DNA of 63,035 nt, filler included, from Intoshia linei (Eukaryota > Animalia > Orthonectida): NCBI GenBank assembly GCA_001642005.1. It is 5 parts of 5 records of this genome, joined end to end, with 100 filler letters (N's around TTAATTAATTAA, not from the genome) between each part and the next. Parts side by side here need not be neighbours in the genome. Positions count along the whole stretch, not along the records: positions 1 to 25,866 come from LWCA01000489.1; 4 more parts are not named here. One strand, written 5' to 3'. Shown here in pieces: positions 1 through 63,035 of the stretch (position 1 is its first letter; each line of letters starts with the position of its first letter). Below the pieces are notes generated by a model. That model was not told the origin of the DNA and did not search any database. It worked only from the letters and a program-made list of their open reading frames with translations. Both the position numbers and the translations under genes were made by a program.

Positions 1-536
1 TATTACTTTTAAATAAGTTTTTATTCTGTTTCAATATTCTAAAGATACTTGAGTGATAATATAAATGGATTAGTTTCGAATGTAACTATTATAGATTAAT
101 AAACTAATGTTGTCTCATAGAACCATAAATAAATAATTAATTAAGTAACTAAATAATTAATGAATAAACTATTAACCATATTTGTGGTATACTATATATG
201 AAATTATATATGTATACATTGTTAAGATTATCTTCCAGTATATCTTTTGGTAATTCCTTCCATGAATCAAAGAAATTTGTAATAACGTGGAAAAATCCAT
301 AGATTATATGCAAAGTTAATTCCGGGATAAAATAGGCCAACAAAGCCAATTATATAGGCGTCTCGATGAGAAGACTATCAAGGTAAGTAAAATTATCAAA
401 AATTTTAACATCGTATTCAATTGTATTTGCATGATCCATCTGGACAGCGTTGAAGTAACAAAATGAATATGTAATGTATATTTAATAATAATAATATAAT
501 ATTGACACTGTATAATTCTAATTATTTACATTAACC

Positions 537-712
537 CAGTGGTTTTCAACCGGGGGGTCGTGAAAATTTGAACAAAGTATAAAATATAAATAAAACTGAA
601 TATCCTTTTTTAATATTTTCATTTATGTGAATTGATACGATGTTTGGAGTACATAGACAATTTTTTATGTTTATAAAGGGGGTCGCGAACACAAAAAGGT
701 TGAAAACCACTG
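537..712. mobile_element. hAT-type MITE
   Basis: TIRs CAGTGGTTTTCAACC / GGTTGAAAACCACTG with a perfect 8-bp TSD CATTAACC (529-536, 713-720). Related fragments at ~3105-3250 and ~25967-26062. Confidence 0.9.
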
Positions 713-746
713 CATTAACCCATATATTACCAGTGTGACCTTATGT

Positions 747-2915
747 CAGTGCTTTCCAACCCATTTTGGTTGGCGACACACATTTCAATCTGAAAACTTT
801 TTGCGACACACCAATCTAAAAATATACTATTGATTCGTTGAAACGAAATTTTTTCTAATAATAATCTCAAAATAAATATAAAATTATTGCTTTACTATAG
901 ATTAAAAATAATTATATATGTAATGTTATTAAATAATTGTTAAAAATGTATAAATTGAAAGAATAAAAGTGAACAAATACAAAAATAATGAGACCATTTC
1001 AAGTACATGTATAATATAAATGTTTATATCTAAAAAAATGCAAAATTAATGAGATTTGTGATTGTTTGGATTAACATATTCTTTTAATATCTTTATATAT
1101 AATACTAGCTTGGCTGTTTTGTACTACGTACAAACAGCACCTAGCTCTGCCGAGGGCACTCTTTTATTATACCAAAAAAATAAATTCACCTTGAAAATCT
1201 AACTTAAAAATCTTATTATTAAATATTATCAATCCTTTAAAAGAGTGGTTCCCAAATTTGTTTTAGGTGGAACCGTCATATCACATTACTTTTTACTTTA
1301 AAGTGAATTATTCCATCTTAATTTTTTTTGTTAACATTTGCGTAAAGAATTTTAAAAACAATTATTATCCCATTTTTTTAATTTATTAGACAGAATGTGT
1401 GTATAATATTAAAAATAAAGTAAAAACAGTCCAATCTTAAAAATTGTCATAACTAGCATAAATTCCAGCAAAATAAAATTATAAAAACCTATTTTTTCAT
1501 TTTCAATGTGATGATATATATTCAGAACCAATTTAATAAATACTTAAAAATACCAATTGTGTATCAATAATTAATCGGATTTTACCATTATTGCAAAGGA
1601 TTGTAATATAAAAATGATTGATGTTAAAAATGTGTCAATACTTTTGGCCTTTTTTATTGTGAATGTTACTTTTCTTTTTAGCATTTTCAAATTAAGTTAG
1701 TATCAAAACTGTTACAAATTTGTTCTCATAGATGTTGTTCAAAATGTTTTGAAAAGGAAAATTTGAAATTTAAAACTTGCGTAGCAATGAAAAAAATTCC
1801 GAAAGAATGAATTATATAGATTTTCACCCATATGCCTTGACTGGAAATGTGTAGATGTACAATCCACATTTTATTTAAAATTGTAGGATCAATATTTACA
1901 TTTTCAATTTTAGATTTTAATCAAAATATTTAAAAAATATTGGTTGATAATATATTAAAAATTATTTTTCACCGGGAATGCGTAGATTTCTGGGTTTGAA
2001 ATTTTTTGTTTATATCAACTGGAATAAGCTCTATCAGAATAATTCTTTTTTTAATTTTTGGACCATTAATTATTTCACATTTTTGGTTTTAATAAAATAT
2101 TTCGGAAAAAAAATATATGAATACTAAAATGCTTTTTTGACCGTGAACTCGTCACTTATTCGGATTGAAATTTTTTATGTGTGTTAACATGATACAACTC
2201 TACCTACCTGTAAATTTTTTGAAATTCTAGGGCTGTTTTCATAAAAAAAGAAGGGTAATTAAATTATAGGGCTGTGTCCAAAAAAAAGGAAGGGGAATTT
2301 GGGGTTTTGGCTCTGAAGATATAATTTTTTTAAATTTATGATAATGTTTATGATTTTAAAATTCACATCAGCGTATATTTTTTTTAAGATCTCCAACTCG
2401 TTTGCTTTTCAAAAAAAAAGAAGAGGGACAACAGGGGTTTTTGATCCTTAAGATGTCAAATTGGGAGGTTGAAATTTATCTTATTATACGTCCCGGAAAA
2501 AACTGTATCTGAAATGTTATCTTTAAAAAATTTTAAAAATGCTAGTTATTTTAATAAAGTAGGACACACACATAAAACAAAAATTGCGTCGCATATTATA
2601 TAAGTTAGAATAAAATTATTTGTATAAACGAGCTTTAAATTATTTCTTCATTATTTCAAAAGTTTGCGTAAACGATATTAAAAGGTGTATTTGATGACTA
2701 ATTTGATGTTTTATTTATTGATTTTGACTGTAAAATAATCATTTTGGTGATGCATTTAATCAAATTTAGTGAAAAATAACGCTAATTTAGTTGTGTAAAA
2801 ATTTTATTTGGTCACACTATAATATTTACATTATTATTGTTAATATTTTATAAATTTTAAAAAAAAATTAAATAAATTTTAAAAAGTTTGGCGACACACC
2901 GGTTGGAAAGCACTT
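747..2915. mobile_element. hAT-type non-autonomous element with a nested Helitron
   Basis: TIRs CAGTGCTTTCCAACC (747) / GGTTGGAAAGCACT (2901-2914), GGCGACACA subterminal motifs at both ends, and a degenerate TSD. Confidence 0.7.
1105..2610 (-). mobile_element. Non-autonomous Helitron, near full-length copy (~1.5 kb)
   Basis: On the minus strand the 3' end is CTAG|T, preceded by the hairpin GCTGTTTTGTAC-TAC-GTACAAACAGC. The other end has a CA-rich tract near the 5' TC. No TIR or TSD. Near-identical copy at 39998-41380. Confidence 0.75.
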
Positions 2916-3767
2916 ACTTATACAGTCAAACCTGGTCAATATGAACAGCTGTGTACCAGTTTTTGACGCCGTTCAAATTACAAACTATTATGAACACGGT
3001 TATATTGTTATACTAATCAAGGGAGAAAATATTTATTTAAAATTATTCATAATATATGTTAGAAATTTATTTTATGAGTTAAATTTAATGAGTCAATAAT
3101 TCTATTCAACATTTTTGTGTTCGCGACCCCCTTATAAGCATAAAAAATTTTAGCGACCCAAAAATTTTCTATATACTCCAAACATCATATCAGTTCACAT
3201 AAATGAAAATATTAAAAAATTATATTCAGTTATATTTATATTTTATTCTATGCTCACTGAGCACTAGGGTGTCACATTTTTTGGAAAATTTTAAAATTTG
3301 ATGGTCAATTAGCACTAAAAGTGTGTATTTTTAAAATAGAAAAACTAGTTAGCAATCAAAAAAATTTAACGCTATCTATTCGAGAGCCGTTTGTCATTTT
3401 AAATATCACTGTATAAATATTATGGAGAAATTAAAACTGAATTTTATTTTAACGGAAATTGGCGTTTGAGCTTTTAAACGTGGTACCAACTTTATAATAT
3501 TGTTCTTCATGTTTAGTTATACAGTTTATCTTTGTTAAATTTGTTTCTAGCGAACAAGATGAAATTATGTCTTATATTTAATAATTTTGTTGATAATAAA
3601 AATATCAATTATGTAATTTCACTCATTTAGAAAAAAAATTAATTAATTAATTAATAGTCAATTTTTAACTAATTATTTTATTAATGTAATTAAAAAAAAA
3701 TGAAAATAGCTCTGTGCACCCCAAAAATTGATTATGCACTCCTTGGGGTGCATTCACCCGCGGTTAA

Positions 3768-3983
3768 CCCTTTCACTGTCTGTGTATTCTATACTATACA
3801 CAGCAATTTCACATCACACGTCTGTGTATTTTATGATATACACAGCATAATTTTGAAAAACTTTATTTTTTTATTTACATACATTTTCACACAGGTAATT
3901 TAAAAATAATACAAGTTTAAATTAAAACAGAAATTTCAGACGTGTGGTGATAGTACATAAAATTGCATTAGACAGTGAAAGGG
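3768..3983. mobile_element. piggyBac-type MITE
   Basis: TIRs CCCTTTCACTGTC / GACAGTGAAAGGG flanked by a TTAA TSD on both sides. Confidence 0.9.
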
Positions 3984-4089
3984 TTAAGAACCACTTCCCT
4001 AACGTATATACATGATAAATCAGGAATTATGATGTAGCTTATCGAAGAAGTTTTAAATCTATCAAATTTTAACTAATTTTACTATGATG

Positions 4090-4562
4090 GCTTTGTTTCC
4101 ATTTCCATCATCTCAAGTAACAGATGCGGGTTTAGTGCTGTTTTAGACTTACAAAACTGTTTGTACTAACAAAAAAGATAAATAGACTCCAAATTTTAAA
4201 ATGAGGAGATACACAACAGTAGTGCCTAATATTAAGAAATTTTGTAAGAATCTTCAGGTCAATCATTTTATTAATTCTAAAAAATAATTAAATTATTATT
4301 GTTTTTAGCATTATTTTATTATAATTTGCTCGAATTTCGTCAATAATAGCTTTTATATATATTAATTATAGTCTAATAATATATTACAAAATTATAGTTT
4401 CTACTAAAAAGTAATAATGATTTAATAATAATTTTTTGTGAGTGAACTTTTGTAATAACCCCAAAAAATGTGGCCATTTGGTCAATTTTTTTTCCAGTGG
4501 GGCCTGGGATTTTTTTAAGAGTGAAAATGAGGCCTATAATAAAAAAAGGTTGGGAAAAACTG
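4090..4562 (+). mobile_element. 3' fragment of the hAT family found at 7342-9842
   Basis: Degenerate transposase C-terminus (ALFPFP..CGFSAV) and right TIR GGTTGGGAAAAACTG, similar to ~9520-9842. Confidence 0.75.
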
Positions 4563-5089
4563 ATTTAGATAATGTTTAATTTTGCGCATTAGATAAAATT
4601 TTCCTACTTGTACCTTATTTAAATAAAATAATTGTATATTTTTAATTAGATTAGACTGAAGACAAAGATGTGAAAAAAATTTTTTTTTTGGTCAATTATA
4701 ACATAATATATCAACAATTTTAGCTAAATATTTCAGCTTTATTTTCTGGCAATGCTGTACGTGCGTGATACTAACCATGTAAATACAGGTACTAAATTTC
4801 ACCGGAAATTGAAAAGACAACTACCTTTTTTGTTGAGCTATAAAATATAATTATATAATGTTAATATAATTGAATTTTATAAACATTGTGGTTCGCGTGA
4901 TTCACAATTTGGTGGAATGTGGCCCGAGGATTAATTAAGCTGGGCACCACTGCGCTAGTGTGAGTCCAATTATAGATAGGGAAATCATAATCACTAATGA
5001 TCTGTAATTTTCATATATTCTCACCGCTTGTCACCATCACAAATTATCAATATTATTATATTGTAATTATAAATAAATTAAATATTTAG

Positions 5090-6471
5090 ATATGGACTTT
5101 ATAATGAATTATTTACTATATGTCCTGGTTATTTTTTGCTATGTATATTTTCGTTGCAACCTCATAAGGTAATTTTAGTAAATTTAAATTAATTTTATGA
5201 TAATACAGTTTAATTCATGGGTTCTTAACCTTTTTCTATTTGTCACCCCAATTTGGAATAAATTTTTAGCCGAAAATTTTTATTCGTCATCATAGATAAG
5301 TAGTTTTGGCTTTACATTTTACACCAAATAAATTAAAATTGATAGTACGTATTTTTTCTGGTCACTTTAATTAAAATTCAACGTATAAATCGTATTTTCT
5401 GACATTTTAAAAGCCGTCCCTATTAATATCAAACATAATCATTGAGTATTAATCAATTACAACATCAATAAATGGTAAAAACGAAAAATATCAGCTGTAT
5501 TTGATAAGATTTAAATTGGTTTAAAATTTAAATATTAACTTATTTTGATCGATAAAATAAAAAATGAATTATATTCATATATTATATGAAAGTATTGTGA
5601 TCCTACCGGCTACGACTCGGTTGAGACACTGTTCTATTATAATTATTGTAAAAAAGATGTTAGTTTAAATTTATATTGAAGGATATTTTAATAGAGTAGT
5701 ACATAATTTAATTTGATAATTTTTTCTAATTAAGGAGCACCGATTCATTAATCCAATTCTTCCATTTTTTACATATTCAATTGCTCAATGTACCAAAAAA
5801 ATTGTTGATCAATGCAACAAAAAGAAATATTGTCGTAATTTTCTTAAACACATAATTATGGCAATCTACACAACATTCGTATTGGTGTCTTGTTTGCGTA
5901 ATGTCAAATTAGCCTTATGGTATAAAGAAATTTCATTTAAGTCATTAAACGAAAATTTGCCTCAATTTGACGTAAAAATGCAAGGTTTAATTATTTATTA
6001 TTTAATTAATTATATAATTGAGATAAATTTATGTTTATAGAAAACTGCATATGTATTGGAGATGATTGGCACTTAATTGGAGGACATTTCTTTTTGAATA
6101 AGTATTTAAAATATTGTTTTATTTCATCAAATTTCAAAGCACAGTTACCTCAACACTTTAAAAAAAGAATGAACCTCAATTTAATAAAAAATTTTAATTT
6201 TCCAAACTATGCACATTTTGATGAAAGATTTAATGACATGAACAAAATCTATTCAGATTCATTGAAAAATGTCGATGCTTGTTCGTATCTCATAAAATGC
6301 TTTCAAGAAAAATTTCAAGTTGATGACAAAATTTTAATACAATTTAAATTTTTGGAAAAAATTTACATTCTCGATAGAGATAATACGAGACAACCTTGGC
6401 GTAGTTTATATCTCCCGTTTTTTGAAAAATTTGTTAAACGCAAAATGTGTGTATTATATATTAAAAAATAA
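5090..6471 (+). CDS. ALG9: ALG9-like alpha-1,2-mannosyltransferase (glycosyltransferase family 22), last three exons 5090-5168, 5735-5984, 6041-6471; upstream exons not found
   Basis: The spliced translation contains IFSLQPHK|EHRFINPILP (cf. ALG9 QPHKEERF), CIGDDWH, FISSNFKAQLPQHF, FNDMN and WRSLYLPF. Junctions are GT-AG and phase-compatible. Confidence 0.8.
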
Positions 6472-7016
6472 ATACATTACTGCATTTTATTCGGAAAAGT
6501 TGCACATTGGAAACGTACGAACATTGGATGGGCAGGACATTGATCCATTAATAATAGGATTTAACAATTGTCATCCAATCCCATGGAGGTACAATGAGCC
6601 CTGCAGTCAGCCACAAAATGATAAAATATTTCTAATTTTTTATTAAACGTGATTATGCTTCTTTATCATTTAATTGTCAGTGTTATGATAAACTTTGTTT
6701 ACAAAAGTATTTTTTACATTTAAAATTAAATCAAATTGAATCAAATTTGTAAAAATTATTTACTAACAATTCTTACATTGCAAATTTCAATTGCAAAATT
6801 ATCTACTGTTTTGAATTTTTAGTAAATAAATTATCTACTAACGGTACAAATTAGCAAATTATTCACTAACCATTTTATACTAACGGTGCTTGACTGTATA
6901 TGTATTTTTTTTAGAATAAACTTTGCTACACTACTAATATAAACCTGATACTTTAGTATATTTAAAAATAAATTAAGTAAACATTTCAATTGAAATTATT
7001 ATAAACAAATTATAAA

Positions 7017-10000
7017 ATGACAGTTTTAATATTATGGTTAATTAATGGTTTTGCAGTTTTAGGTATTAGTTACATTTAATTCTTATTTTATAATACTAAA
7101 CAAATTTTTAGCTATTTCGCAAAATGGTACATTGTCAAGTAATACTTTAACCATGTTTTTTAGTTGATATTATAAACTTAATTATAACTATTTATTCCAA
7201 TGTCTTAATTACTCATTAATATAAAGCATTTAACCCATCACTATTCGCGATTGGATAAAAATGACGTATATTTATGAATGAAATTTGGCTTATACGATGA
7301 CTTAACAAATTGTAAATAAATTAATTTACGAGGAATGAAATCAGTGTTTCCCAATTGTGTGGTCAGGCCCCACTGGTGGGCATGACGAAATTTTTGGTGG
7401 GACATTGGAAATTTGGTGGGGTCTGGGAAATATTACAAATTTATAGGATTATGAAAAATTTAGATTAATTTATTGTTAATTTTATACAATATTCTCAGGT
7501 TTATAAATGGTTATGTGATACTTGAACCAATTAATTGCACTATTAGAATAATGACAAAAAACAAATATATCTTTAATGATCGTGGTGTATTGAATTCAAA
7601 TTTAACTAAATTGATGAGTATATGCAAAATGCCAAATTTGCAAAAAAATATTCGTATTCATTATCTTATTTAAATCAGTTAATTTAATTAATTAAAAATT
7701 AAATTTAGATTAAAATAATGAATCTACATTGAAATTTTACATTCATTTAGTTTTTGTGTTTTTAAGAAATATTAGTGCCACTTTAGACTAAAGTTTAGTA
7801 CAAAAATATGATAGCACTTAGGTATATATTTTTGTCTAAAAAAACTAAAAAAATTTTGCATTTTATTTTACATTATTTTCATTATATAGGTTAATATTAA
7901 TTCTTAATTTTTAAAACAAGGGTTTGTCAAGATTCAGATACCATACAAATACAAACGCCAACTATGGTTTATTATTGTTAATATTATTGATAAACGCTTA
8001 CATTTTTGTCTGTTATGTCAAAAAACATTATCCAATGATTCAATGAAACCAGGTCGTCTTCTATCTCATTTGGAAACGAAACATTCTAACAATGAAAATT
8101 CAATAGACTATTTTAAATCGTTGAAAGTAAAATTTTAAAATCAAAATAAAATTACATGTGCATTCGAAACTAAATCTACAAAAATTAATCACATGATTAT
8201 ATCTAGTTATGAAATTGCTCTATTGATATAAAAAATGGAAAGAGTCATACAATAGCTGAAAAATTAATAAAGCCTGCAATTTCATCATTTGTTAAAACTG
8301 TCCATCAATTAAATGGCAATGTTGTTGAACAAATGCTATTGAGTAACAACATCATCAGTAATAGAATTGATGATATGAGCAAGTGCATTGCAAAATAATT
8401 GATGGATAAATTAAAAACGAGAAAATTTTCATTACAAATGGATGAGTTAACTTTTCGTGACAGTGAAGCTCTTTTAATGGTTTATGTGAGATATATTGAC
8501 CAAGAACAATTCAAAGAAGAAATTTTATTTTGTAAATCTTCGGATACGATCAAAACCAACTTCAGGTGATATATTTAAGAAATTAAATGATTATTTGAAT
8601 GAAAAAATATACCAAAACATAACATAACTTCATGTTTAGCTGATGGAGTACCGGTTATGATGGGGAAAAAATGGTTGCTTGAAATTAATTAAAGATCAAA
8701 ATCTCAATATGTTGATTGTGCTTTGTATAATAATACATAGAGAAAATTTAATTGCCAAAAAGTTATGTCTCATTTTACATAGAATTCTTCATTCGATAAT
8801 AAATTGCATAAATTATATTAAAAAAAGTGCTAAATGTGAACGCCTTTTCAAAAAATTATGTATTGATAATAATGAAGAGCATGTGCGATTATTGTTACAC
8901 ACTGATATTAGCTGGCTATCCAAGGGAAATTGTTTAAAAAGGTTTATAAAATTGGTTTTATCAGTCAATTTTAGAAAATAAATCTGAATTAGACCTTATT
9001 CTGAGTATTCTGACTTATTCTGACTACTGATGGAAAAACATATGAGCTATTTAACTGATATATTTGAAAAATTAAATACATTGAATAAGAATCTACAAGG
9101 AAGAGATAAGATTCGTAGAATCAAAAAATCAAATATTTGGATTAATGTCACTATTAGATGTTTATATAGAAAATATTTCATCCAATAATTATTTATTAAT
9201 TAATCAATGAATTATTAATTTTTTTAAATTCATTTCTTTTGGTTAAATAAATCCCATGTTACAGAATTAGTAAAAAAATTATATTAAATCATTTAAAAAT
9301 AATGAAAAATGATTTTAATATGCGTTTTGAAGATATCAAACTTATGCATTTTCCATTGTGGTTGACACAACCTACTTTGGTGGACTTATTAAATGTATTT
9401 ATCAAATACCAAGAAGATTGTATATTAATGCATGATAAATCTTTACAAACTGTATTTAGCATCAAAGGTATTATTATATGGCTTACTGAAGAAGCCTTTA
9501 AAAATTATCCGACTTTTTCTAGGATTGCTTTGCCATTTCCATTCTCTTATTTAGCAGAATGCTGGTTTAGTGCAGTTATAGAGTTACTGACAAAAAAAAG
9601 AAATAGACTACAAATTTCAAAAAGTGGAGATCTACGATTAAAGATTATAACATTAGTACCTAATATTAATAAACTCTGTCAGAATCGTCAGGCTCAATCG
9701 TTTAATTAATTCTAAAAAATAAATACATTATTATTGTTTTTATCATTATTTTATTATAATTCGCTCGAATTTTTTTTCAGTGGGCATGAGATTTTTTAAG
9801 AGTAAAAGTGGGGCCTAGCATAAGAAAGGTTGGGAAACACTGAATGAAATATAATGCAATACCAGTGACATGAGTCATGTCATGACACGTCTTCTTTATT
9901 AGATTTGTTTTGAACTACAGTAGTGTAGGTCAATTTTCAACGTGAATAGAAATAAAAATGTGGCCTCGGCAAAACTAGGTGCTGTTGGTACGTAGTACAT

Positions 10001-13000
10001 AACAGTCAACCTAGTAATTTATATTATCTTTTAATGTAACTGTGGCACCATATGAATTTAAAAATTCAATTAAAAATTTAAGATAAATAATTAAATCTCT
10101 ACTTCAGGGGTGCACAACGTGCGGCCGTGAAAGCGTTTATGTCCGGCCATTAGGTCCATGTATTGTATTTCCAATGAATCCATTATATTAAATTGTATTT
10201 GTAGGTACTTTACAAAATGATACATTAATAGACAAAATTGAAGAGAAGAGTGTTAATATGACTGGTAAATTTATGGTTATCTGAGATGATTGATCTCTAG
10301 TAAATTACCCCTTTGAATAATATTCGTTATTTTAAAATGAGATTTGTTGTAAAATTTAAAACAGGCTATGTGGAATTGCATTGTATTTATTAAACCACAT
10401 GTCATTTTTGCACTAATGTATGCTTTTTAGGTACTTTAATGTATTAAGGCTAAATTACAGAAAAAATTAGAAGCCAATACATTTTAGATTGTTTACTTAA
10501 ATAATTAACTATTGCACAGGCTTTTGCGATTTTATAATTCATATTATCCATGAATTTTCAACGAGTTAAATAGTCTATTTTAATGTTTTAATGATTCTTA
10601 AACTTAAAAACTTATCACACTAATTTCACCCAAAATACTTCGCGGAACCCTTAAAAATTTTTAAATTAGAGATAACAGAAATACTTTCATAAGGAAAAAA
10701 ATATAAAAGCTCAATTTTACTGAAATATATATTTAGTAAAACACTTATTGCAAAAAGCTTTATTAGAATCGGTGCTACTTAACCTGTTTGTTCCAAAATG
10801 TATATTTATATTTTTTACATAGCTGGAAATAATTGACCTGGTTTACGGGGTACCAAATTTAAAAAAGATTCAAAACCCTGATTTAAGGTCTAAGGGTTAT
10901 AGTTTAGATCAGGGATTCCCAAAGTGGGCGATATCGCCCCCAGGGGGCGATTAATTCAGTTAGGGGCAATTATAAAAACACTGTATACTCAAAGATTGAT
11001 TTTAGATGGATAGAGTGAAGCGTTGATGAATTTTTTGGTTTTAAGGGGATATTTTTATAGCAAGTTTGGGATTCACTGATATAAAAAGTGACAGTAATAA
11101 ATATATTTTTTTTTAATTAACACAATTTTTTAATTATTACATGTTGAATAATGAGTTACTTTTTAAATATACATACGAGATAGTTGAAAAATTTTTTACG
11201 GGGGCGTTGAAAAAATATATTGTTAAAAAGGGGACGGTAGGCAAAATGAGTTTGGGAACCCCTGTTTAGATTAAAGTTGTAGAACATTCCAATTTTGTTG
11301 TATTTATTTTCATTAGATAATATACGTTTAGTAGGAACTCTGCAAAATGATACTTTAATAGAAAAAGTTGAGGAGAATATAGTTAAAAAGAAAAGTAAAT
11401 ATCTAATTTTTTATTTATATTATTTCTAATAGATGTGGATGTTGCTAGTAAATTATTGTACAATTTTTTATTTAAACTAAAATGTAGTTCATATAAAGGA
11501 TGTATAATTTTCCCTTTATTGGTTATTATGAAATGATAAATTTACTATCCTATGTATATGATAATAAATAGTTATTTCACATACAATTATAATAATAATT
11601 TTTTGTTAATGAAATGATTTTCCAAAAAAAAAGTGAATAATAGAATACTTTTTTGAACATCAAGGTTTAGTCTAACATTGAAACTTTTAATATATTTTAA
11701 TTCGAAAAAGCTGTATTAAATGTGATTTTTTTTTTAAATTCTGGGACTATTCGTTATTTCAATTTTTAAAAATAATGGGTAGTTTGTGGTTTTGACCGTG
11801 AAGACGTCATTTTGTGATATGATAATTTTTTGTATGTATTAACTGGAGATAACTATATGAACCGTAATTTTAATTTAATTTTTTAATTGTAAGACTATTT
11901 TCATTTTTAAAAAAAGGTAATTTGAGGTTTTGGCTCTGAATATTTTGTTATTATATATCTTTTTAAAATTTAATTTTAATGTATGAAAATGTTGATGATT
12001 TCAAAATTTGTATCAGAGTGTATATTTTATTAATTTCTACGACTCGTTTAATTACAAAAAAGGATACTTGAGGTTTTTGACCGGTAAGATGTAATTTGCT
12101 GAAATTTAAATTTGTCTTACTTTCTCCCCGGAAAAAACTGACCTGAACTTTGGGATTGTTAAAATTCTAGGTCACTTAGTTATTGAAATAAACGATAACA
12201 CACAATGACTGATTTACCGAAAAACAAAAATATTATACAAGTTTGGAATCCTTAAGATTAACATATATCAATACAATTTAACTAATTTGTCAGTCTATGA
12301 TATTATAACATAAATCTATACTTACCGTAACTAAATTTTTTCAATTTATATTTTCTCAAATAAAATTTATTTTAAAATATAAATTTTTTTCGTGGAACAC
12401 CAATCTTCTTCTCCCGTCACACAGTTTGGGAATTGCACTAAGCTATTTAATTTTTTTTAGGTTAGATATCAAAGATATTTAATTATTTTTATTCCATTTG
12501 TTGATATATATTTTGCAAAAAAATTGATTCTGGTCAGTTTTTTTTTCCTAAGGCTTGGTAAGACTTTTCTAGATAAGCGAATTTTTCTTTTGGGTTTGAT
12601 CTGTGATTACTTCTCGAAAGTTTGGTAAATTTTTATATTTCAATAGAAACTTGGTAAAAGTGAATTTTTCCTTCCGTCATGAAAAAAATTTATAAAATAT
12701 GACGAAATTCTTCACTTTTCCAGAAATAGCAAAATGACTGTAACATATATACAATATTATAATGCATAATAATCTTAGTCAGTAAAAAATTATAATTTAT
12801 TAATATGTTCATTTATATTATTTATTAACATTATTTATTATTATATTTGAATCTTAATAATAGTGGGTAAATTCATAAAACAAAATATAAAATTTCCAAT
12901 TTAAAAGTTATTAATATTAGTATTAATAATATAATATAAAATTTTAATTTACAGTATGTAAATAAAATTTAATTGATATTTTTAAAAATATATTATTAAT

Positions 13001-16000
13001 ACGACACTAATAACCAAATGAATTAATGATCAGTGATCACACCTAATTTCTTATAAAATGTGGTTTATCCGACCAGGTCCATCGTAAATAAGTAATAATA
13101 TTTTAAAGATTTTTTAATTTCAATATATTTTTATAAAGTTGTTTTTCTCATTTGTACATTAATAATTTTGTCATACAGCCATTGAAATTTTTTCAAAACA
13201 TTTTCAATATCTAAAACATTTAAAATATACAGATGGTAAATATTAAAAAAGTTTCATCAACTTTTTGATAATTTACAATCAATTAATCTAGATTGTAAGT
13301 TTTTAATATTCAAAAATCATTAAATTAATTATTAATGTACATAATAAATTTTAAATGAAAAATTACATCAAATTATAGGTGGTAAAATATGTTCATATAA
13401 TAATAAAAACAATAAATAGAAAAATAATAATTAATTTACATGTGTTAACTTAAATGTGTCAATTGTATTATGATTATAATTTATAACGCAATATTTATAC
13501 TGATTATAATTATATTTCATGTATATTTTTAAATATAGTTGGTAACAAAGATAATTTAAAATGATAAAATAACTTACAAAAGGTATTATTATTTATTATC
13601 ATTATGAATTATTAGCAAGTAAATTCTGTTTTTATTATCTGTTATTATAATATTATATTTTTAACATGTGTTATACAAAATATTTTATTATTTATTATTA
13701 ATTTAGCTTGTAATTATTGAAAACTATGATTTAACTTTTTATGTTTATAAATATGCCATAAATATTAAAGTATTTGAATGTTATATTGTGAAGTCTACAT
13801 ATTGAAATTATTTATACATTAAAATTTTAATTAGTTAGTAAAATTTTACATTATTATTGCATTACATAGAATTACAATATTTACAGAGATAGGTGAACAG
13901 TTTATCAGATGAACATCGCAGTGTCTTGGTAATAAAAACTATTATAATATAATAGTAGCGTCAATGTCTCAAAAATCTATACAATATGTTTTTACTAATT
14001 TCACTAATAACGGATCCATACAACATCCACGCAGATTCGATTACGATCAACCTTTTAAAGTCGCTGCATTATAATGCAGATAAATATAATTATTGATTCC
14101 ATTGTAATTTCAACAAGTTAAAAGGGGCGTGGAAGCTGATGTTGGAAAATAAAATAATTAATTACCATGGAATGATGAAAACAATCAAAAACATAATAAA
14201 TCTATCATTTCTTTGTTAACATCAGATGTCAATATAGTAATATGTAAATAGAAATGCATTTTAGTATTTATGAGTGAATATTGGTTATTTATAATATTGT
14301 ATAAAAAATAATACATAATATGTAGTTGGTAAATTTAATTTAAATACTTTTGTTTAATTTTATCATTTTTTGAGATAAAATGTATAAATTATTAATTGAA
14401 TGTATTAATACAAAAAATTATAATACAGTTTACATTATATCAGTGATTTAAACCGTTTTAATCTTACTTATGGATCAAATTTCACTGAATCAAACATTTT
14501 AAGAACACTTAACCAAAAAAAGTCTTTCAGAATATATAATGTACGCTTTACTACCTTTTCGTAGTCAGATCCCTAGTAACATCAATTTTCTAATGGTCGC
14601 ATAAAATTTTTGCATAAATTTTAAATAAAATGAAAAATTTCCAACGTTTAAATATAAAATGTATGTAGTTGCGCTTTATATTTCAATTCACATACTTTAC
14701 AATTGAGTATATGTGGATTAAATGGAAAATTAATGGTAAAGACTTTTTTTGTGCGGCCCGCGTAATAATTTTTTTTCACATTTGACGCGCCAAGCAAATT
14801 GACTTTGACACACCTGCTCTAGAATTTTTTTTTTAATCACTATCGTACATATAAACTAATTTTTTACTAATTACGAGATAATTTATAACGTTTTTTATCT
14901 AATTTTTAATAAACATTCAATTAGATGGCGTTTATTAGAAATTATTACTATCAGTGGCGAAAAATAATGTGGACCCAGGAGTCCATATGGACGCGTTGAT
15001 AATGTTTTGTGTATATTTAATTGTTATGTATTCAAAAACTCACGATATCAAGAAATATTACTATTTAATGGTTTTTATTTAAAAAAATTAAATTCAGTAA
15101 ACAAGTGTGTTACTATGGGGAAAATTCCATATTATAGGAATTAGGGAATTTTCGATTCTGTAAATAAGGGCGGAGTAACAATTTTTTTATTAGAAAACAC
15201 ACCAGAAAATAATTTTTGAATATAATCTCAAAATGAACACTCTACAATTTGTTTGGTTGCCAACATTGCTAAAACTGCTGCAATTTTTACGTTGGGAATC
15301 CTGGGTCTATGTCAATGATGGCATAACTTTTCAGTTGGTGTGTAAAAAAAAATTTTTGTTGTTTTCGTTTATAGTTGCTTAGCACTTCTAAATGATAAAT
15401 AATTTTTGGTATGTATTTAACAGCGTGTCAGGCAGAATGCCTGTGTATGTCACTAGTGACATGCGTGTCATATTTTTGCATCATTGATCTATGTTAGAGT
15501 TAAATTATAGTTTAATTATTTGCAGTGAGTAAATTTACTTATTTTTAAATAGCAGTAGTAGTATACACTATACCAGCCAGGTCAAACTTACGGCCCGTAG
15601 GCCGCATAAGGCCCTTTTCAATTTTAAGTGCGGTCAGCCACGACTTCGTATATGTATATATAATATATTATTAATACTAATAATAATATTAATATATATG
15701 ATATAATATAGATATTATTAAATATTCCATAATGAATTGTTTATCATCATTTGCACACCTAAGCTGCGAGAAGATATATTTAATGATATTAATGATACGA
15801 TTAAAATCATGTTTATTAATTAATGATAATTCACAATAAATTCTAAATTTTTAAAAATACGTGCAAGTCATATCAAATCAAAATTCTAGTTTTATCATTC
15901 GAACATTAATTTAAAAAATGAATCTTGCACAATGAATACAAAACCACCCAAAAAAATATTTCACTTCTAATTTCCAGGATAAAATTATCACAAAATAATG

Positions 16001-19000
16001 AAGAAAAAAGAACTCACCAAGTTTACTCCGTAATTGACGACGATAATCTCGATTATCCTTTGAATAATATTAGCACAACTGACCGAACAATTTTTCACAA
16101 ATTAAAAAAACCATGGCCGCTCGAACTAAACACATATTCGATTTCGATTATCTGATTTGAGATCACTTTCAATACATACTGTGTATTTGAAAAAAATATT
16201 ATATAAAAAATTTTATGATGCGGCCCGCCACATATTTGAGTTTGATATGGGTGCATTATACAGTTTTACATGACTCATTGTATCTAACTTTTATTTTTAA
16301 TATTCAATTTATTTATAAAGGTATTTATAAAATTTTTAGTCGGTTAGTTGTTCCTATTGAAAATCAATATATAATTATAAAAATTTTTAAGACATAGTTC
16401 ATTGTAAAAATTTAATACATTTTAATATACAATAGTTAGTAAATATTAATATATTTATAACGTCGTCAATTAGGTGGGTAATGAGGAAATTGAGATATAT
16501 GATTTCTAGAAAATATTAGTAATGTTTAATTCATAAATAAATATGAAAATTGTTCAATGAAATATAAAAATTTTTATATTTGATCGTAATATTAAAAGTG
16601 TTGAGTCCATTTCAAAACTAGGTTGTAACGAAAAATGTTTTTAACGTGGAAATTCTTGTATGAAATTAAATAGTTTCTAAACTAAAGTACCGTTTTGTTT
16701 CATACAGTGAAACACCCTAATGCAGATCGAAGTCACCGAAAATAAAAAATAGGCCAATAAAAAAATATATACAAATGAAACGTAGTGTCGTATAGCCTTA
16801 AAAATAAATGAATTTAAATACATAATAATACAATAAATTAACCCTTAGCCACCTAATGCTCTTGATTTTACATTTTGAATTTAACGCACAAAATAATTAT
16901 GATTTTCAAGACTATAATTTTTTAATGCTCAATTTGAAGAATGATGCCTCCATTCCACAAAAATCTTGTCGAGGACACCAATACGGGTCTCATGTTACAG
17001 TGAGTTCGGCGCTTCCCTATTGTCGGTATGAATTTAATATATAATTTATTGCCTTAGTGAAATTTTATATTTGTACTAGGTTCACCGGGAATGCGTAGAT
17101 TTCTGAAGTTGAAATTTTGTATTTATATCAATTGGAATAATCTCTATCAGAATAATCTTTTTTTTAATTTTCGGACCGTTTAATTATTTCAGATTTTTGG
17201 TTTTAATAAAATATTTCGGAAAAAAAATAAATGAATACTATAATGGTTTTTTGACCGTGAAGTCGTCACTTATTCTTATGATTGAAATTTTTTGTGTGTG
17301 TTAACAGGATACAACTGTACCACATGTAAATTTTTTTATATTCTAAGGCTGTTTTTATAAAAAAAAGGGTAATTTGTGGTTTTGGCCCCGAACATATAAT
17401 TTTTTTTAATTTAAATTTATGACAATGTTTATGATTTTAAAATCCGTATCAGCGTAGTTATAATTTAAATTCTCCAACTTGTTTGATTTTCAAAAAAAAG
17501 GACAATTGGAGTTTTTGACCCGTAAGATGTGAGTTTGAGAGGTTGAAATTTATCTTATTATATGTCCCGGAAAAAACTGTAATTGAAATGTGGACTTTAT
17601 AAAATTCTAAAACTGGTAGTTATTTCAATAAACGATAACACAAACAAATATTGCATAGTATATTATAATATGCTATGATTATATAAGTACACACAAACAA
17701 ATATTGCGTAACATATTATATAAATAAAGATGTATTAAAATTACCCACCTAAAAATTGTGAAATTGAACCATGAAATAAGTAGATTGGAAATCCTGTTTT
17801 GGGATACTCTCAATACAATTTTTAAATAATTATATTCGAATAATATTAATAATTTTATATGTATTAATGATGTATAATCTCATTATAATTAGTCGGTATT
17901 TAAAAATATAGTCATATTTAATTTTTTCATTTACATGGTAATTTTAATCTGATTCATTTTTTTATAGTGTGTAAATTATATCATACATTATTTTACATGT
18001 TGTAAAATGAAAAATACACAAAATTACATTACATTACGTTATCGGTGTATCGATGTGAATAAACGAATCTTTCTTATCTGTATTTATGATTTATTATTTA
18101 ATTAATTAAATATACTAATTACTAGTAATACATAATAATAAAGTGTTACATTAATCATGTTAAGTTAGTTATAAACATGTACTGTTTTGATATTATTTAA
18201 ATTTAGCTGGTAGTTAATTGAAAAAATAATAGTTTTAAATTATTTATTTCGCATATTTTTTAAATTAATATGTTAATAAATCAATTATAGTTATTCATAT
18301 AAAAAGTATCAATTTAGCATGTAAAAATTTTGTATTTGGAATATAAATATATAAATAATAATAATAACAAATTTGCATTACTTTTAGTAATTCGTTGTGT
18401 TTTAATTTAAATTTTAAACAAAATTTTTTGAAAATGAGTATTTGAGATTGAAAAATTGCGAAGGAATGAATTATATAGATTTTCACCCATATTTCTTTAT
18501 TATAAATGTGTAGACGTTCAATGCAATTTTTTTTAAAATTGTAGGATCAATATTTACATTTTCAATTTTTATTTTAATCGAAATATTTGAAAAATATTGG
18601 TTGATAATATATGAAAAATTATTTTTAACCGGGAATGCGTAGATTTCTAAAGTTGAAATTGTGTATTTATATCAATTGGAATAATCTCTATGAGAATAAT
18701 TTTTTTTTTAATTTTCGGTGATTAATTATTTCATATTTTTTGTTTTAATAAAATATTTCGAAAAAAAAATATGAATACTAAAATTCTTTCTTGACTGTGA
18801 AGGCGTCACTTATTCAGATTGAAATTTTTTTAATATGTTAAAAGGATAAAACTGTACAACCTATAAATTTTATTAAATTCTAGAGCTGTTTTTATTAAAA
18901 AAAAAGGTAATTTGTGGTTTTGGTCCTGAAGATATATTTTGTTTAAATTTAAATTTATAATAATATTTATGATTTTAAAATCCGTATCAGAGTATATATT

Positions 19001-22000
19001 TTTTTAAATTTTCCAACTCATTTGATATTCAAAAAAAGGACAATTGGGCTTTTTGACCCATAAAATGTGAGTTTGAGAGGTTGAAATGTGTAACACACCC
19101 GGAAAATACTGTAATTGAAATGTGGACTTTATAAAATTCTAAGACTGGTAGTTATTGAAATAAACGATAACACAAACAAATATTGCATAGTATATTATAA
19201 TATGCTATGATTATATAAGTACATACAGCCAAACAAATATTGCAAAGCATTTTATGTAAGTAAGGATTATACAATTTACTATTGTTCCATTTTCATGTAG
19301 CATTTCAAGTTCAATGTTTCATTTAAAAAAATATTTTAAATAGTTAGTAATATATATTATATATAAAATAATTATATATATAATATTGTATAGAATAATT
19401 TAACCAAATTATTATTAATATTAATAATACTAATTTAGTGTTTAGCAATTTTATGAAACTATAAATAAATACATCATTAGAAAGTAAATTTTATATTTTA
19501 ACCACAGTCGCTTATTTACATTGTTGTATACGATATATAATTAAAATAGATAAAATCTAATTTAATTTAACATGTTAAAAAAACAGCTTGTAAATTTTAT
19601 AATTTTATGAAAGTATAAATAAATGACAATAATAGTAAAATGTACAATTTGATAACATTATAATGATATGTTAACAATTTCATTTTAATTAATTTTTAAA
19701 AAATTTATTGTATATCGTGTTTCACTTGACATAAATATTTATATTAAAAATTCATACTTTTTTATTTAAGATATCGTATTATTAAGATAAGTTATTAAGA
19801 TAACAATGAATATTACTTTCTTGTATTTATTTATAAAATTATATGTTTCTCTATTGCATCTTGAAATTTCGACCTGACCAGATAGAGTTATTACACAATT
19901 CGAATCATAAGAGTATCAGCTACAAAATGATATGTACTAGAAAAGTCTATATTTAAATTTATGATATAAAACATTAAAGTTGGTAATTTTTGTATTTAAA
20001 TGTATTATATTGATTATAATAATTACATAATTTTAATGAAGATGTTATTAAAAATATTAACACATTACATAACATTATAGCCGGTAAAATTAAACATAAA
20101 TATTTAAAGAGTCTTCATATCTTTTATTTCTAAAATTATAAAATTAAAAATTTCATTAGACAGTAAAATATTAATTTTTAATTTTTTTATCAAAATTTGT
20201 ACATTTCTATATATATCTTATATTCTATAATCTATTTATATATATAATAAATAAATCATGGTTAAGTTGGTACGTCTTTTTATTTTTAAATTATTTAATT
20301 TTTAAAATTTTAATTATTATTTTTCTAAATTAGGATGTAATTTATATAAATATTTATTTAATTATATACACCAGTGATTCAAACTGTTTTCCGTAAAAAG
20401 AAGGTTGGTGTGGAGCGAAAAAATATAGTGTGATAAATATACATTCGTGTATATTACATTTACATTTGTATATAACTTATATGTTTATATTAGCGTATAT
20501 AAATATTGATCACGCTATTTAAAATTTGTACTTTTGATTAAAAATTGGAAATATATCATTTTTTCATATAAATTTTTTTAAAACCATTTAAAAGGTGTGC
20601 CATAAAAAAAAAGTTTGAGAATCACTGGTATACACTATAACCCAATTAGTGTTGACTGAGTATGATCAGCCATGTTACCATAATACATTTTAATGAACAT
20701 CTACTGAATTGTTCATTATAATCTGTGGTTACACTGTATTTAGCTTATTTTACTAAATATAGCGTACTATTACTAATAATAATTCTAATAAAATAAATCT
20801 TTACAAGGCCGTAAATATTTAATTTTTTGTAATTTTGACATACAGGTTCATCACTTAGTGACGTTCAATTCAAGTATCATGTGAGTCTTAGTCACATCAG
20901 TAGAATAACCTTGAAAAGTTAACAATGACCATAGAACAATATAAAAATATCCATTATTAACATTTTTGTTAAATGATAATCAGGGATTGGAAATGATTAA
21001 TTCCAATTAATTATGTTGTATAAGCCATTTCATTGTTTGCTAAATATTAATTTTTGAATTAATTGATTTTTTTGCAATTTATTGAAAAATGAAAAGATAA
21101 TTTTCAATGAATTGGTTTTTTCATATAACTGAAAAAATATAAATTGAATCCTTTTATTGACGAATGGTTGGATGAAAAAATTAATTTAATTTTTTTATGT
21201 AGTTCAAAAATTAAATTAATAATAATATATATTAAGGTGTCAAGTTGAAACTGTCAACACTCGTTGTAGCGTATCGCAGTCCCATCATGCTTTATTTATT
21301 TCCAGAAAAAATTTTATTTCCAAATTCGAAAAAAGAAATAAAATAAATAATATGAAAATATTTTTTAACAACTATTTTGCGAATAAAATAGTTTGACATT
21401 GTATAATAAAATATTAAAAACTTTTCATTATTCTATGGAAATTTAAAAAAAAAAAAATGCGTTAGTCACCAGAAAAATGATTTATTTAACTTAATAGCTT
21501 GAATGTTATGTACTTCGAACAAACAGCATCCTAATATATTCATTATAACCACACGACAGTTGTTTAAAAATGATTATGATATGGTTATCAATCTTCAATT
21601 AATTGAAATTTTTTGTATATTTTAAAAAACCAATTTATGGCAATTATTTCATATAAATCAATTAATTGAAAAATATTTTTGAAGTACAAATTACTTCTGC
21701 AAATAAAATAATGAAATAGTAATATAATTATGAGCGGTCTTTTTATACATATATTAAATTTGTTTATATATAATATACACCCTACCACCCAACGAAGAAT
21801 GTCAATAATTTCAATTTGTACCAAAACAAAAGTTTCCATTTTTTAAAAAAACCCCGGGCAAAGCCATTAAATTTTTGAACATTTTATTACTCATACATAT
21901 AATAATAAAATAATATTTATTAATTTTTTGAAAATTATTATTGATTAAACCATCTTTTTTTAATTTATTTTAATATTAAGACTATACGTTATAGTATAAA

Positions 22001-25000
22001 ACTTAGATATAATAAATTTAATTGTTGATGACTCTACATTTCTACTCATAAGATTAACAACCCAACAACTAATTTTATAGCCCGCGCATACTGATAGTAT
22101 ATAAACAAATTTCTGGATTATAATAGCATGAATACAACGAGACAACAAGAAATGATGAAGAATTGAACCAATTAATGAAGCATATTACGATCAGCCAAGG
22201 CGTTGTATTGCCTCACATCAATTCAACTTTGATTCCCAAGAAGGCCAAGGCTACTGGCAGTACCTAAGCAAATTATAGACTATTGTAGATATTGTACATT
22301 AGAAAAATTACATAAATAGGATATTTTTAAAATTATATACGCACCAATAAAGGATTTTTTTAAAATTTACATTGTATTTAAAGTCTTGGCTTTTTTGTCA
22401 ATTTGAGAAAATTTGTTATTTATATTAATGGCTTTTCGACTTATTTAACTCGCCTCTACTCGAAATTCCAATCCCTGGTGATTATATTAAAAAATTGAGG
22501 TACATTGATCAGTTTCTATTAAATTTACGAGTTTATAATGTACATTTATTGATGGTATTAGATTAGTAAAATAATTGTGATGACTTTTTAGAAGGTAATT
22601 AATTTAACTATTTGTTTAATAGTCTGTAAGTAAGGTTATACAAGTGATTAAAGTCTTGTAAATTATACATGTAGTAAAATGTCTTTTCAAGATTTTGTTA
22701 ACAAATTATTAAAATTTGACTCACTTAAACAGTCTATTACTTTAGTCACTTCTACTGGACGTCATAAAAATAAAATTAAATTTTTATATTAGTGGGTTTG
22801 TTTATTAACATAAAATAAAATATTTTAAATAATTCTGAAATTTGGATTTACAAAGTTAATCATTATGATTAGGACGTAAATTAAAATTGATCAAGATTAA
22901 TATTATTAATTTAATAATATTAAAATATTAATTGTTATAATGTGTACACCAGGGATCGACAACCAAAGGCCCACAAAATAATTTTGTTGACCCTTTGAGT
23001 AATAATATAAATTATTTATTTTTAAATGTTTCAATTTTTAATACTTTTCTACCATAATTGGCTGATTTTAATCATTTTGACTCTGAATTTTCACATCGTC
23101 CTGGAAAATATTTTGTTAAATTTACTAGAACCGTTTCTCTACAGTTAAAATATAAATTTATCATGTGTAAATTTTTAAAACGGGACCTGTATAATTTTTG
23201 AAGAAAAAAAATCAACTCACGAGACGCAAAAGGTTTCCGCTCCTAATATACATGTATCGTAATAATGAATAACATTTTGTTTAGTAAGTAATTTTATTAA
23301 TCATTTTTATAATTTATGATTGAATGTATTCACAATTCAATTGTAAATTTTGTATTATGTATTATTATAAATATCATAACACATTTTATGACAATATTAC
23401 ATATCCGTTGCCGAATGAGCCAACCATCAAAATTAATCTATGCTGATTAGCACTATTTTTGAAATTACTTAACCTAACAATTGTATAAAAGTTTACACCG
23501 ATTTGGATTAGATTTGCACAGGCTTTAATAGCATATTTAAATATATTTCAGAGAAAAAATTAAAATTGAATATTAATTAAATTTAATAATTTTAGTATGT
23601 AAAATTTTTTATGTGATTATTTTATTTACATTATTAATTACCAATTAATAATAATGTAAATAATAGTATATAAATGTATGTAAAATAAATATTCCAATTT
23701 TAATAGTATGTAATTATGCTTTTATTTATCTCATACAACATATATCGTGACTTGATTTTTACAATGTACCATACATACGTTAATTAGAATTTCATATATC
23801 CTTTAATCTAAAGAAAATCCTAATTTTTTTTAAAATTGATGTTGATTATTAAAATTGCTGAAATATCGAAATTTCTCAAATTGATTCAATGGGAGATATA
23901 CATGTAAATAGGTTCATGATGATCAGGCCCGTCATATTAACTTAACCCCTTTCCAAGACCCTGCTCAAAATAATTTTAATAAAACCGATCTAACACTATT
24001 CATAAATATATATTTTAGTGAGTAAATACTATTATTATTACAATTATTTTTTTTCTTAAATTTATAATTCTATAATTTTTATAATATATAATTAATAAAT
24101 ATGATACATAAAAATCTATTAAACATAATTCTTAGTGCGTAACATTACATAAAACCATTTATTAAATATTTTTTTTAATATTTAAATATTACAATTAAAA
24201 ATATAATTATAATATTTTAATACAATAGCTTGTAATTAAAATTATTAGATATAATTTATAAATTGATAACATCTAATAAATCGACTATATTGAAATTTAA
24301 ATTGTTAAAAATAGTGTGTAAATTGAATTGTAGAATTGTATAAAATCAACATAGATCAGTATTTCTTAGTCATGGCTCACGACTAACGAGTAAACGAACC
24401 CAATCAGCCTGAATTTACTCAATTAATTTTAAAAAGAAATTTATTTTAGCTTGGTTTTTTGTGAGTAAATTGAATATTAAAATTTAAGTGATTGTATTCA
24501 TAAATTTTTCTTTTTAACGGGTTTAAAATGATTTTCATCTTTAATTTATTAATTAACATTTCGAATTAAACATTACAAAATTACACCAAATACTATACAA
24601 ATCGTTATTTAAAACTAGTTGATTATGTGCCTTGAGTCTAGAGTCTAGACTCATAAATTAAAAAATAACACATACATTTATTTGGTACTTTTTACAATTT
24701 GTATTTAGTGGGTTAATTAATTGTTATTTAAATATAAATTGTAAATTATATGTATCATACCTGTCCAATATCAGGTACCTCGACGAGAAATGCCAGATTT
24801 GCGACTTTACACACGACTTATACCTTTAAAATTCAAATCTACCACACTACAATAAATTGAGACAGATTTTATAAAACCTACATTTTATTTTAAGTTATTT
24901 CAGTTGATGATAAAAATTGTAAAAAAATTAATTTAAAATCTTAAATCAAAATTTCTTTAAATGACATATAAAGTAAATGTGAATTCTTTAAATATATTTT

Positions 25001-25838
25001 TAAATAAGGTATAGATTCCTGCATTATATCCATTTTTAAACCATTTAAATTACATGTAGATTTAAATTTTAAACGAAAGTAAACATATGTAATTAATTAA
25101 TATAAACGTTTCTAAAGTCGGTATTTTTTAAAAAAATTTTAAAAAAATTACAAATATATTAATTAAATTTTAATTAAAAATTTTTTATCATTCCTTTATA
25201 TATAAAGTTAGTAAAATTATTTTAATTTATCAACAGTAATATATTAGTTTCAAATTATTTTACTTACAAATAATTGTAATTATTATTGTAAATATAGACG
25301 GTATATATTCCAACACTATATAAACTAATATAAATAAAAGTAACATTTACTTTTTTCACAAGACCCAATTTACCAAACCTGAAAATCAAAAATAAAACCC
25401 TCAAAAATTTTTAAAAAATTGAGCCATTTTAAAAAAATTATGTCGATCCCTCGAGTACAGTATATTTGGTGCTGTTTCCCATTTAAGAGTTTATAATTGC
25501 TTCATCATATAAATTAAAAAATAAAAGTGTTTACAAATATCTATAAATTAATCGACGATTGTGTTTGTATATGTTATAGTTCATAAATTTTATTTTACAA
25601 ATTTAGTAGGTAAAGATATATTACAATAAATTAATTACAATCGCTAGAACAAATTATTTCTAATTATTGTCAAAGTATTTTAACCACCCAGTTTTTATAT
25701 TTCTTTTATATTTTCTTAACTTGTGATCCAGCGATAGTCATATCATATTTAATATTGTTGAAATATGAATAGTGTGTAAATCAATATATTATATTAATCA
25801 TAAAAATATTTTAATAATTAATAAAAATAAAAAAGATG
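7017..25838 (+). CDS. Putative micro-exon gene encoding a secreted/membrane protein: signal-peptide exon 7017-7062, phase-1 exons 7112-7138 (27 nt), 10205-10264 (60 nt), 11335-11394 (60 nt), 11433-11447 (15 nt), then ~46 three-nucleotide exons 12779-25838; 3' end lost in the gap
   Basis: The N-terminus reads [15 protein letters not shown]|AISQNGTLS. All listed exons have AG/GT boundaries and are phase 1-1. The AG-NNN-GTAA units join without stops only in phase 1. Could be more than one tandem gene. Confidence 0.65.
7342..9842 (+). mobile_element. Full-length hAT (Buster/Charlie-type, ZBED5/ZBED8/FAM200-like) transposon with a frameshifted transposase
   Basis: TIRs CAGTGTTTCCCAA / TTGGGAAACACTG and a perfect 8-bp TSD AATGAAAT. 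Transposase pieces include [45 protein letters not shown] and [18 protein letters not shown]. Confidence 0.92.
9935..10014 (+). mobile_element. Helitron 3'-terminal fragment
   Basis: Reverse complement of ~1105-1190; the hairpin is followed by CTAG|T at 10011-10014. Confidence 0.7.
10910..11264. mobile_element. hAT-type MITE
   Basis: TIRs CAGGGATTCCCAAA / TTTGGGAACCCCTG flanked by a TTTAGAT duplication. Confidence 0.8.
11640..12258 (-). mobile_element. Diverged Helitron family copy (5' part)
   Basis: Similar to ~2000-2600 (TTTGACCGTGAAG, CCCGGAAAAAACTG, AAACGATAACACA). Confidence 0.65.
16471..17751. mobile_element. TIR element containing a nested Helitron copy (~17085-17731)
   Basis: Inverted repeat TAGGTGGGTAAT / ATTACCCACCTA; the internal part matches the Helitron family. 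Confidence 0.6.
18400..19267 (-). mobile_element. Helitron family copy
   Basis: High similarity to ~1760-2600; ends ..TAAGGAT, which is the 5' A|TC on the minus strand. Confidence 0.75.
20372..20627. mobile_element. hAT-type MITE
   Basis: TIRs CAGTGATTC / GAATCACTG with near-perfect TSD ATATACAC/GTATACAC. Confidence 0.75.
20981..22477. mobile_element. Non-autonomous TIR element (hAT-like) carrying a histone H2A gene fragment
   Basis: TIRs CAGGGATTGGAA / TTCCAATCCCTG; TSD ATGATAAT/GTGATTAT (6 of 8 match). Confidence 0.7.
22148..22267 (+). pseudogene. Histone H2A C-terminal fragment
   Basis: Translates [39 protein letters not shown], cf. canonical H2A [30 protein letters not shown]. No upstream H2A sequence is present. 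Confidence 0.85.
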
Positions 25839-25866
25839 GTAATTTTCATATATCAATATTTTATAT

Positions 25867-25966
25867 NNNNNNNNNNNNNNNNNNNNNNNNNNNNNNNNNN
25901 NNNNNNNNNNTTAATTAATTAANNNNNNNNNNNNNNNNNNNNNNNNNNNNNNNNNNNNNNNNNNNN
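25867..25966. other. Assembly gap / contig linker
   Basis: N44-TTAATTAATTAA-N44, a six-frame stop linker. Confidence 0.95.
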
Positions 25967-26214
25967 ATATTAAAAAAGCATATTCAGTTTTATTTATATT
26001 TTATACTGTGTTTAAATTCTTACGACCCCTTAACGGTCGCGACCCCGGGTTGAAAACCACTGGTGTAGACTGTAAACATTATTAACGTTTCAATTGATGA
26101 TTGCATGTTAAAATAAAATATATGAAAAAACTGTAAAATAATAAATATGTGTAAAAAATTGTTATAAAAAATAAAAATTTATATTATAACGCGGGTCGCA
26201 TAATTGACACTCCT

Positions 26215-26490
26215 GGTCTTGACACTGATGAGTTACTCAGGGTCATTTGACGAGTAAATTCAGTTGGATTTTTATTGATTAAAATCGAAATAGCTGGTAA
26301 AATTACAGTTTCTCCCAATGTGTGATGTTTAAAAGCTTTTGCTATAATTTTTGAAATTTCATAAGAAGCTGTTAAACCTTTATCTTTTTTGATAACTTCA
26401 TTATTGAAGATATTGTCCATTTTAATCGATTTAAAATTGTCACGTTGTTTTGTAAAATACTCTAGTGATGGATTTTTTTCGTTGCCACAA
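26215..26490 (-). mobile_element. hAT transposase fragment
   Basis: GLTASYEISKIIAKAFKHHTLGETVILPA..LSNSSVSR, typical of Buster-type hAT N-terminal regions; flanked by MITE ends. Confidence 0.8.
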
Positions 26491-26899
26491 AATTTATCTG
26501 TGGACCCCAAATTTTTCTTGTGGACCCCCTAGATATGTAATTTCTCCTGTGGACCCTTTTGAGAACCACTGGTTTACATTATGGAGTTCGGATTATTTGA
26601 AAATTTGAAAAACGGGTTATCGAATAATTCCGATTATTTTAACAACGATTATCCGATTAATCGGAATTTTAAATTTTTAACATAAAAACCAATAATTCTT
26701 ACTTATAAAGTAATTTACAAAGTTATATCGTTTATATTGATTAAATTAATTAGAAACACTATCACCGATAAGATTATACATATTTCCAAATATAAAATAT
26801 TTTTTAACAATAATTTGTATGACCACATCAGATGAGAACGTAATTTATTTAAATCTACATTTATTCAATGCCCATTTATAACAACATTTTAATGATTTT

Positions 26900-27075
26900 G
26901 AGGGAGATTTACGTCATATTTTACTGGATGAGTACTTTAAGGACCTTAGTGCAGTGGTAGCTACCAAAAATATATGTGCTGTGTATGGTAAAGATGTTTT
27001 AAATGACAGTAAATGTCAAAGATGGATTAAAAGATTTCTAGATGAAAACTACACTCTAATGGATTTCAATTATTC
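26900..27075 (+). mobile_element. mariner transposase HTH relic inside a repeated element (~26582-27211; related copy ~51785-52563)
   Basis: RHILLDEYFK..SAVVATKNICAVYGKDVLNDSKCQRWIKRF resembles the mariner/SETMAR HTH region. Confidence 0.75.
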
Positions 27076-27704
27076 CTATTCATATATGACTTCAATGATA
27101 TATTTATGAAATTTTTGAAAATCCGATTATTCGAAATATATTTCGATTATTTTTCTCCGATTATTGTAAGCAATTAACCGGGTTTTCGATTAATCGGATA
27201 TCATTATCTAGTTTACATCATAATAATTGCATTATTTTATTATTATTTATCAGCTGTATTATTTTTAAATTTAGAACTATTTTCATATTCATCGTCATCA
27301 TGACTGTTTTCATCGTGAAAATTGACTTTTTTGAGGTTGCGATTTATTATAATGTTTATGATTTAAAAAACTATCCCAGAATTTATTTTCATTTTATTTT
27401 TGATTTTTTAAAAAATATTTTGATAAAGGATAATTTCAGGTTTTGGCCGTAAAGATATAAGTTTTTGAAATTTATTGAAACTTTCATGGTATTAAAATCT
27501 GTATCAGAGTATTTTTTTAATTTTTGGTCTTGTTTGATTTTGTAAAAAAAAGGATAATTGGGATTTTTGACCTTGAACGACTTATTTTCTGAAAATGCAA
27601 TATAAAATTTGCAACAATCAAAATTCAAAACAAATCACGATTTATAAACAATGTTCACTTGAACATATTCTATTATCGAATACTTATTCTAATGCATAAT
27701 TTAG

Positions 27705-30006
27705 ATTTACAGGTTCATTGCTTGCAAAAATAAAATTAAAGAAAGCTGAAAAACGTTACGCTGAAATCGGTGGTAGTCCCATCTATGAAATAACTAAATC
27801 TCAAGGATTAGCAATGGAAAATTTAATAAATAGACAAGATTGTAAATTTTATACTGCATTTCGCTATGTTCATCCTAGATTGGAACATACACTTGCCGAA
27901 ATGAAAAAGTAACAAATTTATATACAGATTACAGATTTCATATACAGAATCATACAAAGTTAAATGTTATATTGTGTACAATAGGGCTATTCCAATTTGG
28001 ACTTTTTTTTGAAATTTAAGAAATGCATATATAGATAATAATCTTTATTTAATTTGCTCCAGAATGATATACATTTTTTTATTTTCGTCACAAAAAAACT
28101 CACACGGCTTTACCTATTTCTATTTTTTTAACATTTTGCCCCCGGTAGTTTCCATAATAATATATAATTAATAATATAATTTAATAACATAGATTATGTG
28201 ACACTAATCATATTAATTAAAAAAATTAATAAAAAATCGTTTATTTTAGACACAGTTCACGGATAAACTTTTCGTCATTTTTAAAAAACATATAATTTCA
28301 AAAAAGACATGAATTTATTGAATTTCTGCATATGTCATTTTATATGAGAAAAATGGAATAGCCCTAGTGTACAATTGAGGTGTTTTGATTTTTTGTATAA
28401 AGAAAATTTTAATTGTATTGTTGATACAATAAATATAACGCATGATATATTTTTTTGTTACAGTCAAAACATTTAAAAATGTATAAGTAAATATTGCACT
28501 TACACGTACAAGCGAGATATTAGGTATAGTAGTTTTTATAATTTAAACTTTAGTTTAGGGATGGAATAACTGACGCAATAGCTTTTTCTCAATATCCACA
28601 ATATTCATGCACTACAACAGGTAGCAGTTTAAATGAAATTGCAGATTTTTATAAAACTAAACCATCCAAAATTAAATGGTCTGCAATTGACACGTGGAGT
28701 ATTAATAAACACTTTATTTCCGCCTGGAGTGATATTATCAAAAATCATTTACTGCAATTTGATTCAGCAGTGAGATCCGAAGTTCATTTGATATTTTCGG
28801 CTCATTCTTTACCTATTAATGTAAATTTAATTTCTTGTTTTATACATGTACTGAATTTTATGAAGTAATTTAAAAGCAAAATCTTTACATAAAACAGCAA
28901 TGGTTTAAGACAAGGATGGGAAACATACGACCCGCTAACTGATTTCATCCGGCTCGCATAATTTTTTTAAACATTTTTCTACACTTATAGATTGTATTTT
29001 TATTTTTTTATTTATATTATAATTATTAGTTAAATTTTTAATGTGTCCGACCCGTAACTATCATAAGGTTGCCCATCCTGTTTGAGAATAGCTGATCTTT
29101 AGATTGGAATGTTTTTACTTTTCTATATTTTAGTGTATTCTGAAAGGTGATCCATATTATAATCAAGTTTCAGCTACCGTTTACAATATAATGCAAAAAC
29201 TTGGATTCAAAAACAAATTTAATTTATCGTGGCAATCAAAGGAAGGACCACTGAAATGGTTGGCTCCATCTACTGTTAATATTGTCAAAAATTTGCATTC
29301 TTTACCTTCAGTGAAATATATTTCCATTATACCCATTTCTTTTGTAAATGATCACATTGAAACGTTGCACGAACTTGATATAGAAATTGTTGAACATTAT
29401 AATAAAAAGGTATTTTAATAATAATGATAAGTTTGCATTATAAGTTTAATGATAAAAGGGTAGCTATAGGGATTCTTATAGACCCCTGTATTCTAAGAAA
29501 GATAAGGTCAATTGGGGTCAGCGTAAAATGAAAAAAATTTTAAAGAATCATGGACCACGAAAATAATTTTCTTTGGTGTGTAATATTTAAATGAAATGTG
29601 TTTAAATACTTTATTATTTTTTATAGTTCAATAACCAGAAATCTTTAACGATTCCCGGGTTGACGAGGATGGCATTTTTATCAAAATAGATAATTCTATC
29701 ATAATACATTGTATATTCATTTTATTAAAATTTGTTTGTTTAGTCTGCAGATCCACGACTTTTTCGGGTACCATCGTTGAATACCGACAAAAATTTTATT
29801 CGCGTATTTTTATGTCAATTTTTAGTTTTATTTTGATTTAGGCCATTTCCGAAATAGTAACTAATCATATAGAGCAAAGATCAAACAAAAATAAAGTGTA
29901 TGAATCATTATCCAATTATCACATTTGCATTGACTGCAAAAACCCAAGGTGTTATCACAGAATGAAATTTTTTTCTACTCACCTTAAAAAAATTTGTGAA
30001 AATTGA
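27705..30006 (+). CDS. FECH: Ferrochelatase, exons 27705-27908, 28559-28820, 29134-29409, 29744-29803, 29842-30006; 5' exon(s) missing
   Basis: Motifs YAEIGGSPI, AFRYVHP, FSQYPQYSCTTTGSS, FSAHSLP, GDPY, WQSKEGPLKWL and FVNDHIETLHELDIE, plus the C-terminal [2Fe-2S] Cys motif CIDCKNPRC. Confidence 0.95.
27982..28366. mobile_element. MITE in a ferrochelatase intron
   Basis: TIRs TAGGGCTATTCCA / TGGAATAGCCCTA with a perfect 8-bp TSD GTGTACAA. Confidence 0.9.
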
Positions 30007-30145
30007 ATATCAAAATTTATTGACAGTTTTGTTTTGACATTAAATAAAAATTAAATGTTTTGTTTTGTTGTAAATTTGTATTTAATAATATTGTTTTTAT
30101 TATTTTAAATGTTTATTGTATCATGGTTATAAAGAATACTAAAAT

Positions 30146-32659
30146 ATGGAAATTATTTTGGTAATTTTTTAAATTGTATATTTACTGTTTTAATTTAATT
30201 AATACAACATTTAAATAGCCTAGAGACCACCAACCCAAAATTTTATTATGGAAGTATGTTGATTTACAATGTGCTGATAAACTGATTCAAAAAACTACAA
30301 CAGATCAAATTCATAGGTAAAATATCATTTTGTCAATTTACTTGATTTCTTTCAAATTTTAAATATGCGAGAAAAAATGATATTTAATTCAGTGGTTTCC
30401 TAACTCGTTATCTGCCCATTTTGTGAACACCCAATAAAAATTATTCCACTAATAAAAAAAATGCAGTATTATTACTGGAAACGAAACAATTACGCATTAA
30501 CGGTCTACGTATTTTTCAAATGTAAAAAATTCTACCAAATACAGCACCTTATTTTAGACGTAAATATATATTATAAACTTGAATTATTTAAAATTACTAA
30601 TACATTAAAAATACTGACTACTTAAAGTAAAGATTTTCATATTGGACCTCATACTCATACCTCATACTATATCCATATTGGGCGTCTACTTAAATCCAAC
30701 CATTTATACTAAAAATCAAAATTGGAATAAACGGTAACACACACAAATAAATATTGCAAAGAATATTATATAATCAAGGATTATAATAGTAATGTATTGT
30801 ACCCAATTTTAGTAGATGTTTAAAACGACGTTTAAAAGTATAAAAATTTAAAAATAAATAATTTGTATATTTACTCAAAGGGCCACCAAAGTTATTCTGT
30901 AGGCCACTGGTTGCTGATCCCTGCCTAAAGGGTTGGTAAATTTTGGTTAAAGTAAAAATGGTTAGATTTAAGAATATTCACTTCTATATATTTGTGGATA
31001 TTATAGATTACTGGACCCGATAGTTTATCAATACTGCAGATATTTAGAATCCGAATCGAAAGAAAATTTTCCAATTTTAAAAGATTTACTCTATTATGCT
31101 GTACAGTTTGCAAAAAATCAAAAATATACCGCTGCAAAATTGAGCACAGTATTTTTTATGATAACAATGGAATGTTAATCGGTTTCATGGATTGACGAAT
31201 AATAGTCTACATAAGAGACTCTTAAACTTTTTAGTTATAAAATTAAAACAAAAATAAATGTATGCTTTCCTCGTGTGACCTTAAATACAATTATATTTAA
31301 TGAAAACCTGGATCCTTTTATCAAAATCTGATGATTAATTAATTAATTTTTTTAGTTGATCAATATAATTATCGAGTGTCACAATGTTGCCACAGGTTTA
31401 TTTATATTGAAATGACGTTAATTAAAAGTATATTGGTGGTTCTCAAAAGTTCGTAAAATTTAAATATAATGCTTTAGTCGGGTGTATCAATTTATCGGTA
31501 TATTTACTGTTAACCCTACACTACGTAATACTGGTTGTTTAATTGATCAGTATGAAATTAAGTCATTCTAAACATGAATTTTAAAATTATCCATACCCGA
31601 GATGAAGTTGTTTGTTAAAAAAACTCAATTTTTTGATAATCGTAATAAATGTATTCTAATTCACCAATAGTTATAAAGCTATAAAAATTCACCAAATCCC
31701 TAATTTGTGAACCACTTATAACTTGCAGGTTTCACGACACAAAATTTTAGAGACTTATTTTGACAATACAAATAATGTTGTTAAATATATAAATGAATTG
31801 TTACTTTGCCATTCCATTAAGGTAAAAGAACTATAGCGAAATTCAATTTAATTTTTTAGAGACCTCCATTTTGCATTGATTTGTATAGCCAGCAAGAAAT
31901 ATTGGATATTAGTACTTATATAATGAATTCTTATATTAGAAATATCAAGCTATATAAATACGTTTTTACGAAAATGGTAATTTTAAAATGTTATTCTAAT
32001 CAGTAAATATTCAATATCACATTAATATTAGATTCGATTGGATTTGTCAATTACCTATCTAAATGATAACATCCGTTATGAAACTTTTGGTAAATTTTTA
32101 TGATTAATTTGCGAGTACTGTAATTATGAAATTATTATTATTATTAAAATCAATATTTTAATTATTTATAATTCAGTTATTATCGAAAAGCAATGTATAT
32201 TTTGCATCCTAGATTTTCCGTTGTATAAAATTTTTGTATTATTTTATATATTAAATTTTATAGAAATTTCAAAAAACGAATTATCGAGCACGCAAATTGA
32301 TGATGAAATGTCTGTGTCTGATTTAACTGAAAAAGGTATTAAAACGATTAATTTGAAAATATTAAATATCTTATTTTAAAATATTATATAATTTTATAAA
32401 TTTATAACAGATAGTAAAGCTAGTAAAATGGAAAGTGAAAATCAAGGTTTTAAATAATGTCTCTAAATTAATGTAATATTAAGAAATAATTACAAATTCG
32501 GATGATATAAAGCTAAATACCATGGTGGACACATTAATACAATCTGAAATGAAGCGCCTCAATTTAATAATAGAAGATAAAGTTAAACATTATGAAGCAA
32601 AAATGCAAGAACTTATCAAAGGAAAACCACGAAACAGTTCAAAAAAAAATAAAAAGTAA
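30146..32659 (+). CDS. CFAP119: Cilia- and flagella-associated protein 119 (CCDC189)-like, exons ~30146-30160, 30219-30316, 31007-31148, 31356-31395, 31751-31821, 31860-31976, 32032-32089, 32264-32335, 32411-32446, 32485-32659
   Basis: The spliced translation has PKILLWKYVD, LKDLLYYAVQFAK and [56 protein letters not shown], matching recalled CCDC189 motifs ([33 protein letters not shown]). Confidence 0.85.
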
Positions 32660-32924
32660 AATTGTTTATTTAAAAATAAAAATTACAGATTCATTTCTGA
32701 TATATAATTACAATTTATCAAGTCGGTTCATTATAGTATTGAAAAAATCTCCTATTTTGAATAGTATTTCTTATAGTCATTCCAGTCTAAATATAATTGC
32801 AATTATACTTATAGACATTAGGGATGTGGATTTTTCACTTTTTAAAGAAAATACAAAAGTACACCCACGTACGATAAAGAGAGGGTTAAATACTACACAA
32901 TCTGAAAAAATAATTCAAAAAAAT

Positions 32925-33500
32925 TTCTTTATTGAAAATGTGTAGACGTCCAATGCACATTTTTTTTGAATTTGTAGGATCATAATTTACATTTTCAATT
33001 TTTATTTTAATCGAAATATTTGAAAAATATTGGTTAAAATATATTAAAAGTATTTTTCACCCGAGAATACGTAGATTTCTGCGGTTGAAATGTAGTATTT
33101 ATATCAACTGGAATAAGCTCTATCAGAAAAATTTTTTTTTAATTTTCGGACAATTAATTATTTCACAATTATTATTTTAATAAAATATTTCGGAAAAAAA
33201 ATATATAAATACTAAAATGCTTTTTTCACCATGAAGGAGTCACTTATTCAGATTGAAATTTTTTGAAATTCTAGGGCTGTTTTTATTAAAACAAAGAGGG
33301 GTAATTTGTGGTTTTGGCCCTGAAGATATATTTTTTTTAAATTTAAACTATGATAATATTTATGATTTTAAAATCCGTATCAAAGTATACATTTTATTAT
33401 ATTCTCGAACTCGTTTGATTTAAAAAAAAATTAAAATTAGGCTTTTTGACCTGTAAGATGTGAGTTTGGGAGGTTGAAATTTATTTTTCTAACACCCCCC
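32925..33500 (-). mobile_element. Helitron family internal fragment
   Basis: High similarity to ~1845-2490. Confidence 0.75.
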
Positions 33501-34431
33501 ATTTTATTTCGTCTGATTTATTGTTTTGTAATACATACAAACTAAGATAGCTCGGCCGATGACTGACGTTTTCATCTCCAATTTTTTTTAATAAATTAAA
33601 ATTTTAATATTGAACCCTTTGATAAAGTCATAAAAGTCCTGAGATGAATATAATTGAAAATAAAATATAAAATCTAGGTTTGGCAAATTAATAACTAGAT
33701 TAAATTAAATTTTGACAAGCCAAATAAAAAAATTAAATGTTTTTCATCAATTTTTGGGGTGTCCCTTTTAAAAAAGTCAATAATCCAATTCATTATGAAG
33801 TATACATGATATTTTGGTAATTTTACAATTTATTATGCCCTAATTAACCCCCTAAACCAGGACTGACATCTCATGGATCTCATGGGCATATGGGATCTAT
33901 GTAAAAATTGAGAATTTAGAATAATGAGTACAATTTGGTTTGAAATTTTTTTAAATATTATAATATCTCGCTGCATCATATCATGCTAATTATTAGCAGT
34001 AAAATGTATTATTCACATTCAATTATCTCGTTACGGCATGTGAATTTATTTTGACACTTTTTTACAAAGTGAATTTTACAAACATGATGATTAATATTTC
34101 CAATATCGTATGCATGCGTTAATATAATGCTTCAAATGTTAATGAATTACAATTAAAAATTTTAATATTGAAATAAATTGAAAAAATATAGTTAAATCAA
34201 TAAAAATTTTAAAAAAATTCATAAATATTAGTTACGATGAGTGATAAATTGTTCAAAAATTTAGAGACATTGCCCGAAGATTTTTTAAATAGCTGTAAAG
34301 TGTTAATAAATGAAAATTGAAGGTATTCAAATTGCTCATCGGGTGGTAGGGTGTACTTTTGATATTAAAATTTTAATTTACCAACAAATTTAGCAATGTT
34401 TTTTAAGGGTGTAATGATTAGACATGAATAT

Positions 34432-37400
34432 TTAAATAATTACTCTTTGAACTGATCTTCTAATAATAGTTTTTCTTCTTCTAATCTAAATACAGTACAT
34501 GTTAAAACAAATATTTCATTATTATATATCCTTAACTCAGTGGTTCCCGATGGGAGTCACTGGACCTCTTATAGTCTAAAACTATAAAATCCTAAAAATT
34601 CATCGCTGTAATCATTTATATAGAACAGTGGTTTAAACTTAAATTTAGTCTTAAATTTAAAACTCAACGGAACCCTATTGTAACAAAAATTATATTTAAC
34701 TTCTATGCAGAACCGAACTTCTATTATACCTCTATGATGCCTCTATTATACAAAAATTTATTCGAACCCCGAATAGGGTTTCGGGTACAGTAGGTCGGCA
34801 TTGCCCCTTTGGACATTTTAAAAAATCTAAATCAGTTACTAGTCAAAAGTGATTCGATAATAGTTAAATGCGATTAGGTCAAGTTGTGGGATCCCATTAA
34901 TCATGTCTTTTTATTCAGATTTTAAATTTTCAGTAAAAGAGTGTGCCATGCAAAGTGTGCCGAGGCCATATCAAAAAGCAAAACTAGGCCCAAACAAATT
35001 TGTATATACAGTGTTAATGCCATATAGTCCTCTCATACCACCTCTCCACGGGTCTTGACTCCACACTGACGAGTTTTAATTTGAGTGTTTAAATTTGACG
35101 CATAAAATAGTTTGATATTTAAGAATACAAGTATACTTTTTTAAAGATTCAATTTGAAAAAAGGAGGTCAATTTTACAAATTTTTTGTCCAGGTCCCTTG
35201 AAAAGGTGATTCGGTAATGTACATTCGACACTGCCATCGATACTTACAATTCGTAGTTATGATTTTCAATTTAATTTAACTTTAAATTAACATATTTTTG
35301 TTAAAACACTAAAATGTGTTTTTGGCGGGAAAATGGTAAATTTCTGAGGTTAAAAAAAATTCTAAAAAACGCCCCTTAAAATTTGGTTTACAAAAATTTC
35401 TAAAAAAAACCCCTTTATAGTGTGGTTAAAAAAAAATTTCTAAAACCCAAAATTAAACTAAAATATAAATCAAAGTTTTACACATTCTACGACTAACCCA
35501 TAGAATGTGTACATTTCACAGTTTTACACATTCTATGCAACATATACTCATATAACATACATTAAAATATTATAATGTATATTATCAGAGGCGGATTCAA
35601 GAGGTGCAGAAGGTGCAGTTTCACCCCTAAATTTTTAATTAATGTTTTGTAAAATAACTGAAAAAGGTTTTATTTTATTATAACAAAATAGATGGCGCAT
35701 AGCATTACATTTTTTTTATTTTTGCGAAAAAATACAAATTTGAAAACTATTGTATAACTATTTAAATGAAAAAAAGAGACACTTTAAAATCAAACTACAC
35801 GCCTTGATATTAAAAGAGACGCCCTAAATTTTTTTTGCCTTCGACGAAGTTAAATATATTGCTCGCTTCGCTCGCACCCCATTAACTAGCCTCTTGGATC
35901 CGCCCTGATTATACATAATTATTATTAGTACTAACCAATATTATTCAAATTTTTAAATTATTAATAATAATAATAATAACTTATAACTTTGTAAAATTTA
36001 AATTTTAAATATTCACCCGACTATTTAAAAAAACAAACATTTAGTGAGAAAATATAAGTGAATATAAGTGAAAGTAATTAAAATAAAAATAATTGGGTTT
36101 CAGTCCCATAATTGGTTTATTTATCTAGGCGGTTTTCTAATATTTTTAATATATAGGTGGTAAAATTTAATATGAAATGAAATAAAACTTTTTCTACCAA
36201 TTATAATTACTAAAATTTTCATTTAACAATTTACATTTATGCAATTTATTAAACTATAAAAATTACAGATGTTCCAATCCTATTGACAGTTCCTTTGACA
36301 GTGAGTGCTGGAACTGCGTTAGGATTATTACTCGGTGTATATTTGGCAAATATTTGTATAAACAACAACATACATATACTAAAACCAAATATTCCCAGAA
36401 CAAATGCCCACCAGTATTTCTAAAAAAATATTTAATTTTATTATAATTGTATGTATAAAACTATCTTGAGTGTTGTGTAGCTTGTACAAACTACACATAG
36501 CTTGTACTATCTAGTTTGTATGCGGACACTGGACTTTTTTAATTCTACCAAAAAAATAAATGCAATAATAAAATCTTAATTCAAAATGATACATTTACTA
36601 TTACCAACCCTTTAAAGGAGTGGATTGAAACCGGTTTCACACATTTACCCGTCATTTCACGTTAGCTTTTAATTAAAAGTGAATTATTTTATTTTTTAAC
36701 CTTTGTGTACAGAATTTCAAAAACAATTTTGTGATCCTATTTTTTTAATTTATTAGAGAATGAGTGTATAATCTTGAAAATTGACATAAAAAGCATAAAT
36801 TCCAGAAAAAATAAAATTTTAAATAACGATATTTTCTTTTTTTATGTGGTTTTGATAAGTAAACAAAATATTTACAATATTTAATATATTAATATTTATA
36901 ATTAACGGACTCACCACTTTAAAAACATATTACGGTGAATTTACCAACCATTCATTGACAATTTTTAATTGTGACCTCATTACAGACCAACATATAGACA
37001 TTAACATCTCTGAAAATAATAATTTAATGGTCAAAAACGAATAACCGTTTTAAATGAAATTTATTAAATTTAATTAAAATATATCATTGATACCACTGCA
37101 ACTTAGTGTCTGCTAGAGAAATGTTAAATCATTATTATATTGTGTAAATATTAAATACCCTGTAATACTGAAAGAGAGACTTTTTAAATTTGTTTAAACT
37201 CTTTTTATTAACATAGTCTAGAGCACTAATGGGATTATAGACACGACATATATATTTGAAATCGCAGTAACCTAATGATCCGCTAATAAAAATACAATCA
37301 GAATCTAAAATACAATTTTATATAATGCAATATTTACGTACGTCTTTCTTTCAAGAAATTTGTAGTAAAAGTTGGAACTCCGATTATTTTTCGAATTTTT

Positions 37401-40400
37401 TCTAATACATCTAATGTTGCATTTTTGTAACTTTTACAAGGTGCATTTTTTATTCCAACGTCTTGACAAGATATATAACAAGCAGTCTCATGTATTTTTG
37501 TATGGCATGATGTTTTCCCAAGTATATCACAAATATTCAAAGTACACATCTAAATATATTTTTACAATGTTATATAATACATAGCTTTTATTAATAAATA
37601 ATTATTTATTTGAGACATGTAAGTGTAAAATTTTTTAATGCAATTAGAAAAGGTATTGATTTTATGAGTATAAAACGATTAAATACATTATATATGAAAT
37701 ACTCTCCCCAGAGTCTCACATTGCAATTATGTTGAATTCGTTAAAAATTTATTAAAATTAACTTAAAATTAGTTATCATTAATTTCAATAATACCCCGTC
37801 ATGACAGAATTTATTTTTGTTTTTTCCACATATACTAAAGTTTTTCTTTTTTTGTTGTTTTACACAATGGCCTTGTGGACTGCAACGAGAAGCATAACTA
37901 CATTCGCTAGCATCTAAGCAAATATTGTCGCTGTCACGATGAGTTTTAGGTGAACAATCATTATTACAACATACACTATGTGCTGGACTAAACATTCAAT
38001 ATATAATGTGGATAGTTTATTGAAAAGGTTTTACTCGCATGATTTTCCCTCGTAAAATTTGCATCTTGTTGGATTACAACATATATTTTCTGTTAATTTA
38101 CAGCCTTTTAGACCGCCGCAATCACACTCCTCTGTCCCTTCTAACTGACCGTTTCCACATATCTGAACTTTGACACTTCCTATTGTTATATATATATAAC
38201 TAAATATAATATAATTATATATATATTACTATCCTAATTTAATATTTTGAACCGGAGCAGAACCTACCAGCTCTCGAGGCCAACCGAAAATGAAAAATAG
38301 ACCCTGAGAAAAAATTTCACAAATGATTCGTTAAAAACAATATCATTTTGGTAATCAATTAAATAAAACAATAATATGTTTTTTTTTAAGTTGCGCATTA
38401 GCCTAAAAAAAATTGTGTACTCCTGATTTAAACGTTCAATTTGGAAAAATTGAGTCTCTATTGTTCAAAAATATGATCGAGTATAAAATACACTTTCCAC
38501 AACAGGATATAGATATGATAGAGAGAGCTCTGGTAACATAATTATGTATATATGGTATACAGTAGTGTTTTAATATCGGTCAATTATTTTCGATTACCGT
38601 TAATATAAAAATTTTTTTATAATTATATAACACGCTTATTGTGTACTAACGGTTTTGAGATATTGATATATAGATAATGTTGCAAATAATTATAATAACT
38701 TATTATATATATTATATATTAAATATTATATAAATTTTTAATAATCGCTTATTAAATCGTTCTACACTCGTTGAAAGTAATAATTAGATGTGAATCAAGA
38801 TTGTCTCGTAATACTTTCGATGCAATTTTTTTTAAAAAATGCTATTTTGCACATGAAACTATATTTTTATTTTTAATGTTTCGTCGTAGAAACTATTCTA
38901 ACTTGCACTGAAATCGAATTATTTGTGTTTTTAATTTCAAGGTGAAAAAATAAAAAATGTTTATCATTTTGATGATTGGAGATAATTTTTTGACGTCATG
39001 TCAAGGTTTATTTATGATTCTGATCTATTGGTAAACATTTTTATTGGGTATTTATGATAAAAAATTGTATGTAAAATTGTTTTTATCTATTCTTAATGAA
39101 TTCTTGATCGTAAAAGTTAGTTGTTGATTATACCTTATTATATTTAAAAATGATTTAAGCTATTGTTAAAAAAGTCATTACCGGTAGTGAAAATTTTATT
39201 CGGGTAATTACCGGTAATGAAAAAGTCGGTAAGATTGAAACACTAGTATACAATGCAGTTTGTATATGTAGTTCTGAGTTTCCATATGTTGGGATTATAT
39301 CCCAAACCCTAGACGATCACTACTATTATTTCAAAAATTCCACTTTTATCCCACCATTAATAAAATTTAATAATATTTAATAAAAAATACCATTTGAAAC
39401 CCTCAGTGAAAAGTCGACTTTTACCTATATTTTTTTGAAAAATTCACCTAATCCACTCCCAAAATAAAAAATAAAATTTTACCAACCCTCAAGTGAAAAA
39501 TACCCTTTTTCCAAAATTTTTTTGAAAAATCCATTAATCAAACCCAGAAACAAAAATCCCCTTTTCCAATATTTTATTTGAAAAATAGAATTGTACGTTT
39601 TTTAACGTATGAAATAAATTTAGTTAAATTTATATTACGCAATAAACAAGATCCTCGATTAAATTTATGTAACATTGTTGCCACCTCTTTTTTAGTACAG
39701 ATGCTCATAATTTGGTTATTATGTTTTATATAATTGCTTATACTTGGATACATCACGTAGTTTCCCATGTGAAAATTACCAAAACAAATCTCTTCATCGT
39801 GCTATAGATATTGATCATAATAATATAATTAAATATACAGGTGCTCCAAAACTGTGTAATATTTCGTGTAAAAAAATTGTTGAAATTTTCTCTAAATCTG
39901 CATCCATTGTAGTTATTAAACCAATATTTAAGCTTTTTGATTTAAAACTTTTATATGAATGGCATATTCCACCTAATGTATCTAAAATATAGTATTACTA
40001 GCTTGGTTGTTTTGTACTACGTACAGGCTGCACCTAGCTCTGCCGAGGCCACTCTTTTATTATACCAAAAAAATAAATTCACGTTGAAAATCTAACTTAA
40101 AACTCCTACTATTAACTATTATCAACCCTTTAAAGGAGTGGTTCCCAAATTTGTTTCAGGTGGAACCGTCATATCACATTCTTTTTACTTTAAAGTTAAT
40201 TATTATCCCATTTTTTTAATTTATTAGACAGAATGTGTGTATAATATTAAAAATAAAGTAAAAACAGTCCAATCCTAAAAATTGTCATAAATAGCATAAA
40301 TTCCAAAAAAATAAAATTAGTCCAATACTAAAAATTGTCATAAAGGTGTGAGTTTTGGAAATTGAAATTTATATTATTATATGTAAAAATTGTCATAAAT

Positions 40401-43400
40401 AGCATAAATTTCAGCAAAATAAAATTATAAAAACCTATTTTGTCATTTTCAATGTGATGATATATATTCAGAACCAATTTAATAAATACTTACAAAAACC
40501 AATTGTGTATCAATAATTAATTGAATAATTAATTTTACCATTATTGCGAAGGATTGTAATATAAAAATGATTGATGTTAAAAATGTGTCCATACTTTTGG
40601 CCTTTTTTCTTGTGAATGTTACTTTTCTTTTTAGCATTTTCAAATTAAATTAAATTAAGTTAGTATCAAAACTTCTATAAATTCGTTGCCGTAGATGTTC
40701 TTCAAAATGTTTAGAAAATGAAAATTTGAAATTTAAAAATTGCGAAGGAATGAATTATATAGATTTTAACGCATGTCTTGACTGGAAATGTGTAGACGTA
40801 CAATCCACATTTTTTTAAAATTGTAGGATCAATATTGACATTTTCAATTTTTATTTTAATCGAAATATTTGAAAAATATTGGTTGATAATATATTAAAAG
40901 TATTTTTCACCCGGGAATGCGTAGATTTCTCGATATGAAATTTTGTATTTATAACAACTGGAAAAAGCTCTATCAGAGTAATTTTTTTTCTTAATTTTCG
41001 GACCGTTAATGATTTCACATTTTTTGTTTTAATAAAACATCGGAAAAAACATGAATACTAAAATGCTTTTTTGATCGTGAAGTTGTCACTTATTCAGATT
41101 GAATTTTTTTACGTGTGTTTAAATGGATACAACTGTACCATCTGTAAATTTTTTGAAATTCTAGGGCTGTTTTTATTAAAAATAAGAAGGGTAATTTGGG
41201 TTTTGGCCCTGAAAATATAATTAATTTAAATTTATGATAATGTTTATAATTTTAAAATCCGCATCAGCGTATATATTTGTTTAAATTCTCCAACTCGTTT
41301 AATTTTTAAAAATAGGGACAACAGGGGTTTTTGACCCTTAAGATGTGAAATTGGAAGGTTGAAATTTATGTTATTATAAGTAAATTTAAAAAAATAAATA
41401 ATAATTTTTAAACTTATCGAGTACAATAATTTGCAAAATATTGGTTATTAATAATTATTATTACTAAAATCGTAATACATATATGCTTTTTGAAAATTGA
41501 AAGCGGCAATTTTAAAAATAAAAACATGGTAATACAATAAACATGGGTTCTTAACCTTTTCCTATTTGGCACCCCTAAAATATAATTCAAAAATGCCGGT
41601 ACCCTAAATTAAATACCTATGCAATAAAAGTTTTAAATCCCAGGAGTATGGACCTATTTGGGACAACATAATAAAATATTTTTCATTAATACTGCTCAAA
41701 TGAACTGAAATTCCCACTTTAAATTCAAATTTAAGTCAACGTGTTACGGTAAATAAAATATATAAACTCTCTGCTGATCTAAACGCCAATCCGAGAATAT
41801 TTTCTTCAAACAAACGATGAGTGAAAAGATATGTCAAACAATATTGCGAATGATCCAGAATAGAGAATGCTTTTAGTAAACTTTTGCTGTCAACGTTTGG
41901 GGAACATATTAAACTTTCCTTGTTTTGCATACTGTTTTTACTATTACATCGAATTTCATCCATAATCTAAATAAAATAAAAAGTGTTGAAAACTTTTTTC
42001 ACTAGTAATACATAGCTTTTCCATCATAAATAGTGTATTAAATGTAATAATAATTTAATATTATAAATGTGTTGTAAAATTGTAATAAACAAAATAAATT
42101 CAACTAATCTCCCGAAAATTGAAACTATCTGGAGAATATTTTATTTACACCATTCTGAAGAAAAAATCCGACATGATCATTACATCTCTTATTTGTGTTA
42201 TTTCGTTTATTATGTGAAATAATTAACTGTTCGAAAATTAAAAAAAAAATTAATATGATAGCGTGTATTCCAGTTGATATAAATACAAAATTTCAACCCC
42301 AGAAATCTACCCATTCCCGGCAAAAATAATTTTTAATATATTATCAACAAATATTTTTCAAATATTTCGATTAAAATAAAAAGTGAAGATGTAAATATTG
42401 ATCCTACAATTTCAAAAAAATGTGCATTGAACGTCTTCACAATTCCAATAAAGAAATGTGAGTCAAAATCTATATAATTCATTCCTTCAATTTTTTTCAT
42501 TACTCCGCAATTGTTCAATCTAATTGAAAAGTGAGAATGATTTTTTTCAATTAGCCCTATATTTATTGCTTTACGCAATGTGTATGGCTTCTTACATAGT
42601 ACGAGGTACCGAATATTGTAATATATTACCGTTAATTTTCTTACAACTATTTTTAAACGAGTATATAATTCTTCATTATTTTTGTTTGGAACACGGTTTT
42701 CCTTGTTTTCGAGTATATCGTTTATACGTCTTTCTAATTTTCTCACAAATACAGATATTGCTGCGTGTCTATTTTGTATCTAGATAATAAAAATAATTAC
42801 ATACTAACTATATGGCAATATCGGAAATGCACATTTAATATTCAACCAAAATTTGGTTTAACTTTGAATTAAAAAGCATTTTTTTAACATATCATTCCAC
42901 AATTGCTTTTAAAGTTAAGTATTTATGTAAGTAATTAGTAATTTTAAATTTAAAGGTAATGTGAGATTCAAGTTAATGAATGGCTTGTTTAAATGATAGT
43001 TAATAATGAGTAGCATTTTTAATTAAGTTTTTATTATTGAATTTATTTTTTTGAAGGCTTAACTTTGACAGTTTACAAGTTTTGTTTTAAGACTATTAGT
43101 TTTATTAATAGCTGATTACACACAAATAGACATACAATTTTAGCAGCAAGTACTTAATATACGTAATGATTATTACGTTAATATGACCATAAGATTTATA
43201 CAGAGTCAAATCGCCAAAAAAATGCATCTCGCATATTAAAGTTTCTAAAGATACATAAATTAATTATAATTTTAGTTATCTGCAATATATGACATGTAAA
43301 TAAATGTACATTAGGGTATCACATATATCTAAGAACCAAGACAATTGGTGCTCAAACTGTTCATTTATGTAATATTAAGAATATTATTATTAAAAAAATT

Positions 43401-43790
43401 TTGCATTATTTATTCGTATTGCATTTGTCATTTAAAATTGATCATATAAAAATGTTGAATATTTGATTTGATTTATTTATATTTGATTATAATTGATCAT
43501 ATAAAATGTTAAATAAAAATTGTAAGTACTAAATTTAACATGAAAATTTATTTTGCATGAGTTACCTCATTATTAACCATATAAACTATTCTTTCGGACA
43601 CTTTGCTCGTCATTGAATCACGTTCGAAGCCATGCCGCTTATGTTTATTCATAATTATCATTCCTACTGAAGATAAATTTTCATAATTTCTTAATACATT
43701 CCCATCTATTGATGATCAAACACTGAACCAAACTGGCTGTCAGGATGAGGAATAAAATTAACAATTTTATTGGAACAATGATATTTCTAG
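34432..43790 (-). CDS. ADAM10: ADAM10/Kuzbanian-like disintegrin metalloprotease (multi-exon; 5' end uncertain)
   Basis: Contains YCLTYLFTHRLFEENILGLAF, the zinc motif HEILHSFGAP|HD (split by a 37-nt intron at 39802-39838) and the Met-turn GNYVMYP. Also disintegrin CGNGQLEGTEECDCG, Cys-rich GYCDFKYICR, and TM YWWAFVLGIF..YTPSNNP (cf. ADAM10 HWWAV..HTPSSNP). Confidence 0.88.
35586..35907. mobile_element. MITE
   Basis: Imperfect TIRs CAGAGGCGGATTCAAGAGG / CCTCTTGGATCCGCCCTG. Confidence 0.75.
38574..39245. mobile_element. hAT-type non-autonomous element in an ADAM intron
   Basis: TIRs TAGTGTTTTAAT / ATTGAAACACTA; TSD GTATACAG/GTATACAA. Confidence 0.7.
39998..41380 (-). mobile_element. Helitron family copy with intact 3' end, in an ADAM intron
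   Basis: CTAG at 39998-40001 plus hairpin; near-identical to ~1105-2490. Confidence 0.8.
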
Positions 43791-44328
43791 ATACATTAAT
43801 CAAAAAAAGGCTTTATCTTCTTTTGTTAAGAATTTCGTTTTATTATTATCTCTAATATAGAACAAATTTTGCATAATAGGTAAAATTTTATTGTTTCTCA
43901 GCGAATTGTCGTATTTAATTATTAAATTTGTTATACACTGACGTTTGCTGTATAGTTGATATGTTAAATAGTTCCCATTGAATAAGGATTTCTGAATTCA
44001 TGATAGATATAATTATTTTCCACTTTGTTCAGTTTTTTAATTCTTGGAGTCCCTTTAAACGACGAATAATGTATAAATTGATTGATAGTTATTTATCTGA
44101 CTCAATAAATGTCAAAATTGGTATATTGGTAATTAAAAAATTTTTGTTTTTGTGATTTTGCAAACACCCTATTGTACAATTTATAAATATAAAATTACTT
44201 TGACAATTAACAAGGCACGCTAATCTAAAGTAATGTATATGTATGACATAATTAAAATTGTGACATTTAACGCCATAATTAAAACTAACTATATTATTAG
44301 TATTAATTAAAATATTATATTTACATAA

Positions 44329-45660
44329 TCCTTACGTATATAATGTGCTATGCAATATTTGCTTGTGTGTGTGTTACCGTTTATTTCAATAACTACCAGT
44401 CTTAGAATTTTATAAAGTCCACATCGTTTATTTCAATAACTACCAGTCTTAGAATTTTATAAAGTCCACATTTCAATTACAGTTTTTCCAGGGTGTTAGA
44501 AAAATAAATTTCAACCTCTCAAACTCACATCTTACAGGTCAAAAACCTCAATTGTCCTTTTTTTTGAAAATTAAACAAGTTGGAGAATTTAAAAAAATAT
44601 ATACGCTGATGCGGATTTTAAAATCATGAATATTATCACAAATTTAAATTTAAAAAAAGATATTTTCAGGGCCAAAACGCCACATTATCCTTTTTTTTAA
44701 TGAAACGATTCTAGAATTTAAAAAAATTTACAAATGGTATAGCTGTATCTTGTTAACACGCACAAAAATTTTTAATCTGAATAAGTGACGACTTCACAAT
44801 CAAAAAAGCATTTTAGTATTCATGTTTTTTCCGAAATGTTTTATTAAAACAAAAAATGTGAAATAATTAACGGTCCGAAAATTAAGAAAAAAGATTATTC
44901 TGATAGAGCTTATTCCAGTTGATATAAATACAAAATTTCATATCGAGAAATCTACACATTTCCAATAAAGACATATGGGTGAAAATCTAAGTAGTATATT
45001 CATACTGTATCTATATCAACCTATAAATAAACTAAATCTAAATTTACAAAGTTAATATCGATCAATCCAGAATCTTACAATCAAGTAATTAATAACTTTA
45101 AAAGAATATATAATTTACTATGTTGTAGCTTCTGTTAAATTAAACTGTTTAAAATACTACAATCTATATAATTCATTCCTTCCGAATTTTTTCCATTGCT
45201 ACGCAATTTTTAATTTTCATTTTCAAAACATTAAAATTTAAATAAGAAACTAAACAACGAAATTAAAAAACTTTGTTAATATCATTTTTATATTTCAATC
45301 CTTTGCAATAATGGTAAAATTCGACTGAAATGTTTATAAAGTGAAGATTCAGTTAATTATTGATACACAATTAGTATTTTTAAGTATTTATTAAATTGGT
45401 ACTGAATATATATCACATTGAAAATGACAAAATAGTTTTTTATAATTTTATTTTTTCTGGAATTTATGCTATTTATGACAATTTTTAGGATGAGTGTTTT
45501 TACTTTATTGTTAAGATTATACAACTCATTCTGTCTAATAAATTATTTCTTTAATTTTATTTTTTCTGGAATTTATGCTATTTATGACAATTTTTAGGAT
45601 TGGACGTTTATACTTTATTTTTAATATTATAACACACACTGTCTAATAAATTAAAAAAAT
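44329..45660 (+). mobile_element. Helitron family copy with intact 5' end
   Basis: Starts A|TCCTTACGTATATAAT followed by a (TG)n tract; reverse complement of the other copies, with internal duplications. Confidence 0.75.
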
Positions 45661-47257
45661 AGGATATTATGTAGTGCATTTCTCATATTTGCAAATGAAA
45701 AAAATGAGTTTTTTACGATGAGAAAGATGAGAATTCTTCTCTTTTTGCATAGAAATGCGTAAAAAACGCAACATCTGACAATACTGTCTTCTTGTTGTTT
45801 AGTAACTTTAGTGCTAGAAATTTTTTAGTGCAATAAAAAATTGCATTTGTCGACTCTACTTATCAAACATAACTTCATTCCATTTATGCCTCATTTCATA
45901 TACAGTCATGTTTTGTTAGTAGATAATAAAAATAAAATAGTAGATAAAGACTAGTTTATTTTTTATCTACTAACGAAACATAATATCTGCATTAGGGTGT
46001 CACACCCATCAAAGAATCAAGGGCAAGTAGTACTAAAAGTGTGTATTGTTAAAATAGAAAAACTAATTCGCAATCAAAAATATTTAACACTATCTATTCG
46101 AATTGCGTTTGTCATTTACAATATCACTGTATAAATATTATGAGGAAATTAAAACGGAACTTTATTTTAACGGAAATCGGCGTTTGAGCTTTTAAACGTG
46201 GTACCGCCTTTATAATACTGTTCTCCACGTTTATTTATACAGTTTATTTTTTTAAATTTGTTTCTAGCTCAATTTTTTTGGATTTTATTAACGATTTAAT
46301 TTCTCGAATTCTGGTTATTTACAGTATAATAAATTCATTCAAATACAAAACATTCACGATCTTGTTAATCATGTTTGCATTGAATAAAGTCATGTTTGCA
46401 ATGAATATTGTCAATACAGAGATTCCATAATATACCAAAATTTATTAGATTTTTTTTGTTAAAATAACTTTTAAGTCATTTTAAAGAAGCAATAGTTAAA
46501 TTAATCTTTCACAATATATTCGGAAAATTTTTTTTCAAGATAAAATTCTTAATTGGACATTTTTCGATAATTATATTTAAATTTTATTCAATGCATATAT
46601 GAATTTGCATATAATTTAGCAGATATGATCATTTATAAGAGTAATTTCATGACAGATTTTGAAGGGAAATTTGAATATTATATCTGTTACCAAATTATTG
46701 TGAGGGTTGCCAATATAATTTTAATTTACATATTCCAATTGTTTCGTTATTATAATATTTTTTTCGTAATTCCATCTTATTTAAATAAACTATTCCCTAT
46801 TTTATATTATAATTAAAAATAGAACCGCTTCGAAAACTGAGACCATTAAATGCTGTGTCAACCGTTTAAATTTATCATAAAATTTTAAAGGATAGAACCA
46901 TTTTGATAAACCCTTTGTGAAGAAGTTTCGTTGTACCAATTTATAGAAAAATATTTTGTTATACACAAACTAAGTTTAAAATTATATGTCGAATCGCACA
47001 TAAAAAACGTCCACTTTGACAAATATTTTGGATAAAAGCTCATATGGTCATTGGTTATGTATTAATTTATGGTTATGTATGGTTTTGGCATGGAATGAAA
47101 GTGAATCCAAATTATAAAGATAGAAATATAATAAATAATTTTATTTAAAAATTAATAAAAAAATCGAAATTAGTTTATTTTCAATTAAAATGATTAAGAT
47201 TAAGAACAATTAAGATTATATTTCAATTAAATCATATTGGTAGTGTAATCTGTCCAA

Positions 47258-47357
47258 NNNNNNNNNNNNNNNNNNNNNNNNNNNNNNNNNNNNNNNNNNN
47301 NTTAATTAATTAANNNNNNNNNNNNNNNNNNNNNNNNNNNNNNNNNNNNNNNNNNNN
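47258..47357. other. Assembly gap / contig linker
   Basis: N-TTAATTAATTAA-N. Confidence 0.95.
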
Positions 47358-48823
47358 AAAATAAATCATTTACTCAAAGGGCCACCAAAATTAATATGTG
47401 GACCACTGGTTACCGACCCCAAATATAAATAATGTATATATTAAATTTATGTTAATTAAATTATATGTATTATTATTAAAGTATATATTAATTTAGGGTA
47501 CATCTCATGAAACCAATAGAAAGAACAGAATGTTGGTTAGAATGAAATACATGAAAACTATTCGGAGTTCAGTTAACAAAATTGTCAAATTTGTTATATA
47601 TTTTGATAGCAAAAAATTCAGTTTAGACAAGTTCAGTTTAGTTTAGTCAAGTAAATAAAAAATAATTTTCAAAATATTGCGATACAATGAAACATAAATT
47701 ATTGCATTGGTGAGCCATTAGTACTGTTCAGGTGCGTCGCAAGGAATATAGCCAAGTCTCACCAATCACAGACCTCCAATTAAAAACCAATATCCTTACT
47801 TATATAATAATAATGTAATATTAATAAAATCTTTAATCTTTGCACATTTTTTAATATCAATATTTTTTTTTTATGAAAATTAAGGTTCGCCTAAGCTTTC
47901 ATGCATTTCACAGATGTAAATACTGGAGATAAAAAGGTTAAGATACACTGGTTTAGTGTATAATGAAAATATTAGTGCATTAGTGCAGAAAATTTATTTA
48001 TGTAGTCCTATTTTTAAAAATTTAAATTAATGCTATTTAGGTAAGTGCTAATTTATGATATTTCTGTAAATCAATGTTTTTAAAAATATATTACTAAACA
48101 ATTCCGAGGCCCGCACAATTTGATCTGGCGGCCCGCGGGAACCCTGTTATAGTTAATTGAAAGTAAAATTGTACTGCAGTTGATCCTAAACTTGAAATTT
48201 TTTGAAAATGAGAAATTACATAATGATAAAAAAACAAAAGGAATCAATTTATGAGATTAAAACCCATATTTATGTATTTTATGTTTATAATGTCAATTTC
48301 CATTTTTTTAAATTGTGGATAAATATTTACATTTTTAATATTAATTGATAATAATAATGATATTAAAAGTTGTTTTTGACAGCGAATCCGTACATTTCTG
48401 AGGTTGAAAATTTGTATCTATATCAACTGGAATAAGCTGTATCATAATAATCTTTTTTTGATTTCTAAGAGCCTTTCTATTTTTTGACTAGTGTAATTAG
48501 GATTTTTAACCATGAAAAACTTAATCTCGAAATATGAAATTTGCGATATATGTTACTGTATTGGAAATATTTATAAATTTTAAAAATTTTTTAATAAACA
48601 TAATAATTTATAAACATAATTTAACAGACATTCATTTTTATACTAGTAAAGGATTTCTAGGTAAAATCGTATACAAAAATAAAGATTTTCAGTAAACACT
48701 CTACATATGTAAAATTTTTACATTTTGTTATTTTCTTGTGCGCCATTTTTTTAATTTAAATGGAAAAAAAGTTGAGAAAAACTGAATTGGACTGTATAAA
48801 AAAAATTTAATAAAAATTTTACG

Positions 48824-51544
48824 TTATAAATGCTTTGAGCCAAAATTTTTTTGATAACAATAATAATGACAAAAAAAATTTTTCTTTTCTACAATAAATA
48901 TATTGACACCAATTTTTTTCATACAAATAATGCATTTAGTTTTATCATCGACAACAAACCGACCAGATCGTAGTAAAAAGAGTTTTTTGTGATTTTTGTA
49001 CAAATTAAGTTTCATTAATGAATATAACAATTTTAACTTTTGATTAGTGAGATGAATTTGATTTAAAACAAGAGTAACAAATTTTCTAATTTCATAAATA
49101 CTAACATCATTTTGAATGTATTCAATAGTATCAGAAATGTTAATGTAAACATCTTGTTCCATCAACGTAGTAATGAATTTATAGGCTCGGACGGGTTGAT
49201 TTTTTTTGAGGTATAAATAAATTAAATGTAAACATAGTTTATCAAGGTGAGAAAAAGTCAGTGTGTGTGAAATTGAATTTATATTTTCTAGTGTTGAAAC
49301 ACCGTGTTCATTTTCAATTTTTGTTAATAAATTTTTTAAATACTGTTCGGCCCCATCATATTCGTGTTTGTGATATACATACAAAGTTAACACGTCATTG
49401 TGCATATTTAGTCGTTTGTAAATTATAATTTTATGATCCACAATATTGTCATTGGGTAAGAGGCTGAGTGCGGTTTCCGGGTCATAATATTTAGAATACT
49501 TGAGAAAATTATTGTAGTCGAGTGCAAGAGTTTCAAATTCAACGTCTTCAGAATCGAGTCTACTTAGAGTGGATGAATATAATTTTACCAGTTTATCATG
49601 TATAATTGGATCAGAATTGTTTAATTTGAATACGACATATTTTAGGTATTTAATTATATTTTCAGGTTGGTGGGTTTGTAATAGTGTGATTACGCGGAAT
49701 ACGTCGATATCATTTTCCGTTTTGGAGCCGTAAATGAAAAGTTTTAATATATTGTTTGAAGTAGTTTCATCTTTCATCAAATCTTCAGCTACCTGGAAGA
49801 TTATTTCGCAGTTTTGATTATCGAGCTTTCGACAGTATTCAATAATTCGGCTGGAACGAATTTGAGAATTTTTAATTCCAGTATACTTTGTACTAATTTC
49901 TTCGATGGCGAGCCGGTGTTTATTGTATTTTTCGTACAAAACAAACAAATCTTCGTTTAATTCGTACTCTATCAATAATTGTTGAGTCATATCGAAATCC
50001 AAATTATTACGCGTACGTAGTAGCGATGTAATTGAATGTTTTTGAGTTATTAGATAACATTTCAACAGGGTATAATCCACAAAGTTAGCTAAATGATTAG
50101 TATTAAATGTCATTTCTTTTCCAGTAATAATATCATAATACATGACATTGTCGGGTAAGTTGAATAAAAAAGGCTTACGTTTTTCAATCAAATAATCAAT
50201 CAGACAATAAATTGCTGTTTTTACGGTACTCTCATTTTTAATCAAACTTGGAATAGTGGCTCCATTAAAATCAACAAAATGTTCAGTTCTAAATTTTTCG
50301 TACAAAACAATGGCTTGTCCCGGACAAACATTGAGTTCGTCGTATAATTTAAAAGATTCAGTGTATCTGCCACAATAAATAAAATGACACGCCTTTTTAG
50401 ACAAAATACGACGATCGCGTTCAATACAATTGTCGTCACTGATATCTGAAGAAACTTGTAACGCCACATTGAATAGTTTCTTATCAATTAAATGATCAAT
50501 TTGAACCATCGGGTCATTTTCTCGTAAAACGTACAGACTTTTAGCAGTCTGAAAAGTAACATTCAAATAATCATCGGCTCTAATTTTGATGAATTTTTCT
50601 AGTTTGAATTCAGAAATATTAATCAAATCAATAATGACATCAGTGTATTGCATAGACTTTATTTCAATCAAACTTTCCAACAAGCCGATAATATACACAT
50701 CTGTGCAAACGAGATCATAAATGATTTGTTTCCAAATAATGGGTTCTCTGTCAATGTGCTTACCACTAAGATTCACCAAATATGTCAAATTAGCGACATT
50801 GACAGCACACGTATTGTAGTTGTAAAAATTTATACACTTGTGAATTTTGTCCAACTGGGATGGTTGAGAAAATTTATCTCTCTCGATATAATTTAAAAAG
50901 TCAATTTCACTGTTCAATGACATTGTAGCTCGCGATTTTATATTTAACAGGTGAATTTGATTTGAAATTGTCATGAAAATTATGTCATCAATTAAAACAA
51001 AATGTTTCGGGTTTTCTCTTAAATTTATTTCTTTTATGTATAATTCAAACTTTTTCTTCATATTATCCAATTCAAAAATTTTAAATTTTTTTCGTAATAA
51101 TACTATCAAATAATATCCTACGTAATTACCACGTTTTTGTGAACCAAGATAAAAATCAGTACACCCTTTTGTGTCAGTCAACGTTTGTACACACTTGTTT
51201 AACCTTGAATCGTACATGTGAATATATTTATCGGCTAAGCAAATGTAAAGTACACTCTTTTTTAGCAATTCCAGTTTAGTTACATGTTTAGCAAAGGTTT
51301 CGTGGACACATGTTATGTTTCCATTTAATTCAACCTCTAGGTTTTCTTTTTCACATTCATCGATCGATACTGTCAAAAATCTGTTGTTACTTGTTGTCAA
51401 TAAAAATTCTGGATTTTTGGTTTCTCCTATTGTACAGGAAGTCAAACTCACCAATTCATTTGGCAGTTTAAAATTTAACCGTATTATGTCAAATATTTTT
51501 GATTTCTAAATTTAGATAAATGTATTTTTTCATTTATTCACCAT
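48824..51544 (-). CDS. VPS39: Vps39/Vam6-like HOPS subunit, ~894 aa; exons 51542-51544 (ATG only) and 48824-51505
   Basis: The 876-aa ORF has a CNH-like N-terminus, VDYTLLKCYL..SLLRTRN, LFVLYEKYNKHRLA, a clathrin-repeat-like segment HDKLVKLY..FLKYSKYYDPE and a C-terminal C..C.KKIG..HYYC. It extends in frame to an acceptor at 51506-51507, and a 36-nt intron links it to the ATG. Confidence 0.9.
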
Positions 51545-51924
51545 CGATTCATTGTATCAATTCAGTTTAGCCAATTTATAAGTAGCTTCTTATAAAATTT
51601 ACAATTTATAAATAAATTTTCAAATTAAAAACCAGGTAATCAATAAACTTACATTATACAATATTTATATAGCTAAACCTGGACATTTTTATTTCTGTTA
51701 TTGATAATACATTGTACTGTACCAACAATATTGTGTGAATGCAATGTACTAGTTGCCTTTGGTCTTATTTATACAGTACTTACTATGGTGTCCTGATTAT
51801 TCGAAAATTTGAAAAACCGGTTATCGAATAATTCCGGTTATTTAAACAACGATTATCCGATTAATCGGAATTTAAAATTTTTAACATAAAAACCAATAAG
51901 CCTTACTTATATATGTTACGTGAT

Positions 51925-52450
51925 TTTTGTTTGTGTGTGTGTTCCACTTAATTGAACTAACTACTAGTCTTAGAATTTTATAAAGCCCACATTTCAATTA
52001 CAGTTTTTTCCGGACATATAATAAGATAAATTTTAAGCTCCCAAACATACATTTTACGGGTCAAAAACCTCAATTTTCCTTCTTTTTGAAAATCAAACAA
52101 ATTGGAGAAGTTAAAAAATATATACGCTGATACGGATTTTAAAATCATAAACATTATCATAAATTTAAATGCTGATGCGGATTTTAAAATCATAAACATT
52201 ATCATAAATTTAAATTTAAAAAAATACACTGATGCGGATTTTAAAATCATAAACATTATCATAAATTTAAATTTAAAAAAATTATATTTTCAAAGCCAAA
52301 ACCACAAATTACCCTTCTTTTTTTAATGAAAACAGTTATAATTTAAAAAAATTTACAGATGGTACAGTTGTATCCTGTTAACACACAGAAAAAAATTTCA
52401 ATCCGAATAAGTGATGACTTCACGGTCAAAAAAGCATTTTAGTAATTATA
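51925..52450 (+). mobile_element. Helitron family fragment with an internal 3x tandem repeat (~52125-52280)
   Basis: Matches the family; the unit CTGATGCGGATTTTAAAATCATAAACATTATCATAAATTTAAAT is repeated three times. Confidence 0.75.
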
Positions 52451-53438
52451 TATAAATTTTTGAAAATTCGATTATTCGAGATATATTCCGATTATTTTTC
52501 TCCAATTATTGTAAGCGATTAACCGGGTTTTTAATAAATCGATTAATCGTATATCATTCCCTAGTACTAACATGATGTACTCATTTTTCCTATTTTCATG
52601 AATTAATGAATTTACATTTTTAATTGTGATAGTAAATCGCGACATTTTATGATGTCGTTTTGATCACGGTTAGTGGACAATGATGAATAATCATTTAATA
52701 AATAACCCCAATAAGGCGGATACTCAGAAGTGACAATTTCAAAAAAAAAATAACATTTTTTTAATCCTTTACTTATATAAAATTAAATTGCTGGTTACCG
52801 TATATTTAAAAAATAAACGGTTATAGAATTTAAAAACCCAATTTCTAAGTAAAAGTAAAATATCCTAAAAATCTATATGTAACCATTTACTCACACTCTA
52901 GTAAACTAATAGTCTAGAAAATTAATAAACACAAATTCTAAGGTAATTTTTTAAGCGAAGAAGATATATAAATTTTACTCCCCAAAATTTGTATCTTCAT
53001 GATTAAATACCGATATAAAATTTAAAAAATGAAATGAGCTATAATCCCTGATTTTGAAAAATCGCAAATGTATAATGGTTTTTCAATACATCTAACGCCG
53101 TTTCATAAATTTGTGAAAAATAATTTAAAAAATTGATAAAATTAGATGAAAATAATTAATTTAATTGAATATGATTCTATACAAATTTAAATCCCCTATT
53201 TAATACAAAAAAATGGTTCATGCAAACCCAAGTTAAGACTGAAAAACCGCAGAATATTACAATGTAAAAATATAACTTGAAGTTAGTGAATCATCTCCTG
53301 GTCAGGTGAAAATGCTTACAGAATCGTATTATGCTCACCGAGCACCTGATATATACCAATAATGAAACACTATACAAAATGTACAATTAAAATTTTTATT
53401 TAGAATTTATATATTTTTACTTTGTACATTTTTATTTC

Positions 53439-56400
53439 TTATCGTTTTGCAGTATTCATGTCATCGAGACAATTCCTCAAGTAAATGCAAGGTTTGCCAA
53501 TCTTGTGAAAATTGTTTTGGTAACCCTAAAAAATTAAATTAATACAGGCTAATTCCTCGTTAACGGAATCATTGGCCTTGAAAAAAAATCTCATTCCGTT
53601 AACTGAATTTTTTATATATAATATAAAAGTGAATTTTGGAATGATGGATATTGAAAAAATTAAAAAAAATTATTCATAATAAAACCAATAATATAAAAAT
53701 TTGGATATTATTTTGGAGCCTAATCGGGCACCACTGTTTTAATGGAGTTTCAGTCATTATGAATAATTTTCTTTATTAATATCTTTATTATTATTAATAA
53801 TAACATTCAATTTTACCATCTTTCATGAAAAAAATCGACTTTTACCAACTGTTAAGGAAAAAATACACTTTCATCAACCCTAAGAAAAAATTAACATTGC
53901 ATTATAAAACTAAAATAGAAGCAGTTGGATTTTTCTGAATAACAATTTTGATTGAACTTGATAATTATTAAATATTTTTATTTTCATTCCACTTAACATA
54001 CATGTATATTTTGAGAACATTTCATTTGACATAATTAATAATCAACCAAAAAAATAACTCAAGTGTACATTTTTATCACTAAAACACCTTTTTTCATCAC
54101 GATAGGTTCGTAATAAGTGCTCCGTGGAGATTTAAATTTAAGAATCGCTTATATATATATATATATAATTATATACAGTTGTAGAATCTACCTTAGTCCA
54201 ATCATAACCAAGGGCATAAGCAAATATTTTTCCATCTGCACTGGTATCCATAGCTGTTATAGGCATGTTACAAGCTGATGAAAATTTTAATCGAGTTCGT
54301 TCAAATATGTCCCAATAAACAAATTTTCCATCAGATCCGCCAGTAATGATCGTTCCATGTCGCACCTTGTTAGTACAAAGAGCGTTGATCTATAAAATAC
54401 ACACATATTAGATAACACTTAAAAAATCTTAGAATTATATACAAAATAATATCACCAATATTGATTAGAAGATAAAGCGGGTAAAACATACTCTAAAAAT
54501 TTTGGAGATTTTCATCATGTAGTCACTGAAATAGTCCTTACTTATACACTACTGGAAAAAATATAAGTCACTTAAGAAATATTCGATTATTTTTTTGTTT
54601 TTGGGATAAATGTAATGGTTTTGATATAGATAGAAAGAGATATTTATTATAGATATATAGAAAGATAGAAAAAACCTTACTTGAAAAAAATGAGTCACCC
54701 AAAAACAAAAAATAGAAAGACAAATGATAAAAATAAGTAAATAAATAAAGATAAAAATAAATGATGCAATACTAAATACTTGTAATTCTATATATATTTA
54801 TCTAATATTTTCATTTAATTAACTTAATTATTTTATAGGTGCCTAAGACTGATTTCGGGCACTGTATTTTATTTTTACTTTGATTACCAGTATTAGGGTG
54901 TCTTACAGTTTTTTCCAATAAACATTTGCTTATTTTTAATAAATATGGACTTTTAATTTGACAAATTAACTTTAAACATATGAATCTTTTTTAATAAGAT
55001 GTATAATTATATTGCGAAAAATATAATATGATCTACCACAATATATTCCCAGTATTAATAATAGTATACCGATTTTAGTGAATTTCTTATAGTTTTTTCC
55101 AGCAGTGTATAAAGTCATTAAATTTTCTTTTATGAAAAAAACTAAGAAACGTACCATTTTTAAAAACACCGAATTTTGTTATAATTATAATACCTTTTTC
55201 CAAGGTCACTGCAGTCTAGTAAATTTTATTATCTGAAATTTGCATTTTCATGGCCAAAGTCAAAATTCCATGATTTGAAAAATGAAAAAAATAAATCCTA
55301 TGATTTTAAAAAATATACATCTGATACAAGTTTTTTCAGTTAATATACACAAAAAATATCAATCTAAGAAAGTACTTTACTACTTATTTTTATTATTTCA
55401 AGAATAAAAAATATTCAATATTCAAGTCATGGATATTAAATAATGAATCCGATGGTTTAATTCAATGATCTAGAGAAAAAAATTCAACGTCAGAATTCAC
55501 ATATTTCTGGGCAAAACTAATTTTAATATACATAATATGTATTAGCATATCATGCTAATAATAATGTAAGTAACAATTTGTTATAACTTATAACTAGGGC
55601 GATTTTTTTTAATCTATAAAAACAAAAAAATTTAACTTACAAATCAAATTTATTTAACTTTATTAACTTTTGGAAAAAAAAATCACGTATTTTTTCGTTA
55701 AATTTTTTTCTAAACATTGATGAAATCTCTTATTCGCCATAATAACAATATTTCTGGGACCTTGTCAGCTGTAGTACTGTTGTATAAATTTTAAAACATA
55801 ATGGTATTGCCATTATTAGATAGTTCTGTTGTAGAACAAGCAGCGTTGTATTATGTCCGTAAATAACAAATGCAGGGTTTCATAACCTTTTTTAAATTTA
55901 GTACCCGTTAGTCATATCCACTATTTCTAATACACCTGTAAAAAATAGAAAAGTGGTCCACTAGATGCAAAAGGTTTCCGATCCCTAATTTAAGTCTTAA
56001 TAAAGATGTATAAAAAGTGTATTATTTGTTGTAGTACAAAATCAAATATTTTTTAAAATTATCTTTTAAAAAGTTTCTTTGTTTTGTTTTGTTAAATTAT
56101 TTTTAATTGTATCATGAAAAGTATGAATAACCATTTGTCATTTCATATTACTTGCAATATTTTTACAATCATATAATATTACATTCTGAGGTGTTTCTAA
56201 TGTTCCGATCATAGGATTAATGTACTTATATCCATTCAAATCAGTTTCGTCCATAATGATAAAGATTAATTTATTAATACAATAATTTTTTATTTTCTCC
56301 ATTTCATTCAAATACAAATCATCAATTTTATTTCTGCAATTGCTTTCAGATGGCAAAATTATTCCCTTTTTTTTAAATATTGTTCTTAACTCGACGTTAT

Positions 56401-57205
56401 TTAACTTTTTAGAGGTATGTCCGCAGATAGAATTACTTCCGCCGTTTCTATTACAAAGTCATTCGATGTTTTAATTGAACTTCCAATACTGAGAATATGC
56501 ATAAAACTCTTGTTTTGCTAATTTGCAATGTAATTAAACAATTTAATTTTGTAAAAGTAACATTGCAACATTTCATACAAAATAAATTGTTGTCATTCTT
56601 AGTAAATTAACTAGGATAAAGTTTTGTAATATTGTAAATTTTTTCATATTTTGGCATGCTTAAAAAAACATTAATCATATAAAAGTATTGCTAAATTACC
56701 TATATTGTGAATAGAAATAAGTTAAGAATAAATAAAAACTGCTTTTAGTGAATGATATAAAAATTAATAATAGGTTTATTTACTACAATCATGCATAAAA
56801 TAAAAGTACAAAAGTAAAAAATAATCGCCCTACTTATAACCAAAAAAAGTAGTAAGTAAATTAAAACAAGTTAATTAATCGAAATAAATAAGTTACCGTA
56901 TAGCATTCATAAACATTGTTTGGTTGATTAACTCTATGACATTTAAACGCAAAATTGTCCTTACTGTCATTTCCAGATAAATTTTTAACACCAATTCGGG
57001 CCTCTATTCCTCCTACCGCATACCCATATGGTGCACCCGTAGATTGACCTTTGAATAGAGCAATAGAAACAATCTAAATAGACATGCAATTTACGAATAT
57101 AAAAGACCAGCATCACAGAACGTTTTCATCGTCTATAACACTGTCCAACAAAATTTCGACAAACGGACCGAAACTTCTGTTATATGTAAGTGCACCAGTA
57201 TACAT
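53439..57205 (-). CDS. RAE1: Rae1/Gle2 mRNA export factor (WD40), 3' exons ~57121-57205, 56898-57074, 54193-54390, 53439-53525; 5' part unresolved
   Basis: PYGYAVGGIEARIGV..KDNFAFKCHR, HGTIITGGSDGKFVYWD..RTRLK, IFAYALGYDWTK|G and CIYLR match the Rae1 C-terminal half. Confidence 0.88.
55595..56832 (-). mobile_element. hAT-like element with transposase relic, in a Rae1 intron
   Basis: TIRs TAGGGCGATT / AATCGCCCTA with a perfect TSD CTTATAAC. The relic contains IFIIMDETD and an N-terminal LFCMKCC zinc-finger-like motif. Confidence 0.85.
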
Positions 57206-57508
57206 CTATTTTTAAAAAAAATTTATTAATTTCAAGATCGACTTTGGATTTAATTAAGAGTCAAAGTTTTTTTTTAAAGAGGTACACTCTACCGTGAGAT
57301 CTATTTACAATTAATATTGTATATTACAAATGGTAAAATTGACAGACATACACGTCTACATATGTATAAAAAAATTGTCATTAATTATTTACCTTAATTA
57401 ATTAACTCTAATTTTAAGGCAACATCGACAAACAATATGAAATAAAAATTTTCTGGATGTACAACTTACATTACACGTAAAATCAACTTTTTCGGGTTAC
57501 CCCTAGAC

Positions 57509-58087
57509 CAGTGGTGGGAAAACTACGGCCCGCGAGATCATGCTTCATACTTATGTTTACATTCAAATTTTGAAATTTATTGTTTACATTGTATAATTTT
57601 ACAACATGTCACATTCCATTTAATGTGACATGTTAATTATCTAAATTTTATAATTATAAAGATAATTATTTTTGCGCATTAGATTAAATTTTCCTATCTT
57701 TATCTCTTTTAAATAAAATAATTGTATATTTTTAATTAGATTAAACTAAATGCAATGATATAAAAATTAAATTTTTTGGTTGGTTTTATCAATAATTGAA
57801 CAAAAAAATTATTTTTATTATTTATCAATAATAGGCTAATTTTTATTCAAATTTTTTTTATTGTTTGCATAGATATAATTATAAATACGTACAACTTTGA
57901 AACTTAATAATTAAAATGCACTCCAAAAATAATAATTGTTAATTATTCAAATCGAATTTTGATACATTAATATTTAAAAAAAGCAATCAAATTTACAAGC
58001 CAAAATAAAATTTCATCAATTTAAATTGTTTCATGTATATTCATGAAATTTGTGCGGCCCGCATATCAATAAGTTTGCCCACTACTG
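57509..58087. mobile_element. hAT-type MITE
   Basis: TIRs CAGTGGTGGG / CCCACTACTG, a perfect TSD CCCTAGAC, and GCGGCCCGC-like subterminal motifs. Confidence 0.9.
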
Positions 58088-58239
58088 CCCTAGACGAATC
58101 TTGTTTAATATCAAAAATGTAAGTGATAGACATAAATTTCAAAAATTAAGATATAATAAGGTATCAATTAAAAATATTTATTAAAAAAAGTAATAATTAG
58201 ATAAATTTAAAATTTATTTTTTATTGAACACCACCACCA

Positions 58240-58403
58240 CAATGCATAAAGCAATACTTGATACATTAGAAGAATATAATATCAAAAATAACATTCAAAT
58301 GATTGTATGTGCCATAACTTATGCCAATACGGGGAATATAAATGGGGCTGCAAAGCTTATAATGAAATCATTGATTCAACCGATTGTTTATGAAGGCTGC
58401 AGA
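58240..58403 (+). mobile_element. DDE/hAT-like transposase relic
   Basis: LEEYNIKNNIQMIVC..ANTGNINGAAKLI..GCR resembles the DTTASNTG..GAC..CRHH region of insect-type DNA transposases. Confidence 0.55.
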
Positions 58404-58503
58404 NNNNNNNNNNNNNNNNNNNNNNNNNNNNNNNNNNNNNNNNNNNNTTAATTAATTAANNNNNNNNNNNNNNNNNNNNNNNNNNNNNNNNNNNNNNNNN
58501 NNN
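58404..58503. other. Assembly gap / contig linker
   Basis: N-TTAATTAATTAA-N. Confidence 0.95.
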
Positions 58504-59129
58504 AAATGTATATAAGCATCTAATTATTCCTGAGCGGCATTGCATTTAAGATACCGTAAGATACAAAAAAATTTTTTGTATTATCTGAAAAGATGCAGAA
58601 AAATATACAAGACCATCTAAATATTATTTTCTATCAATTCTTAAATATTTCATTAAGGACATTTAGTAAAATTACAATTTTAAAATTGTTCATTTGAAGC
58701 CATGATTTATCAAAGTATGAAAATTAGTAGATACACCATTTTATTAAAAATCAAATCATATATTTATTATCATTATTAGCATATAAATATGTACAGTATA
58801 AATATATTTATGAGCCGGTTACTCTTCCATCACAATTATTTTCAAATATAATATTATTTTTTAACATAATATTCAAAATATCTCGCGCCACCCTAAATAT
58901 GTGTTAGTAAGCTTATATAATTAGTATTTTGTTTTACCAACCTTAGCAGCAATACATGCTGTAGTGCGTATGTGCGTAAGATGTGTGTCCAAAGTGTGAG
59001 TTTAAATTCATTTTTTAAGGTTTGTTAAGAAATTTACAAAATTGAGATCCAATGGATAGAACAACGGGTACATTAGACAGGATTATATGAATTAGATAAA
59101 TTTTATTAATATTTTTTTAATTGTAGGAC

Positions 59130-59570
59130 TGTTATTGTCATTATTATTTCAAATGTTTTGTTTTACATGTTTGTATTATTCGAAATAAAAAAAAATTAAT
59201 ACTAAAGTGCTTTTTTGACCGTGAAGCCGTCACTTTGTCAGATTGAAATTTTTTGTGTGTGTTAACAGGATATAGCTGTATCAACTGTAATTTTTTTTAA
59301 ATTCTACTATTGTCATTTTTTAAAAAAAGGGTAATCTGGGTTTTGATCGTGAAAATGAACTTTTTTGAGTTTGAATTTATGATAATGTTTATGATTTTAA
59401 AACCTATCCCACAATTTATGTTACATAAAATTTTAGGACTTTATTCATTTTTTCAAAAAATGATCATTTTGGGGTTTTGGTTGTGAAGATTAAAGATTTT
59501 GATATTGAAATTTATTATAATGTTGATTATTTTAAAATCTTTATCAAATTATGCATTTTTGATAATTTTA
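59130..59570 (-). mobile_element. Diverged Helitron family fragment
   Basis: TTTTTGACCGTGAAGCCGTCAC..CAGGATATAGCTGTA is shared with the other copies. Confidence 0.65.
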
Positions 59571-60705
59571 GGAATTTAGTCCCAGTAAAATGATTATTGA
59601 AGAGGATGTAATTTTTAATTAATGTATTATTAATTTGTATTAGAGCCTTGCATGGCCCGACATTTCCAATTCTTACTCGCCCGTATCCGGAGTTTGGACA
59701 GTCATTTATATATTTTATAATTGATAACAATCGTTAGTCACGATAACTGATTAGCAATGTGTTACCAGTATTTTTGGTTTTACCTTGTATTACCAGCAAA
59801 ATTAAAAAATTAGTATATTTTTGTAAAATTATCCCGTAAGCCTAGACGAATGCTAAATTATTATTTTAAAAATCCCAAGTTTATCCCTCCATTAATAAAA
59901 TTTAATAAAAAATGTCATTTCAAGTCCTTTATGTAAAAACCCATTTTCACGATTTTACAAAAAATTTTTTAATCCAACCCCAAAATAAAAATCCAATTTT
60001 ACCAATCATTAAGCTTTAAGTTAAGGTAAAATCTTTTTTCCTATAATTTTTTGAAAACTTTGATTTTATCAAACCTCACGAGAAAAAAGTCTTAATCCAA
60101 CCTACAATAATAGAAACCCAAAATTTTAGCAATTATGAAGGAAAAATCCCTTTTCCGAGTGCTTTGATCTAAAAATTAAAAATCTGTGAGACTCAATAAC
60201 GTCATTCTATTCAGTTTACATTTTGCAAATTAGTCATTTATATATTTTAAAAATTTTGCTGGTTCCAACAAATCGCCCACCCTTGCTAATCACTATTCTG
60301 TCCCTTTTTCGATATATTTACCATTATGCATATACAATAACGATGAACAATTACTACATGTACCAATACAAAAAAATTGATTTTAATGTGAAATATTAAA
60401 TTAAAAATGTCGGTCTGTCAATATTTAGAAAATGTTTTATATGTCCGTGTCCGTTGCAGGGTTCTAATCTATATATTATATTTAAATTTTAATTTACCAA
60501 AATATTCTTATATAATTATAATAAGAATATTTAATAATTAAAATATTTTGTTATCCTGTCCGATAAGGGTCATACACCAATAATAGGGGTTTGAAAGAAT
60601 TTTTTTATCAAAAGTGCACCCTTCCACCATATGAACATTTTGAAAATATTGAATTTGCACCCAATCTTACCTCTCAACTGTTAAAAAAAACCCTGGGGCA
60701 TCGCC

Positions 60706-60805
60706 NNNNNNNNNNNNNNNNNNNNNNNNNNNNNNNNNNNNNNNNNNNNTTAATTAATTAANNNNNNNNNNNNNNNNNNNNNNNNNNNNNNNNNNNNNNN
60801 NNNNN
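60706..60805. other. Assembly gap / contig linker
   Basis: N-TTAATTAATTAA-N. Confidence 0.95.
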
Positions 60806-61179
60806 AAAAAAATTATTCTGATAGAGCTTATTCCAGTTGATATAAATACAAAATTTCAAAATAAATGTGGATTGTACGTCTCAATGAATCTCATAAGAAC
60901 ATAATATCTGAAATAGGTAAGACAATTGTTTTTTTAATTTTTTTAATTAATCATTATACTGTATTCATTCTGATTAGTGATTGTGCCGGGAAAAAAACCG
61001 GGACAAAATTCCCAACATAATAGATTTAATTTTTAATGCTAAAATTAGATATGTCCGCCCTCGGCAGAGTTAGGTGCTGTTTGTACAATGTATATAGTAC
61101 AAACCAGCCAAGCAAGTATATATATAAATATATAGTATTAATTTTTATTATTATTTTTTATTTTTCTTTTTTTTTTAAG

Positions 61180-61420
61180 TATAAAACAGCAATATACCCG
61201 CATTCTGCTAAATAAAAGGATGGAAATAGCAACAAAGCCATCCCTGAAAAATTATTATTAATAGTTAAAATTGGATAGTTTTTTTAAAATTTCTTTAATA
61301 AGCCACATCATAATTCATTTGATGCAATTTGTAAAAATCTATCATGTATTGATATAGACAATTTTTCTTGATATTTGATATTTACATTTAATAAGTGCAC
61401 CAGAAAAGGTTGTCGACCAA
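61180..61420 (-). mobile_element. hAT transposase C-terminal relic
   Basis: MALLLFPSFYLAECGYIAVL, homologous to the C-terminus of the 7342-9842 transposase. Confidence 0.65.
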
Positions 61421-61537
61421 ATTACAAAATCTATAACTTTGATATTTTAAAAACGTAAATTAAAATCATTTTTTATTATTTATATTCATGATTTAATATT
61501 GTTTTTTTGCTAATTCTATAACACAGCATTTATTTAA

Positions 61538-63035
61538 TCCATGAGTGACCGATGACTACATATGTAGTCATCCATGTTTCATATTGTACTTCGAAAAATA
61601 CTTGATGGAATAGAGCAAGTAGATATTTTTCTTATAGCCAAGAATATAGCTTATCTTTAGACATCTTAAATTTCAGATTTAGTGATTGATAACATGTTGA
61701 TATTGCGGTTTAAATCATTGCCTATTGACAACAAAAATAATAATTTTCTGATTCATTTTAAGTGATTAAATTAATTAAATCAGCCTAAAATTCTGCTCGA
61801 GTAATGATCGCCATGAATTCATGTTATTCATATTTTTGAAAATTTGAAAATTTCATGGATATTATGTTAGTTATATAGACATTTATACATAACTACATAT
61901 GTAGTCATTGGCCGCTAACCGGCAAACAAGTTTAATATGATAATTTTATCTAGAAATTGACTAACTAATCATATTTATGTGTATTAATTAATTTAATTAA
62001 GTGAAAACATAAATATTTTATTAATCTATATTCAGTTTCTAAGTAGATTTTAATATTAATCTGTATTTTAAAGAACAACATATTAGACTGAATAAAATTT
62101 AATAAGTTTATTTTATTTTAATTATAAATTATTAACCTTTGACAGCATGCCTCGTTTTAACACTTTAAATGATGCTATTGAAAATGTAGACCCAGATTTA
62201 TTAACTGATATAATAATGGTTGGTCCACCACAAGGAAGTTATGATTCTGATTTAGAAGAAATTGAAGAATGCAATTTACTCGAAGACAGTATTCTAAATG
62301 ATGTGACTGGGCAATTGGAGATACTAGATGATGAATTAGAATACGTTGAACAAATAGTATCAAAATTAAGAAGGAAAGATTGGAATCTTAAGATAATGAA
62401 AAAATTTAAAATTGGACATTTAAACGGTATTTTAGATTCACATCCAAATTTAGTAAAATTTAATGAGTTTGATATATTTATGGATGGTTTTAAATCCATA
62501 CTGCAAGTTTTTGTTAAGGAAACGAATAGATATGCAAAACAAAAAAATAGACAAAACTTTAAAACTAATTTATCAGAATTACTAAATTTTTTCGGTCTGA
62601 TTTTATTGATCGGTAGAATCAAAGGCCATCTGAACAACTATATTTTTCAAAGGGAACTGACATGGAATGTCCTATTTTTGGACGAACAATGTCTAAAACT
62701 AGATTTTGGATATAAAAAGGAATTTACATTTTGTTGATAACAATCATCTTTTAACAAATAAAATGGCAAAAATCAAAATTTTGTATGATATGGTAAATGA
62801 AGTATTGATGAAATACGGATTGTTTCATAAAGATTTGGTATGGTGCCATATTTTGGAAACCACAGTTGTAAACAATTCATTAGAGGAAAGTCTATAAAAT
62901 TTGGATGATTACTAGTTCAAATGGTATACCATACCTTATATCCATTTATCAGGGAGCCGAAAAAAAATAATGCACCATTATGAACAAGAGTTGTCAATAA
63001 ATTATTGACTGAAATTAAAAAAAAGTCGAAACCGA
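61538..63035 (+). mobile_element. piggyBac transposon (PGBD2/3-like), frameshifted transposase from 62147, truncated by the window end
   Basis: TTAA followed by a TIR-like left end. The transposase has an acidic N-terminus (PP..DSDLEE), VKETNRYAKQKN, ELLNFFGLILLIG, IKRNLHFVDN, KMAKI and PYFGNHSCKQFIRGK in shifting frames. Confidence 0.88.

Follow-up and report, generated by a model that had tools for sequence, protein, structure and literature searches.

The orthonectid Intoshia linei, with a genome of 41.6 Mb, carries what we regard with good confidence as a protein-coding micro-exon gene. As read from its DNA, the gene would consist of a signal-peptide exon, four larger phase-1 exons and then at least 59 codons presented as consecutive 3-nt exons. 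The window analyzed here is the whole stretch of 63,035 nucleotides (filler included). A spacing count and a matrix scan place an array of 46 three-nucleotide exons, each of the form AG-NNN-GT, at positions 12779-25838 on its plus strand. The exons start at 12779, 12864, 12955, 13233, 13292, 13379, 13539, 13616, 13707, 13835, 14326, 15526, 16340, 16436, 17893, 17968, 18165, 18207, 18318, 19344, 19481, 19587, 19980, 20081, 20160, 20267, 20334, 20808, 22592, 22623, 22793, 22873, 23285, 23596, 23707, 24019, 24136, 24229, 24315, 24709, 25118, 25208, 25298, 25607, 25773 and 25836. The array reaches the contig end, and 13 further sites are found on the reverse strand of contig C2227. The resulting total of at least 59 triplets is a lower bound; C2227 terminates in a transposon before the 3' end of the gene. 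A sequence-only reading of this DNA had proposed a 'one exon per codon' gene, and intron hallmarks, recurrence across the genome, an avoidance of phase-1 stops confined to neighboring triplets and a phase shared with the upstream exons all support that proposal.

The 3-nt array pattern is real and far beyond chance. Each of the 46 positions listed by the sequence-only reading carries AG, the triplet given there and GT, and its counts of GTAA donors (37 of 46), GTA donors (42 of 46) and triplets with an initial T (28 of 46) were reproduced, as were the four stop triplets that appear upon joining in phase 0. It had further predicted a sharp plus-strand peak at k=3 relative to shuffled sequence. 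When AG-N(k)-GTA was counted for k=0-15 at positions 12700-25866 against a background of 100 dinucleotide shuffles, AG-N3-GTA occurred 43 times on the plus strand versus 6.7±2.3 in the shuffles (z ~16), while all other k gave 2-11 occurrences each and the minus strand held AG-N3-GTA 5 times. In the same interval, TAG-NNN-GTAA was present 30 times on the plus strand and not once on the minus strand. No k=3 enrichment was observed in the first 12.7 kb (6 on the plus and 8 on the minus strand), and no second spacing peak was found up to k=69. A weight matrix trained solely with arrays from other contigs returned 52 plus-strand sites of at least 10 bits after position 12700, none before it and three on the minus strand. 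This score was reached by 41 of the 46 listed sites; 20267 scored 7.7, and lower values were also obtained for the four sites with a GTT donor (16340, 18165, 22793 and 24709). An exon-length scan with the matrix gave 41 exons of length 3 on the plus strand versus 1 on the minus strand.

In their ends, length class and AG shortage, the spacers between the triplets look like ordinary spliceosomal GT-AG introns. They run from GTAA(A/T)T to TAG, with T at position -3 in 78%, A at intron position 4 in 87% and T at position 6 in 71%. Spacer lengths in the pooled arrays have a mode of 60-90 nt and a floor near 45, and only 2 of 303 are shorter than 40 nt. Most introns of the studied gene measure 50-130 nt, the long ones hold transposon insertions, and a single spacer of 28 nt (22595-22622) lies under the usual floor. 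The published median intron of I. linei is 57 bp (PMC6543705), and the introns of its tubulin genes measure 38-39 nt with GT...TAG ends. The species was confirmed by a tubulin match of 100% to an entry annotated as I. linei. AG is depleted 6-8-fold in the last 17 nt of the spacers (frequency 0.002-0.003 versus 0.016-0.020 further upstream). The triplets themselves are poor in competing signals, with GTN found 5 times versus 15.1 expected, AGN 4 versus 12.2 and NAG 18 versus 28.8. The spacers show neither a clear branch-point motif nor a clear polypyrimidine tract; TAATC/AATCA is enriched about 2-fold in them.

Upstream of the array, a candidate exon 1 recognized by reading the sequence (7017-7062, plus strand) opens with ATG and comprises 15 codons plus one base, followed by GTATTAG. 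It would encode a hydrophobic, signal-peptide-like N-terminus, M-T with a 13-residue hydrophobic core, and leaves intron phase 1. Four symmetric phase-1 exons on the same strand were identified by matrix scan and translation, together with exon comparison for the two of 60 nt. The 27-nt exon 7112-7138 encodes ISQNGTLS with an N-x-T sequon between the flanks TTTTTAG and GTAATA. The 60-nt exons 10205-10264 and 11335-11394, the latter flanked by TAG and GTAAAT, are paralogues of 19 residues each, and the 15-nt exon 11433-11447 encodes VDVA between AATAG and GTAAAT. The two 60-nt exons are far more conserved than their flanks and contain several synonymous differences (TTA/CTG, ACA/ACT, GAA/GAG); the 60-nt exon used as a DNA query against the genome matched only itself. 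All four exons keep phase 1, in agreement with the earlier proposal that the array shares the phase of the upstream exons, and from strand, phase and order we infer that the 7017 exon is joined to the array.

Several introns of this gene contain mobile elements. The decayed remains of a hAT-type transposase with a BED zinc finger, pieced together from ORF fragments at 7908-9706 on the plus strand (PF02892 zf-BED, E=0.003, below the curated cut-off), sit in the long intron 7139-10204 and outside the gene product. By blastn, a transposon copy at 17081-17668 in the long intron 16439-17892 has relatives of 80-84% identity on contigs C2186, C1697, C2286 and C1522. A second copy of the same family occupies 18451-19200 in the long intron 18321-19343, and another repeat copy, related to sequences on C1522, C2186 and C970, lies at 22965-23253 in intron 22876-23284. 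A Pfam search with the ORFs of the stretch gave weak zf-BED and Alg9-like matches only.

Further arrays were sought in the genome, and the same architecture was found on about 20-30 contigs. A three-site pattern occurred 38 times genome-wide, spread over about 20 contigs, versus 4 times in the control, and a two-site pattern 114 times versus 40. Within 82 kb of arrays, YAG-N3-GTAW was present 271 times on the array strand versus 16 on the opposite strand, and other k were not enriched. We considered recent paralogy of the arrays, or a repeat family behind the spacers, and rejected both: in blastn comparisons between array loci, transposon copies and low-complexity AT matches were the only sequence held in common, which also bears out the earlier statement that the spacers are not repeats. 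It is likely, judging from these patterns, that I. linei possesses about 20-30 such loci with several hundred exons, in which long segments would be encoded with one codon per exon and spliced serially and constitutively, in arrays that may extend over more than 20-30 kb.

The signature of translation comes from stop codons formed across neighboring triplets. In the pooled arrays, phase-1 stops occur at 2 of 303 junctions, whereas permutation of the triplets within arrays gives 12.9±2.8 (P<0.0002; Fisher P=0.0015). Phase 0 (23 stops versus 29.8 expected) and phase 2 (26 of 303 versus 24.6) are at chance level. The same holds for non-neighboring triplets (lags 2-5, 7-12 phase-1 stops per 224-283) and for reversed triplet order (16 of 303). 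With the studied stretch left out, the avoidance persists (1 versus 10.3 expected). The stretch alone gives 0-1 stops versus 0.6-2.4 expected, a comparison without power, so that the coding signature rests on the pooled arrays. The earlier claim that the phase-1 read of this array is free of stops holds if the GTT-donor site 22793 is kept; without it, the last T of 22623 and the GA of 22873 form a stop. The composition of the pooled triplets is codon-like: in phase 1, G makes up 0.31 of first positions versus 0.29-0.37 in I. linei tubulin coding sequence, and third positions are T in 0.41 and A in 0.28 versus 0.42-0.43 and 0.29-0.34 in tubulin. Among the encoded residues, V, I, L, F, A and Y are abundant, and cysteine accounts for 0.9%. 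An avoidance of stops that depends on neighborhood, order and phase at once argues that joining and translation of the triplets are frequent enough to come under selection.

In the mechanism that we propose, every intron would interrupt a codon between its first and second bases, so that each triplet would contribute the last two bases of one codon and the first base of the following one. All spacers would be excised by the spliceosome, and the joined triplets would be translated in phase 1. Because a 3-nt exon is too short for the factors that recognize both of its splice sites, stepwise, intron-defined splicing is probable, and the process may resemble recursive splicing with a gain of 3 nt per step. 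The gene would yield a glycoprotein, either secreted or membrane-bound, with N-terminal N-x-T sequons ahead of a region in which V, I, L, F, A and Y are abundant. We know of no experimental precedent for serial splicing of 3-nt exons at such a scale, and no description of arrays of 3-nt exons or of orthonectid micro-exons was found in the literature searched.

The same sites could be used in other ways. They might be decoys or regulatory elements in one very long intron or untranslated transcript, with serial joining seldom or absent, or the whole array might be skipped in the mature mRNA. Normal I. linei genes are compact, and one that exceeds 23 kb and has over 60 introns is an outlier among them. 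Still, we find this account improbable, as ordered avoidance of stops between neighbors in a single phase needs joining and translation, and the triplets are codon-like in composition and avoid internal competing GT and AG. Even less probable is that the splice sites are real and the spacers are excised from a transcript without coding function, the introns being the useful product (mirtron- or snoRNA-like RNAs, stable lariats) in the manner of snoRNA host genes with minimal exons. Exons of 3 nt that each hold almost no information and spacers of 60-90 nt, near mirtron size, would fit such a host. However, the spacers have no common sequence and tolerate transposon insertions, and stop avoidance specific to phase and neighbor would be unexpected. 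On folding, mirtron or hairpin spacers were rejected: the mean z of 181 spacers was 0.05, their minimum free energy of -0.08 kcal/mol/nt equals that of the reverse complements, and no Rfam matches were found.

A further possibility refines the preferred reading of a translated micro-exon gene and does not exclude it, namely that the coding triplets are real but each is optional, so that many peptide variants arise by combination, a use that has been suggested for schistosome micro-exon genes. Since every exon is symmetric and shares one phase with the others, any subset of them would remain in frame, and an animal parasite with a gene that starts, by reading, with a signal peptide would be a plausible setting. 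Skips of one exon (lag 2) nevertheless do not avoid stops (11 of 283, the chance level), although this is a weak test as only ~4% of skips make a stop, and omission of 22793 makes TGA. We consider such combinatorial use very unlikely. DNA-level removal of the spacers by programmed elimination, or an artefact of repeats, target-site duplications, assembly or composition, is hardly credible. Elimination of DNA has come under discussion in dicyemids (PMC6543705), and the contigs here are short and AT-rich. Against this stand the asymmetric GTAA...TAG boundaries, the AG shortage, the intron-like lengths and the lack of inverted-repeat ends, as well as unique spacers, shuffled and reversed-pattern controls that were 6-10 times lower, and occurrence of the pattern on many independent contigs.

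In its architecture, the proposed gene recalls the micro-exon genes (MEGs) of Schistosoma, in which exon 1 encodes a signal peptide, most exons are short and symmetric, and the products of these parasite genes are secreted or membrane-anchored (PMC5825161). The I. linei gene likewise combines a signal-peptide-like exon 1 (by reading) with mostly symmetric micro-exons in a parasite. However, MEG micro-exons measure 6-36 bp (PMC5825161), whereas the array here is purely 3-nt, with at least 59 such exons in a row, and lengths of 6-36 are at background. MEGs produce protein variants by alternative splicing; in the arrays of I. linei, lag-2 junctions without stop avoidance argue weakly against frequent productive skipping. 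Aphid bicycle and megacycle genes have many tiny internal exons, nearly all of which start from codon position 2, and an N-terminal signal peptide; one megacycle gene holds >100 micro-exons (PMC9168663). They share the intron phase with the gene described here, in which all exons follow phase-1 introns. In contrast, bicycle genes are hemipteran and have much longer micro-exons, and they contain CYC motifs, of which none was seen among the residues that the triplets encode. As the host genome is that of an orthonectid, the likeness would be architectural, not ancestral.

Single 3-nt exons with canonical AG/GT boundaries are processed by the normal spliceosome and often missed by aligners and annotation (e.g. 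PMC8632122, PMC8831610). Those isolated micro-exons occur singly in normal genes, whereas the I. linei exons stand in series of dozens and number hundreds across the genome. At Drosophila ratchet points, long introns are removed stepwise at juxtaposed AG and GT, a zero-length exon that leaves nothing in the mRNA. We take recursive splicing as the probable model for 3-nt exons in series, with the difference that each step here would leave one translated triplet. The array itself does not consist of zero-length recursive splice sites: k=0 gives 8 occurrences versus 8.1 expected, and k=3 gives 43.

A layout of one codon per exon seems not to have been described before and would be an extreme variant of micro-exon genes. 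If correct, it would take the split gene to its limit, with tens of consecutive exons at the minimum in-frame length, and would mean that the spliceosome routinely handles exons smaller than its recognition footprint, probably step by step and much as in recursive splicing. The arrays would thus offer a natural test case for splice-site pairing where exon definition is impossible, and they raise the question of how exon-junction complexes and nonsense-mediated decay operate with junctions 3 nt apart. Exons of 3 nt escape ORF finding, gene prediction and spliced alignment; the arrays would show that annotation can miss whole gene classes, and part of the proteome would go unseen by all present gene predictors and read aligners. 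The neighbor-triplet stop test, with its lag and order controls, can be applied to any genome without RNA data. In conclusion, the gene would be a third independent case, beside MEGs and bicycle genes, of signal-peptide micro-exon genes with exons in the same phase in a host-exploiting animal, which may hint that secreted or surface proteins evolved convergently.

All 46 positions between 12779 and 25838 at which the sequence-only reading had placed 3-nt exons carry AG, the proposed triplet and GT on the plus strand. Its counts of GTAA (37 sites) and GTA (42 sites) donors, of triplets starting with T (28) and of stop triplets in phase 0 (four) were likewise reproduced. Within 12700-25866, AG-N(k)-GTA shows the plus-strand peak at k=3 that this reading had anticipated, with 43 matches compared to 6.7±2.3 in dinucleotide shuffles of the same region. 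At each of the remaining k values between 0 and 15 this strand yielded 2-11 matches, and the minus strand contained 5 matches at k=3. No enrichment was found by the same scan in the 12.7 kb preceding this region, and no second spacing peak was detected up to k=69. The stricter pattern TAG-NNN-GTAA occurs 30 times on the plus strand and 0 times on the minus strand. A weight matrix trained solely on arrays of other contigs identified 52 plus-strand sites of at least 10 bits beyond position 12700 but no plus-strand site up to that point, and it identified 3 minus-strand sites. The array pattern cannot be explained by chance or composition.

Pooled from array loci on several contigs, the spacers between successive triplets have properties that fit ordinary spliceosomal introns. 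At their 3' end, T precedes the AG at position -3 in 78% of sites and G is depleted upstream, while the donor consensus following the triplet is GTAA; the fourth intron base is A in 87% of sites and the sixth is T in 71%. Spacer lengths (n=303) peak sharply at 60-90 nt and have a long tail, with only two below 40 nt; the published median intron of Intoshia linei is 57 bp (PMC6543705). A beta-tubulin exon of this assembly matches a protein annotated for I. linei, an orthonectid parasite, at 100% identity. Introns that we located in the tubulin genes (loci L053, L055 and L056 on contigs C503, C1991 and C2621) measure 38-39 nt and have GT...TAG ends. Compared to three such ordinary introns, which start with GTTTGT, GTATAT and GTAATG, the array introns are longer and their GTAA(A/T)T donors more uniform. 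The AG dinucleotide has a frequency of 0.002-0.003 over the 17 nt that precede the 3' AG and of 0.016-0.020 further upstream, making it 6-8 times rarer near the 3' AG; genuine 3' splice sites classically show such an AG-exclusion zone. The triplets in turn avoid competing splice signals, as GTN (5 vs 15.1 expected), AGN (4 vs 12.2) and NAG (18 vs 28.8) are all underrepresented. The candidate triplets AAG at 22592 and TCT at 22623 lie only 28 nt apart (22592-22625), and all other spacers of the set bar one are longer; one of the two sites may be false, or they may be alternatives.

Other explanations of the spacers were considered. That they are repeats was rejected, since comparison among the array loci showed them to be unique sequences. 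A role as mirtrons or snoRNA hosts was rejected as well, given a mean folding z of 0.05, i.e. no excess RNA structure, and no match in an Rfam search. Long spacers of the array do hold transposon copies common to other contigs (17081-17668, 18451-19200 and 22965-23253).

Were neighbouring triplets spliced together and translated, selection would be expected to remove stop codons spanning their junctions, and to do so in the true phase only. In phase 1, which combines the last base of one triplet with the first two of the next, neighbouring triplets in genomic order form stops at 2 of 303 junctions, compared to 12.9±2.8 expected from within-array permutation (P<0.0002). Neighbours in reversed order form 16 stops in 303, and triplets 2-5 apart form 7-12 per 224-283 pairs. 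Phase 2 junctions contain 26 stops in 303 (24.6 expected), and 23 triplets are themselves stops in phase 0 (29.8 expected). The phase 1 depletion persisted with 40-130-nt spacers only (1 vs 7.6±2.2; Fisher P=0.0015) and with LWCA01000489.1 excluded (1 vs 10.3). Triplet letters played no part in any site-selection criterion, and the signal comes from the pooled arrays, the test being powerless on LWCA01000489.1 alone. The stop-free phase 1 read proposed earlier was borne out for the 46 sites and for 13 further sites on contig C2227; omission of the weak GTT-donor site 22793 creates a TGA. Phase 1 codons resemble I. linei coding sequence in composition, with G at 0.31 in position 1 (tubulins 0.29-0.37) and T at 0.41 and A at 0.28 in position 3 (tubulins 0.42-0.43 and 0.29-0.34). 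Second codon positions are T-rich, so the encoded residues would be rich in V, I, L, F, A and Y. Stops are not avoided at lag-2 junctions, as formed if one exon were skipped, which argues weakly against frequent productive exon skipping. Overall, this indirect but specific evidence from sequence supports the interpretation of one exon per codon, which we consider quite likely to be correct.

Phase 1 appears to be set by a putative signal-peptide exon at 7017-7062 (46 nt), which encodes M-T and a hydrophobic core and whose last base is the first of a codon, and to be kept through every predicted exon into the array. An acceptor/donor matrix scan located four further exons, at 7112-7138 (27 nt, ISQNGTLS), 10205-10264 and 11335-11394 (60 nt and 19 residues each) and 11433-11447 (15 nt, VDVA). 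All four have TAG and GTAA-type flanks, lengths divisible by 3 and the same open phase. The 60-nt exons are paralogues conserved far more than their flanks, with several synonymous differences, and share with the 27-nt exon a Q-N-x-T-L motif containing N-x-T sequons. The two 60-nt exons are tandem duplicates, which may be spliced in together or may be mutually exclusive alternatives. From strand, order and phase we infer that the upstream exons and the array belong to a single transcript. The long intron from the 27-nt exon to the first 60-nt exon (between 7139 and 10204) contains a decayed hAT-type transposase with a BED zinc finger in four frame-broken pieces (7908-9706, plus strand; PF02892, E=0.003). 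Open segments at 5720-6468 (plus strand) weakly match Alg9-like mannosyltransferases over the C-terminal part of the latter (PF03901, E=1.5e-4, narrowly missing the cut-off). They probably belong to the adjacent gene upstream, whose end would lie about 400-550 nt from the start codon of the micro-exon gene. Positions 1-121 are a repeat with copies 92-96% identical on C910, C2243, C3174 and C265.

Contig C2227, in reverse orientation, shares the final 44 nt of the array contig and extends the array to at least 59 triplets. The 3' end of the gene is beyond reach because C2227 breaks off within a transposon that interrupts the locus (about 330-1000 of C2227; 30051-30742 of the two contigs joined). 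This element has terminal inverted repeats and an acidic ORF in the opposite orientation. The architecture is not confined to LWCA01000489.1. Across the 41.6-Mb assembly, a three-site array pattern gave 38 matches on about 20 contigs compared to 4 for the reversed control, and a two-site pattern gave 114 compared to 40. The two-site scan revealed arrays on C2698, C2340 and C1697 that exceed 20-30 kb, and more arrays on C1522, C1017, C1037 and C1593; short ones exist too, such as 7-8 triplets on C261. Counts of YAG-N3-GTAW over 82 kb of sequence from array loci were 271 for the array strand and 16 for the opposite strand, and spacings other than k=3 showed no enrichment. By contig strand, two-site matches number 84 forward and 30 reverse (controls 23 and 17), an asymmetry that may stem from a few very long arrays.

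U1 contacts the last three exon bases and the first six intron bases, a region that here abuts the 3' splice-site AG. A 3-nt exon would be unrecognisable by exon definition, so intron definition with stepwise splicing seems most likely. Each finished ligation would provide the next 5' site with its upstream context, in a process resembling recursive splicing but leaving one translated triplet per step; ratchet-point recursive splicing has zero-length exons, and k=0 is not enriched in the array. The very uniform donors, judged against the three ordinary introns available, may offset the absent exon pairing.

Single 3-nt exons are known in animals and plants (e.g. PMC8632122, PMC8831610). The micro-exon genes (MEGs) of schistosomes resemble the I. 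linei gene in their signal peptide (putative here), in their symmetric micro-exons and in occurring in a parasite, but have exons of 6-36 bp (PMC5825161) rather than 3 nt. Aphid bicycle/megacycle genes have large exon numbers in a single phase, starting at codon position 2 (PMC9168663), as does the I. linei gene, but are hemipteran and have CYC motifs and longer exons. The literature searched, to which the I. linei genome paper did not belong, held no report of 3-nt exon arrays or orthonectid micro-exon genes, and we therefore rate the array as an extreme new variant among micro-exon genes.
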